The notes beneath the pieces are model-generated. The model worked only from the letters and a program-made list of their open reading frames with translations, searched no databases and was not told the origin of the DNA. Below, piece after piece: positions 1 through 64,000 of a DNA stretch of 64,000 nt; position 1 is the first letter of the stretch, and every line of letters begins with the position of its first letter. Made by a program: the position numbers and the translations under genes. Source of the stretch: Bacilli bacterium (GTDB taxonomy: Bacteria > Bacillota_I > Bacilli_A > ML615J-28 > CAG-313); NCBI GenBank assembly GCA_045123185.1, contig JBGVIL010000020.1, forward strand, positions 19,715 to 83,714, written 5' to 3'.

Positions 1-77
1 GGGTATTGTTTGATTAGTGTATTAAAAATATTTAAACCACCAAGACCTGAATCAATAACTACAATTTGGTTTTTCAT
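1..77 (-). CDS. murI: glutamate racemase, first 25 codons only (gene runs off the left edge)
   Basis: The minus strand from the ATG at 77-75 reads MKNQIVVIDSGLGGLNIFNTLIKQY. The DSGxGGL block is the conserved MurI N-terminal motif. A GAGGTG Shine-Dalgarno sequence lies 4 nt upstream. Confidence 0.5.
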   Translation of the reverse strand, partial: MKNQIVVIDSGLGGLNIFNTLIKQY

Positions 78-86
78 ATGACACCT

Positions 87-647
87 CTATGGAAGTAATC
101 CATACATGATCAGTCCAAGACCTGCGCCCATAAGGATAATCAGTATTGGATTTTTTGTTTTTTTAAATCTTGTCATTACAAAAGCAATTGACATAATAAT
201 TAATGCTTTATAGTCAAATCCACTAAATTGCCATAAACCATCAAATACTTCTTTCCACATTAGAGTAATAGCAGTTCCAGCAATTAAACTAATGATTACT
301 GGTTTTACACCCTTTAAAGCACCTTTAACATATTTGTTATCTGTAAAGTTACTTAAAAATTTACTAATAATTAATATTATGATAAATGATGGTGAGATTA
401 CACCAAGTGTTGCAAAAAATGCTCCCAAAACACCATATTGTGAAAATCCTATAAACGTTGCACAATTAACTGCAAAAGGACCAGGTGTTGATTCACTAAT
501 TGCAAGATAATTCATCAGTTCAATTTCTGTTGCCCATCCAGCAGCAACTGATTCTTGGGTAATAAGTGGAATCATAGCATATCCACCGCCAATAGTAAAT
601 AAACCTATTTTAAAGAAAGTCCAAAACAATTTAAGAAGTATTAACAT
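87..647 (-). CDS. chromate transporter (CHR) family protein, second of a short-chain pair
   Basis: 186-aa polytopic ORF carrying the CHR blocks FKIGLFTIGGGYAMIPLI and ESTPGP. Its start overlaps the upstream paralog's stop by 1 nt. Confidence 0.85.
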   Translation of the reverse strand: MLILLKLFWTFFKIGLFTIGGGYAMIPLITQESVAAGWATEIELMNYLAISESTPGPFAVNCATFIGFSQYGVLGAFFATLGVISPSFIIILIISKFLSNFTDNKYVKGALKGVKPVIISLIAGTAITLMWKEVFDGLWQFSGFDYKALIIMSIAFVMTRFKKTKNPILIILMGAGLGLIMYGLLP

Positions 648-1207
648 TATTTGTTACCTCCTTCTTTTGGTTTATTAATAATGGCATACCATATTACACC
701 GAATATAAATCCTAAAATAATAAAGTAAATTGTTGATACATTTGGAAAAATAAATGTTAATGAAATAGCTAAAAGGAAGACTATTAAACTAACTAAATTC
801 TTTGGTGTATTTTTTATAAGTTTAATCGCAGCGTTAAGAATTAACACACCAACAACTGCTCTTATTCCTCTAAATGCATATTGAACAATTTCATTTGCTA
901 AAAACTGATCAATAAATAAACTTAAAATACAAATAATGGCAAACGATGGCAAAAATACACCAAGTGTTGCAAAAAGTGATCCCCAAAATTTATTGACCTT
1001 GTAACCTACATAAGTTGCACTGTTAATCGCAATAACACCAGGAGTTGACTCGGCAATCGCAATCATATCTAAGATTTCATCATCAGTTACCCACTTATGT
1101 TTTTCAACAGTTTCTCTACTAATTAGTGGAATCATAGCAAGTCCTCCACCAAATGTAAATAAACCTATTTTAAAAAATGTTGTAAATAATTGTAAATTTT
1201 TATTCAT
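647..1207 (-). CDS. chromate transporter (CHR) family protein, first of a short-chain pair
   Basis: Carries FKIGLFTFGGGLAMIPLI and ESTPGV blocks. I prefer the ATG at 1207 (MNKNLQLF, AGGTG SD upstream) over the TTG at 1231 in the ORF track. Confidence 0.8.
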   Translation of the reverse strand: MNKNLQLFTTFFKIGLFTFGGGLAMIPLISRETVEKHKWVTDDEILDMIAIAESTPGVIAINSATYVGYKVNKFWGSLFATLGVFLPSFAIICILSLFIDQFLANEIVQYAFRGIRAVVGVLILNAAIKLIKNTPKNLVSLIVFLLAISLTFIFPNVSTIYFIILGFIFGVIWYAIINKPKEGGNK

Positions 1208-1214
1208 ATGACAC

Positions 1215-3512
1215 CTACTCAATATCTGCAAGTACCCATAAGTACTTACCTGTTGTATGTCCCCAAATTTCTTTATAAACAGCTTGTGTCATCATTGGCC
1301 AGTATGGTAAATCAGCTTCTCCAAAAGTCATAATTCCAACAGGTAATGCTCCTACCATTTGTGGAGAAAACGCTACATATAGTGGATGATAGTTGTAACC
1401 TTCACCATACATTGTTGAAGATGCGAATGGATTTTTTCCTAGTATCCACTCAAGTTGATCAATTGCAATTTGTTTTAACTCATCATCTTTTAACACTTTA
1501 GCAATAATTGATATTGCCTTTGTTTTACTAAGTAGTGTTGCGTGGAAACCTCTTCTTTGAATCGAAATCGGGAATGTTCTAATATATGCGTTATCAGAAA
1601 CTTTTCTTCCTTGTTTTGCTTGAAGTTGTAGATTAATATACGCTTCTTCAATAGTTCCGTGAGTTGGGGGAACAGTAAAACGATCCATATTAATTTTATC
1701 TAAAATATATATATGACCAGGTACAAGACCATAAGGTTTAGTGTCAGTAATTGTTGACATAACATACTCTTTATAAAGTTTTAAACCAGTAGTCCAAGAA
1801 GAAACTTCTTCATCATTTGGTAGTATTTCTAAGAGCATTGCAAGACCATGAATTGGTGATTGTTCATGACCACGATGTTCATAAGTTAAGATGTATTTAT
1901 GAAGTGGGTCTTCGTAGAAGAATCCTTTAATTTTATCTTCACCAATTCCTTCTGTTTCTTGACAGCTTAAAACTATTTTAGCATAAGCTTTTGCAACTTT
2001 TAAATAGTCTTCATTTTGTGTTGCTTTATATAGTTCTACAGCTGCAATAATTCCATGTCCTGCAACTTGTGAATCAATATTTGGTCCCCAACGTTTTGTA
2101 TATATACCATTTTCATAACCTAGTTTTGCGGCTTCAAAATCACCAATTGCAGATCTTTTACACCAATCGGCAAAAACTGGATCATCACCAAACATAACAG
2201 ATGCTTTAGCTAGTGCAGCACTTGAAGTAAAGTTTTCAAATGGACCATTTTCAGCAACATTTGCATAAACACTTTTATTATCAGGACTTAATACATTATC
2301 GCGCCAAACATTATAAAGTACTGCCATAGCACGCATACCATCACCAAATCTGGTTCTTAAAAGCCAGTTAGCACCAACTCTAGCTTCTTGTAATAATCTT
2401 TCATATAAATCTAAATCTTTGTCTTTTTTAGTTTCTGCTAAATCTAAAATTGCATGTGTCATTTCGGCTGTACAAATTTCAAATTGAGAAACATCTCCAG
2501 CATCGTGCCATCCACCAAAGTTTGGCACACTACTTCCATTAGGATGCATTGTACGACAATTTAAATGACATGCTGAATGTACTCCTTCAATATCTTCACC
2601 ACATCTAAGTAGTCTTAAAAAGTTCATGCTTTTCCATATTGAAGAGTCGTATGGATTATTATCAATAATAAAAGACTTAGTTTTGGTGTTTCCTACTGTT
2701 AAATAATATTCACCTAATTTATTAAGATTAGAAAAATCTAAAACAGCAAATTTTCCAAGTTTATTATTGACTTTTTCAATTTTTGCTGAATATTCTAATT
2801 CATCATTCATATTATAAATCATAAAAGTAGTTTCAGTTGTATCTTTTGCTAAGGCAACCTTTTGTTGATTTGGATAGTATCCAACATGTGAAAATGCTAC
2901 TCGGTTTTCTAAGTCCCAACCTAGATCATAATCAACATCAACTACTTCTGCTTTAACATTATCAATATAGTGAACAAACTCTGGTAGCCCTTCTGGCGGA
3001 CATCCCATCATAAATGCAGTAATAGTAATTGAACTTACCTTTGTTCTATCATACTTATCAATTTCCCAAACAACTTTATTCCATTTATTTGGTGTTAAAC
3101 TTGGTGCATTAGTATGATACTTTCCATTATTTAAAATACTAATATGATAATAGAAGTTTTGATAACCAGTTGCAACTGGCATAATATCAAAAGATAAACG
3201 ATTATATTTTGATAAATCTAAATCATATAATTCAATTGATATTCCAAGTGTTGGTCTTGGTGATATACCTTCAGCAAAAGTATTTCCTTCTACCTTTAAG
3301 CTCTTTTCATCTGTTAGATAAACATCACTTGATATTGAACATTTTAAACCTTCTTTATAAGAAACATTCTTTAAAGTTGTCCCATCATATAAAGTTACAC
3401 TTTCTTTCACTTCTTTATTAACCCATCTTGTATTAGCATCTTCTTCAAGATTTGGTTTCATAAAACGATTGGCATTTCTACTTGATTTTTTTAGTAATTC
3501 TAGTTTTGTCAT
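1215..3512 (-). CDS. glycoside hydrolase family 9-like protein with an N-terminal Ig-like (CelD_N-type) module; no signal peptide
   Basis: GGWHDAGD matches the GH9 catalytic DAGD signature. The upstream FSHVGYYPNQQKVA resembles the GH9 N-terminal Ig-like domain. The 765-aa ORF is intact. Confidence 0.6.
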   Translation of the reverse strand: MTKLELLKKSSRNANRFMKPNLEEDANTRWVNKEVKESVTLYDGTTLKNVSYKEGLKCSISSDVYLTDEKSLKVEGNTFAEGISPRPTLGISIELYDLDLSKYNRLSFDIMPVATGYQNFYYHISILNNGKYHTNAPSLTPNKWNKVVWEIDKYDRTKVSSITITAFMMGCPPEGLPEFVHYIDNVKAEVVDVDYDLGWDLENRVAFSHVGYYPNQQKVALAKDTTETTFMIYNMNDELEYSAKIEKVNNKLGKFAVLDFSNLNKLGEYYLTVGNTKTKSFIIDNNPYDSSIWKSMNFLRLLRCGEDIEGVHSACHLNCRTMHPNGSSVPNFGGWHDAGDVSQFEICTAEMTHAILDLAETKKDKDLDLYERLLQEARVGANWLLRTRFGDGMRAMAVLYNVWRDNVLSPDNKSVYANVAENGPFENFTSSAALAKASVMFGDDPVFADWCKRSAIGDFEAAKLGYENGIYTKRWGPNIDSQVAGHGIIAAVELYKATQNEDYLKVAKAYAKIVLSCQETEGIGEDKIKGFFYEDPLHKYILTYEHRGHEQSPIHGLAMLLEILPNDEEVSSWTTGLKLYKEYVMSTITDTKPYGLVPGHIYILDKINMDRFTVPPTHGTIEEAYINLQLQAKQGRKVSDNAYIRTFPISIQRRGFHATLLSKTKAISIIAKVLKDDELKQIAIDQLEWILGKNPFASSTMYGEGYNYHPLYVAFSPQMVGALPVGIMTFGEADLPYWPMMTQAVYKEIWGHTTGKYLWVLADIE

Positions 3513-3555
3513 ATATATTACCTCTAATTATGTATTATACACCATATAACGTTTT

Positions 3556-3590
3556 TTTGCAAAAAGAAAACAAAGGTTTTACCCTTTGTT
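3556..3590 (-). terminator. rho-independent terminator after nadE
   Basis: 8-bp stem AACAAAGG/CCTTTGTT (3569-3576 and 3583-3590) followed on the minus strand by a TTTCTTTTT tract. It overlaps the nadE stop codon. Confidence 0.5.
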
Positions 3591-4329
3591 AATTCTTAAA
3601 GTATTTAAATGAAGGCATAAGTTCTAGTTTAAATTGATTTATTCTATGTAAGTAGTCAATTCGATCTTTTCTTTCTTTAGCTGGTTCTATACCTTCTCTA
3701 ATATATTTATCTAATTCTTCATAAGTAAAACCTAATTTGTCTTCATCAGTTTTACCACATAATCCGTCACTTGGAACTTTATCAACTAAGTTAATTGGTA
3801 AACCTAAATATTTTCCAATTTGTTTAACTTCGTTTACTGTAAAATGTGACAGTGGTGAAAAATCACCTACTGAATCACCATATCTAGTTGAATATCCAAC
3901 CCAGTCTTCTGATAAATTACATGTATTAACTACACGGCCATTAACTGATTGTGATACTGCATAAATCGCAGACATTCTAAGTCTTGGAGGTAAATTAATT
4001 ACTGATTGTTCAGAAACATTTAAAGCTTTATTCATTTCTTCAACAATCCCGTTAAAAGCTTTTTCAATATTAATAACATAATATTTTATACCTAAATGAT
4101 TACATAGGTGATAAGAACAATCAATATCACTTTGTTCACCATTAGGTAAAAGAACACCAATTACACGATCTTTCCCAAGAGCTTCTACACAAAGTGCTGC
4201 AGCGACGCTTGAATCTTTTCCACCGCTAATACCAAGTACAGCATTACATGTTGGCCCATTTTTTTCAAAAAACTCTTTTATCCATTCTACACATTTAAGT
4301 GTTGCATCTTTTACATCAAATTGATACAT
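3589..4329 (-). CDS. nadE: ammonia-dependent NAD+ synthetase
   Basis: 246 aa with the PP-loop GISGGKDSSV. Length and overall pattern are typical of NadE. Confidence 0.9.
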   Translation of the reverse strand: MYQFDVKDATLKCVEWIKEFFEKNGPTCNAVLGISGGKDSSVAAALCVEALGKDRVIGVLLPNGEQSDIDCSYHLCNHLGIKYYVINIEKAFNGIVEEMNKALNVSEQSVINLPPRLRMSAIYAVSQSVNGRVVNTCNLSEDWVGYSTRYGDSVGDFSPLSHFTVNEVKQIGKYLGLPINLVDKVPSDGLCGKTDEDKLGFTYEELDKYIREGIEPAKERKDRIDYLHRINQFKLELMPSFKYFKN

Positions 4330-4337
4330 AATTCCTC

Positions 4338-4910
4338 CTATAAAACTTCAATTAAATATTCGATAAATGTTTTAAGTCCAATTAATATTAAAATTATACC
4401 ACCGATGATTTCGGCTTTATTACTAAGTTTGTCCCCAAATTTTTTACCAATAATTATACAAATATATGATAAAACAAAAGTCACAATACCAATAATACCA
4501 CCAGCAAGAAATGCTCTTGAAGTTTTCCAACCTACAAAGATTAATCCAATTGTTAAAGCATCGATTGATGTTGCGATACTTTGGATAAGTAAACCTTTTA
4601 ATGTTAGAACAGTATTCTCACAAGTTTCACAGTTAGAATGTTTAATACCTTCGATTAACATTTTACCACCAATAAATGATAATAATATTAGAGCTACCCA
4701 ACTTGTAAATTGTGTTAGGAAGTCTTTAAAAATGCTTCCAGTAAAATATCCAATCATTGGCATTGCAAATTGGAAAAAACCAAATGCAAACGCGATTAAG
4801 AACATTTTACTTTTTTTCATTTTTGATTCAACTAAACCATTAGTCATTGATACAGCCGAAGCGTCCATTGCCATACCAACTCCTAATAAAAACATCTGTC
4901 CAATATTCAT
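4338..4910 (-). CDS. mntP: manganese efflux pump MntP family protein
   Basis: 190-aa six-TM ORF with the GMAMDASAVS and TSIDALTIG repeated halves typical of MntP/DUF204. Confidence 0.8.
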   Translation of the reverse strand: MNIGQMFLLGVGMAMDASAVSMTNGLVESKMKKSKMFLIAFAFGFFQFAMPMIGYFTGSIFKDFLTQFTSWVALILLSFIGGKMLIEGIKHSNCETCENTVLTLKGLLIQSIATSIDALTIGLIFVGWKTSRAFLAGGIIGIVTFVLSYICIIIGKKFGDKLSNKAEIIGGIILILIGLKTFIEYLIEVL

Positions 4911-4911
4911 A

Positions 4912-6354
4912 TTATGCTCCTATATATTGATCAAGTGCACTCATTACGGCACCGTAAATAGCTTCCATCCCCGCTTTATTTGGGTGTAACATATTTGCCA
5001 TATATTGTTCTTTGTTTTCTTCTGTTATCACTTCATCAATTAAAGCTAAACCAAAATTTAATTCTGTACTTAATTCTCTAAGTACATTATTATACGCTAT
5101 TCTTAAATCATAACAACTTGTATATGAAAATGTTGATGCACCTAGTGTACAAACAATAATATCAACATCTCCTAGTGTCTCATACATCATGTTAATCATT
5201 TGTTTATAGTTTCTTTTAAATGTAGAAACATCTGTTCCTACTTTACAGTCATTAGTTCCAAGATATATAATTACAACATTTACTGGAATATTTTCTTGAA
5301 TTAGTAAATCAACTCTTTTTTGACTTAAACCAGCATAACCTGGCATTCCACCAGTATTTAATACACCTGTTCCACTAATTGAATTATTAATAACAATATT
5401 TAAATTATTATTTTGATAAAGTTTGTACCACCAAGTATCACCAACAGACTGTACATCAAGTGTTGCTTGTGGATAATAATATGCAAAGCTTTCAGGAATA
5501 TATCCTGCAAAAGTCGATATACTGTCGCCATAGATTGCAACGGTCGCATTTTCAAGCTTTCTTTCTACCCATTTTGCATAAAGTACAACATCTTTATCGA
5601 AAGTTTCATCAATCATTGAAATTGGTTCTCCATCAAAAAATTCATTTAAAAACCAACCCTTAAAATAATAGCCATCTTTTTTTGGAAATGATAATCTAGT
5701 ATTTTCACCAGCAATATATTGTGTTAATTCTTGGTCTAACTCTCCACCATTTAATTCATAAGAAATGTTTCGGTATGGAGCATTATCTTTGTATTTAGCA
5801 TAATACAACTTATTACCATATTCATCTTTTGATATTGATGTGTAAGGTCCATCAGTAAATTCTTCATCTAAGTACCAACCTAAAAACTCATTATATTTTT
5901 TTTCAGGTATTGGAAGTTCAGTTTCCGTACCGAAATAATAATATCTTGTCCATTCAGATGGAAGACTTCCTCCATCTGTATCATAATATACTAAATATTT
6001 TGTTCCTATTTCAATCCACTTCGCAGTTAATGTTATATCACTAGTTATTGTTTCTTCTTCAAATAATTGATCATCTAAATACCAACCAATAAAAACATTA
6101 TTTTCTTTTTCAGGAATAGGTAAAGTAATAGAACCTTCTGTTTCAATTACTTCTTTAGTTTCTTTATCATATTCTAAAGTTACTTTAAATAATATTTTAG
6201 GTTCTTCATAATCCGGATCTAATTCACCACATTCACATTTACCATCAACAAATACATGTTCATGAACAGGATCTTTGTTTGTTGAATTACTCATATCACA
6301 TGATGTTAGTAACAAACAAATAACAATAAATAATAAACTTAAAAATCTTTTCAT
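4912..6354 (-). CDS. lipoprotein with Listeria-Bacteroides (Flg_new/InlB B-repeat-like) repeats and a C-terminal SGNH/GDSL hydrolase domain
   Basis: Lipobox LLLTSC. Repeated F.GWYLD...TLTAKW units. The C-terminal IYGDSIS (GDS block) and GTND suggest an SGNH fold. Confidence 0.65.
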   Translation of the reverse strand: MKRFLSLLFIVICLLLTSCDMSNSTNKDPVHEHVFVDGKCECGELDPDYEEPKILFKVTLEYDKETKEVIETEGSITLPIPEKENNVFIGWYLDDQLFEEETITSDITLTAKWIEIGTKYLVYYDTDGGSLPSEWTRYYYFGTETELPIPEKKYNEFLGWYLDEEFTDGPYTSISKDEYGNKLYYAKYKDNAPYRNISYELNGGELDQELTQYIAGENTRLSFPKKDGYYFKGWFLNEFFDGEPISMIDETFDKDVVLYAKWVERKLENATVAIYGDSISTFAGYIPESFAYYYPQATLDVQSVGDTWWYKLYQNNNLNIVINNSISGTGVLNTGGMPGYAGLSQKRVDLLIQENIPVNVVIIYLGTNDCKVGTDVSTFKRNYKQMINMMYETLGDVDIIVCTLGASTFSYTSCYDLRIAYNNVLRELSTELNFGLALIDEVITEENKEQYMANMLHPNKAGMEAIYGAVMSALDQYIGA

Positions 6355-6393
6355 AATAGTCCTCTAATACTTTAGTATTATATCACATAAATA

Positions 6394-7104
6394 TTATTTA
6401 CAATGACTTTTTATAACATTAATTACTTCACTCATATTAATGTGCTCAAATTCATGAACTGTTTTGGGATGATTAATAATATAGTCTCCAACCATATAAC
6501 ATTTTATACCACATGCGTATGCACATTCACCATCTTCATAAGTATTATTACCAAATAAAATAACTTCGTCACTTTTTAAATTAAATTTATCTAATAACAT
6601 CTTAAAGTACGCAGGATTTGGTTTACAAAAGTTAGAGTTTTCATAAGTAGTTATATAGTCAAAATCATTTTCTTCTAAACCAATAAAACTCATTCTAGTT
6701 AATGTTCCTAGTTTTGGAAAGATAGGATTAGTAGAAAGAACTGTAAGTAAATTTAAATCATGACAACATTTAATAATATCTAATACATAGGGATTTTCAT
6801 CACAGCTATTTTTTGTTTGTCTAAATTCATTTGTATAAAATTCATCTATCGAATCTTTATCTTTTAGTTTTTCAGTACCATAAAACTCAACAAACGTATC
6901 CCAAAATACTTCTTCATTAGTCTTGAAACCATCATTTAAATACATCTTTTTAGTTCCAGCCCAAATAACATCAACTAGTTCTTCTGGTTTATATCCATAT
7001 GGAATCATTCTTTTACAAAGCATCCCAAAATATAGTTTTGTGAAAGATTCTTCATTTAAAGGTAATAATGTTCCATCTAAATCAAAAAATACTGCTTTTA
7101 ACAT
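6394..7104 (-). CDS. HAD-superfamily hydrolase
   Basis: N-terminal FFDLDGTLLP motif I of the HAD family; 236 aa. Confidence 0.8.
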   Translation of the reverse strand: MLKAVFFDLDGTLLPLNEESFTKLYFGMLCKRMIPYGYKPEELVDVIWAGTKKMYLNDGFKTNEEVFWDTFVEFYGTEKLKDKDSIDEFYTNEFRQTKNSCDENPYVLDIIKCCHDLNLLTVLSTNPIFPKLGTLTRMSFIGLEENDFDYITTYENSNFCKPNPAYFKMLLDKFNLKSDEVILFGNNTYEDGECAYACGIKCYMVGDYIINHPKTVHEFEHINMSEVINVIKSHCK

Positions 7105-7112
7105 ATAGTCTC

Positions 7113-8150
7113 CTATAATTTAAATTCGATTGAGAAAGTAGTCATATTATCTTTACTTTGGACTTTAATTGTTCCATTATGTAACTCTACAATTTTAGAA
7201 ACAATACTTAATCCTATTCCATTACCATCATGACTTTTATTATTTTTTCCACGATAGAATTTTTTAAAGATGTTCTCAATCTCTTCTGGTTTTATTGTGT
7301 CACCAACATTAATAAAATCAATTTGTAATAAATTATTATTCTGTTTAATGTTGATTTCTAAAACAGTTTCTTCATAAGAATACTTAATAGCATTATCAAT
7401 TAAGTTTAACCAAACTTCTTTTAATAAGTCACTGTTACCATATATATAATATTCATCAAAGTCAATCGATAATTCTAGTTTTTTATGTTCGAGTTTCTTT
7501 TCTAAAAGTAAGATGGTTGTTCTGATTTGTTCAGAAATATTTATCTTTTCTTTATCAGTTAAAATCTCTTGATTTTCAAGTTTTGATAGACTTAAAATAT
7601 TAGTTGTCATAGTTGCAAGTCTACTTGACTCTTCATCAATAATTTGTAAGTATTCTTTCTTTTTTTCTTCACTTACATTTTCATCTTGTAATAGTTTAAT
7701 TAAACCACTAATTGAAACAAGTGGTGTTTTTAATTCATGAGAAAAGTTATTAATAAAATCATTTGACATTGAATCATGTTTTTTTTGTTCTAATGCAAGT
7801 TTATTAAAACAATCTGACAAATCTTTTAACGCATTTCTTTTACCAATATATATTTTAGTATCATATATACCATCTGAAAGTTGAGTCATACCTTTGATCA
7901 TTCGATTAACTGGTTTCATGATAATTTGTCCAAACCACATTGAGACCCCAAGTCCTACTGTAATACTAGAGACAATCCAAATTAGAATTACAAACCATCT
8001 TAAATCTTTATCAATATAAATTTCTAGTAATTCACCTAAGTTAAATAAATATATTAATAAAACAATAATTCCAAGTACAACAATTAATGCGACTGCAACT
8101 ACAATAATAAACAAAATACTAAAACTTTTTTCATTTTTTCTTCTGTTCAT
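7113..8150 (-). CDS. two-component sensor histidine kinase
   Basis: Two N-terminal TM segments, the H-box FSHELKTPL, and the N and G boxes (NLIDNAIKYS, GNGIGLSIV). Confidence 0.9.
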   Translation of the reverse strand: MNRRKNEKSFSILFIIVVAVALIVVLGIIVLLIYLFNLGELLEIYIDKDLRWFVILIWIVSSITVGLGVSMWFGQIIMKPVNRMIKGMTQLSDGIYDTKIYIGKRNALKDLSDCFNKLALEQKKHDSMSNDFINNFSHELKTPLVSISGLIKLLQDENVSEEKKKEYLQIIDEESSRLATMTTNILSLSKLENQEILTDKEKINISEQIRTTILLLEKKLEHKKLELSIDFDEYYIYGNSDLLKEVWLNLIDNAIKYSYEETVLEINIKQNNNLLQIDFINVGDTIKPEEIENIFKKFYRGKNNKSHDGNGIGLSIVSKIVELHNGTIKVQSKDNMTTFSIEFKL

Positions 8151-8821
8151 TATTTAATTACTCCTTTATATCCAAGTCCTCTAACCGAAACAATTTCAAA
8201 AGAGTTCCAGCAATCAAACTTTTTTCTTAAACGATTAATATGAACAGTTAAAGTTTCCCATCCTGTTTCACATTCGTAACCCCATATTTCATCCATTAAT
8301 TGGATTCTTGTAAAGATTTTGTCCGGGTTAGATAAAAGTTTATATAATAGTAAAAACTCTTTTTGAGGAAGTTCAATTACTTCATCTAATCTTGTTACAG
8401 TATAAGCATCATAATCTAAAGTAACATTCCCAATTACTAATTTTCTTTCGCTTTCTATTTTATATCTTTTAAGCAAAGCTTTAATATGTAATAATAATTC
8501 TTCTAAATCAATCGGTTTGGTCATATAGTCATCAATACCAGCTAAGAATCCTTTTTTTCTATCAATTGATAATTGTTTCGCAGACATCATTAAAATTGGT
8601 AAATTTTCATTAGTCGATCTAATTGTTTTAGTAAATTCATAACCATCTATTTCTGGCATCATAATATCAACAATTACTAAATCGATGTGTTGAACATCTA
8701 AGATATTTAAAGCTTCTTTTCCGTTAACTGCAGTAAAGACAGTATATTTATGAAGTTCTAATGCTTCTTTTATAAAATAACGAATATTCTTATCATCATC
8801 TATTACTAATATTTGAAACAT
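8150..8821 (-). CDS. OmpR-family response regulator
   Basis: Receiver domain (DLVIVDIMMPEIDG) plus a winged-helix C-terminus (TVHINRLRKK). It overlaps the kinase gene by 1 nt. Confidence 0.9.
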   Translation of the reverse strand: MFQILVIDDDKNIRYFIKEALELHKYTVFTAVNGKEALNILDVQHIDLVIVDIMMPEIDGYEFTKTIRSTNENLPILMMSAKQLSIDRKKGFLAGIDDYMTKPIDLEELLLHIKALLKRYKIESERKLVIGNVTLDYDAYTVTRLDEVIELPQKEFLLLYKLLSNPDKIFTRIQLMDEIWGYECETGWETLTVHINRLRKKFDCWNSFEIVSVRGLGYKGVIK

Positions 8822-8937
8822 AATTATTCTCCTATTTATATCAAATATATTTTACCATATTTTGACAATTATTTCAAGTAGTACTTCTTTTGACATTTTA
8901 TATTATAAATAATATAATTACTTTGAGGTATCGATTT

Positions 8938-9849
8938 ATGTTTAATAAAATTGTGGTTATTGAACCGATTAATATTTTAGATTATCAAAAAAATGAATTA
9001 TCTAATTATGCCAATGAAGTTATATTTTATCATACACTACCAACAAGTGATGAAGAAATAATTAAACGAATTGATAATGCGGATTGTGTATTATTAAGTT
9101 ATACGACTAGTCTAAATGAATATGTAATAAGTCATTGTCCAAATATTAGATATATTGGAATGTGTTGTTCTTTATATTCAAAAGAGTCAGCAAACGTTGA
9201 TATTAGTTATTGTGAAAAACATAATATTACTGTTACTGGTGTTCGTGATTATGGTGATAATGGAGTAATCGAATATATTATTCATGAACTAGTAGAATTC
9301 CTACAAGGTTATAAATCTTTAAAATGGGATTTATTACCTAAAGAAATTACTAATTTAAAATGTGGTGTAATAGGACTTGGAACAAGTGGAATGATGATTG
9401 CAAAAGCATTAAAGTTTTTTGGTGCAGATGTAAGCTATTATAGTCGTACTAGAAAAGAACATTTAGAACAAGAATTAGGTATTACATATAAATCCCTTGA
9501 TGAAGTATGTGAAAATAGTGAAGCTTTATTCTTAGCTTTAAATAAAAATGTTTTATTACTTCAAGAAAAACAGTTTAATTTAATGACTGGAAAAAGAATT
9601 CTTTTTAATACATCAATTGGACCCGGATTTGATCCAGTAGCTTTAAAAACTTGGCTTCAAGATAAAAACCACTTTTTCTTTGGTGATACGCTAAACACTG
9701 CAGGTGATTTATCAATTTGGGACTTAGAAAATACATTCACAATTAATCGTTCATCTGGCGGATTTACTTATCAAGCATTTGAAAGATTAGGCAGCAAAGT
9801 AATTAATAATATAAATAATTATTTAAATAATTATTTAAATAATAAATAA
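8938..9849 (+). CDS. D-isomer-specific 2-hydroxyacid dehydrogenase family protein (NAD-binding)
   Basis: Rossmann motif GVIGLGTSGMMIAKALKFFGADV. I prefer the ATG at 8938 (GAGGT SD upstream) over the TTG at 8890. Confidence 0.6.
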   Translation: MFNKIVVIEPINILDYQKNELSNYANEVIFYHTLPTSDEEIIKRIDNADCVLLSYTTSLNEYVISHCPNIRYIGMCCSLYSKESANVDISYCEKHNITVTGVRDYGDNGVIEYIIHELVEFLQGYKSLKWDLLPKEITNLKCGVIGLGTSGMMIAKALKFFGADVSYYSRTRKEHLEQELGITYKSLDEVCENSEALFLALNKNVLLLQEKQFNLMTGKRILFNTSIGPGFDPVALKTWLQDKNHFFFGDTLNTAGDLSIWDLENTFTINRSSGGFTYQAFERLGSKVINNINNYLNNYLNNK

Positions 9850-9851
9850 CT

Positions 9852-9888
9852 AAAAACAACCTGTTCATTGAACAGGTTGTTTTATATT
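9852..9888 (+). terminator. bidirectional rho-independent terminator between convergent genes
   Basis: 12-bp stem AACAACCTGTTC/GAACAGGTTGTT (9855-9866 and 9870-9881) flanked by an A-run and a T-run. Confidence 0.8.
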
Positions 9889-10385
9889 TCAATTGGTGGA
9901 TAATCATCCGAAAAATACACACGCGCTATTTTGTTAGGAAAATAAGGTTGTTCAAAATAACAAATAACTCCATTTGGTAATTCTATCGTATGAGGATGTA
10001 AATTAAATATAACTAGAAACTTACTACTATATTTTACACCATCTACATAGATCACTTGATAACAAATGTAATTTACTACTGTTATATTATAATTACAAAT
10101 GTCAAAAGTCTTAAATCTAAGTGTCAGTATACAAAATAACCAAATACAAAATAATATTGTAGTTGGAATCATAAGACTTAAAACTACATCTAAATATTCA
10201 TAATTATAAGTAATCTTTTGATGTTTAAATAAACCCACACTTACTTCAATTATCTCTTTACTATTTAAATATAAAGATGTATAAACAATCATTAAGACAA
10301 TCAAACTTAATAAAATTACCGATAAACTAATTTTGATAGTTAAGAATTGTATTTTTAGTTTTCTTTCTAGTTTATACCAATCCAT
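9882..10385 (-). CDS. hypothetical membrane protein
   Basis: 167-aa ORF with two hydrophobic segments. No motif recognised. Confidence 0.5.
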   Translation of the reverse strand: MDWYKLERKLKIQFLTIKISLSVILLSLIVLMIVYTSLYLNSKEIIEVSVGLFKHQKITYNYEYLDVVLSLMIPTTILFCIWLFCILTLRFKTFDICNYNITVVNYICYQVIYVDGVKYSSKFLVIFNLHPHTIELPNGVICYFEQPYFPNKIARVYFSDDYPPIEI

Positions 10386-10387
10386 AT

Positions 10388-11710
10388 CTATGCCTTTCTT
10401 TCAAGCGTAACGATATTTTCTATGTGTTCAGTTTGAGGAAACATATCGACAGGTTGAATATATATTATTTTGTAATCATTTATTAAATACTTTAAGTCAT
10501 TAATTTGTGTATGTGGATCACATGATATATATATAACTTTGCGAGGTTTTAATTTTAAAACTGCTTTTAAAAAGCTTGAATCACTACCTTTTCTTGGTGG
10601 ATCCATAATAACAACATCAATGTGTTCTTTTTTAATTGCAAGATTATTAATAAAACGCGTTGCGTCATCACAATAAAAATGTACGTTTTTTATGTTGTTA
10701 AGTTTAGCATTGATGATTGCATCCATATGTGCACTTTTTTCTAGTTCAACACTAATAACTTTTTGAACGTTTGGACTTGCACAAATACCAATAGTTCCAA
10801 CACCAGAATATGCATCAAGAATGATATCTTGTTTTGAAAGTTTTGCTGAACTGATTGCTGCTTCATATAACTTCTTAGTTTGAATTGGATTAATTTGATA
10901 AAATGATTTAGATGAGATTTTAAACTTCATTCCCATTAAAATATCATGAATATAACCTTTACCATAAAGTACAACTTCCGCATCACCTAAAACATGGGTA
11001 GTTTGTTTTGGGTTAATATTTTGAATAACCGTTGTAATCTCTTTACATCTTGCAAGCAAAGCTTTAACAAAGTTGTTTGATCCGGGAAATACTTTTTCCG
11101 CAGTCACAATAACTACCATTGTTTCATTTAATGCTTTACTTCTTTTAACCATAACATGTTTAATTAGTCCACGTTTCTTTTGTTCGTTATAAGCAGATAT
11201 TCTAAACTTTTCCATCAGTTCTTTAATTACTTGAACTATTTTATCGCTCACTTCATCTTGAACAAGACATGTTGTAAAGTTTACAATTTTGTGGGAATTT
11301 TCTTCATAAAAACCACTAATGATTTTATTCTTTTCATCAACCCCAAAAACTACTTGATTTTTATTACGGTAATTAAATGGTTTTTCCATTCCAATAATAT
11401 CATTAACTTTTTCTTTAAATCCTGCACTTTTAAAAATTGCTTTTACTTCATTAGTTTTAATTACATTTTGTTCATGATAATCAATATGTAATAATTTACA
11501 TCCACCACATTTTTCATAGATTGGACATTTTACTTTGATTCTTTTTGGACTTGATTCAATTACTTTAATTAAACGACATTTATTAGTTGTTTTATTAATA
11601 TCAACTTCAACCACTTCTTCACTTATTGTATTTTGTACTTTATAAGTTTTATTATTAATAACACATTTGCCAACTAAGTCTTGAGTATATCCATTAATTT
11701 TTACTTTCAT
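10388..11710 (-). CDS. 23S rRNA (uracil-5-)-methyltransferase, RumA/RlmCD family
   Basis: Fe-S cysteine cluster CPIYEKCGGCKLLH, the SAM-MTase block DPPRKG, and the C-terminal FPQTEHIE. Confidence 0.85.
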   Translation of the reverse strand: MKVKINGYTQDLVGKCVINNKTYKVQNTISEEVVEVDINKTTNKCRLIKVIESSPKRIKVKCPIYEKCGGCKLLHIDYHEQNVIKTNEVKAIFKSAGFKEKVNDIIGMEKPFNYRNKNQVVFGVDEKNKIISGFYEENSHKIVNFTTCLVQDEVSDKIVQVIKELMEKFRISAYNEQKKRGLIKHVMVKRSKALNETMVVIVTAEKVFPGSNNFVKALLARCKEITTVIQNINPKQTTHVLGDAEVVLYGKGYIHDILMGMKFKISSKSFYQINPIQTKKLYEAAISSAKLSKQDIILDAYSGVGTIGICASPNVQKVISVELEKSAHMDAIINAKLNNIKNVHFYCDDATRFINNLAIKKEHIDVVIMDPPRKGSDSSFLKAVLKLKPRKVIYISCDPHTQINDLKYLINDYKIIYIQPVDMFPQTEHIENIVTLERKA

Positions 11711-11734
11711 TTCTTTTCCACCTTATGATGAAAT

Positions 11735-11761
11735 TTTTAAAAAAGGCATTTACATGCCTTT
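11735..11761 (-). terminator. rho-independent terminator after the acyltransferase gene
   Basis: Stem AAGGCAT/ATGCCTT followed by a T6 run on the minus strand. Confidence 0.7.
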
Positions 11762-12981
11762 TAATTTTTATTATTATTTAAATAATCAATTAGTTGAACA
11801 TAATCTACTATATAACTAGATTTTTCAATTGGTTTAAAACGATACAAACATTCTTCATTAGGAACTTCAAAATGACTATTTGGATCAAAAGGTAATTGAG
11901 TTAATTGTTCCATCTTGAAATCTTTTCTAAATGGCTCATTATTACAAGTGCCTTCATAATAACATTCATTTTTATTCATCACAATTATACCTTCACCTAA
12001 TAATTCGAATTTATTTGGTGTAAACTTATTAGATAATAATTGTACTTTAGTTGAAAGAGTAAATGATTCATTTTCACTTTCTTTTCCTATTTGTTCTTTT
12101 TGCCATTCATAATGTTCAGATATGGTTTCAAAAGTAACTGTCTCTTCACTGGTTTTTTCAAGTAAACCATATTTATTAACAAGTATTTGATTGTTACAAC
12201 TTGTACAAGTAATTAAATTATCATTTGTGACAAAAGAATGTTTTGAACCACACTTAGGACATCTTACCATTAAGTTTTCTAAACCTTCAGCTTGATTCTT
12301 TCCTTTAATTTTATGTGGTAATCGTTGTTGATTTAAATATTCATCAACATTTATTGATTTAACAATTCTATCATATATTTCTTGATCAGTTAAATTATCA
12401 AGTTCTTCTTTCTTAACAACTGGGACAAATTCTAAATTAATCTTTGTTTTTCTTGGGTATTTACGCCATTTAGGAAGAGATAAATAAACACCATTCATAC
12501 GAAGTCCCATTACATCTGCTTTTGTCATTCGAACAAGTTTAACAATAGATGGTGAAATAAATGGTAGTTTTCCATCCATTGTTGTTTGGCCGGTAGGAGC
12601 AATCGCAACAATCCCATTCTTTTCTAAGACTTTTTTCATTTTTCTGATTGCTTGAATGTCTGGCTTAAATTGATCTTTCGATATACATCTTGCCCAAGTT
12701 AAAATTTTACATAATGTTTTATTAAAGAAAAAATAACTTGCTAAAACAAAATTGACAGGTCGATAATTACAAGCAGACATTACAAAATAATGGTCTTTAT
12801 TTGAAGAATGATTATAAACTAATATACAACCTCTTTTTTGCTTTTTTAAAGCACGACGATTAATTTTAGGACGATATTTTAATAATAAATAGATTTTAGA
12901 ATATGTTGAGAAAATTAAATTAATCCACCAAGGCATTAATACTTTATCTTTTTTATTTTTCTTTTTCTTTTCGTTTTTCAT
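11761..12981 (-). CDS. PlsC-like lysophospholipid acyltransferase with a C-terminal zinc-ribbon region
   Basis: HX4D acyltransferase motif (NHSSNKDH). The CPKCG...CTSC pair suggests a zinc ribbon. Confidence 0.65.
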   Translation of the reverse strand: MKNEKKKKNKKDKVLMPWWINLIFSTYSKIYLLLKYRPKINRRALKKQKRGCILVYNHSSNKDHYFVMSACNYRPVNFVLASYFFFNKTLCKILTWARCISKDQFKPDIQAIRKMKKVLEKNGIVAIAPTGQTTMDGKLPFISPSIVKLVRMTKADVMGLRMNGVYLSLPKWRKYPRKTKINLEFVPVVKKEELDNLTDQEIYDRIVKSINVDEYLNQQRLPHKIKGKNQAEGLENLMVRCPKCGSKHSFVTNDNLITCTSCNNQILVNKYGLLEKTSEETVTFETISEHYEWQKEQIGKESENESFTLSTKVQLLSNKFTPNKFELLGEGIIVMNKNECYYEGTCNNEPFRKDFKMEQLTQLPFDPNSHFEVPNEECLYRFKPIEKSSYIVDYVQLIDYLNNNKN

Positions 12982-13030
12982 AAAATCACCTATTAGTATT
13001 ATACTAAACTTTTATTAAATTGTAAAATAC

Positions 13031-13465
13031 TTAAATAAATTGTTCTTTTATTAAATCACTTTCAATTTCAATTACATCATCAATCGGAATAATTGATTTA
13101 TCTTTAAAAATAATGACTCTTTCAATTTCATCGATTCTTTTAATTATGCCAGTTTTTTCTAAATACATTCCACCACTTTTTTTAGAATCTTTAATAAAAT
13201 ATATTATTTTAACAGGTTCTTCTAAATGTTTAAATTCATTAATAATTTGAAGTTTTTCATTCAACATAGTTAATTGTTCTTCATCAAATTCAATCATTTT
13301 ATCTGTTAGTCTTGCTGTTTCTTTGATTGCATCATCATGACCAGTTAAAGCTGCAAAAGGTGCGAACTGAGCTGCACGTTGTAACCTACTCATTCTTTTA
13401 TGTTTAATTGAAGTTGGATGTTCTAAATTTATAATACTTTGATATTTCTCATCAATATTATGCAT
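13031..13465 (-). CDS. YolD-like protein
   Basis: Small ORF directly coupled to a Y-family polymerase. The RAAQFAPFAALTGH block is typical of the YolD/YqjX family. Start chosen at the ATG at 13465 (GGAGG SD upstream). Confidence 0.65.
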   Translation of the reverse strand: MHNIDEKYQSIINLEHPTSIKHKRMSRLQRAAQFAPFAALTGHDDAIKETARLTDKMIEFDEEQLTMLNEKLQIINEFKHLEEPVKIIYFIKDSKKSGGMYLEKTGIIKRIDEIERVIIFKDKSIIPIDDVIEIESDLIKEQFI

Positions 13466-14987
13466 TGTGTCCTCCAATTTGTTTGTTACGATCAATTGTT
13501 GTTCCGCCTTCTTCTAAATTCATACCTTTAAGTACAGCATTCTTTCCAAATCTTTGTTTTAGATTAACTACCGTTTTTTGTAATGCTTTTTCTTTTTGAA
13601 GTTTAATTTGATATTGTTGTTCTTCTTCTTTAGTCATTTGATTATTAATATTAAATATATCTAATTGATCATAAACAATTTGTTCTTTAACATCTGATTC
13701 ATATTCAATGGCGTTCGCAGATAAATTAATTCTTCTGACTAATAACAATTTATTTACAATTCGGTCAAATAAAGCTAAAACACCTTTAGTAATTTCTTCC
13801 GTTGATGAAGTCATTTTCTTGAAATTTACTGTTCCATGAGCATGTTTTGGTATGAGTCTTCCATAATGATCTTTAGTAACTTCACCAAAATATTGTGCTC
13901 TAATTTTAGGGTTAGTTAGATTTTCCACATCATAACCAATTGTTAAAGTAATTTGTTTGGTGACAATCCCTTTTTCAACTAAGTCTAACGTTAATAAGTC
14001 AATCATTTCACGAACAATTAATCTTGCTTTTTCAACTGTATATGGCTCATGTAATACTTGTCCTGAACTAATACTTTTTGCAGATGGTTTGTATGATTTA
14101 ACATCTTCGATTGTACATGGTTCGTATCCCCAAGCATGATCAATTAAAAGTTCAGCATTGATACCAAATAAACTATATAATAAATCTTCATTACGATAAC
14201 ACTTAGGATCTGCAACAGAACAAAGTGCAACATCTCCCATTGTATACATTCCATGTTCTTCTAGTTTTGTCGATATTCCATGTCCTACTCGCCAAAAGTC
14301 AGTTAAAGGTCGATGATCCCATAGAAGTTTTCGATAACTCATTTCATCAAGTTCAGCAATTCTTACACCATCTTTATCTGCTTTGACTTTTTTGGCAACA
14401 ATATCAAGAGCGACTTTGGCAAGATACATATTAGTACCAATTCCTGCGGTTGCCGTAATACCAGTTGTTTTTAAAACATCTCTTATCATAGTTCTGACAA
14501 AATCATGTGCAGTTTGTTTTCTTAATCTTAAGTAACCTGTTAAATCAATAAAGACCTCATCAATTGAATATACATGAATATCTTCAGGTGCAACATATTT
14601 TAAATAAACATTATAAATTTCTGCACTATATTTCATGTATTGAGCCATTCTAGGTTTTGCCATAATATAATCAATTTTTAGATTGTTATTTGTTTTTAAT
14701 TCTAAGTCATTATATGATGAACCACTAAATTCTTTAGTTGGTAATTGTTTTCTTCTTTCTTCGTTAACTTCTTTTAATTTTTGATTTGCTTCAAATAGTC
14801 TTGCTCGACCTGATATACCATATGCTTTAAGAGATGGTGATACAGCAAGACAAATTGTTTTTTCAGTTCTTTCACCATCAGCAACAAGTAAATTTGTAGT
14901 TAACGGATCTAATTTTCTTTCTACACATTCTACAGACGCATAAAATGATTTTAAATCAATAACACAATATATTTTCGAAACATTCAT
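13458..14987 (-). CDS. Y-family (translesion) DNA polymerase, UvrX/YqjW/DinB-like
   Basis: N-terminal IDLKSFYASVECVERKLDP and SIDEVFIDLT catalytic motifs; 509 aa. Confidence 0.85.
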   Translation of the reverse strand: MNVSKIYCVIDLKSFYASVECVERKLDPLTTNLLVADGERTEKTICLAVSPSLKAYGISGRARLFEANQKLKEVNEERRKQLPTKEFSGSSYNDLELKTNNNLKIDYIMAKPRMAQYMKYSAEIYNVYLKYVAPEDIHVYSIDEVFIDLTGYLRLRKQTAHDFVRTMIRDVLKTTGITATAGIGTNMYLAKVALDIVAKKVKADKDGVRIAELDEMSYRKLLWDHRPLTDFWRVGHGISTKLEEHGMYTMGDVALCSVADPKCYRNEDLLYSLFGINAELLIDHAWGYEPCTIEDVKSYKPSAKSISSGQVLHEPYTVEKARLIVREMIDLLTLDLVEKGIVTKQITLTIGYDVENLTNPKIRAQYFGEVTKDHYGRLIPKHAHGTVNFKKMTSSTEEITKGVLALFDRIVNKLLLVRRINLSANAIEYESDVKEQIVYDQLDIFNINNQMTKEEEQQYQIKLQKEKALQKTVVNLKQRFGKNAVLKGMNLEEGGTTIDRNKQIGGHNA

Positions 14988-15049
14988 ATTTTATGCCTCC
15001 TTTTCTCTAAGTATATTATATCAAAATATATATATTTTATCAAGAAGTT

Positions 15050-15086
15050 TTAAAATTGAAAATAAGGGTGAATATTCACCCTTATT
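15050..15086 (-). terminator. terminator formed by a perfect 26-nt palindrome
   Basis: AATAAGGGTGAATATTCACCCTTATT (15061-15086) overlaps the stop codon. T-rich sequence follows on the minus strand. Confidence 0.6.
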
Positions 15087-16239
15087 CTTCTAACAATTTT
15101 TTAGCTTGTTGCATTTTATTTATAATCTTAACTCCGAAAGGACATCTTGTTTCACAAAGGCCACATTCAATACAACTAGATGCTTTAACATCAAGTAAAG
15201 CATAGTGATTCTTGATAGTTTCTGGAACTTCACCTTGAGCTAAACATAAATCTAAATATTTATTAACTGTTGCGATATCGATCTTTTTTGTACAAGGAGC
15301 ACAATGGCCACAATAAACACAGTGTTCAGTAAATTTAATGTTTTTTGCATTATTCAAAATACTTGAAAAATCTTTATCTAAGTCAGTTGCATATATATAT
15401 TCAATATCTTTTTTAAATTCATCATATGTATGAAACCCACAAAGAACAACTTTAACACCTGGTCTTGTAATACAATAATTAATACATTGACTTGGAGTCA
15501 TTGCTTTTTTATATGGAGACATTTCATCACTTAATAAATCTCCACCTGCGAAAGCTTTCATAACTGAAATAGCAATATCTTCTTTTTCACACAATTCATA
15601 AAATCTTAAACGATTTTGATCAAAATTATTTAACTCTTTATTATAAGATTCTTTATCCCAAAGAATATCACAATCTTCACTTGCTGGAAGTAAATCATAA
15701 CACGGATTAACACTAAACATAATTACATCTACAAGTCCTGTTTGTACAGCCTTTATTCCAACTAAAGGATTATGAGAAGATATACCAATGTGTTTAATAA
15801 TTCCTTGTTCTTTCAATGTTTTAGCATATTCAATAATTGGTCCATTAAAAACTTCATCAAAGTCATTTTCTTCATCAATATAATGAATCATGCCAATGTC
15901 AATATAATCAGTATTTAAATCTTTTAATAGTGATTCAAATGATTCTTTTGTTTTATTGATGTCTCTTGTTCTTTCATATTGACCATCTACCCATATCGTA
16001 CATAAATGACCTTGTATAATCATTTCATTACGTCTTGTAGATAATGCTTTTCCGATTGTTTTTCTGGTTGCCGGATTAGATGCCTAAAGATCAATAAAAT
16101 TAATTCCTAAATCCAGTGATTCATTAATAATTTTATTAGCAGTTGATTGATCTAATTTTGTAAATTCTTCACATCCTAGACCAATTTCTCCAAAATATAA
16201 ATTAGTTCTTCCAAGTTTTCTTTGTTTACATGTTTTCAT
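15082..16239 (-). pseudogene. aldo/keto reductase with a C-terminal 4Fe-4S dicluster domain, interrupted by an in-frame TAG
   Basis: From the ATG at 16239 the frame reads MKTCKQRKLGRTNLYFGEIGLGCEEF...LGINFIDL*ASNPATRK...IIQGH. It is continuous with the 313-aa ORF except for a TAG at 16086-16084. The C-terminus carries CxxCxxCxxC-type motifs. Confidence 0.7.
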
Positions 16240-16248
16240 ATCTACCTC

Positions 16249-18084
16249 TTAAATTGTGTTTCCTGAAAATTGTGTTTGATATAAATTATAATATATACCT
16301 TTCTTGGCAATTAATTCTTCATGATTACCAAATTCTTTAATTGTTCCTTGTTCCATTACAACAATTTTATCTGCATCTTTAATTGTTGATAAACGGTGAG
16401 CAATAATTAAACTTGTTCTGTTCTTCATTAAATTAACCATTGCATCTTGGATATTTTTTTCTGTTCTTGTATCCACTGATGATGTCGCTTCATCTAAGAT
16501 TAAAATTTTTGGTCCAGGTAGGGCTGCTCTTGCAATTGTTAATAACTGTCTTTGACCTTGAGAAAGGTTTGCCGCAGAATTAGCAAGATGAGTATTATAT
16601 CCATCAGGTAAATGTTTAATAAATTTATCTGAGTTTGCTAAATGACTACTTGCAATTACTTCTTCCATTGTAGCATCTTGTTTACCATATTTTAAATTAT
16701 TCAAAATAGTGTCAGTAAATAGAACTGTATCTTGTAGAACAATTGAGATCATTTGACGAAGTGAAGACTTTTTAATTTCTCTTATATCAATACCATTAAT
16801 TTTTATTGATCCAGAATCAATTTCATAAAAGCGCATTAATAAATTAACAACAGTTGTTTTTCCCGATCCTGTTGCACCTACAAGAGCAATCTTTTGATCA
16901 GAATTAATTGTTAAATTAAAGTCTTTTAATACTAATTCACCTTTAACATATGAAAAATATACATTTTCAAAACTAATTTCTTTTACTTCAAAATCATCAG
17001 GTAAAACAATAGTGCCATCATCAATTTCTTCTTCTGTGTCCATAATTTCAAACACACGTTCTGCAGCTGCTAAACTTGTTTCAATTTGAACATATAGTTG
17101 AGCTACTTCATTTATTGGTCGGTTAATTTGTTTTGAACAATTTGTGAAAATAATAATTGTTCCAATTGTCATTGGTCCAAATAATCCTGCACCAATTTCC
17201 CATGTTTTGAATAAAGCACCAAACACAACAATTAGTAAAAATCCAATGTTACCTACAATATTCATTACAGGACCCATTGCTCCACCATATATTTGCGCTT
17301 TAATTGCATATGTTTGTAAATTGTCACTTGTTTTATTAAAGTTATCTTCAAAGTCTTTTTCCTTGTTATAAGCACTTACTGTTTTTTGACCAGTTACACT
17401 TTCTTCAACTTGAGCATTAAGTTCACCTAATATTTCTTGTTGTTTCTTAAAATATTTGCGCATTCTTTTAGACATAAATCTTGAGAATACAATTGATAAA
17501 ACAACTGAAACTAACGCAACTAGTGTAAGTAAAGGACTAAATACAAGCATTACACATACTGCACCTAGAATTGTTAAAGCGGTTGATATAAGTGCTGCAA
17601 CTGATGATGAAATAGTATTGGAAATACTATCAACATCATTTGTCATTCTACTCATAATATCTCCATGTGCATGAGTATCAAAATAACCTATTGGTAAATA
17701 TACTAATTCATCAAATAAATCTTTACGAATTTTAAGTATTACTTGTTTTGATAGATATGCTGCGATAAAACTTCTTAAAAAGATTGCGGCAACATTAATA
17801 ATATAACAAACTCCTAAAGCAACAAGTAATTTTAAGAATAATTGTTCTTGTTTACCATCTATTGCATTTAATACTTGGCCTTGTACTACAGGAGATAAGA
17901 TTGAAGCAATAGTTGAAATAATAATTACAAATATTAATATTATTAATAAATTTTTAGAACTACCTAAATATTTAATTAGTCTTTTTAAAGCACTTTTTGA
18001 ATCTTTAGGTTTTTCAGAAAACATATTTCTTGGCATTCTGCCGTTTAATCTAACTGGAGGTCTTTGTCCATTATTCATTTTCAT
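16249..18084 (-). CDS. ABC transporter, fused permease/ATPase (multidrug-exporter type)
   Basis: Six-TM N-terminal half, Walker A GATGSGKTT, signature LSQGQRQ, and Walker B ILILDEATS. Confidence 0.9.
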   Translation of the reverse strand: MKMNNGQRPPVRLNGRMPRNMFSEKPKDSKSALKRLIKYLGSSKNLLIILIFVIIISTIASILSPVVQGQVLNAIDGKQEQLFLKLLVALGVCYIINVAAIFLRSFIAAYLSKQVILKIRKDLFDELVYLPIGYFDTHAHGDIMSRMTNDVDSISNTISSSVAALISTALTILGAVCVMLVFSPLLTLVALVSVVLSIVFSRFMSKRMRKYFKKQQEILGELNAQVEESVTGQKTVSAYNKEKDFEDNFNKTSDNLQTYAIKAQIYGGAMGPVMNIVGNIGFLLIVVFGALFKTWEIGAGLFGPMTIGTIIIFTNCSKQINRPINEVAQLYVQIETSLAAAERVFEIMDTEEEIDDGTIVLPDDFEVKEISFENVYFSYVKGELVLKDFNLTINSDQKIALVGATGSGKTTVVNLLMRFYEIDSGSIKINGIDIREIKKSSLRQMISIVLQDTVLFTDTILNNLKYGKQDATMEEVIASSHLANSDKFIKHLPDGYNTHLANSAANLSQGQRQLLTIARAALPGPKILILDEATSSVDTRTEKNIQDAMVNLMKNRTSLIIAHRLSTIKDADKIVVMEQGTIKEFGNHEELIAKKGIYYNLYQTQFSGNTI

Positions 18085-19795
18085 TTTCCTCCTTTTTTAG
18101 TTGTGAATAATAAATATCTTGATAAACTTCATTTGTTTTTAATAGTTCATCATTTGTTCCAATTCCTGATACTTTACCATCTTCTAATACTAGTATCTTA
18201 CCTGCAGATTTAGCCGATGCAACACGTTGTGCAACTAAAATAAATGTAGTATCTTTTAATGTTTCTCTTAATGCTTTATAAAGGTTAGATTCAGTTTTTA
18301 AGTCAATTGCTGAAGTTGCATCATCGAAGATTAATACTTTAGGTTTTTTAAGAATGGCTCTGGCAATTGATATTCTTTGTTTTTGACCACCTGATAAAGT
18401 CGATCCTTTTTCACCAATTATTGTGTCGTAACCATCACTAAATTTAGTAATAAAACTATCAGCTTGAGCAATTTTTGCAGCCTCAATGATTTCTTCATCA
18501 GTTGCGTCTTTTTTTCCCCAACGAATATTATCTTTAATAGTTCCGCTAAACATTTCAGCTTTTTGTAATACTACTGCAATATTTTCTCTTAAGTATTTAA
18601 TATTATATTCTTTAATATTATTACCATCAATTAGAATTTCTCCATTTGTTACATCATAAAATCTTGGTATTAAATTTACTATAGTTGATTTACCAGAACC
18701 TGTTGCACCTAAGATTGCTAAAGTATCTCCTTTATTTAGTTTAAATGAAATGTCTTCTAAAACTGCTTCTGAGTTTTGAAGATATTTAAACTCAACATTT
18801 TTAAATTCAATTACACCTTCCACATTTTCTTCTAATGTTCCTGAAACAATTTCTGGTTTTGTATCTAATACTTCTAAAATTCTTTTTGCAGAAGCGCTAG
18901 CTCTAGCGACATGTTGGAATAACATTCCCATGTTCATAACTGCCATTAATATTTGCATAATATATGTTAATGCCGCAGATACTTCACCAACTTTAAATGT
19001 AGGATCGTTAAATACTTTTTGTCCACCAACATATATAATCAAAATAATTGTTACATCTAGTAAGAATGTCAAGAAAGGAGACATAAATGATAATAACTTT
19101 TGAACACTTAAATTTTTATTAGCAAGTGTCGTACTTACATCATTAAATTTGTTAGCTTCAAATTCCTCATTACCAAATGCTTTTACAACTCGTGATCCAT
19201 TAACATTTTCTTTCATACAAGAGTTAACATCGTCTAATGCGTCTTGTACTTCTGTAAATTTTGGATTTACTTTTCTTAAGAAGAATATTAAAACAATTAT
19301 TTGTAGTGGCAAGACACATAGTAGAATTAATCCAAACTGAGGATTAATACCAACCATAAATCCGATTCCACCAAAGAATAATGAGAATGTTCTAACAAAC
19401 ATTCTAACACTCATAGATACTAACATTTGTATTTGAGTAATATCACTTGTTACTCTTGTAACTAGTGAACCTGCAGTAAATTTATCTGTTTGACTCCATG
19501 AAAAATTAATTGTTTGTTTAAATACATCTTTTCTTAAGTCGTTTGCAAATTTTCTAGAGGCAATTGATGAAAAGACTGCTGAGGAGTATCCGCCAATTCC
19601 ACCTAGAATTGTTAGAATAATCATATATAAACCTTGTTCATATATTACTGACATATTACTTTCATTGATACCAATATCAATAATCTTTGCCATTCTAAGT
19701 GGTAAGAATAAATCACATAGAACTTCTCCCGCCATGCAAAGAGCAGAAAGTATTGCGAATAGCCAGTATTTTTTTAAATACTTTATTAACCGCAT
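18071..19795 (-). CDS. ABC transporter, fused permease/ATPase (heterodimer partner)
   Basis: Walker A GATGSGKST, signature LSGGQKQR, and Walker B VLIFDDATS. It overlaps the downstream partner gene. Confidence 0.9.
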   Translation of the reverse strand: MRLIKYLKKYWLFAILSALCMAGEVLCDLFLPLRMAKIIDIGINESNMSVIYEQGLYMIILTILGGIGGYSSAVFSSIASRKFANDLRKDVFKQTINFSWSQTDKFTAGSLVTRVTSDITQIQMLVSMSVRMFVRTFSLFFGGIGFMVGINPQFGLILLCVLPLQIIVLIFFLRKVNPKFTEVQDALDDVNSCMKENVNGSRVVKAFGNEEFEANKFNDVSTTLANKNLSVQKLLSFMSPFLTFLLDVTIILIIYVGGQKVFNDPTFKVGEVSAALTYIMQILMAVMNMGMLFQHVARASASAKRILEVLDTKPEIVSGTLEENVEGVIEFKNVEFKYLQNSEAVLEDISFKLNKGDTLAILGATGSGKSTIVNLIPRFYDVTNGEILIDGNNIKEYNIKYLRENIAVVLQKAEMFSGTIKDNIRWGKKDATDEEIIEAAKIAQADSFITKFSDGYDTIIGEKGSTLSGGQKQRISIARAILKKPKVLIFDDATSAIDLKTESNLYKALRETLKDTTFILVAQRVASAKSAGKILVLEDGKVSGIGTNDELLKTNEVYQDIYYSQLKKEENENE

Positions 19796-20232
19796 TATTT
19801 TTCTCCTTTTAAATTATTTAGTTCATTGTTAATGGTGTTTAACATCTCAAATAGTTCATCTTGTTTTTCTTTTGATAAAACACTTGATACTTTTTCTTCA
19901 ATTCTTTTAAAAATATTACGAACTTCATCATCAAATGATTTTCCAAGATCAGTTAAATATACTCTGATAATTCTTTGATCTTGTTCATCTTGTTTTCTTT
20001 CAATGTAACCTAATAGTTCCATCTTTTGTAAAGTTAATGTAATTGTTGGTTTAGATAACATTAACTTTTTACCTAGTTCAAGTTGTGATTGTCCATCACA
20101 TCTTGCCAGATGCATTATTACTCCATGAAAACTTGATGGTATTCCAAGTTTTTCACATTCTGATCTTACATACTCGTGAAAAATCTTTCCTGTTTTACTA
20201 ATATTTCTAAGAATTAAACGATCTTTATCCAT
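19795..20232 (-). CDS. MarR-family transcriptional regulator
   Basis: Winged-HTH pattern (SQLELGKKLMLSKPTITLTLQKMELLGYIERK). I prefer the ATG at 20232 (GGAGGG SD upstream) over the TTG at 20244. Confidence 0.85.
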   Translation of the reverse strand: MDKDRLILRNISKTGKIFHEYVRSECEKLGIPSSFHGVIMHLARCDGQSQLELGKKLMLSKPTITLTLQKMELLGYIERKQDEQDQRIIRVYLTDLGKSFDDEVRNIFKRIEEKVSSVLSKEKQDELFEMLNTINNELNNLKGEK

Positions 20233-20244
20233 ACTTCCCTCCAA

Positions 20245-20264
20245 AGTTAGTTTTAAAACTAACT
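20245..20264. promoter_or_regulatory. perfect 20-bp palindrome; candidate MarR operator
   Basis: AGTTAGTTTTAAAACTAACT lies between the predicted -10 box and the marR SD. Confidence 0.5.
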
Positions 20265-20265
20265 A

Positions 20266-20294
20266 ATTATAACATAATATTACTGTTATTGCAA
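20266..20294 (-). promoter_or_regulatory. sigma-70-type promoter of the marR-ABC operon
   Basis: On the minus strand: TTGCAA (20294-20289), a 17-nt spacer, then TATAAT (20271-20266). Confidence 0.5.
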
Positions 20295-20391
20295 ATACTT
20301 TTATTTTATTTTTAAAAAAGAATATACTTACAATCACAAAATATGTAACCCATCCAATTTAATACCTATAACTAATTCTTTACATACAAAA

Positions 20392-27545: not shown

Positions 27546-28028
27546 TTATAACACATAGTCATTTATCATTTCTTTTACTTTATTAAACTTAACTTCATCA
27601 TAAACATAACTATGTCTTTCTTTAACAAAGTTCTTGCTACCACGCAATTCAAAACTATATCTAGGAATTAACTGTATATGATAATGATTGTTAGGTCCAT
27701 CACACATAGTACACATATATACTCTTTCACACTTATATACTTCTTTAATAATTATCATAAACTTCTTAGTAAATCTAATAATCTTCTCATTTATATAATC
27801 AGGAGCTTCACTTAAATCATGATAATGATTAATACTAGATATACACATATGACCATCAGCTCTAGGATTACCTACAAAGAAGCATTCTATATCTTCATCT
27901 TCATATATTAACTTATCGCTATTATCACCATACAAAGCACCATTATGTTTTCTATTAAAACAAGTTGGGCATATTCCTAAATCAACTAATTCACCTGGAG
28001 TTAATTTTAATAATTCTTTATCTTCCAT
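27546..28028 (-). CDS. HIT-superfamily protein with an HxHxQ variant triad
   Basis: NNHYHIQLIPR sits where HIT proteins carry HxHxHxx. The third-position Gln is the state found in the GalT/Ap4A-phosphorylase branch. An N-terminal CPTC motif is also present. Confidence 0.6.
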   Translation of the reverse strand: MEDKELLKLTPGELVDLGICPTCFNRKHNGALYGDNSDKLIYEDEDIECFFVGNPRADGHMCISSINHYHDLSEAPDYINEKIIRFTKKFMIIIKEVYKCERVYMCTMCDGPNNHYHIQLIPRYSFELRGSKNFVKERHSYVYDEVKFNKVKEMINDYVL

Positions 28029-28084
28029 AACTTAAAACTCCTTTCTATCAATTATAAATTTCATAATTCTTCATTTGATAACTT

Positions 28085-28113
28085 ATTATACCATTTTTCT
28101 ATTAAATAATCTA
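28085..28113 (-). promoter_or_regulatory. extended -10 promoter of the HIT/PNP/NDT-like/HEPN-like cluster
   Basis: On the minus strand: TAGATT, a 17-nt spacer, then TGGTATAAT. AAAGGAG SD lies 8 nt before the ATG at 28028. Confidence 0.4.
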
Positions 28114-28123
28114 TTAATATAGA

Positions 28124-28163
28124 TTAAATGAAAAGGTGAATCTACCCGAAGGTAAACTCACCT
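28124..28163 (-). terminator. rho-independent terminator of the RHS operon
   Basis: On the minus strand: AGGTGAGTTTACC-TTCG-GGTAGATTCACCT (13-bp stem, UUCG loop) followed by TTTTCATTT. Confidence 0.75.
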
Positions 28164-28191
28164 AGTTTTGCTTGTGAAAGTAATTTGCTAA

Positions 28192-28578
28192 TTATTTCAA
28201 TATTTCATTAAATTTTTTAATAATTTTTTTCCAATCCACACTGAACCAGAATACTCTTTGATCATTAAAGTAAATTTCATTATTATTGTCATTTATTAAA
28301 TAATAAACCACAAATGTATCGACTCCATTGAAAAACAACAAATCTTTTTTATTAAACTTTTCATCCGTATGACCAACAATAATTAATGTTTTTCTTTCTG
28401 TAAAGCTGTTTTTTGAATTATCATTAAATACATCCAATAAAGATTTCATATTTTCTTTATTGATTTTTTCATCATAAAAAATAACATATCTTCTTTTCAT
28501 AACTTCAAAGCATTCAAAAGAACAATCTATTTTTTTAATTAACGGATACTCATTTATTAATTTATCTTTAATAACCAT
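28192..28578 (-). CDS. putative cognate immunity protein of the main RHS toxin (soluble)
   Basis: 128-aa ORF starting 12 nt after the RHS stop, with its GAGGTG SD at the RHS gene's stop codon (its last 2 nt overlap the TAG). No TM segments and no recognised motif. Confidence 0.5.
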   Translation of the reverse strand: MVIKDKLINEYPLIKKIDCSFECFEVMKRRYVIFYDEKINKENMKSLLDVFNDNSKNSFTERKTLIIVGHTDEKFNKKDLLFFNGVDTFVVYYLINDNNNEIYFNDQRVFWFSVDWKKIIKKFNEILK

Positions 28579-28590
28579 AATTTTTCACCT

Positions 28591-31500
28591 CTAAAAATGT
28601 GGATAAATTGGAACCATAGGAACAGGTATTACTGGTACAATCTTCTTCCAATCAACACTACTCCAGTCAAATTTTCTTGCAAAATTAACTATTCCTGATA
28701 GTCCAGCACCGATAGCCGTTTGTAACAAAATTTTTTGTCCATATGGTTTCATAAATACACTTAAGAATTTTTTGGGTTCAAACCAACCACTATTCGTAGG
28801 TATTAATTTTGAACCTATCCAGTTTCCTGCAAATGTAGTAATAAAATTAATACCTAGATCAGCAACTGTTTGCCATCCATTCACAGTTTCACCTCTAATA
28901 ACTGTTTCAAGTGTATCAACTCCTGTTTGAACTGCAGCTCCTAACCCAGCAGCAAAAGCTAATGAAGCTCCACCAGTAAATGGAGACAAACATAACGCTA
29001 ATGCATTTACACCAGAACCTAGAGCAGCACCCGCGACTCCTCGCCATAAATCACTACCTGTTTCGCCGGCAAGTGCATTAGAAGCTAATTGAGCTCCTCC
29101 TCCTATAAGTATCGCAGCTCCTACAATTCCTATAATTGCCCAAATTCCAAAGTGACCTGTAGGATCATACTTATTAACGGGATCATTTCCACAGTACGCA
29201 TATAAATTTAATCCATTGATACTTTCAGGATCTAAATATTCGATTGAATCTGGTGAAATCCATCTGCATAATTCAGGCGAATAGTAACGTGAGGATACCC
29301 AAAATAACGAAGTTTCAACATCATAACAATATCCTTTATATAACAAAGCATTGTGCTCTATCAATAATTCTGATAACTGATGTAAGTTATGATTTACCGA
29401 GTATGGGTTTTCTATAGTTACTTCTCCAAAAGCTGTATAACTATATTTTACCATAACGTTACCATTCGAATCAACAATTTGATTAATATTACCTAATAAA
29501 TCTCGAATATACAAATATGTTTTGCTGTTATATTCAAACCCAAATAATTGATTGTTAATGTCATATAAATAATTAATAATGACATTATCTTTTACTGATT
29601 TTATTAATAAGTCATTATTATAATAATAGTTAGTTATACTATTTTGATTAATCTTTTTTGTTCTTAAACCTAATTCATCGTATTCAAACAATAATTCGCC
29701 GTAACCAGTTAATTCTCCATTGGTCCAAACAATATTAATTTCTTCGTCACCTTTAGTGATCTTTGTCGGTCCTTCTAAACTATTATATGTGAAAGTTGTT
29801 GTTTGACCATTTTTTGTTGTACTTAATAACACATTAGAATATAATTCTTCTGAATCATTAGTAGCATAAGTAAATGTAGTCATATCATTATTTTTGATTT
29901 TTTGAATGATATTACTATTTTGGTCATATGTATATATATATTCATAATCTAAAACAAGACCCTGTTCAGAAATAACATATTTGTATTCTTTTGTTAGTCT
30001 ATTTAAAAAGTCATATTCATAATTGTATTTTTCAATAATGTCACCACTACTATTTACAATTTCTTTAACGACAACATTATTAAAGTCATCATATTCATAA
30101 TTAATTAATTCATTACATGGGTTATATTCTGCTGTAGGAATATAGTTTATATATTCATTTTCATAATAACGATAATGATATGTAAACTCTTTATTATTAC
30201 AATTTATTCTTTTTTGTTTTAGTTTGTTGTCAGAATCAAATTCATTTGATATTGTTATTGGTAAATTATTATAAAACTCATTTAGCAAATCTTCACTTAA
30301 TGTTTGATTAGTTCCATCAACATATTCTATTGAATTGAAAAATCCACTTACATTGTTAATTGGTTTTACAACATTATTAGATACTTGAATATTAGATCCA
30401 ATATAACTAAAACAATCTTCTAATGAATAACTATTAGTATCACCTAAAGTAATTTCATTATTATCATTATAATCATCTAATAAATCCACTTTAATTTTAA
30501 AGTTATCATCATTTATTATTGTAATATTATACCATTCATCAAGTTTTAGATATATATCAGTATCAATAAACTCTATTGTGTTTGTTGTTCTATCATTTTT
30601 AACAACTAAAATTTCTCCCGAATCTTTTAATAAAAGTGCCCATTTTAAGACTTTATTTATATCATAATTAGATAAAATATAATTTTTTGTATTAATTTCT
30701 GGGTATTCCATAAGTTTAAAGTTTATATTTAATGCATACTTTTCTTTTAATCCAAAGTTATATCCAAGTAAAGAATATATCGAATTTTCTAATCTGCTAC
30801 AATGTACATATCGCTTTATAGATGAATCATAATAAAACAAGTCTTTATCATTATTACTAGTAAAATTTTTAGATACAATATAATCTATCGGAACATTATC
30901 ATTAATATATGTACCATTAAGTGGTATGAAACATGTTGTGTTCTTTTTGTTATAAATAATCGCTTGTGATGATTTATCCTCTTTAATACTATTAATGTAT
31001 TTGTTTACTTCATCAATAACAACATTATCTTCTGAATTAATTAATTGCTTATTTCCAACAGATACAAACATTACATCAAAATTAAAACGCTTTTCTGTAA
31101 TGTTTTCATTTTGATTTTCATCACCAATAGTAAATTTATTTAAATTTCCTAATAAATTGTTACAATTAATATCATAAGTATTTTTTTGATTATTTAACCT
31201 AACTTCTAAAATTGAAGTTGCGACTACCTCTATATACATCCATTCATCACAAATTACTTTAATATATGAATTGTATACATCATTAAGAGTTTGTAATTTA
31301 ATATTGTTATTCTCATCTACAACGACTTTAACATAATTTTGACCTGTTCCTTTTAGTGTCAATAATATTGTATTAGTTGTATTTGATAAATTATTAAGTG
31401 ATATTCTAAACCACATTGATATTATTTTATTATCAACAAGTTCTGACTGAAAGCTATCTTTACTATATTTTATACCTAAATATTCTTGACCATCAATTCT

Positions 31501-34500
31501 TTTGCTATTGATTTCATTCAAATTAATTCCTAGTCTTGAATTATTATCTTTAAATGAATATATCATTTTACCAAGAGTATCATCATAAACATAATCTACT
31601 TCATTACAATCACATGTATTACTATACATCATCTCATAGCATTTATTAGGAAACATGTAATCATTTAAATTAGAATTATTCATTTTTTCTATTAATCCAT
31701 ATACAGTATTAAATTTATTCTCTTGGATATTATTATAAAAAATATGTTGAACATAATTATTAGTTTTAATTTGTTCATATTTTATATTATCATTATTATC
31801 ATATTGGTATTTAAAAATTGTATCATTATTTTTTATTTCTACAGGTCTATATTGATTATCATAGCTATATTCAATAGTATGAGATACATTTATGTTATTT
31901 TCATTAACTGGTGCTTCTATACTAAATAAATTACCATGAATCATCTTTGCAACTTTAGATCGTCCTATACCTAGTTGTGGTAGATAACTATATATTGTTG
32001 CTTTAGTCCCTCGCTTAACACTTGCTAATTTGTTTTCTGAGTACCATGCTTTGATCAAATCACTATTATAATTACTAATTTCTTTTATTTTATTTGATAC
32101 TACATCTGATGATAAAGTATCGTTATAAACAATATCTTGCACTTCTTCATCATTTATTTTAATTAAAGTATCTCGATTATATTTATCACAATATATATCA
32201 TATTTATTATTACCTGCTAGTATTGTTTGTTGATAACCATTGTAAGTATTTAATTCATTATTGATTTTATTATATTGTATAAAAGATTCATCAAGTGTAT
32301 TGTTGTTACCATCTTGAACATTTTTAGTATTTGTCAATTTAATTATATCATTGTTGTTATAATCATATAATGTGCTATAAGTAATGTATTTATTATTTTT
32401 TTCTTTACTATAGTATTGTTTTGAAATTTGATTATTATCATTGTATTCAACATTCCACTCTTTATCATTTTCAATTAATTTAACAACATTATTTTTTATA
32501 TTAGTATCATATATATACTGATATTCTTCTTTCAAATTTCTACTGTTAGTTTTAACTCGTCTCGAAATTCTACCTAATGAGTCATATTCTTCAATATTTT
32601 CAATTCCATTTAAATGATCAAAAACAATTTTTCTGTCAAAATTTAATTCATTTGTTATATAATCACCCGAAGAAGTTTTATAACCAATTAATCTGTTATG
32701 ATCATATAAGTATTCAACAATTTTAGATGACGTTTCTAATGTTTGTACTTTAGATTCATCATCATATTTATTACTATAAACTTGTTTTGATTTGTAACAA
32801 TATAAATTACCAACATATACATTTGTTACATTATTCATAATTACTTCAATTTTAACTTGACGATATCTTCTATCAGCTGTTATAACTTTATCAATTACTT
32901 GAAAATCATAATAGTGCTTAATTAATTCTTGTTCAATAATATAATTGTTTTCTTCCGTTTCAGGTGAGACAAATGTTATTTTAACTTTAACTGAACCATG
33001 ATAATTTGAAAGATATTTTACAAATAATAAAACCCTCCAAGCTTCTTTTGGCATTATATTACAATTAATCTCTTTTTTTAATATTTTTTCATCAGTTAAA
33101 CTATTAGATACTTTTATAATATTTTGTCCAATTAATTTAACAAACTTATCATTATTAACATTATATGTTGTTACACCTGTCCATGGATCAGTATTAGCTG
33201 TTATATTGATACTGTCTATTTCTGCAGTTTGTTCGCCATATATAATATTATTATTCATATCTAATTTAGGATAAACATATTGATTTAATTCAGTTTTAGT
33301 ATTTAGTACTTCCTTTAATGTTGTGGCTAAATCATAATTATAATACAAGAATTCATTATTATCATTTTCAATTTTGATTGTACCATACCCTAACTGCGTT
33401 GTATCACCAATAGATGTAATTCTTAATTTTTTGATTTTTCCTTTAGTATACTTTATTTCATATTTATCTACGTCATATCCAGATATGTTTTCATCATCAA
33501 TTATGGTATTATATTCAATACAAATATTATTTATTTTTTCTTCAAAGGTATTATTTCTAATATATACATGTTTTGTTAATATATTACCCATATAATATTT
33601 AATATTATACTCATCAATAACAACATAATAATTATCATCACATATATATTTAACTGTATCGCCTTCATTTACAATCGTTATTTCATGAATAATATTTTCA
33701 TTTAATTTAAAGTAGATTTTATTATTTGAATAGTCGAACTCAACTACTCCACCAGTGTCATATTTTATTTTATATGTTGTTCCATCAGATAAAAGTATTA
33801 TTTCTTTATCTTTTTCATAACATATACAATATTGTTCTAGTTCTTCACTGTAAATTACATAAGATGAATTAATAGATGTACAGTACTTTTTTCCATCAAA
33901 TTCACTACAACTACCACTACCAGTATGAACATAATTCAAAGTTTCTTGTAAATAGTTTGTTATAAGCAATATTAAACCATTTAATTTAAACTCTACAAGA
34001 TAATTATAATTATATGGTGTCATGTAATATAAATCTTTTATTCCTCTTAAAGAAAAAGGAATATTAGGATTATTAAATTTAAATATCTCAAAGTCATAAA
34101 CAAATGCAACTTTTATATAAGAATCATATATAGTAAAATTGTGATCTTCAGATCCCAAATATTGACCTCTCCATGAATTAGTATTAATTAAAACATTATC
34201 ATTTCCTAAAGTATCAAAAAGTAAGTATTTGAGTCCATATTTTGATGTTTTAAATTCAACATAAATATTATTTTTAGTATAGTTATATTTCATATAATCT
34301 AAAAGATTGATAGTCGTATCTGAAACAACTGTTACTTTTATAAAAGAGTTAAAATGAAAGTTTTTCAAAAATACTTTTGTCACATCAATATAAAAAGTAT
34401 TATTGTCTCTTTCGATTGAGTCAGTACAAAATTCATCAATAATTTCATTTCCTGCCTCAACCCTTAGAATTGTATTATCAGGTAATATATTATAATTTAT

Positions 34501-34683
34501 TGCACATAAAACTTTTGTTATTTCAATATCTTGAATATGGGATGTTTCAATGTATATTTTAAAATATTCATCTTTTGATATATCAATTGAATCCGTATAT
34601 ATATTTATTCGATTTGTGTCACTATAATCTATATGACAGTCTTTAATTATTAAATTTCTTATTGTGCTTAAATAAAATGACAT
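28591..34683 (-). CDS. RHS/YD-repeat polymorphic toxin (~2030 aa) with a Gly-rich hydrophobic C-terminal tip
   Basis: Many YD-type repeats (e.g. YEYDDFNNVV, YNYEYDFLNRLTKEY, YTYDQNSNII) and the core end YDVETSLFWVSSRYYSPELCRWISPD...DPVNKYDPTGH. Start preferred at the ATG at 34683 (GGGGGA SD upstream); the alternative is 34704. Confidence 0.9.
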   Translation of the reverse strand: MSFYLSTIRNLIIKDCHIDYSDTNRINIYTDSIDISKDEYFKIYIETSHIQDIEITKVLCAINYNILPDNTILRVEAGNEIIDEFCTDSIERDNNTFYIDVTKVFLKNFHFNSFIKVTVVSDTTINLLDYMKYNYTKNNIYVEFKTSKYGLKYLLFDTLGNDNVLINTNSWRGQYLGSEDHNFTIYDSYIKVAFVYDFEIFKFNNPNIPFSLRGIKDLYYMTPYNYNYLVEFKLNGLILLITNYLQETLNYVHTGSGSCSEFDGKKYCTSINSSYVIYSEELEQYCICYEKDKEIILLSDGTTYKIKYDTGGVVEFDYSNNKIYFKLNENIIHEITIVNEGDTVKYICDDNYYVVIDEYNIKYYMGNILTKHVYIRNNTFEEKINNICIEYNTIIDDENISGYDVDKYEIKYTKGKIKKLRITSIGDTTQLGYGTIKIENDNNEFLYYNYDLATTLKEVLNTKTELNQYVYPKLDMNNNIIYGEQTAEIDSINITANTDPWTGVTTYNVNNDKFVKLIGQNIIKVSNSLTDEKILKKEINCNIMPKEAWRVLLFVKYLSNYHGSVKVKITFVSPETEENNYIIEQELIKHYYDFQVIDKVITADRRYRQVKIEVIMNNVTNVYVGNLYCYKSKQVYSNKYDDESKVQTLETSSKIVEYLYDHNRLIGYKTSSGDYITNELNFDRKIVFDHLNGIENIEEYDSLGRISRRVKTNSRNLKEEYQYIYDTNIKNNVVKLIENDKEWNVEYNDNNQISKQYYSKEKNNKYITYSTLYDYNNNDIIKLTNTKNVQDGNNNTLDESFIQYNKINNELNTYNGYQQTILAGNNKYDIYCDKYNRDTLIKINDEEVQDIVYNDTLSSDVVSNKIKEISNYNSDLIKAWYSENKLASVKRGTKATIYSYLPQLGIGRSKVAKMIHGNLFSIEAPVNENNINVSHTIEYSYDNQYRPVEIKNNDTIFKYQYDNNDNIKYEQIKTNNYVQHIFYNNIQENKFNTVYGLIEKMNNSNLNDYMFPNKCYEMMYSNTCDCNEVDYVYDDTLGKMIYSFKDNNSRLGINLNEINSKRIDGQEYLGIKYSKDSFQSELVDNKIISMWFRISLNNLSNTTNTILLTLKGTGQNYVKVVVDENNNIKLQTLNDVYNSYIKVICDEWMYIEVVATSILEVRLNNQKNTYDINCNNLLGNLNKFTIGDENQNENITEKRFNFDVMFVSVGNKQLINSEDNVVIDEVNKYINSIKEDKSSQAIIYNKKNTTCFIPLNGTYINDNVPIDYIVSKNFTSNNDKDLFYYDSSIKRYVHCSRLENSIYSLLGYNFGLKEKYALNINFKLMEYPEINTKNYILSNYDINKVLKWALLLKDSGEILVVKNDRTTNTIEFIDTDIYLKLDEWYNITIINDDNFKIKVDLLDDYNDNNEITLGDTNSYSLEDCFSYIGSNIQVSNNVVKPINNVSGFFNSIEYVDGTNQTLSEDLLNEFYNNLPITISNEFDSDNKLKQKRINCNNKEFTYHYRYYENEYINYIPTAEYNPCNELINYEYDDFNNVVVKEIVNSSGDIIEKYNYEYDFLNRLTKEYKYVISEQGLVLDYEYIYTYDQNSNIIQKIKNNDMTTFTYATNDSEELYSNVLLSTTKNGQTTTFTYNSLEGPTKITKGDEEINIVWTNGELTGYGELLFEYDELGLRTKKINQNSITNYYYNNDLLIKSVKDNVIINYLYDINNQLFGFEYNSKTYLYIRDLLGNINQIVDSNGNVMVKYSYTAFGEVTIENPYSVNHNLHQLSELLIEHNALLYKGYCYDVETSLFWVSSRYYSPELCRWISPDSIEYLDPESINGLNLYAYCGNDPVNKYDPTGHFGIWAIIGIVGAAILIGGGAQLASNALAGETGSDLWRGVAGAALGSGVNALALCLSPFTGGASLAFAAGLGAAVQTGVDTLETVIRGETVNGWQTVADLGINFITTFAGNWIGSKLIPTNSGWFEPKKFLSVFMKPYGQKILLQTAIGAGLSGIVNFARKFDWSSVDWKKIVPVIPVPMVPIYPHF

Positions 34684-34684
34684 A

Positions 34685-36001
34685 TTATTTCCCCCCATTT
34701 GCATAATTAACTACTACATTTTTATCTAAATGTTTTTTTATTGCATTGTTTTCACACATTAGCTCCCTGTTCCCTCTACCCGATATGAAAACAACTTCTT
34801 TGGACTTAATATTATCTAGTGCATAATGGATTGCGTCTTGTCGAGATTCGATAACTTTATATTTTATTTTTCCTTTTATAAGTTCTTCTTGTTTTGTTAA
34901 TAACTCTTTTAGATCATTATTGCCAGGATCATTAGCTGTTATTATTATTTCATCAGCATATTTAATAGCGTAATTATAAGCAAATCTCATATCATAGTCC
35001 ATTTGGTCTATATACTTTTGTGAAGTATATTCTTCATTCCAAGTCGGAAACACATTTCCAGTTGAACCTGTAATTAATGTTATTTTAGAAATTTCATTTT
35101 TATTTCGATAATCTGCTAATACTTCTAATTGAGGAATGCTACCAGAACTAATCATTACATATCCATTCTTGTATTTAATTAACTCATCACGGCCTGGTAT
35201 AGTCACATTCTTTATGAATTCTTTAAATATATGTTTGTCAAACACATTTAAAGTATCAATCAATGTAATTAAACATAATATATTTAGCCCATGAAAAGGC
35301 ATATTTAAGTTTGTTTTGACTTTATATGTTTCATTTTTATTAACTACTTCAAAATCAAGTCCTGAAAATGAATGATATTTATTATTGTTTGGTTTTAAAT
35401 AAAACAATACATCATTTTCATTAATATTTTTATTTTCTAAAAAATATTCGGTTGTATATGTTATTACATCGTTATCTACAATCTTATGATATAAATCGAT
35501 TGTAACATCACTTACTAAACCAATTATTTTTTTATGATTTCCCTGTGTTATGAATTGTTTTTTTAAATCAACATAATTTTCAAACATTTGGTTTTCTAAT
35601 GGTTCTATATTAGTTAATACTTTAATATCAAAATCAAGTTCATCACATATTCCTTTGTTTATAGTTGAATCATTAACTTCTAATATTAAGTAATCACTAG
35701 ATGTATTAACAGCTTCTTCCAATGCATGGTAAAGCATAACTTCGTTATTAATTGGAACTTCTGTTGAAATATTATTTATGTATATAGATGTTGATGAATC
35801 AATCATTATGCTTGAATACAAAATTGTTTTATATCCTAGTCTTTTTAAATATTCATTTAAAAGATATGCTACAGTCGATTTACCATGACTTCCAGTAATT
35901 CCAATTATTTTGAGTTTTTCATTTTGTAAATAGTTATGTTTCTTTTTAATCTTTGTTTTATTGTTTTTATATAGTTTATTTAATAACTCATCTTTTCGCA
36001 T
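34685..36001 (-). CDS. divergent Mur-ligase-family (MurE-like) protein
   Basis: P-loop IGITGSHGKST, plus LILEVNDS, VLTNI, IPGRDE, ITANDPGNN and SGRGNRE in MurE-like order. The DHLD-type and KR-type motifs are not recognisable. Its stop lies 1 nt before the RHS start. Confidence 0.6.
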   Translation of the reverse strand: MRKDELLNKLYKNNKTKIKKKHNYLQNEKLKIIGITGSHGKSTVAYLLNEYLKRLGYKTILYSSIMIDSSTSIYINNISTEVPINNEVMLYHALEEAVNTSSDYLILEVNDSTINKGICDELDFDIKVLTNIEPLENQMFENYVDLKKQFITQGNHKKIIGLVSDVTIDLYHKIVDNDVITYTTEYFLENKNINENDVLFYLKPNNNKYHSFSGLDFEVVNKNETYKVKTNLNMPFHGLNILCLITLIDTLNVFDKHIFKEFIKNVTIPGRDELIKYKNGYVMISSGSIPQLEVLADYRNKNEISKITLITGSTGNVFPTWNEEYTSQKYIDQMDYDMRFAYNYAIKYADEIIITANDPGNNDLKELLTKQEELIKGKIKYKVIESRQDAIHYALDNIKSKEVVFISGRGNRELMCENNAIKKHLDKNVVVNYANGGK

Positions 36002-36002
36002 G

Positions 36003-36593
36003 TTAATCTCCTGAAGGATTATATGATGATATGATTTTAAAATCAAAATCAATCATACCTATTTTATTCATTCTTGATATATCTCTATAAATATCCAATG
36101 AAATAGATAAATTTGTATTAATTAAATTAGGTATATTATATATTCGAACACGTAACACCTTTACATCATAAACTTTAAAATCGCCAATTGTTGGTAATAA
36201 TAATTTAACTGGTGCATTTCTTGAATATGCGTTTTTAACATAAAACACTGCATCATTAGACTCAAAAATTACTGGTATGTCAATATAGTCTACTAGCGTA
36301 TTTATTATGTATTCACGGTTTGTTTTTAATACAAATGTCTTTTTTTCAGCAATTAATGTTGTTGATTCCATCGGAACATAAGTAATAGATTTTAATGTGT
36401 CTTCAGTTACCCACTTATTAAAATACTCATATGTTTTTTCTAAATACTCTGTTCCACCTATTTGGATATTTTTTAATTCTGAATTATTATATTTACAAAG
36501 TATCATTTTATCATTTTTAACTTGATAATTTTGTAATATAATTTGTTCACCATCTTTAAATGTAATTTTTGAATAATTTTCTTTGTTTTGCAT
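36003..36593 (-). CDS. hypothetical protein, first gene of the RHS operon
   Basis: 196-aa ORF with an AGGAGG SD. Its stop lies 1 nt before the start of the Mur-ligase-like gene. No motif recognised. Confidence 0.5.
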   Translation of the reverse strand: MQNKENYSKITFKDGEQIILQNYQVKNDKMILCKYNNSELKNIQIGGTEYLEKTYEYFNKWVTEDTLKSITYVPMESTTLIAEKKTFVLKTNREYIINTLVDYIDIPVIFESNDAVFYVKNAYSRNAPVKLLLPTIGDFKVYDVKVLRVRIYNIPNLINTNLSISLDIYRDISRMNKIGMIDFDFKIISSYNPSGD

Positions 36594-36658
36594 GTTACCT
36601 CCTACAATTATAATTTATTTGTTTTAATTAACTACTTTTATATTACATAACCCACCTC

Positions 36659-36693
36659 CTAAAAAAGAGGACTTTCTGGGTAGAAAGTCCTCT
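36659..36693 (-). terminator. rho-independent terminator after pncA (right boundary of the island)
   Basis: Stem AGAGGACTTTC/GAAAGTCCTCT (36666-36676 and 36683-36693) followed by a T6 run on the minus strand. Confidence 0.85.
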
Positions 36694-36784
36694 TATTATT
36701 TCCTATATAAATAAAATCAAACACATATTCCACCTAACTTAATTATATATCATTAGGAAAAATATGTCAACTTATAAGCTTTTG

Positions 36785-37309
36785 TTATATTACTTCTATT
36801 TGACACATCTTCATAGTGTTAAGTGCATCAAGATGTGACTTTGGTGTAACACCTGCACAACATGAACTATCAACAACAATTTTCTTAGTTGGAAATGTTG
36901 CTTTTGTAAGTAGTACGTTACTTACAACACAGATGTCTGTACAAAGACCAACAAAATGAATTTCATCAAAATCAATTGTTTTTAAATAATCAATCAAATT
37001 AACTGAACCAAATGTTTCTTTTTCAAACACTAATTTATCTTGTAAATAAATATCATTTGGTATATCCCATCCATTTGTTCCTTTAATACAATGTTTAACT
37101 GGAAGTTTAATTCCTTCTGGTGTTGTTAAATAGTCTTCATAATGTGTATCTTTTGTATAAACAATTAAGTCATTATTATTTTCAAACTCTTTAATTTTAT
37201 TAATTACATTTGGTACAATTTGAACTGCTTCTTTTGTGCCTAAAGATCCATCAATAAAATCATTTTGCATATCAACAACAACTAATACTTTCAATTTATT
37301 TGCCTTCAA
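36785..37309 (-). CDS. pncA: nicotinamidase / isochorismatase-family hydrolase
   Basis: VVVDMQNDF and the GLCTDICV catalytic Cys block. It sits adjacent to pncB. Confidence 0.8.
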   Translation of the reverse strand: MKANKLKVLVVVDMQNDFIDGSLGTKEAVQIVPNVINKIKEFENNNDLIVYTKDTHYEDYLTTPEGIKLPVKHCIKGTNGWDIPNDIYLQDKLVFEKETFGSVNLIDYLKTIDFDEIHFVGLCTDICVVSNVLLTKATFPTKKIVVDSSCCAGVTPKSHLDALNTMKMCQIEVI

Positions 37310-38489
37310 TCTTTACTCTGTAATTTACACTTTCTTTTAAGTGCGATAAATACACTTCGTCTTTACACATTGTTTTGCCTTCAACATCTGATAATTTCGC
37401 TACTGGCTTACCATTAACGTATTGAAGTTTAATGACAATATTAAGAGGTGTTGCAAAAGTATCATTAGAACAGTAAGTTCCAATACCAAAAGTAACTTTA
37501 CATTTACCTTTAAAATATTGATAAATTTGTTCTGCTTTATCAAAATCTAAACTATCACTAAATAAAAGGGTTTTATTCTTAGGATCGATTCCAAGCTTTT
37601 TATAATGAGCTAAAATTTTATCACCCCAAATAAATGGATCACCTGAATCATGTCTTAAACCACTATAAGTAGAAGCTTGTAAATAGTCAAAATCTAATAA
37701 GAATAAATCAGTAGTTAATGTATCCGTTAGGGCTGTTCCATTATCTCCGTTATATTCATTAAACCAGTCTTTCATTGCGTAATAGTTAGTATAAGCAAGA
37801 GGTATTTTAGAAATACCTTGATACATTTGAACAAACTCATGAGCATATGTACCAATAGGTTTAATATTATGTTTCATCGCAAGATATACATTCGATGTTC
37901 CAACACAATATCCTGTTTCATTAAATCTTTTTACTACTGTATCCTGCCACTTTCTTGATAGTCTTCTACGACATCCAAATTCAGCAAATTTAAAATTATA
38001 TTTACCGTTTTTAAAATCTTCAATTTTTTGATTTAATCTTTCTTCTGCAGATTTTAATAATTCATCATAATCATAAGTAAATCTAAAATAAACTTCATTT
38101 ACAATTTCTAATAAATATATTTCAAATTGCATTGCACTAAATAAAGGTCCATTAACATTAATAAATAATTCACCATCTTCACTTAGTGATGTTTTGACAT
38201 AATCTCTTAATGGATGCCAAAGTCTTAAGAATTCTACATAGTCATCTTTGATAAAACGAATACTTCTTAAGTAATCTAGTTCAACTTTCGTAAATTTTAA
38301 TGTACATAAATAATCAATTTGTTCATTAATTTCATCTAACATTTCTTTAGTAAATTTGACATCTTCATTACGACATTTAAAATCATACTCACCAATTAAG
38401 TCAGTATGTTTATGAAACATTACTTGATTCATATTAAATTTATATAAATCTGTGTCTAATAGTGATTTTACAATTGGTTCTAATTTCAT
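37296..38489 (-). CDS. pncB: nicotinate phosphoribosyltransferase
   Basis: N-terminal LLDTDLYKFNM, then GTYAHEF and FGIGT blocks; 397 aa. Confidence 0.85.
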   Translation of the reverse strand: MKLEPIVKSLLDTDLYKFNMNQVMFHKHTDLIGEYDFKCRNEDVKFTKEMLDEINEQIDYLCTLKFTKVELDYLRSIRFIKDDYVEFLRLWHPLRDYVKTSLSEDGELFINVNGPLFSAMQFEIYLLEIVNEVYFRFTYDYDELLKSAEERLNQKIEDFKNGKYNFKFAEFGCRRRLSRKWQDTVVKRFNETGYCVGTSNVYLAMKHNIKPIGTYAHEFVQMYQGISKIPLAYTNYYAMKDWFNEYNGDNGTALTDTLTTDLFLLDFDYLQASTYSGLRHDSGDPFIWGDKILAHYKKLGIDPKNKTLLFSDSLDFDKAEQIYQYFKGKCKVTFGIGTYCSNDTFATPLNIVIKLQYVNGKPVAKLSDVEGKTMCKDEVYLSHLKESVNYRVKIEGK

Positions 38490-38591
38490 AATTATTTACC
38501 TCTTATTTTTATTAATATTTCTATTAATTTTATTTTATCAAAAAATAGTGATAAATTCAAGAAAAAATACTTATTACATATATATTATCTA

Positions 38592-38630
38592 GTTTAATAA
38601 AAAGAGAACTTTCATTAGAAAGTTCTCTTT
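38592..38630 (-). terminator. rho-independent terminator after the surface amidase gene
   Basis: 13-bp stem AAAGAGAACTTTC/GAAAGTTCTCTTT followed by a T-run on the minus strand. Confidence 0.8.
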
Positions 38631-38637
38631 CATTATC

Positions 38638-41600
38638 TTATTTTGTATATTGGCCAGGAACCATTGTTGCAAGAGTAACTGTTTCAACTGAAGTTCCATT
38701 GTTAATTCTTACTTCATAAGTGACAACTTTACTATATTCGGGTTGAGCAATTATTCTACCAAATTCATTTACAATTTCTCCACCATCTTTAACAATTAAT
38801 TCAAATGTTGAATTCTTGTATGTAGTTAGAGCTTCGTATTCTGCTTGAACAAGGTCAATAAATTCCCACCAAATTTCTAGATCATTTTCAAGTAATGGTT
38901 GTGGACAATCTTTTGCAGCAAAGAAATGGTGACCAACAACTCTTGTAATATCTAAATTAAATTTAATCATTAATTGTGCAACAAGTTTCGCAGTTACTTG
39001 CCATGTATACCATAGGTCTGATCCTTCATCAACTGCAGATTCGATACCAATACCATGTTTGTTACCACCACGTGAACAAATTCGACCTTCATATACATTT
39101 GAGTAACACCACCAAGTAGTTCCCATATAGTATTCACCATTAACTACTTTAAATGCGAAACCTTGGTCATTTAACCATTTTTCATCTGTTACATAACCTT
39201 CATTTCCACGTTGATCTTTATATGGAACTTGAATAGAAGTTTCTTCACCATTGATTGTAAATTTAGCATTCTTAGAAATTCCCCAAACAGGCCACTTAGG
39301 ATCTGATTCATTGTATTTAACGCCAGTTGGATTCCATTCAAATGTTGAACTTGCACCATCACCAGCATGCCATCCACGGTCAGTTAAATTAAGTGTTTGG
39401 AAAATACCATCATTACCAGTACAGAAGTGTGCTGATACACCCTCTGCTCTAGAGAAATATGCTGCAGTAGCTGCAGCATCTGATCCTACAGTCATACCAG
39501 CAGTATAGTGAACTACTACGAACTCAACTCCATTAATACCTGTTGAATATTGACCATTAGCAACACAAGCTGCTAAATAATCATCTTGCCAAACAGCATC
39601 ATAATTAAAGATCATTTTATTAATACTTCCAAAGATATCAGCATAATATACAGGAGTACCTGCACCAATACCTAAATCATATCTTGTAAAAATATTACTT
39701 TCATGTGAATCAACCATAAATTGTTGTGCTGCACTTAAATTAGTTGGTAATACAGTTACAACAAAATCAAAGTAAATATTTGCATCACTTTCTAGTTGTA
39801 CTCTAATAGTAGCAACACCTTGAGATTTTGCAGTAACTAAACCTGTTGTATCAACTTCAGCAATATCTAAATTTAAGCTTGAGAATACTAGATTTGGTTT
39901 AGAACCATCACGTTTAATGTACTCAGCATTTAACTTAATTTTTTCACCAACATTAGCATAAGATGTAGACTCATAACTTACATCAAAATAATCAGGACTA
40001 GTTACATTAATAGTTACTGTATCAGTTACACCACTTGGAGAAAGTGATTTAATTGTAATTGTAACAGTTCCGTTTGCTAATGTTTCAATTAATCCTTTAT
40101 CATTTACAATAGCGATACTAGCATCACTTGTATAGAATTCAACTTCTTTAATAGCAGCGTTTGTTGGATTTAATTCCCATGTTAATTGATAAGTTTCAAA
40201 ACGATCTAATCCTTCTACTTTATTTGTAATTAAAATACTTTGTACTGGAACTTCTTCTTCCCATTTTGCGTATAAAGTTACTTTACTAGAAAGTTCAGTT
40301 ACAGGATTACCTGTAAATTCTGGATTATCATACCAACCTTTAAATACATAGTAAATTCTAATTGGTGTTTTTAATTCAGTGCCTTCTAAAATATCAAATG
40401 TAGCTTGTGATTTTTCACTCAAAGTTGTCCAGAATCCATTTGCAGCAGCTTCTACTGTAAAGTCCTCAGATACTGGATAACTTGAACGATGTTCTTCAAA
40501 TAAGAATGCACCTAGTGAGTATCTCCAAAATGCTTCATTACCTTGACTTAAATAACTCTTAGATGAACTGTTTGAAGTTACATTAATAATATAGTCTTTT
40601 AACCAAGCCCATTTTGGACCATAAGTTGGATCACTAAAGATGCCGTAGATTGCTGTGAATTTATTTGCAAAACCAACTTGAGTTGTACCTGCTCCTTGAA
40701 CCATACCATCAGGTCTTAAACCAGTTTTACAACCCCAAGCCATTGCATCATTTAAGAAATCTTCAACCATTTCATCACGAGTTGAATATTGCCAGTTACC
40801 ACCATTTAAATTATATGTAACTTTTTGTGCTTCTTTTGTCCATTTTGCATATAAAGTAACATCTGTAATTACAGTTGTTGCAATTTTATTTAAAGCTGTA
40901 CCTGTAAATTCAGCGTTTGTATACCAACCAGCAAATTCATATCCTTCTTTAGTTGGAGTTGGTAAAGTTGTTCCAACACCTACTTTAAAATTAGTTGGAT
41001 ATGTTTCTAATAACATACCATCATTTAAGTAATATGAAATAGTCTTAATTTGACCTTCCCATTTTGCGGTAAATGTTAAATTTTTCGCTGGCATTCTTTC
41101 TGGAATTTCTGCATTCCAACCAACAAAAATATAGCCATCTCTTGTTGGATCTTTAGGCGCAGTAACAATCGCACCATATTCGTAAGTTAAATTATCAATT
41201 TTAGTACCGGCACCTGTATTAAATTTAATAGTAAATGTTTTTACTTCCCAAATAGCTTTGACAGCTAAATCATGTTCAGGCATAACTTCAGGAACTGCCG
41301 GTTCCCAACCTTTAAAAGTAAAACCTTCTTTAGTAGGCGAATTTGGAACAATAATTGTTTCACCAGCTTCAAGCATTACATCATCAATAATATAACCACC
41401 ATCTGTATCAAATGACAATGTGTATTTAGTTGGTTCTGGTTCTAATTCGCCACATTCACATTTTCCATCAATAAATTCATGAGTGTGTTCTTCCCATCTT
41501 GCAGTTAATGTTAAATCTTTTGATACTTCATCATTTTCAAAGTCCCATAGATTTTCACCATTATACCAACCTAGAAATACAAATCCAGAATGTTCATGAA

Positions 41601-41784
41601 GTTTTGGTTCTTCTACTAATTCACCATTAAGAACTTCAACACTTTCAAGTTCGCATTCCATTTCACATTCAAACGAAACAGTAAATTTTTCTTCTTTATT
41701 ATCAGGTGTTTGTTGAAAATTACATCCAACAACTACAAATAAAAATAAAGAAGTAATTAAAAATAAAGATATTTTTTTAAGCAT
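38638..41784 (-). CDS. surface lipoprotein with Flg_new repeats, Big_2-like Ig domains and a C-terminal N-acetylmuramoyl-L-alanine amidase (amidase_2/PGRP) domain
   Basis: Lipobox VVVGC. Repeated F.GW...LTAKWE units. The Ig-like segments contain VTITIKS and ATIRVQ. The amidase block is VVHYTAGM...AHFCTG...WHAGDG...IGIES. Confidence 0.7.
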   Translation of the reverse strand: MLKKISLFLITSLFLFVVVGCNFQQTPDNKEEKFTVSFECEMECELESVEVLNGELVEEPKLHEHSGFVFLGWYNGENLWDFENDEVSKDLTLTARWEEHTHEFIDGKCECGELEPEPTKYTLSFDTDGGYIIDDVMLEAGETIIVPNSPTKEGFTFKGWEPAVPEVMPEHDLAVKAIWEVKTFTIKFNTGAGTKIDNLTYEYGAIVTAPKDPTRDGYIFVGWNAEIPERMPAKNLTFTAKWEGQIKTISYYLNDGMLLETYPTNFKVGVGTTLPTPTKEGYEFAGWYTNAEFTGTALNKIATTVITDVTLYAKWTKEAQKVTYNLNGGNWQYSTRDEMVEDFLNDAMAWGCKTGLRPDGMVQGAGTTQVGFANKFTAIYGIFSDPTYGPKWAWLKDYIINVTSNSSSKSYLSQGNEAFWRYSLGAFLFEEHRSSYPVSEDFTVEAAANGFWTTLSEKSQATFDILEGTELKTPIRIYYVFKGWYDNPEFTGNPVTELSSKVTLYAKWEEEVPVQSILITNKVEGLDRFETYQLTWELNPTNAAIKEVEFYTSDASIAIVNDKGLIETLANGTVTITIKSLSPSGVTDTVTINVTSPDYFDVSYESTSYANVGEKIKLNAEYIKRDGSKPNLVFSSLNLDIAEVDTTGLVTAKSQGVATIRVQLESDANIYFDFVVTVLPTNLSAAQQFMVDSHESNIFTRYDLGIGAGTPVYYADIFGSINKMIFNYDAVWQDDYLAACVANGQYSTGINGVEFVVVHYTAGMTVGSDAAATAAYFSRAEGVSAHFCTGNDGIFQTLNLTDRGWHAGDGASSTFEWNPTGVKYNESDPKWPVWGISKNAKFTINGEETSIQVPYKDQRGNEGYVTDEKWLNDQGFAFKVVNGEYYMGTTWWCYSNVYEGRICSRGGNKHGIGIESAVDEGSDLWYTWQVTAKLVAQLMIKFNLDITRVVGHHFFAAKDCPQPLLENDLEIWWEFIDLVQAEYEALTTYKNSTFELIVKDGGEIVNEFGRIIAQPEYSKVVTYEVRINNGTSVETVTLATMVPGQYTK

Positions 41785-41861
41785 CGTTTCCTCCTTGCTT
41801 TTATATTCATTTATATTTTAACATATATATGTTACATTTGCAAATAAAAATGTTATCGTTT

Positions 41862-41900
41862 TCATAAACAAAAATAAGAGTGATTAAAATCACTCTTATT
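41862..41900 (-). terminator. rho-independent terminator after the second rlmCD-like gene
   Basis: Stem AATAAGAGTGA/TCACTCTTATT followed by TTTTGTTT on the minus strand. Confidence 0.7.
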
Positions 41901-41903
41901 TTA

Positions 41904-43313
41904 TTATTCTTTCGTTAATACTGTAATATTTTCAACATGATTAGTATGTGGGAACATATCAACTGGTTGAACGTAGTTTGGTGTATATCCGAGATTTGTT
42001 AAATATTTCATGTCTCTAGCAAGTGTTGCTGGATCACATGATATATATAAAATCTTCTTAATATCCATTTCATTAATTGTGTCCATAAAGATTGTGTCTA
42101 ATCCTTTTCTTGGAGGATCAACAATTACTGCATCGATTTGTAGACCAAGTTTTTTCCATTTAACAATTTGTTCTGATGCGTTACCTACAACAAACTCAAT
42201 GTTTTTAACATTATTTGCTTTAGCGTTATCTTTAGCGTTTTTAATAGCTTCTTTAACGATTTCAACTGAATATACATGATTTACTTTAGAAGATGCACAA
42301 ATACCAATTGTACCAATTCCACAATAAGCATCAATGATATTATCAGTTGGTTTAAATTTAGCCATTTCGATTGCTTTTGAATATAAAAGTTCAGTAGTTT
42401 GTTGATTAACTTGATAAAAAGATGTTGTTCCTATTTTAAATTTGTAACCTAATAAAACATCTTCAATATAATCATTGCCATATAAGTTAATAGTTTCTTC
42501 ACCCAAAATTACATTAGTTTGAGCACTATTAATATTTTGCATGATTGATGTTATTTTTGGATGTCTGTTAACTAATTTTTTAACAAATTCATCAATATTT
42601 CGAATATCTTTCTTTAGTGTTACTAATACAACCATTATTTGATTTGTAACTTTACTTTCACGTACAAGTACGTGTCTAATATCACCTGTGTGTTTTTCTT
42701 CGTTATATCCTCTTATTTTAAATTCATTACATAAGTTTCGAATAAACCTTACAATTTCTGTCATTTCATCACTTTGGATATAACATGATTCTAATGGAAT
42801 AATATCATGAGAAGCATTTTTATAAAAGCCACATACAGTTTTATTATTTTTTGAACCAAATGGGATTTGGACTTTATTACGGTATTTGTCTTGATTAACT
42901 GAACCAATAACATTTTTTATTTTTAAATCTTTAAACCCACCAATCTTTTCCATTGTTTGTTTTACCATACTTTTTTTGAAAGCCAGTTGACCTTCATATG
43001 ATAAATGCATTAGGTGACAACCACCACAATTTTCATAAATTGGACACATTGGTTCTACACGATATTTAGAGGTTTTATCTTTAAATAGTTTTATTATTTT
43101 ACCATTACCTAAAGTTTTCTTTAAACTTGTAATTTCAATAATACCTTCTTCACTAGAAATTGCATTATTAACAAAGATTGGAAAGTTTTCAGCAAGACTA
43201 TCGTTTTTTAACATTCCATTAATCTTGCAAACACCTTTACCATCATGCGTCATTGATACAAATTTAACTTTAAACTTTTCACCGACTTGAATCTTTTTTA
43301 CAAATTCTTCCAT
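41904..43313 (-). CDS. 23S rRNA (uracil-5-)-methyltransferase, RumA/RlmCD family (TRAM domain; paralog of 10388-11710)
   Basis: N-terminal TRAM-like fold, the Cys cluster CPIYENCGGCHLMH, then DPPRKG and FPHTNHVE. Confidence 0.85.
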   Translation of the reverse strand: MEEFVKKIQVGEKFKVKFVSMTHDGKGVCKINGMLKNDSLAENFPIFVNNAISSEEGIIEITSLKKTLGNGKIIKLFKDKTSKYRVEPMCPIYENCGGCHLMHLSYEGQLAFKKSMVKQTMEKIGGFKDLKIKNVIGSVNQDKYRNKVQIPFGSKNNKTVCGFYKNASHDIIPLESCYIQSDEMTEIVRFIRNLCNEFKIRGYNEEKHTGDIRHVLVRESKVTNQIMVVLVTLKKDIRNIDEFVKKLVNRHPKITSIMQNINSAQTNVILGEETINLYGNDYIEDVLLGYKFKIGTTSFYQVNQQTTELLYSKAIEMAKFKPTDNIIDAYCGIGTIGICASSKVNHVYSVEIVKEAIKNAKDNAKANNVKNIEFVVGNASEQIVKWKKLGLQIDAVIVDPPRKGLDTIFMDTINEMDIKKILYISCDPATLARDMKYLTNLGYTPNYVQPVDMFPHTNHVENITVLTKE

Positions 43314-43319
43314 AGATAC

Positions 43320-43850
43320 CTACTTGATTTTGGCCTTATCTTCACTAATTATTTGAGCAACTCTTGTTGATGCGGCTGCTGCAATAGATCCAACAATATC
43401 ATCTAAGAAAGTATGACACATTCCGTTTAAGTCTTTTCCTTCTTCATTTAGACGGTGAACAACACTTGGTTTGTTTACATCAATATCACCAAAGTTTGTT
43501 TGACCAATTGAACCATATAATCTTGCAATATCAATACCTAATATTTCATCAATACCAAATACACCTAAGTCATGTCTAATAATATCTTGAATTGGACCTT
43601 GAAGTAATCCTTCTTCAGCTAAACGATCAATTTCTACACCAAGTTGTAAAATGTGGAAAACATCACGAAGTGATAAAATCTTTTCAACACTTTCTATACA
43701 ATCAGAATATTTAACATTATCAGAATATTTAGCTTGTTGATTGTAGGCAATGTCTGCGATATCTTCTAATGTAACACCACGTTTTTTTAGTGTTTCAGTG
43801 TTTAAATCTAACATTTCTTTTCTTGAATAATATAATTTAACTTCTTTCAT
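43320..43850 (-). CDS. phosphatidylglycerophosphatase A family protein (YutG/PgpA-like)
   Basis: The C-terminal HTFLDDIVGSIAAAA block is characteristic of PgpA-domain proteins. Confidence 0.6.
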   Translation of the reverse strand: MKEVKLYYSRKEMLDLNTETLKKRGVTLEDIADIAYNQQAKYSDNVKYSDCIESVEKILSLRDVFHILQLGVEIDRLAEEGLLQGPIQDIIRHDLGVFGIDEILGIDIARLYGSIGQTNFGDIDVNKPSVVHRLNEEGKDLNGMCHTFLDDIVGSIAAAASTRVAQIISEDKAKIK

Positions 43851-43854
43851 AAAA

Positions 43855-44790
43855 TTACTCTTTTCTATATTTCTTTAATCCACCGTTAATAAAATCAACA
43901 GCTTTCATTCTTTTCTTACCAACTGGTTGAACTTCATATATATCAATTGTAGTATTATTACCACAAGCCATTGTGAAATACTTCTTACTTACACTTACAA
44001 TTTCACCAGGATTTAAGTTGTGAGATATAGTTCCAACTTTTAAATCATAAACTTTAATTCGGTCATTTGGATCATTAAATCCATTAAAGTAAAAATACAT
44101 TCCAGGTTCATCAAGAAGTGCTCTTAGTGTTCTTTCAATAACGATAGCTTCTTTTTCAAAATCAATTTCTTCTTCTGTACTTTCAATATTGTATGAGAAA
44201 GTTGCCTCTTCATCATTTTGTTTAATTGGAGTAATTTTACCATCAATTAGTAATGGTATTGTTTCCATTAACAAATCACGACCTAATAGACTCATCTTAT
44301 TAAACAAAGTTGTCGAAGTATCATTATCTAAGATTTCTAATTCTTTTTGAGCTAAGATATCACCTGCGTCCATTTTCTTAGCCATATACATAATCGTAAT
44401 ACCAGTTACTTTATCACCATTCATAATAGCTCTTTGAATTGGTGCACCACCTCGATGTTTTGGTAAAAGTGACCCATGAACATTAATGCTTTTAAAACGG
44501 GGTGCATTTAAAAGTTTCATACCAACAATTTGACCATATGCAGCAGTAACAATTAAATCTGGATTTAACGCAAGTATATCTTCATAATCTTCTCTAATTT
44601 TAATTGGCTGAATTACTTTTAATCCTTTTTCTAACGCATACTTTTTAACAGGACTCATTTGTAGTTCTTTTTTTCTACCTACTAATTTATCGGGTTGAGT
44701 AACAACACCGACTACTTCATATGTATTATATAAAGCATCCAGGATTGGAACACTAAATTCAGGTGTTCCCATAAATACAATTTTTAACAT
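43855..44790 (-). CDS. fmt: methionyl-tRNA formyltransferase
   Basis: FMGTPEFSVPIL and HGSLLPKHRGGAPIQ motifs; 311 aa. Confidence 0.95.
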   Translation of the reverse strand: MLKIVFMGTPEFSVPILDALYNTYEVVGVVTQPDKLVGRKKELQMSPVKKYALEKGLKVIQPIKIREDYEDILALNPDLIVTAAYGQIVGMKLLNAPRFKSINVHGSLLPKHRGGAPIQRAIMNGDKVTGITIMYMAKKMDAGDILAQKELEILDNDTSTTLFNKMSLLGRDLLMETIPLLIDGKITPIKQNDEEATFSYNIESTEEEIDFEKEAIVIERTLRALLDEPGMYFYFNGFNDPNDRIKVYDLKVGTISHNLNPGEIVSVSKKYFTMACGNNTTIDIYEVQPVGKKRMKAVDFINGGLKKYRKE

Positions 44791-44798
44791 CTTATCAC

Positions 44799-47114
44799 CT
44801 AATTAATGGCTTTTGAATATCTATCAAATATAACCATTGTATCTTTCTTTTGAAACATTTCATATATATGCATATAGATCTTTTTAATATTTGGATCTTT
44901 ATGTTTAACAATTAACTGAACCTTTTTTTCTTTATAATTATAACTAGGTCCAATAACTAAAATATTAGGATTAATATTTTGAATTGTTTTCTTAATATTA
45001 TTTGCTGTAATAAATACTTCTTTAAAATCTCCTTTAACAAGTATTCTATTTACTTCATAAAGAGGTTCTACTTGTAAGCTTTCTCTAATTTTTAATTCTT
45101 CATAAAAGTATTCATCATAATCATTTAAAATAAAGTTTTTTAAAACAATATTCTTTGTGTTGCTTGTTTGAATAATCATTGAACCACGATTAAGTAGTTT
45201 TTTAGCATGTTGTAACATACTATAAGCTAAGTGATTCGCAATATAAGATGGTGTATTTAACACTACATCTAAATTAATAATACCAACAACTGTTAAATTT
45301 TTTACATCAATTGATCTTGAGAAAGTATCACTAGTAATTAAAATATCTAATTCATTTTGATTAAAATTATCAATTACTTCTTCTAGTTCTTCAAGTTTTG
45401 ATTCATTTAATACTTTAACTTTTGCTGTATCAAATAAACTTATAACCGTTTCTTCTAGTTTTTCCATACCAATTCCATCATATGATAATTTATTTGTTTT
45501 ACAAACAGGACAAACTTTTGGCTCAGGTGTTTTACGGTAACATACTGGACAATATAGTTCATGTTTATCTTTATGATATTGGAATGGTACTTTACAACTA
45601 TAACATTTTAATGTTGTGCCACAACTTCGACAAGTAACACTAGTTGAATAACCTTTATTATTTAAAATAAGAATTGTTTTTTCACCTTTTTTTAAAGCTT
45701 CACTTATTTTCATATAAAGTGTTGGACTAATGATTGTTGATTTGTGTTCTCTAACAAGCGTTGTTAAGTTTACTACTTCATAATTAATATTATCATCAAC
45801 TTTATTTGATAAAAGCGTAATGTGACCTAACATTGCTTCTTTATAAGTATTAAGAAGTGGAGCTGTGCTATCTAGTACGAGTTTTACATCTAAATTATTT
45901 ATTTGTTTTTGTAATTTAATAAAGTCTTGCATTACTAAGTTTAAATCATATCTTGGAGATTGATCATTACGGTAATTTGATGACTCTTGATCTAACATAA
46001 TAATTGTTTGGATATTTGGATAGTTCCATAAACTAAATGCCGGAGTTGAGACATAAACTTGGTATTTATCTAGTTCATAAAAGTAATCATAAATAGCCGA
46101 ATCAGTTAGATTAGAATTTAAACAAGCTACTTTAATTTTTAAAAGTTTTCTAATTTTTGAAGCAATTTCATAACTTTGTAAAATATCACTACATAAAATT
46201 AATGTATTAACTTTTTTGTTTAAATTGTCATTTATTATCTTAATAATAAATTCTAGTTCTTCATCTTTACTTGAAGGCATATATAATAACATATTAGATT
46301 CATTATATTTAATCATATAATTATCAACAACAGCTGATGTTTTAAAATCTTTTACATGATATTCTACCATTTGTTGTTTAGTTCTTGAGTATGGTTCATA
46401 TAATTCCTTTAAATAACCTTCTTTAACCATTTTAGTTATTAAATATTTTGATACACCTATCATTGATTCTAAGTCTTCGTATGGTAAACCTTTTGAATAT
46501 TCTTTTAATAAGTGTAAAACTTCTTTTCTCATTTCTGACTTTTGACTCATTAAATGTAGTTCAAATTCATCATAATATACTGAATACTTTTTTATCCACT
46601 TTGGTTGTTTTTTTTGAACTGCGTCATATCTAATAACAATGTCACCACAATTTATTGCAGTTTTAATTTGTCTATCAAAGTCTTTAAACTTAGGTGTAAC
46701 TTTAACAAGTCTTTCACCATTAAATAAATTAAGAAGATTTGCGTCTAAATTAGAACCATTTATAACTTCATAATATTTAATTGTTTGAAGTCTTAAACCT
46801 TCTGGTATCATTAGATTTAAGATTCTAGACATTGGACTTATTGTTTCAAGTTTAATGTTTTTAGCAAGTTCTATTTGAACTTGAGTAAGAATTGGTGTTT
46901 CGTCTAAAACTTCCAAAATCGGCTTAATTTCGCCTAAATATGCAGTTTTATCACTAATATCTAAAACAATACCAAGAGTAGGACGATTTCCCATACCAAA
47001 TGGTACTTTAACTCTTGTGCCAATTAAAACATTCATTTTATCAGGAATGACATAATCAAACTGACAATCAACTTGTGATGATGGGTTATCAATAATAACG
47101 TTTGCGAATAGCAT
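44799..47114 (-). CDS. priA: primosomal protein N' (replication restart helicase)
   Basis: Zinc-binding region CRSCG...CYSC...CPVC...CPVC in a ~770-aa protein. Conserved position upstream of fmt. Start preferred at 47114 (AAAGGAG SD upstream). Confidence 0.8.
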   Translation of the reverse strand: MLFANVIIDNPSSQVDCQFDYVIPDKMNVLIGTRVKVPFGMGNRPTLGIVLDISDKTAYLGEIKPILEVLDETPILTQVQIELAKNIKLETISPMSRILNLMIPEGLRLQTIKYYEVINGSNLDANLLNLFNGERLVKVTPKFKDFDRQIKTAINCGDIVIRYDAVQKKQPKWIKKYSVYYDEFELHLMSQKSEMRKEVLHLLKEYSKGLPYEDLESMIGVSKYLITKMVKEGYLKELYEPYSRTKQQMVEYHVKDFKTSAVVDNYMIKYNESNMLLYMPSSKDEELEFIIKIINDNLNKKVNTLILCSDILQSYEIASKIRKLLKIKVACLNSNLTDSAIYDYFYELDKYQVYVSTPAFSLWNYPNIQTIIMLDQESSNYRNDQSPRYDLNLVMQDFIKLQKQINNLDVKLVLDSTAPLLNTYKEAMLGHITLLSNKVDDNINYEVVNLTTLVREHKSTIISPTLYMKISEALKKGEKTILILNNKGYSTSVTCRSCGTTLKCYSCKVPFQYHKDKHELYCPVCYRKTPEPKVCPVCKTNKLSYDGIGMEKLEETVISLFDTAKVKVLNESKLEELEEVIDNFNQNELDILITSDTFSRSIDVKNLTVVGIINLDVVLNTPSYIANHLAYSMLQHAKKLLNRGSMIIQTSNTKNIVLKNFILNDYDEYFYEELKIRESLQVEPLYEVNRILVKGDFKEVFITANNIKKTIQNINPNILVIGPSYNYKEKKVQLIVKHKDPNIKKIYMHIYEMFQKKDTMVIFDRYSKAIN

Positions 47115-47214
47115 AGTAGTCACTCCTTTCATACTAATTTATTATAACATATTTTTTTTAATTGTGAAGAGAATTTAAGAAATAAACTAAGTTATATTAA
47201 AATTTATCAAATTT

Positions 47215-47257
47215 AAAAATAAAAAAGTTAACAATGTACAAATTAAATTGTTAACTT
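47215..47257 (-). terminator. terminator after the repeat lipoprotein gene
   Basis: Stem AAGTTAACAAT/ATTGTTAACTT with an 11-nt loop, followed by a T6 run on the minus strand. Confidence 0.55.
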
Positions 47258-47276
47258 CTATTTTATATTATAATAA

Positions 47277-48476
47277 TCAAAATTGTCTATTTATTTTAAC
47301 AAACAAATCAGCATTTTCTAATATTGAATTATCAACTTCTATGATAAAAAAATGATATGTTAAGACTGTAAGTACGCCATATCCTGCAAAAGTAACAGAA
47401 ATAGTCATAGTATTGTTTTCTACTACTTTGACAACTTCTTCAAAAAACATTGATGAACCAGTTACACCAATAAATAAAATTAATGATTTATTTTCAAAAT
47501 CGTACGTTCTGTAATAGTCAAAGTATTCATTAAAATAACTATGTTTAATTAATCTTTGCCAAGTATCTATAATAATTGGATCGTCATAACCTGAAATATC
47601 TGTTAAATTTGTAGAAACAAAATACTTATACTCTGGAACATCATATTGATTAGTAATATTAACATCATTATGAACGACTTCAATATTATTCGCCATATTT
47701 AATATTTTATTATCAACCTCTATTATACATATATAACCAGTTTCATCTTTATATGTTTCCAAGCTATTTACATTTATTATTAAATTATTGCCTTCAACAA
47801 TTGTATTAATAAAAATATCATTCTCTTTACTTTTAGCATTTAGATAAAGTATGATTATGCTATTTAATTGAAAAAATTCTTCAGTATATTTCAAATTTCT
47901 AATATTTTTATATTCATCCAATGAATGTTCTGAAATATACTCATGATATTCATCATAAGTTCTTGTACATTGAACCATTCCGTTATAATAACCATATCTA
48001 CCATGAATATTTTGAACATGTGTTGTTGTATCATCAATATTGTTTTTTATTTCAATATCGTTTAAAATTATTTGAATATTATTAAATTTATCTATATAAC
48101 GATTGTCAAATTCTATCAAAAATAACATTGTAGAATTATATTTTGAATTACTATTATTTGTTTCAAAATCAAGAACTAAAGTGTTATTTTCAATTTTAAA
48201 GTATCGATATTCACAATTATCTGTACTAACTTTTGATAAGTAAACAACTACCAAAAAATTATTTTCAAAATATTCTAATTCATATTCGTTTGGTAATTGA
48301 TTTGCTAAAATAAAATTGCTATATGTTCCATGTGATAAAATAACTTCTGTTGATCCATTAAGTTCTTCGTTATAAGTTACATTATATGATTTATGTTCAA
48401 AAATTCTACTATTACTACATGAAGACAATACACCAACTAAAATCATAAGTAAATAGAATTTCATTAACTTTTTCAT
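47277..48476 (-). CDS. lipoprotein built from three related ~110-aa modules (possibly PrcB_C-like)
   Basis: Lipobox VLSSC. It contains three units of the form FF..N.LI.VYL....(E/V)(N/G)NTL.I......(F/I)I(E)(F/V)DN..I...N. Confidence 0.5.
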   Translation of the reverse strand: MKKLMKFYLLMILVGVLSSCSNSRIFEHKSYNVTYNEELNGSTEVILSHGTYSNFILANQLPNEYELEYFENNFLVVVYLSKVSTDNCEYRYFKIENNTLVLDFETNNSNSKYNSTMLFLIEFDNRYIDKFNNIQIILNDIEIKNNIDDTTTHVQNIHGRYGYYNGMVQCTRTYDEYHEYISEHSLDEYKNIRNLKYTEEFFQLNSIIILYLNAKSKENDIFINTIVEGNNLIINVNSLETYKDETGYICIIEVDNKILNMANNIEVVHNDVNITNQYDVPEYKYFVSTNLTDISGYDDPIIIDTWQRLIKHSYFNEYFDYYRTYDFENKSLILFIGVTGSSMFFEEVVKVVENNTMTISVTFAGYGVLTVLTYHFFIIEVDNSILENADLFVKINRQF

Positions 48477-48479
48477 TAT

Positions 48480-50459
48480 CTATTTTACCTCCGGATTATT
48501 CAAATCATAAAATAACAATGTTCCTTGTAAATAAGAATTAACATCTTCATTTACCAAGACAATTACACCGTTTGAGAGTATATAACTTCCATTCTTTGAT
48601 CTTAATGTTATTTCATTCATAATACCAATTCCACTACTAAATCCTATTTCTGCTAAACCATTACATAATATGCATTTGTTAGTACCCTGAATGACAGCAT
48701 GACCTTCCGTTTGAAATATATTACAACAACACAATTTTTTATGCATTCTGTTATTGTTCCATAAATATCTACAACAGTATTCATGATTGTGCAATTGAAC
48801 ATTCATTTCTATATAATTATTTTGTACATTATTATCAGAATATACTATTATATAATATGTACCCAAAGACAAATTTAAATATATTTTAGTAAGATTGCTA
48901 ACGCTATTTGTATGAGTATGTATATCAATTAAGTTTAAATTTTCATCCAAAATAAACACATTTATATTTAAATCACTTGTTATTAGAATATCATATAAAT
49001 TTAAATTATTCACATTTATTTTTAAAATTTTATTTTTATCATGAAAATTAGAACCATTATTTTCTATTACAGTTTCGTAATATAAATTTTCATTAAGTAT
49101 AAAAGAGTTATTACTTATGTTTTGTTCTAATAATGCTTTAACGCTTCCAAGAATATTAATTTTTTTTACGTTCATTGATTCAGAATTTAAATCCAAATTA
49201 TTTAAAGTCATCTCATGATCAATAGCGTTATCTAATATTAAATTTTTTAAATCATGAATAGAAAGATTAGAGTTTATCGACATTAACATCGCACATAAAC
49301 CAGTAACAATTGGTGCAGCCATTGATGTTCCACTTTTATATGAATAACTGTCCGAATTTGTACTATAAACATTTTCTCCAATTGCATATATATCTACATT
49401 TTGTTGCCCATAATTTGAAGAATAATTTCCTAATAATTGATTATCGATATTATTATTTACCCATCTTGAACCATCCCTAGCAATAGCACCAACACATATT
49501 ATATTATTTAAATTTAAACAGGCTGGATAAAATAGTTGTGTATCTATATTATATCCGTTATTTCCTGATGAACAAATAAAAATACCATTATATTCTGATA
49601 TAACTTCTTCTAGTAAACGGTAATCTATATACTCTTTAAGCCATCCACCACTAAAATTTAATATTTTAATTTTTTTAAATTCTGCGTACTTTATTGCTGA
49701 TATAAAATAGGAAGAATCAATTTCTCTATTATTTGTAACTTTTAAAGAAACAAGTTGAATATTAGGAGTGATTCCAGAGGTGTGATTATTTTCATTGTAA
49801 TCAGCAGCAATTATTCCCGCAACATGAGTACCATGACCATATGTATCAATCAACGCTGTTGAATCTTCTGAATTACTAACAGTAAAATCTTTGCTCAGTT
49901 GAGTATCAATTGAATTTGTTAATTTTGGATGACTACCATTAATTCCTGAATCTATTATTCCAACTTTTACTTCTGATGATCCAGTGGTTATATTCCAACA
50001 TTGAATAAGATTTAATTCATCAATAAACCATTGTCCGTCATTTGTACCTATTGTAGGCATATTTGGATCAATTTGATTGTTTAAAATGTAGTTTGGTTCC
50101 GAATATAAAACATCTGATCTATTATTTAATTTTTCAATAGCTTCTATTACATAGCTTTTAGATGAGTTTTCTAATTCAATACATAAAATTCTATTACATT
50201 TTTCATCCCTTTTTTCAGAATCATAACTTATTTCAGTCACATTATTACAATCTATTTCATTAAAATCATATTCAGTATAAGTTTTATAATTAATTAAGGG
50301 ATCATTTTTTAATACAACAATTACTTTATCATCAGCAAAATTTATATTATTAATATTAGATTTTAAATAAGATAAATTTGATTGTTGAAAAGAAGTAATA
50401 CTGTTCAAATTAATTATTAACAAACAAAATAAAACTATTAAAAATATTTTTTTTATCAT
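48480..50459 (-). CDS. secreted subtilisin-like (S8) serine protease with a Cys-rich C-terminal extension
   Basis: Signal peptide present. Catalytic blocks are VGIIDSGI, GHGTHVAG and SGTSMAAP. The tail is HNHEYCCRYLW...KLCCCNIF...KCILCNG. Confidence 0.85.
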   Translation of the reverse strand: MIKKIFLIVLFCLLIINLNSITSFQQSNLSYLKSNINNINFADDKVIVVLKNDPLINYKTYTEYDFNEIDCNNVTEISYDSEKRDEKCNRILCIELENSSKSYVIEAIEKLNNRSDVLYSEPNYILNNQIDPNMPTIGTNDGQWFIDELNLIQCWNITTGSSEVKVGIIDSGINGSHPKLTNSIDTQLSKDFTVSNSEDSTALIDTYGHGTHVAGIIAADYNENNHTSGITPNIQLVSLKVTNNREIDSSYFISAIKYAEFKKIKILNFSGGWLKEYIDYRLLEEVISEYNGIFICSSGNNGYNIDTQLFYPACLNLNNIICVGAIARDGSRWVNNNIDNQLLGNYSSNYGQQNVDIYAIGENVYSTNSDSYSYKSGTSMAAPIVTGLCAMLMSINSNLSIHDLKNLILDNAIDHEMTLNNLDLNSESMNVKKINILGSVKALLEQNISNNSFILNENLYYETVIENNGSNFHDKNKILKINVNNLNLYDILITSDLNINVFILDENLNLIDIHTHTNSVSNLTKIYLNLSLGTYYIIVYSDNNVQNNYIEMNVQLHNHEYCCRYLWNNNRMHKKLCCCNIFQTEGHAVIQGTNKCILCNGLAEIGFSSGIGIMNEITLRSKNGSYILSNGVIVLVNEDVNSYLQGTLLFYDLNNPEVK

Positions 50460-50516
50460 ATATATTTCCTTTTAATTTTTCAGTACTGCCTTTAATTGTA
50501 CAATACAAAAATATTA

Positions 50517-51338
50517 TTAATTACTTATCTTTACTTTATATGTCGTAACATCAGTTACTTTTTCTCCATCAATATGAAGAGTAAGAGGAATGTTACTTGT
50601 TACTTCAATTGTTTTACCAGTATAAACAATAAATGATTCAGTATTTTCTAAATGATTCTTTTTAAAGATTTTAGAAAATAATTTTAGTGCTTTTAACTTA
50701 GATTTTTGTGTAAAAACAATTAAAGAAACATCACCAGTAGTTCTGTCTTGTAATGGCGATAGCATCATTCCACTACCGTTGTATCTACCTTTCATACAAG
50801 ACGCAAACCATACATTTGAATGAACATATGTTTTTCCATCAACAATAATTGTGGTATTAAAAGGTTTAGTTTTTAAAATACCTCGTTTTCCAATTTTTTT
50901 ATAATCAACTTTTTTATTTTCTTTTTTTAGTTTATCTTCCATTAAACAACAATATCCGTCTAAACCAAAACCAATACCATTAATAAAATATTTATCTAAT
51001 TCTTTAACTTCAACTTTTGGAAGATTATTAATATATGGATTTAATAATACTTCATCATCATACTTTTCAATATCATTAATAAAGTCATTCGCATGACCAT
51101 TTGTTCTTAAATACACATTGTTTTTAAGTAAAATATCATCAATTGCGTTAACAAAATAATTTACTGTTCCATCTCCACCAACTAGCACAATTTCATCATC
51201 TTCTTTTAAAGAGGAAACAAATTCTTCATGATTGAATACATCAGTTTCAATAACTTCACATGTAGTAGGATCTAACTTATCTAGAAATTCTGGTCTATTT
51301 TTATTTTTTGATAATGGGTTATATAAATAGTACTTCAT
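50517..51338 (-). CDS. diacylglycerol/lipid kinase family protein (YegS/DagK-like)
   Basis: VLVGGDGTVNYF catalytic-domain motif. Start preferred at 51338 (AAGGAG SD upstream). Confidence 0.7.
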   Translation of the reverse strand: MKYYLYNPLSKNKNRPEFLDKLDPTTCEVIETDVFNHEEFVSSLKEDDEIVLVGGDGTVNYFVNAIDDILLKNNVYLRTNGHANDFINDIEKYDDEVLLNPYINNLPKVEVKELDKYFINGIGFGLDGYCCLMEDKLKKENKKVDYKKIGKRGILKTKPFNTTIIVDGKTYVHSNVWFASCMKGRYNGSGMMLSPLQDRTTGDVSLIVFTQKSKLKALKLFSKIFKKNHLENTESFIVYTGKTIEVTSNIPLTLHIDGEKVTDVTTYKVKISN

Positions 51339-51411
51339 ATTTTTCTCCTTCTTACATACCATCTTGCATTATTATACCACTTTATTATGTTGTTTTACAA
51401 GAAAAATATAT

Positions 51412-51444
51412 ATTTAACAAAAAAGGGTCAGTATACTGACCCTT
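51412..51444 (-). terminator. rho-independent terminator after hydA
   Basis: Stem AAGGGTCAG/CTGACCCTT followed by a T6 run on the minus strand. Confidence 0.85.
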
Positions 51445-51449
51445 AATTA

Positions 51450-53225
51450 TTATTCTTCATTTTTTGGAAAACGAACTTTTCCAGAATATGTAGTATGTAA
51501 TAATTCATGTGCTTTATGAGAATTTGGTTTACCTAAATATTCTTTGTATAAAGCTTGAATTTGTGTGTTATTGTGAGATTGACGTAAAGCTTGTCTTTCA
51601 TCTTCAGAATATAAAGCTTGTGCACGTAATTCTTTGTAAGTATCTAAGATGTTAGTATCTTCATTTGGTAAGAACATTGGTTTAACAAATGGTTGTCCAC
51701 CACCATTGATACATCCACCAGGACAACCCATGATTTCGATAAATGTATATGGACTATTTCCTTCACGGATTTGGTCTAATAATACTTTAGCGTTTTTCAT
51801 ACCACTAGCGATTGCAACTTTTAATTCTTTACCAGCAATTTCAAGACTAGCTTCTTTTAATCCTTTCATACCACGAACAGCTTCGAATTTGATAGCTTCG
51901 TGTTCTTTACCAGTTAGTACATAGTATGCAGTTCTTAAAGCTGCTTCCATAACACCACCAGTAGTACCGAAGATTACACCAGCACCTGTGTATTCACCCA
52001 TAATGTCTTGGTCAAATTCTTCATCAGGAAGTTTGTTGAAGTTAATACCAGAACGTTTGATAAGTTTAGCAAGTTCACGAGTAGTTAAAACTGCATCAAC
52101 ATCTCTGATTCCATCAACTTCCATTTCTTTACGATCTTTTTCATATTTTTTAGCTGTACAAGGCATGATTGATACAACGAAAATATTCTTTGGATCAATA
52201 CCTTGTTTTTCAGCAAAGTATGATTTAATAATAGCACCTTGCATTTGGTGAGGAGATTTACAACTTGATAAGTGGTCTAATTGATCTGCATAATAGTATT
52301 CAGCATAGTTAACCCAACCTGGTGAACAAGAAGTGATCATTGGTAATACACCATTGTTTTCAATTCTTGATAAAAGTTCAGTTGCTTCTTCCATGATTGT
52401 TAAGTCAGCAGCGAAGTTAGTATCATAAACTCTGTCGAATCCAAGTCTCTTTAATGCTGCAACCATTTTACCAGTTACAGGAGTACCAATCTTCATACCG
52501 AATTCTTCACCTAAAGCAGCACGAACAGCTGGAGCTGTTTGAACAACTAAATATTTACCAGCTTTTTTAGCTTCGTCAATTAAGCTAATTTCTGATTTTT
52601 CCATTAGTGCACCTGTTGGACAAACGTTAACACATTGACCACATAAGATACATGGAGATTCACCGAATGAACGGTTTTCAGCTGGAGATACGATAGTATT
52701 GAAACCACGTTTTTCAAATCCTAAAATACCAGTTCCGTGAGCAGATACGCATCTTGCAACACATCTACCACAAAGGATACATTTAGAAGTATCACGAATG
52801 ATTGATGGAGTTAATTGATCAATTGTAACTGGTGTTTTAGCACCTTGGAATTTACCTTCTCTTGCACCAGTGATTTGGGCAACGTATAGTAATTCACAGT
52901 GACCGTTTTTGTCACATTGTTGACAGTTTTGATTATGGTTAGAAAGTAATAATTCAACACTTGCACGACGAGCTGCAGTTGCTTTTGGAGTAGAAATTTT
53001 AATTTCCATTCCTTCTGCTACAGGATATACACAAGATGCAACAAGTCCTCTTGCACCTGTAACTTCAACTAAACATACACGACAAGATGCTAAACTACAT
53101 TCACCATGATTAAAAGCACAAAGAGATGGAATTTCATAACCACATTCTCTTGCGGCTTCAAGAATTGTTAAGCCTTCTTCAACTTGATAAGAATGACCTT
53201 CGATTTTAATATTTACTAATGCCAT
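51450..53225 (-). CDS. hydA: [FeFe]-hydrogenase catalytic subunit (HydA of a trimeric HydABC-type enzyme)
   Basis: N-terminal 2Fe-2S and multiple 4Fe-4S Cys motifs. H-cluster motifs are L1 TSCSPGW (a variant of TSCCP), L2 MPCTAKKYE and L3 EIMGCPGGCINGGGQP. Confidence 0.9.
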   Translation of the reverse strand: MALVNIKIEGHSYQVEEGLTILEAARECGYEIPSLCAFNHGECSLASCRVCLVEVTGARGLVASCVYPVAEGMEIKISTPKATAARRASVELLLSNHNQNCQQCDKNGHCELLYVAQITGAREGKFQGAKTPVTIDQLTPSIIRDTSKCILCGRCVARCVSAHGTGILGFEKRGFNTIVSPAENRSFGESPCILCGQCVNVCPTGALMEKSEISLIDEAKKAGKYLVVQTAPAVRAALGEEFGMKIGTPVTGKMVAALKRLGFDRVYDTNFAADLTIMEEATELLSRIENNGVLPMITSCSPGWVNYAEYYYADQLDHLSSCKSPHQMQGAIIKSYFAEKQGIDPKNIFVVSIMPCTAKKYEKDRKEMEVDGIRDVDAVLTTRELAKLIKRSGINFNKLPDEEFDQDIMGEYTGAGVIFGTTGGVMEAALRTAYYVLTGKEHEAIKFEAVRGMKGLKEASLEIAGKELKVAIASGMKNAKVLLDQIREGNSPYTFIEIMGCPGGCINGGGQPFVKPMFLPNEDTNILDTYKELRAQALYSEDERQALRQSHNNTQIQALYKEYLGKPNSHKAHELLHTTYSGKVRFPKNEE

Positions 53226-53243
53226 ATTATGATTCCTCCCTTA

Positions 53244-55109
53244 TTATTTCTTAATGATTGCTTTAAATCTACATGCTGATTCACATAGACCACACTTGAT
53301 ACACTTGTTTTGATCGATAACATATACTTCTTTACCAGGTGTTCCTGAAATAGCTCCTACTGGACAGTTACGAGCACATAATGAACATTTCTTACAAAGT
53401 TCTGGAACAACATAGTATTGAGTTAGTTTCTTACAAATATGTGCAGGACAAGTTTTATCAACGATGTGTGCAATATATTCATCTTTAAATTGTTTCATTG
53501 TAGATACAACTGGGTTAGCAGCAGTTTGTCCTAAACCACATAATGAGTTAGCTTGAACTGTGTATGATAATTCTTCAAGTTCAGCTAAGTCTTCCATAGT
53601 ACCTTTACCTTCAGTAATCTTATCTAAGATTTCTAACATACGTTTAGTACCGATACGACATGGAGAACATTTACCACATGATTCATCACAAATAAATTCC
53701 ATATAGAATTTAGCAACGTCAACCATACAGTTGTCTTCATCCATTACGATAGCTCCACCAGAACCCATCATTGAGCCAAGTGCCACTAAGTTATCATAAT
53801 CGATTGGAGTATCTAAGTCTTTTGCTGTTAAGCATCCACCTGATGGACCACCAGTTTGAATAGCTTTAAATTGTTTACCATTTGGAATACCTCCACCGAT
53901 ATCATAGATTAATTCGCGAAGAGTTGTTCCCATTGGAATTTCAACAAGACCTACGTTATTAACTTTACCACCAAGGGCAAATACTTTTGTACCTTTAGAT
54001 TTTTCAGTACCAACAGATGCAAATTCTTCTGCACCATTTCTTAAGATGTAAGGAACACAAGCAAGTGTTTCTACGTTATTGATAATTGTTGGTTGTCCCC
54101 ATAAACCTTTAACAGCTGGGAATGGTGGACGAGGACGAGGCATACCACGTTTACCTTCAATTGAGTTTAATAATGCTGTTTCTTCACCACAAACGAATGC
54201 ACCAGCACCTAAACGAATATGAACGTCGAAGTTGAATCCTGATCCTAAAATATTTTCACCAAGTAGACCTAATTCTCTAGCTTGTTTGATAGCCATTCTT
54301 AAACGATCTACAGCGATTGGATATTCAGCACGTACATAGAAGTAACCATTTTGAGCACCAATTGCATAACCAGCAATAGCCATACCTTCGATAACAGCTA
54401 ATGGGTTACCTTCTAAGATTGAACGGTCCATGAATGCACCTGGGTCACCTTCGTCACCGTTACAAACTACGTATTTTTCATCACTCTTAGAGTTTAATGC
54501 AAATTGCCATTTTCTACCAGTTGGGAAACCACCGCCTCCACGACCACGTAGACCTGATTTTAAAACTTCATCAATAACTTCTTGTTGAGTCATTTTTAAA
54601 GCTTTTTGAAGCCCAACATAAGCACCATCACCTAAAGCTTCATTAATGTCTTCAGGATTGATTGTTCCACATCCATGAAGTGAAACACGTTTTTGTTTTT
54701 TGTAGAAGTTAATATCTTCTTGTTTTTGTACTTTTTCACCAGTAGTTGGATCAACGTATAATAATCTTTCAACAATTTGTCCACCTAAAATATCAGTGTT
54801 GAAAATTTCTTCAACATCTTCAGGTGATACACCACGATATAGTGTATCTTCTGGGAAAATTTTAACGAATGGCCCTTGGCTACAGAAACCAAAGCATCCA
54901 ACTTTATTTACAGTTACTTTATCTTGTAAATTATTTTGTTCAATTAAAGCTTCAAATTTAGCTAAGATTTCTAATGAGTTACTTGAAATACATCCAGTAC
55001 CACCACAGATAATAATAGCACGTTTTCCACCTTCACCATTAAATTTCTTTTCTAAGCATGACTTACATGAAGAAATCTTTGTTGCTAATTCTTGTTCAGT
55101 TCTAATCAT
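53244..55109 (-). CDS. hydB: NuoF-like NAD(P)H/FMN-binding hydrogenase subunit
   Basis: GRGGGGFPTGRKW (FMN/NADH site), a SLBB/4Fe-4S block and two C-terminal ferredoxin CxxCxxCxxxC motifs; 621 aa. Confidence 0.9.
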   Translation of the reverse strand: MIRTEQELATKISSCKSCLEKKFNGEGGKRAIIICGGTGCISSNSLEILAKFEALIEQNNLQDKVTVNKVGCFGFCSQGPFVKIFPEDTLYRGVSPEDVEEIFNTDILGGQIVERLLYVDPTTGEKVQKQEDINFYKKQKRVSLHGCGTINPEDINEALGDGAYVGLQKALKMTQQEVIDEVLKSGLRGRGGGGFPTGRKWQFALNSKSDEKYVVCNGDEGDPGAFMDRSILEGNPLAVIEGMAIAGYAIGAQNGYFYVRAEYPIAVDRLRMAIKQARELGLLGENILGSGFNFDVHIRLGAGAFVCGEETALLNSIEGKRGMPRPRPPFPAVKGLWGQPTIINNVETLACVPYILRNGAEEFASVGTEKSKGTKVFALGGKVNNVGLVEIPMGTTLRELIYDIGGGIPNGKQFKAIQTGGPSGGCLTAKDLDTPIDYDNLVALGSMMGSGGAIVMDEDNCMVDVAKFYMEFICDESCGKCSPCRIGTKRMLEILDKITEGKGTMEDLAELEELSYTVQANSLCGLGQTAANPVVSTMKQFKDEYIAHIVDKTCPAHICKKLTQYYVVPELCKKCSLCARNCPVGAISGTPGKEVYVIDQNKCIKCGLCESACRFKAIIKK

Positions 55110-55597
55110 TAGTTAGCTCCTCCTAATTTGCGATATTCATCAACAATTTTTGGTACATCTGCAATTGCAACTTTTGGATAAACTTTACCATTAATTGTAA
55201 GAGCAGGCGCGATACCACAAGCACCGATACAACGTAATGCATCTAGTGTGAATAGACCGTCTTCAGATGTTTCACCTGGTTTAATATTTAAAAGTTCTGA
55301 GAATTTGTCAATAACTTGTTGAGAACCTTTAACGTAACATGCAGTTCCTAAACATACACCAATAACGTATTTTCCTTTTGGAGTTAATGAGAAGAAAGAA
55401 TAGAATGTTACTACACCATAAATTTCTGCTACAGGAATACCTGTTTTTTCAGAAATTAATTCTTGAACATCAAGTGGAATATATCCGAATTCTTTTTGAA
55501 TCGCACTAAGGATCATCATTAGTGGAGTTCTTTCATCTTGATATCTTTCAATGATTTCATTAATTTGCTTTACAGCATTTGCACTTAAATGAGCCAT
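55109..55597 (-). CDS. hydC: NuoE-like thioredoxin-like [2Fe-2S] hydrogenase subunit
   Basis: CLGTACYVKG...CIGACGIAP Cys pattern. Start preferred at 55597 (GGAGGT SD upstream). Confidence 0.85.
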   Translation of the reverse strand: MAHLSANAVKQINEIIERYQDERTPLMMILSAIQKEFGYIPLDVQELISEKTGIPVAEIYGVVTFYSFFSLTPKGKYVIGVCLGTACYVKGSQQVIDKFSELLNIKPGETSEDGLFTLDALRCIGACGIAPALTINGKVYPKVAIADVPKIVDEYRKLGGAN

Positions 55598-55648
55598 ACT
55601 TACCTCCATATTTACTATAAATTTATTTGCATAAATCGCTCGCTTATT

Positions 55649-55677
55649 ATTATACCAAAATAACACTTTTTTTGCAA
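55649..55677 (-). promoter_or_regulatory. near-consensus promoter of hydCBA
   Basis: On the minus strand: TTGCAA, a 17-nt spacer, then TGGTATAAT (extended -10). Confidence 0.6.
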
Positions 55678-55721
55678 GTCGATAATTAAATGTTTTTTAA
55701 TTTGGAAAATATTACATCCTA

Positions 55722-55759
55722 CAAAAATAAAAAAAACAAAACTATAAAAGTTTTGTTTT
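55722..55759 (-). terminator. AU-rich terminator hairpin upstream of the hyd promoter
   Basis: Stem AAAACAAAACT/AGTTTTGTTTT followed by a long T-run on the minus strand. Confidence 0.5.
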
Positions 55760-55775
55760 AGGAAAAATTTGCTTA

Positions 55776-56171
55776 TTAAATTTCTGAATGAGCCGCAATA
55801 TAATCAAGAAAAATTTCATGATGAATTGGTGTTAATCTTAACTTGCAAATTTCATCAATTGTATAAAATCCGGCATTACGACTTTTAGGAATTTTATAAT
55901 TTGGTGATATCTTACATATATATGAATGAGTCACAACTTCGATTGAAAGTTGAGAGTATGGAACCTTTACAAACTCAACTATATCTGTAATTTCTGCTTT
56001 TAATTTTTGTCTTACTTTTTCTTTTAAAAGATCTATTGCTTCATCAAAATTGAAGGCCGGAAAAGTGATAAAATTCCAAAGATCATATATATTATCTTTG
56101 TTATCATGTTCACAATAAATCTTGTCACCATCAACTATTAATCCGCATATCACATTAATTTGTCTTTCCAT
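55776..56171 (-). CDS. hypothetical protein, possibly a Nudix-fold (MutT-like) protein without a clear Nudix box
   Basis: 131 aa. An N-terminal VICGLIVDGDKIY beta-strand pattern resembles MutT-like proteins, but no GX5EX7REUXEE motif is seen. Confidence 0.25.
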   Translation of the reverse strand: MERQINVICGLIVDGDKIYCEHDNKDNIYDLWNFITFPAFNFDEAIDLLKEKVRQKLKAEITDIVEFVKVPYSQLSIEVVTHSYICKISPNYKIPKSRNAGFYTIDEICKLRLTPIHHEIFLDYIAAHSEI

Positions 56172-56172
56172 T

Positions 56173-56805
56173 TTATCTTATTTTATCGATAGCTGTTTGA
56201 TAATCACTACTTGAAAAAACATAACTCCCCGCAACAACTATTTCACAGCCAACCCCTTTCACTAATTTTGCTGTTTGTTCGTTTATTCCGCCATCTACTT
56301 CAATTAGATATTTATAGTTAAATACTTTCTTCTTATTCACTAAATACTCTATTTTTGATAGGGCAGATTCCATAAATTTTTGTCCACCTTTTCCAGGTTC
56401 AACACTCATTACAAGTACTAAATCTAAATAAGGTAACATTTCATCAAGTACTCGAACATCAGTACCTGGCTTAATTGAAAGTCCAATTAGACAATCATCT
56501 TTTTTATTTTTTAAATATTCTAAAATATTTTCTTTCGTTTCGGCTTCATAATGAAATGTTAAATATGTTGTGTATGGAACATATTTATGAAGCTCTTTAA
56601 GTGGATCTTTAATCATTAAATGTGTATCAAAGATTTTGTCACTCTTAATTGTTTTAATAAACTGTTCGTCAAATGTTTTGTTACTAACAAAGTGTCCATC
56701 CATTACATCAAGATGAATGTACTCTGCGTCTGTTTGATTTAATTTATTGATTTCTTCTTCTTTTCTAGAAAAATCCATTGATAAAATTGATGGAGAAACT
56801 TTCAT
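56173..56805 (-). CDS. rpe: ribulose-phosphate 3-epimerase
   Basis: PSILSMDF, HLDVMDGHFV and MSVEPGKGGQKF blocks. Confidence 0.95.
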   Translation of the reverse strand: MKVSPSILSMDFSRKEEEINKLNQTDAEYIHLDVMDGHFVSNKTFDEQFIKTIKSDKIFDTHLMIKDPLKELHKYVPYTTYLTFHYEAETKENILEYLKNKKDDCLIGLSIKPGTDVRVLDEMLPYLDLVLVMSVEPGKGGQKFMESALSKIEYLVNKKKVFNYKYLIEVDGGINEQTAKLVKGVGCEIVVAGSYVFSSSDYQTAIDKIR

Positions 56806-56811
56806 TTTAAA

Positions 56812-57690
56812 TCACCACTTTCTTAGTTTTTTACATTCTTCAATAAATTGTAAATAGTTTGTGTAACGTGTTTTTAAAATTTCACCTGAGTCAAGTTTGG
56901 CCTTTACCATACAATGTGGTTCTTTAATATGTAAACAACCATTGTATTTACACTCTTTAGAGTACTCGAAAAACTCTTTAAAACTATGCATTATGTCAAT
57001 TTCTGCAAATCCTGAAAAATCCATTGTTCCAAATCCTGGTGTGTCGGCGACCAGTCCTTCACTTAGTTCTAATAACTCAACATGACGAGTTGTATGTTTA
57101 CCACGTCCAAGGGCTTTAGATATTTCATTAGTCTTAAGTGTAAGGTTTGGATACAAATAATTTAATAGACTGCTTTTACCAACACCACTTTGTCCAGTTA
57201 GAACACTAACTTTTCCTTTAAATAAACTGCTAATTTGTTTATTATCAAAAGTATCTAGTTTGGTCGATACTTTATAGCATTGGTAACCTAATGATTTATA
57301 GTAATTAAATACTTTTTCCATTTCTTCAACTTTGTCTAACAAATCCCATTTAGAAAATAAAATAATCGCATCAATATTATTAAATTCTAGTATAGTTAAA
57401 AAACGATCTAATAAATTATCGTTAAAGCTAGGTTCTAATACACTCATTACAACAATAGCTTGATCGATATTACTGATGGCTGGTCTGACTAAATCGTTTT
57501 TTCGATCATGAATTTTGGTAATATAAATTTGATTATCTGGAAGTTTATCATATTCAACAATGTCCCCAACTTTTGGACTCATCTTTTTATATCTAAAAAG
57601 ACCTGTTGCTTTACCTGATAAAACTTCTTTGGTTTCTAAATCTTGAATCTTATATAAATCAGCAAGTAAAGATATAATTCTTGCAGTCAC
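56812..57690 (-). CDS. rsgA: ribosome small-subunit-dependent GTPase A
   Basis: GQSGVGKSSLLN P-loop, DTPGF, and the zinc motif CxHxxEPxC (CLHIKEPHC). Confidence 0.95.
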   Translation of the reverse strand: MTARIISLLADLYKIQDLETKEVLSGKATGLFRYKKMSPKVGDIVEYDKLPDNQIYITKIHDRKNDLVRPAISNIDQAIVVMSVLEPSFNDNLLDRFLTILEFNNIDAIILFSKWDLLDKVEEMEKVFNYYKSLGYQCYKVSTKLDTFDNKQISSLFKGKVSVLTGQSGVGKSSLLNYLYPNLTLKTNEISKALGRGKHTTRHVELLELSEGLVADTPGFGTMDFSGFAEIDIMHSFKEFFEYSKECKYNGCLHIKEPHCMVKAKLDSGEILKTRYTNYLQFIEECKKLRKW

Positions 57691-58733
57691 TACTTAATAT
57701 TCCCTTTAATTGCTTGAGCTCTTAACTGACCACAGGCAGCTGCAACATCATTTCCATGTTCCATTCTAAGTGTTGCGTTAATACCATGTTTTCTTAAGAT
57801 TTCAAAAAATTCTTCACATCTTTCATGTGATGATGCTTTGTATGGATTTGTTATAACTTCGTTGTATGGAATTAAATTGACATAACAATTAATGTTTTTA
57901 ACAAGTTTTATTAGATCTAATGCGTCTTGGTCACGATCGTTTACACCTTTGATTAAGATATATTCAAAAGTAATTCGTCGGTTAGTTTTGTCAAGATAAT
58001 ATTTAAGTGCTTCAATTAATTCTTCAATTTTGTACACTTTATTAATCTTCATCATTTTAGATCTTAACTCATTTGTTGGGGCGTGTAAACTTACTGCCAA
58101 ATTAATTTGTAGTGGAAAATCAGCAAATTCATAAATTTTAGGCACAATACCACATGTCGAAACAGTGATATGTCTCGCACCAATTTCTAAACCTTTTGGA
58201 TAATTAACAATAGTTAAAAATTTCAACAATGTTTCATAATTATCAAAAGGTTCTCCAATACCCATTACAACAATATTAGAAACTCTTTGATTTTCTACAT
58301 TTAAATAATTGTCAACATATAAAACTTGTAATGCCATTTCTGCAAGTGTTAAATTTCGAACTTTTCCAAGTTCGCCACTTGCGCAAAACGAACATCCCAT
58401 GTTACATCCTACTTGACTTGTTACACATACACTATTACCATAGTTATGGCGCATTAATACTGTTTCGATTAAATTGCCGTCATTTAGTTCAAATAAAAAC
58501 TTAATTGTTCCGTCACTAGAAACAAATTTTGTTTTTAAATTTAAACCCTCAATAATAAAATTATCCTTTAATGTTTGAATAGCTAGTTTGGATAAATTAG
58601 TCATTTCATCAAATGATGTTACTTTTTTACGATATAGCCATTCAAGGATTTGAACTGCTCTAAACTTTTTATCACCAATTGATTCAAAATAGTTTTCTAA
58701 TTCTTCTTTAGATAAATCATATATATTTCGCAT
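57690..58733 (-). CDS. rlmN: 23S rRNA/tRNA (adenine-C2)-methyltransferase, radical SAM
   Basis: CNMGCSFCASG radical-SAM motif and the C-terminal AACGQL block. Confidence 0.95.
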   Translation of the reverse strand: MRNIYDLSKEELENYFESIGDKKFRAVQILEWLYRKKVTSFDEMTNLSKLAIQTLKDNFIIEGLNLKTKFVSSDGTIKFLFELNDGNLIETVLMRHNYGNSVCVTSQVGCNMGCSFCASGELGKVRNLTLAEMALQVLYVDNYLNVENQRVSNIVVMGIGEPFDNYETLLKFLTIVNYPKGLEIGARHITVSTCGIVPKIYEFADFPLQINLAVSLHAPTNELRSKMMKINKVYKIEELIEALKYYLDKTNRRITFEYILIKGVNDRDQDALDLIKLVKNINCYVNLIPYNEVITNPYKASSHERCEEFFEILRKHGINATLRMEHGNDVAAACGQLRAQAIKGNIK

Positions 58734-58734
58734 A

Positions 58735-59964
58735 TTAACTCTCTCTTATTAGTTTCGCAATATAGAAACCATCATTCTTATTAGTTGGTAATAATTTATG
58801 TTCTTCAAGCAGTTTAAATTCTTTATGTTTTTTTAAGAAATACTTCATCATTTCTTCATTTTCTTGTTTGTTAATAGTACATGTACTATAAACTAATGTA
58901 CCACCAACTTTAACATTTCTAGATGCTCGGCCAAGTAATGCTTTTTGAAGTACAATAATGTCTTCAACATCTTTCATATTAAATTGATATTTTAAATCAA
59001 CTTTATGTTTCATAACACCAAGTCCAGAACAAGGTGCATCCAGTAAAACATAATCAAAAGGTTCTTCATATGTTTGCATTACACTATCACAAACCATTGG
59101 TTTTAAACATGTAACCCCTAAGTTTTTAGCCATGTCATTAATTAACTTAATCTTGTGTTCATATATATCACAACATGTAATTTCTGAATTATTGTTAGTG
59201 ATTGCGGCCAAATGAAAAGCTTTTGATCCAGGTGCAGAACACATATCTAAGATCTTAGAGTTTTCAGTTGGATTCATTACTTCACTAACCATTTGACTTG
59301 ATAAGTCTTGATAAACAATGAAACCTTTTTTAAAAATATTAAGATTAGTTAAATTAGCTTTAGTGATAATTGCATTATTAACTATTTCAATATCGTAGTC
59401 TTTTAAATCTTCTTTAATAAAATCAACCGTTGTTTTTAAAGTATTAATCCGGTATACATTATATATATCCGTATCATGAGCTAAGATACTTTCAATATCA
59501 TCAGGATATTGTTTTTTAAGTAAACTAACTAAGCTTATAGGATAACTATATTTAACGCTTAATGTTCGATTAAAGTCATCAAAATAAACATCTTGTTCAC
59601 CACTACGAGTAATGTTTCTTAATATACCATTGAATAAACTAGTATAATTAGGTGATAACTTCTTAACCATTTCAACGATTTCTAAAACAACATGGTGGTT
59701 AGATATATTCATATATAGAACCATGTATGTTGCCATTCTAAGTAAATTCTTTAATTCTTTGGAAAGTGAATCTTTTTGTAAATAGAAGCTAATTTGGTAA
59801 TCTAGTAAGATTTTGTTTTCAACAGTTCCATATACAATTCTAGTAAACAAAGCTTTTCTTTGTTTATCTAGTTTAGATTCTTTTAATGACTCATTAATAA
59901 CAATATTAATAAAACCTTTATTAATTAAAATCTTGTTAATTGCGTTCAGTTCTAAAGTATACAT
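58735..59964 (-). CDS. rsmB: 16S rRNA (cytosine967-C5)-methyltransferase
   Basis: DMCSAPGSK, DAPCSGLG and YSTCT motifs, with a NusB-like N-terminus. Confidence 0.9.
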   Translation of the reverse strand: MYTLELNAINKILINKGFINIVINESLKESKLDKQRKALFTRIVYGTVENKILLDYQISFYLQKDSLSKELKNLLRMATYMVLYMNISNHHVVLEIVEMVKKLSPNYTSLFNGILRNITRSGEQDVYFDDFNRTLSVKYSYPISLVSLLKKQYPDDIESILAHDTDIYNVYRINTLKTTVDFIKEDLKDYDIEIVNNAIITKANLTNLNIFKKGFIVYQDLSSQMVSEVMNPTENSKILDMCSAPGSKAFHLAAITNNNSEITCCDIYEHKIKLINDMAKNLGVTCLKPMVCDSVMQTYEEPFDYVLLDAPCSGLGVMKHKVDLKYQFNMKDVEDIIVLQKALLGRASRNVKVGGTLVYSTCTINKQENEEMMKYFLKKHKEFKLLEEHKLLPTNKNDGFYIAKLIRES

Positions 59965-60627
59965 CTAATCACCTACCATTACCAAAAAGTATGCATATTC
60001 AAACTTAGTAAGTTCGGTTAATACTTTATTAAATTCCGAAGTTTTGTTTTCAATTGATTTAATTGTAAACTTCGTTGTTTTATAAACTTGACTCCAATCA
60101 CTAGATGTAATCAAATAATGATTAATAATTGATTCTAAAAAATTAACATTTAGTAAACTTTGTACTTTTGGTGATTCATATTTTTCTAAGTAATCTTTAA
60201 TTACATTTACATAATCAGAAATAATATTATTTGCGTACTGTTTAATTAATCTAGATGCGTTAAACATGGTACCTTCATGGTCTAATACTTGTTTATAATA
60301 TTCTAACATATCATATAACTCATCAATAGTCTTATTATGTAAGAAAACAAATGCGTCTACTTTAATAAAGCGTTCCAATTCAACTTTTAAATCTTCAACT
60401 AATTGTTCCATTTCGAAACAGTTATTATCTATATAATTATATATATTATCAAGTTTATTTTCACTATATTCTACTAATAACTTTTTAGACTCATTTAATA
60501 GTTTTAATAAATACTCAACTACTTTTTGATGTTTGATTTCATCATATACAAGTAATAAGATTTCAGATTGTAAAATTTTAGTTTCAATTTCTTTTAAGTT
60601 TTTTATTAATTTGTTTAGTTTTTCCAT
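59965..60627 (-). CDS. hypothetical protein (helical, Glu/Lys-rich)
   Basis: 220-aa intact ORF immediately upstream of rsmB. No motif recognised. Confidence 0.45.
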   Translation of the reverse strand: MEKLNKLIKNLKEIETKILQSEILLLVYDEIKHQKVVEYLLKLLNESKKLLVEYSENKLDNIYNYIDNNCFEMEQLVEDLKVELERFIKVDAFVFLHNKTIDELYDMLEYYKQVLDHEGTMFNASRLIKQYANNIISDYVNVIKDYLEKYESPKVQSLLNVNFLESIINHYLITSSDWSQVYKTTKFTIKSIENKTSEFNKVLTELTKFEYAYFLVMVGD

Positions 60628-60706
60628 ATTATCACCAAATATTATTTCTATAGTGACATTATATCAAATAATAAAAAAATAATAAAGTAAAGAATAAACA
60701 AACATT

Positions 60707-60735
60707 TTGACTTTTTATACAATTTATTATATAAT
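60707..60735 (+). promoter_or_regulatory. promoter of lgt
   Basis: TTGACT (60707-60712), a 17-nt spacer, then TATAAT (60730-60735). AAGAGGTGA SD lies before the ATG at 60755. Confidence 0.6.
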
Positions 60736-60754
60736 TGTGTAAAGAGGTGAACTT

Positions 60755-61645
60755 ATGTTTTACAAAGAAAGTAGTATACTGTTTCCACTACTAGTAGTTC
60801 TAGGTGCAGTACTCGGAGTATTATTTATTTTTAAAAAAGTAAAACCATTAAACTTTTCTAAAAAATCACAGGACCGTTTTATCATTATTCTTTGTTATGG
60901 TGGTATTGCATTTTATCTTGGTGCAAGATTTTTTGATGATTTATTTCATTACTTAAATGGTGAAGGTTGGGGTAATGGCGGTATTACTTTCCTTGCAGGA
61001 TGTTTAACTGGTTTAGTCGTATTTATTATTTTAATTTTCTTCTTCTTAAAAGATGAAAGAAAACATATTTTTAAAATCTTTAATATTGTTGCGATGGGAA
61101 TAATCTTAGGTCATGCTGTTGGCAGACTTGGATGTTTCACTGCAGGATGTTGTTATGGTAAGGTAACAGATTCGTTCATTGGTATTAACTTCCCAGGTGA
61201 AGGTTACCGATATGAAGGCAATGGCATTTATACTGTCTATGGAAGCGATGCTTATAAAAAACTCTTTGAAGAATATTTAGAAACATCACCATCATATCAA
61301 GAAGGAGTAATGAAACAAGATAACTCATTAATTTCGAAAGCTTTAGTTTCAGCAAATTATTATGCTAAAACTACTAAAGTGATTCCAACTCAACTTATTG
61401 AATCATTATTCTTAATTATCTTATTTGTTGTTTTATTAAAAGTTAATAAGCTCCAATTCCCAATCTATTTAATTAGTTACTCGGTATATCGTTTCTTTGC
61501 TGAATACTTAAGATTTGATAATCGCGGTGCGACAACACTTGGAATATCTCCTTCTCAACTTATGAGTATTATTGGAGTACTTGCAGGTATTGGTATACTT
61601 ATTATATATATATACTTTAAGAAGAAAAAACAAATTGAAATATAA
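60755..61645 (+). CDS. lgt: prolipoprotein diacylglyceryl transferase
   Basis: Polytopic membrane protein with the HAVGRLGCFTAGCCYG block and a C-terminal basic tail. Confidence 0.8.
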   Translation: MFYKESSILFPLLVVLGAVLGVLFIFKKVKPLNFSKKSQDRFIIILCYGGIAFYLGARFFDDLFHYLNGEGWGNGGITFLAGCLTGLVVFIILIFFFLKDERKHIFKIFNIVAMGIILGHAVGRLGCFTAGCCYGKVTDSFIGINFPGEGYRYEGNGIYTVYGSDAYKKLFEEYLETSPSYQEGVMKQDNSLISKALVSANYYAKTTKVIPTQLIESLFLIILFVVLLKVNKLQFPIYLISYSVYRFFAEYLRFDNRGATTLGISPSQLMSIIGVLAGIGILIIYIYFKKKKQIEI

Positions 61646-61679
61646 AAACACATTGGTTTCCCAATGTGATTTTTTTTAT
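61645..61679 (+). terminator. bidirectional terminator between lgt and eno
   Basis: Stem CACATTGG/CCAATGTG with a TTTC loop, flanked by an A5 run and a T8 run. Confidence 0.85.
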
Positions 61680-62968
61680 CTTTTAATATTGTAATAAGAA
61701 TTAATACCTTCAAATTTTGCTGAACCTGAAAGTTCGTCTTCGATTCTTATTAATTTATTATATTTAGCAATACGATCTGTTCTTGAAAGTGAACCAGTTT
61801 TAATTTGACCAGCATTTAAACCTACAGCAATGTCTGCAATTGTAGTATCTTCTGTTTCCCCACTTCGATGTGATATTACTGCAGCATAACCAGCTTTCTT
61901 GGCCATTTCGATTGCAGCAAATGTTTCAGTTAAAGTACCAATTTGATTAACTTTAATTAAGATAGCATTAGCTGTATTATTTTGAATGCCTTTATATAAA
62001 CGTTCAGTGTTTGTTACAAATAAATCATCACCAACAAGTTGAACACGACTACCTAGTCTTGCTGTTAAATATTTCCAACCTTCCCAGTCATCTTCGGCAA
62101 GTCCGTCTTCAATAGAAACAATTGGATGTTTAGAACAAATTGATTCATAAAAACTTACAAGTTCTTTTGCTGTTAATTCTTTATTTTCACTCTTTAAATG
62201 ATACTTTTTAGTAGTTGGATCATAGAACTCGCTAGATGCAACATCTAAAGCTAAGAAAATGTCAACACCAGGTTTGTAACCTGCTTGTTTGATTGCTTTA
62301 ATAACAAGTTGAATTGCTTCTTCGTTTGAAGAAAGTTTAGGTGCATATCCACCTTCATCTCCAACTGATGTATTTAAACCTTTTTGTTTTAATACTTCTT
62401 TTAAAGTATGGAATACTTCTGAACCCATACGAACAGCATCAGCAAAAGTTTTAGCTTTTGATGGAACAATCATAATTTCTTGGAAATCAATACACCAATC
62501 AGCATGAGCTCCACCATTTAAAATGTTCATCATAGGTGTTGGCATAAGATGTGCACTAAATCCACCAAAGTATTGATATAATGGCATACCATAATAATCT
62601 GCAGCTGCTTTTGCAACAGCCATAGAAACACCAAGGATTGCATTAGCACCAAGACGTGATTTATTTGGTGTACCATCTAACTTAATCATTAAGTTATCAA
62701 TTAACATTTGAGCAGTAACATCATATCCAATAATTTCAGGAGCGATTTCTTCGTTAACATTATTAACGGCTTTTAAAACGCCTTTACCTTTATATCTTTT
62801 AGAATCTTTATCACGAAGTTCTAATGCTTCATGAACGCCAGTTGAAGCTCCACTTGGAACCATCGCACGACCTTTCGCACCACTTTCCGTTTCTACTTCA
62901 ACTTCGATTGTTGGGTTTCCTCTTGAGTCTAGTACTTCTCTTGCGTAAACCTCTTTAATATATGGCAT
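61676..62968 (-). CDS. eno: enolase (phosphopyruvate hydratase)
   Basis: Full-length 430 aa with SHRSGETED and [11 protein letters not shown] blocks. Confidence 0.98.
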
Positions 62969-62980
62969 ATATATTCTCCT

Positions 62981-64000
62981 TTATTTTTTAATCATGCTTT
63001 TACCAGTCATATCTTTAGGGATTTCGACACCTAAAAGTTCTAACATTGTAGGTGCAACATCACCAAGATTTCCTGTTTCATGAAGTTCTAATCCTTCTTT
63101 TAAAATACAGAATGGTACAGGATTAGTTGTATGAGCAGTATGAGGAAGACCTAATTCATTAACAAGCATATCAGCATTACCATGGTCTGCTGTAATAATT
63201 AAAGTACCACCAACTTTTTTAACTGCTTCTTCAATTTTTCCAATACATTCATCAACAACTTCAACTGCTTTAATAGTTGCATCCATAATAGCTGTATGAC
63301 CAACCATATCACAGTTAGCAAAGTTTAAGATAATTGTATCGTACTCTTCACTTTCAATTTCTTTTAATACTCTGTCACATATTTGATATGCACTCATTTC
63401 AGGCATCATATCAAAAGTTTCAATTTTTGGTGAATCAATTAAGATTCTACTTGAACCTGCAATCTCTTTATCAGCTCCACCATCAAAGAAATATGTAACG
63501 TGAGCATATTTTTGTGTTTCAGCAATTCTTAATTGTTTTAAACCATTTTGGCTAATAACTTCACCATATAAATTATCTAAAGTTTGAAGACCAAAACATA
63601 CATCACCTTTAACATCTTCAGAATATAACATCATTTGAACAAAACAAATATTATTAAATTCTTTAGTATTTGTTAAAGTTGTTTTAGATGGATTAGTAAT
63701 ACCAAGTGAAATTTGGATTGCTCTATCTGGTCTAAAGTTTGCAAAAATTACTGAATCATTTTCTTTAATATAAGCATTAGAATCTACTATATATGGAACA
63801 ACAAATTCATCAGTTACACCATTTGCATATGATTCATCAATTCCACCAAGTAAATCTTTAACTGGTGCTTTACCATATACTAATGCATCATATGCAAGTT
63901 GTACTCTTTCATAGATTTTATCTCTATCCATAGCATAGTATCTACCACTTACAACACCAGCACTAATACCTTCTGTTAAATTATCTTTAATAACTTGTAA
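62981..64000 (-). CDS. gpmI: 2,3-bisphosphoglycerate-independent phosphoglycerate mutase (C-terminal ~340 codons; 5' end lies beyond the window)
   Basis: The frame stays open upstream of the tracked Met to position 64000 (..VSGRYYAMDRDKIYERV..). ADHGNAD and NCDMVGHT metal-site blocks are present. Confidence 0.9.
   Translation of the reverse strand, partial: LQVIKDNLTEGISAGVVSGRYYAMDRDKIYERVQLAYDALVYGKAPVKDLLGGIDESYANGVTDEFVVPYIVDSNAYIKENDSVIFANFRPDRAIQISLGITNPSKTTLTNTKEFNNICFVQMMLYSEDVKGDVCFGLQTLDNLYGEVISQNGLKQLRIAETQKYAHVTYFFDGGADKEIAGSSRILIDSPKIETFDMMPEMSAYQICDRVLKEIESEEYDTIILNFANCDMVGHTAIMDATIKAVEVVDECIGKIEEAVKKVGGTLIITADHGNADMLVNELGLPHTAHTTNPVPFCILKEGLELHETGNLGDVAPTMLELLGVEIPKDMTGKSMIKK

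Follow-up and report, generated by a model that had tools for sequence, protein, structure and literature searches.

The 64,000-nucleotide stretch of DNA analysed here (the window) contains a predicted four-gene operon (36593-28192, minus strand) encoding a 196-aa protein termed X, a MurE-derived ligase, a giant RHS toxin and a candidate immunity protein. Gene X (36003..36593, minus strand) specifies an all-beta protein with the tail SYNPSGD, which ends in the invariant Asp196. It is followed by the ligase gene (34685..36001, minus strand; 438 aa), whose product consists of central ATP-binding and C-terminal domains only, by the gene of the RHS/YD-repeat polymorphic toxin (28591..34683, minus strand; 2030 aa) and, directly 3' of the latter, by the candidate immunity gene (28192..28578, minus strand; 128 aa). 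Two terminators flank this gene set: a GC-rich hairpin of 13 bp with a minus-strand T-run after it (36665..36694), which is the pncB-pncA terminator, forms the upstream cassette boundary and is also kept in the syntenic relative L005, and an intrinsic-terminator-like hairpin (28134..28163, minus strand) that closes the operon. A sigma-70-type promoter match, TTGACA-17-TATAAT (36742..36770, minus strand), agrees with the consensus at 12 of 12 positions and is a consensus match only; it is located between the pncA stop codon and the boundary hairpin, and hence upstream of the latter. The cassette promoter motif GTTGTTAAA-N11-12-TTTACGTGTT was not found in the window.

The tight packing of the first three genes, described previously in a sequence-only reading of this DNA, was borne out by the stop and start letters on the minus strand, where a single nucleotide separates X from the ligase gene and the ligase gene from the RHS gene. 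Gene X ends in GGA GAT TAA (stop 36005-36003), followed by C and the ATG at 36001-35999, its Gly-Asp codons (GGAGAT; 36006..36011, minus strand) doubling as the Shine-Dalgarno sequence of the ligase gene. The ligase gene ends in GGG GGG AAA TAA (stop 34687-34685), followed by T and the ATG at 34683-34681, and its G6 run (34691..34696, minus strand) does, as had been noted, form both the last Gly codons of the ligase and the Shine-Dalgarno sequence of the RHS gene. Two gene starts were revised. The earlier 455-aa version of the ligase takes a TTG within the X gene as its first codon. The start that is conserved is the ATG at 36001; the resulting 438 aa equal the length of the closest homologues, and a GGAG Shine-Dalgarno lies within the last two codons of X. 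The RHS start at 34704 was likewise corrected to the ATG at 34683, which gives 2030 aa.

The giant protein matches RHS_repeat at 26.8 bits (cut-off 22) and Rhs_assc_core (TIGR03696) at 64.6 bits (cut-off 32.5), the RHS-associated core domain (29152..29439, minus strand) ending in DPTGH at residue 1840, and it carries no signal peptide. Its N-terminal 1500 or so residues are common only to the window-type subclade, and alignment with the RHS proteins of 'standard' cassettes is limited to residues 1528-1880. When compared with the RHS protein of locus L001 (65% identical), identity collapses immediately past DP(T/S)GHF. The Gly/Ala-rich, hydrophobic C-terminal tip (residues 1844-2030; 28594..29154, minus strand) gave no Pfam match, and the 128-aa candidate immunity gene, which matched no family, is unrelated to the 187-aa gene occupying the same place in L001. 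A variable tip followed by a variable downstream gene fits the pattern of RHS/YD polymorphic toxins, from which toxicity and immunity are predicted.

The order X, ligase and giant RHS protein recurs in 37 independent cassettes. It was read in the window, at C145 and C141 of the same assembly, at L001-L009 and L011-L015, and at 27 further loci. In a first scan for related loci only 6 of 80 were family members, canonical MurE otherwise dominating; ligase homologues of the family, down to approximately 30% identity, always had an X-type gene on one side and a giant RHS gene on the other. The reverse search, starting from X homologues, recovered the same ligase, and X and ligase never occurred apart in the loci read. 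The flanks of the cassettes are unrelated between loci, and the survey of gene neighbourhoods found the linkage in every cassette examined; it is far beyond chance. Relatives carry the labels Coprobacillus and Erysipelotrichales. The family is patchy, being represented by one to three copies in 23 of the 399 genomes sampled from the class, as for an accessory weapon; the assembly of the window itself contains three ligase copies, each adjoining an RHS gene. The operon in the window represents, in minimal form, a cassette conserved among uncultured gut Bacilli, and the proposal of the sequence-only reading that a Mur-type ligase is dedicated to a polymorphic-toxin operon is supported by the constant gene order and the patchy occurrence.

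The paralogous cassette at C141 additionally encodes a dedicated sigma factor together with a phage-type holin, the latter being the single Phage_holin_5_2 gene of the assembly; the cassette in the window contains neither a holin nor a sigma gene. Among the approximately 22 cassettes with enough upstream sequence, 9 (about 40%) contain a holin gene, and none of the cassettes read showed a peptidoglycan hydrolase between its sigma or holin genes and its RHS gene. Release of the toxin would probably proceed via a phage-type holin, which in this genome, together with the sigma factor, is available only at C141.

The ligase is a descendant of MurE: its best sequence match is MurE 4bub (E 2.3e-33), and MurE structures are among the closest folds (TM-score 0.71-0.75) to its structural model (pLDDT 91). 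Pfam Mur_ligase_M is matched at 51.8 bits (cut-off 24), with the P-loop GITGSHGKST present. Mur_ligase_C reaches 24.9 bits, below its cut-off of 28.4; the C-terminal domain is visible in the model and aligns with MurE through to its end. The MurE model TIGR01085 scores 125.6, below its cut-off of 257.3, with only model positions 76-369 matched. The UDP-binding (UDP-MurNAc) N-domain of MurE is absent, the N-terminus being a single helix plus linker of approximately 30 residues before the P-loop strand. The DxAH motif, including its ribose-contacting Asp, is gone family-wide, and the DNPR/DNPA motif for the incoming diamino acid is missing, its place being taken by ANDPG in the window and T..D.G in the family. 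The C-domain carries an insertion of 25-30 aa bearing the invariant Trp321.

The motif order originally reported (GITGSHGKST, LEVNDS, TNI, PGRDE, ANDPG and GRGNRE) was confirmed in the translated ligase. The invariant catalytic set of Mur synthetases, as reported by Bouhss et al. (1997), is Lys, Glu, His, Asn, Asn, Arg and Asp; the ligase in the window retains K41, E108, N240 and R271 of this set, with Glu136 standing in for the His and His237 for the first Asn, and the DxAH Asp is lost. Across 120 relatives, K41, E108 and K147 are present in all, N240 in 119 and R271 in 114. The ligase had been described as lacking equivalents of both the His and the carbamyl-Lys, which needs correction: Lys147 aligns with the carbamyl-Lys, invariant in reference Mur ligases, and is present in all 120 family members, and the His position (73 His, 29 Gln and 10 Glu among the 120) is Glu136 in the clade of the window, which also has Glu in place of Asp402. 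Similarly, the term 'degenerate' is apt for the lost N-domain, DxAH and DNPR motifs and inapt for the five catalytic positions, which are 95-100% conserved in the 120 relatives. Their retention, together with strong purifying selection (dN/dS of 0.087 against L001 and 0.145 against L005), makes 'inactivated' a poor description; the ligase is likely to be active. Catalysis by the ligases of the window clade is not certain, given the two changed positions at the ATP/Mg site (His to Glu136 and Asn to His237) and the loss of the DxAH Asp.

Protein X matched no Pfam, NCBIfam or PHROG family. Its AlphaFold2 model (pLDDT 83.4) is Ig-like, with two beta-sandwiches, and a Foldseek search retrieved generic Ig-like sandwiches only; the last seven residues, with pLDDT near 51, form an unstructured tail in the model. 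The terminal Asp is the sole invariant column of alignment A2. Of the X proteins of 35 cassettes, 32 end in Asp, two in Glu and one in Ala, terminal Glu (as GPGE) being restricted to one subgroup, and a library search that found 61 representatives among 1.84 billion returned 54 reaching the C-terminal end of the profile, every one of which ends in Asp or Glu. We considered whether the terminal Asp might be a by-product of the GGAG Shine-Dalgarno sequence. Such an explanation applies only to window-type cassettes, with gaps of 1-4 nt, and was rejected because the Asp is kept where spacers of 11-27 nt provide an AGGAGG of their own and because both Asp codons, GAT and GAC, are used. X evolves faster than the ligase (dN/dS 0.38-0.45 vs 0.09-0.15). 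A phage origin or tail-fibre identity for X was also rejected, there being no PHROG match and no tblastn match in 50,697 phage records, and a likeness of the 'standard' X N-terminus (K-D-R...P-N-R) to Firmicute tail fibres found no support in these searches. The ligase matches in the same records were canonical MurE-like proteins with 21-28% identity.

MurE normally activates a peptide whose last residue, the D-Glu of UDP-MurNAc-L-Ala-D-Glu, is acidic and has two free carboxylates, and for this reason X may be viewed as a protein 'handle' that takes the role of the nucleotide sugar. The ligase would use ATP to phosphorylate the terminal Asp of X at one of its carboxylates, and reaction of this activated group with an amine would yield an amide. 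The acceptor may be a free amino acid or another amine, or else the co-translated RHS protein, through its N-terminus or a Lys; if the RHS protein is the acceptor, the product would be a covalently armed toxin particle. Modification of the toxin, as suggested in the sequence-only reading, may still apply. On balance we favour, with somewhat more confidence than doubt, a role of the ligase in activating the acidic residue at the end of X for bonding to an amine, which may belong to the RHS protein. The invariant acidic terminus of X, the strongest clue and one not remarked on in the sequence-only reading, and the conserved catalytic set lend indirect support to amide formation on a C-terminal Asp. 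Alternatively, the terminal acid may function in docking or recognition. A more specific version, in which the enzyme is a protein ligase that forms an isopeptide or amide bond from the Asp of X to the RHS protein, at a Lys or at the N-terminus of the latter, thereby placing a variable Ig-like module on the toxin cocoon before holin-mediated release, is put forward only tentatively. Counting against the favoured reading, no X-like domain occurs as a Rosetta-stone fusion in 29 cassette RHS proteins, and no natural X-RHS or X-ligase fusion was found.

The proposal that the ligase is simply the only MurE of the organism, its adjacency to RHS incidental, could draw on the assembly of the window, in which there is no other MurE. 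This assembly, however, has a completeness of 81.6% and is without mraY and murD as well, so that the absence is attributed to an assembly gap. A genome of the same genus (G275) contains a canonical murE-mraY-murD cluster plus the cassette ligase elsewhere, and with the three RHS-linked copies in one assembly and the TIGR01085 score below cut-off this leads us to reject the housekeeping role, which has next to no probability. Remodelling of peptidoglycan precursors for anchoring or passage of the toxin, comparable to the wall-editing enzyme of holin-dependent (type 10) secretion, would accord with MurE descent and with the holin genes of some cassettes. Against it, and counting heavily, G117 and G389, both 99% complete, carry the complete cassette and contain no MraY, no PBP and no Mur-type ligase (MurC-F included) other than FolC; moreover, the UDP-binding domain and DNPR motif are absent, and Mur ligases are ATP-dependent cytoplasmic enzymes. 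We therefore reject a function in the cell wall, including the earlier suggestion that a peptidoglycan stem is built or altered, as very improbable on account of these wall-less carriers, whose possession of the cassette suggests that the ligase targets a protein rather than cell-wall precursors.

Two further explanations concern what the enzyme does. As a scaffold or chaperone of the giant RHS protein without catalytic function, at least in the window clade, the ligase homologue would have a precedent in the plant MurE-like protein PAP11, its top Foldseek match, and the substitutions of that clade (His136 to Glu, Asn237 to His and Asp402 to Glu), with the family-wide loss of DxAH and DNPR, would be accommodated. 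A pure scaffold, however, would have no need of the P-loop Lys, Glu108 and Lys147, which all 120 relatives retain across 30-99% identity, nor of Asn240 and Arg271 at 95% or above; Glu or Gln at the His position could, we infer, still bind Mg, and a dN/dS of approximately 0.1 likewise argues against this role, which appears improbable. Alternatively, an active ligase may have a target other than X, for example attaching a small amine or an amino acid to the toxin tip or elsewhere on the RHS protein, or making a small peptide cofactor, with X as a separate adaptor or targeting protein whose terminal Asp functions in docking, metal binding or recognition. The conserved catalytic residues are compatible with this, the faster evolution of X is as expected for a binding or targeting module, and no ligase residue tracks Asp versus Glu, no strongly conserved column separating the partners of Asp- and Glu-ending X (two Glu cases only). 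It would nevertheless require a second, unrelated cause for the acidic terminus of all 54 full-length representatives, a terminus that adjoins an enzyme whose ancestor acts on just such termini, and X and ligase are inseparable in the loci read; we regard it as unlikely.

Among known systems, MurE provides the best sequence and fold matches and shares the P-loop, Glu, carbamyl-Lys position, Asn and Arg with the cassette ligase, which differs in lacking the UDP-binding N-domain, DxAH and DNPR/DNPA, in its extra C-domain insertion, and in its occurrence outside the dcw cluster and in wall-less genomes. The M domain of cyanophycin synthetase CphA1, also a Mur-type ligase domain, acts on the C-terminal Asp of a peptide chain and not on a nucleotide sugar; its fold match (7lgj, TM-score 0.61) is more distant than MurE, and it is one domain of a three-domain polymerase with a polymer substrate and no link to toxins. 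MurT-GatD likewise includes a Mur-family ligase without the UDP-binding N-domain, with a non-nucleotide substrate and a dedicated partner protein, but it pairs with a glutaminase, acts on lipid II, depends on a wall and is a much weaker fold match (TM-score 0.43-0.44). In PAP11 (8r6s_Q), a subunit of the plastid-encoded RNA polymerase, the MurE fold has been recruited outside peptidoglycan synthesis; this is a eukaryotic structural subunit with no known ligase role, whereas the cassette family keeps its catalytic residues. The RHS protein resembles WapA, T6SS Rhs effectors and TcB-TcC cocoons in its YD repeats, its core ending in DPxGH and its variable tip and downstream gene, and differs from them in having no signal peptide, PAAR/VgrG, LXG or TcA partner, and in its obligatory X-ligase pair. 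Holin-dependent export, as in TcdR/TcdE-type large clostridial toxin loci and type 10 secretion, similarly involves a very large, signal-less toxin, with a sigma factor and phage-type holin in paralogous cassettes here; the differences are that there is no peptidoglycan hydrolase, that the copy in the window has no holin or sigma gene, and that the ligase is foreign to those systems.

A full-text literature search found no paper linking a Mur ligase with Rhs. The cassette supplies two obligatory, previously unannotated partners of very large, signal-less RHS toxins, whose assembly and release in Gram-positive and wall-less bacteria are poorly understood. It also offers a sharp biochemical hypothesis, namely a Mur-type ligase with a protein C-terminus as acyl donor. 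If this is correct, protein ligation would become part of the chemistry of a classic family of antibiotic-target enzymes, and X and ligase would constitute a new accessory pair of polymorphic toxins among common gut bacteria; an X-RHS bond, if formed, would represent the first Mur-family enzyme joining two proteins and a new route of polymorphic-toxin assembly. Annotation warrants caution, as cassette ligases are named 'Mur ligase family protein' or MurE and yet occur in organisms without peptidoglycan.

A further observation relates to the N-terminus of the RHS proteins. The motif M-D-x-S-K-I-N-Q, which is absent from window-type RHS proteins, places a Lys at about residue 5 in 18 of 21 'standard'-type N-termini and provides a lead for an acceptor on the RHS protein.

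Three genes lie on the minus strand of the window, namely X, encoding a 196-aa protein (36593-36003), a MurE-derived ligase gene (start ATG 36001, stop 34687-34685) and an RHS toxin gene (start ATG 34683). X ends in GGA GAT TAA one base before the ligase start, and the ligase gene ends in GGG GGG AAA TAA, its stop being followed after one base by the RHS start; on re-reading the sequence, the coordinates, G6 run and motif order described in the sequence-only reading proved right. Its 455-aa version of the ligase, beginning at TTG 36052, was discarded as it overlaps X and since the closest homologues comprise 438 aa and begin at the equivalent ATG, which sets the ligase at 438 aa and the RHS protein at 2030 aa. 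X, the ligase gene, the RHS gene and a gene for a 128-aa protein are enclosed by two terminator-like hairpins (36665-36694 and 28134-28163), with none between the genes. A perfect sigma-70 consensus promoter (TTGACA-17-TATAAT, 36742-36770) is located between the pncA stop and the first hairpin, into which it would drive directly just 5' of X; the two could represent a cassette leader or attenuator, or the promoter a chance match in AT-rich DNA.

The association of these genes extends well beyond the window. Each of the three ligase copies in the window's assembly has an X-type gene on one side and a giant RHS gene on the other. The cassette order is kept in syntenic relatives (ligase identity 86% and 67%), in unrelated contexts (59%, 45% and 44%), in named Bacilli and Erysipelotrichales MAGs (32-34%) and in 27 more loci recovered when 399 genomes of the class were sampled; X as query led to the same neighbours as the ligase. 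The suspected linkage of ligase and X homologues to RHS genes was thus borne out in all contexts read. The ligase family is patchy: 23 of the 399 genomes carry it, as do 13 of the 24 from the window's own family, at one to three copies per carrier. The count of three in the window's assembly depends on binning (228 contigs, 2.49 Mb, 5% contamination); relatives likewise carry up to three copies. As relatives span 1.4-2.0 Mb, and as the murE-mraY-murD region is absent, the bin may be composite.

The ligase might simply be the organism's only MurE. Five Mur_ligase_M genes are present in the window's assembly (MurC, a MurF-like gene beside ddl and three short-family copies), and murE is lacking; however, mraY is absent along with murD and murE from this 81.6% complete assembly, and the dcw region is therefore simply missing. 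In a genome of the same genus (G275, 96% complete), murE, mraY and murD lie on one contig and a single cassette ligase is found elsewhere. Moreover, two wall-less carriers, each 99% complete (G117, a single contig, and G389), possess complete cassettes, no MraY or PBP transpeptidase being found in either and FolC being their sole other Mur-type gene. The G275 cluster and these carriers rule out the ligase as the organism's own MurE, and the latter argue, on gene content, that it works independently of peptidoglycan. X, the ligase and RHS thus constitute a conserved, mobile and wall-independent triad. The MurF-like gene adjoining ddl (C26:104762-106291, on another contig of the assembly) carries a hydrophobic multi-helix N-terminal extension of ~170 aa which replaces the usual N-domain. 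G389 also has, just 5' of its cassette, a second, truncated ligase-like ORF of 318 aa (L123:4788-5744 on G389:C5, start MKIIGIRGSKGKST).

Pfam searches detected Mur_ligase_M in the ligase at 51.8 bits and Mur_ligase_C below threshold, and the NCBIfam murE model scored 125.6 bits (cut-off 257.3), matching from model position 76 onward only. The family profile matched solved MurE structures from the P-loop through the C-terminus (4bub, E 2.3e-33). In the AlphaFold2 model (pLDDT 91, pTM 0.92), the UDP-binding domain of MurE is replaced by one helix and a linker; by fold it is closest to MurE structures and to PAP11, a MurE-like plant protein (TM-score 0.71-0.75), CphA1 (0.6) and MurT (0.44) being more distant. 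The description of the ligase as degenerate holds insofar as the DxAH and DNPR motifs are lost family-wide, but not as regards decay: Lys41, Glu108 and Lys147 are each present in 120/120 relatives, Asn240 in 119 and Arg271 in 114, and dN/dS values against two relatives are 0.087 and 0.145. In the alignment, Lys147 occupies the carbamylated-Lys position of Mur ligases, an equivalent of which had been reported as missing. The His position is occupied by His in 73, Gln in 29 and Glu in 10 of the 120; Glu136, His237 and Glu402 occur in the window ligase and its nine closest relatives, and a C-domain insertion bears an invariant Trp. The conserved catalytic positions and low dN/dS indicate a remodelled enzyme under strong constraint that, judged by these residues, keeps its catalytic core.

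Profile searches returned no family match for X. Its model (pLDDT 83) is an all-beta fold of two sandwich domains, for which generic Ig-like sandwiches are the only structural neighbours, and closes with an unstructured stretch of seven residues, SYNPSGD. X proteins are highly diverse, the final Asp being the sole invariant column of an 11-sequence alignment. Across 35 non-redundant cassettes, X terminates in Asp 32 times, in Glu twice and in Ala once, and the copies at C141 (a further cassette contig of the assembly) and L015 also end in Asp. When 1.84 billion representatives were searched with a profile, 61 proteins emerged; all 54 spanning the profile end finish acidic (46 Asp, 8 Glu), the other seven being fragments or cut short. 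The tail follows the consensus S-S-T-T-P-[GED]-D. In window-type cassettes, whose RHS proteins belong to the window's subclade, the Gly-Asp codons double as the ligase Shine-Dalgarno, of which the terminal Asp might be a by-product. As a general account this was rejected: where a spacer of 11-27 nt provides a separate AGGAGG the Asp is still kept, and it is encoded by GAT as well as GAC; the constraint is thus on the protein.

The partner of the ligase presents a flexible tail whose final, acidic residue is invariant. The group activated by MurE is likewise a carboxylate on a terminal acidic residue both of whose carboxylates are free, and the M domain of CphA1 illustrates that a Mur-type domain can act on the C-terminal Asp of a peptide. 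X, ending in Asp or Glu, would offer the same chemistry as the terminal acidic substrate of MurE, and a protein replacing the nucleotide handle would fit the loss of the UDP-binding domain. By analogy with MurE and with CphA1, itself a fold match to the ligase model, we slightly favour X as the acyl donor. Full-text literature searching found no paper connecting a Mur ligase with Rhs, and ligase homologues are annotated at source as MurE, as 'hypothetical' or as 'Mur ligase family protein'. RHS toxin systems as such are already known; the obligatory X-ligase pair is new.

RHS repeats and the RHS-associated core scored above cut-offs. Similarity to the 65%-identical RHS of L001, a related cassette, ends directly past DP(T/S)GHF, and the two copies have unrelated genes downstream, the hallmark of polymorphic tips paired with cognate immunity. 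Residues 1844-2030, which form the tip, are hydrophobic and Gly/Ala-rich, and a profile search gave no family match for them; a membrane-acting toxin would be our guess. Alignment with RHS proteins of the 'standard' cassettes covers residues 1528-1880 only, the first ~1500 residues being peculiar to the window type. 'Standard' N-termini (L013, L014, L091-L118, L120, L121) share M-D-x-S-K-I-N-Q...C-G-x-G...N-L-Y-T-G-R-L, in place of which window-type proteins (window, L001, L005, L006, L007, L094) bear a long unrelated extension; X proteins of window-type cassettes are without the K-D-R...P-N-R N-terminus. Downstream of the operon, 20392-25641 encodes a large serine recombinase (23337-24953). 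Two Gly-rich toxin-tip fragments that lack a start (22603-23163 and 21117-21479) also lie there, followed by membrane-protein genes at 22171-22593 and 20608-21105, respectively.

Three cassettes have a ~120-aa single-pass membrane protein between ligase and RHS gene. Approximately 40% have an upstream sigma-70 region-4 protein, a membrane/coiled-coil protein (phrog_1863) and a Hol44-type holin; none of these is found at the window cassette, and the sole Hol44-type holin of the assembly sits at the C141 cassette. L120 (G089), L121 (G117), L122 (G303) and L123 (G389) have no such holin and possess a conserved single-pass membrane protein of ~115-127 aa, before X or between ligase and RHS gene, which could be an alternative release factor. 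A promoter-like element, GTTGTTAAA-N11-12-TTTACGTGTT, was not found in the window and occurs elsewhere in the assembly (C141:23490-23518, C141:24159-24186, C145:38551-38578) and at L007, L013, L014 and L006. It precedes the cassette sigma gene, the membrane-protein and holin genes and the C145 cassette; the assembly holds these three cassette sites and one match elsewhere against 0.6 expected, and the element is probably the signature of genes that the cassette sigma factor controls. Directly after this promoter motif on C145, and before X, comes a mini-ORF of 11 codons, MGKIIIFKYEHG (~38500-38545, minus strand), that has an AGGAGG of its own.
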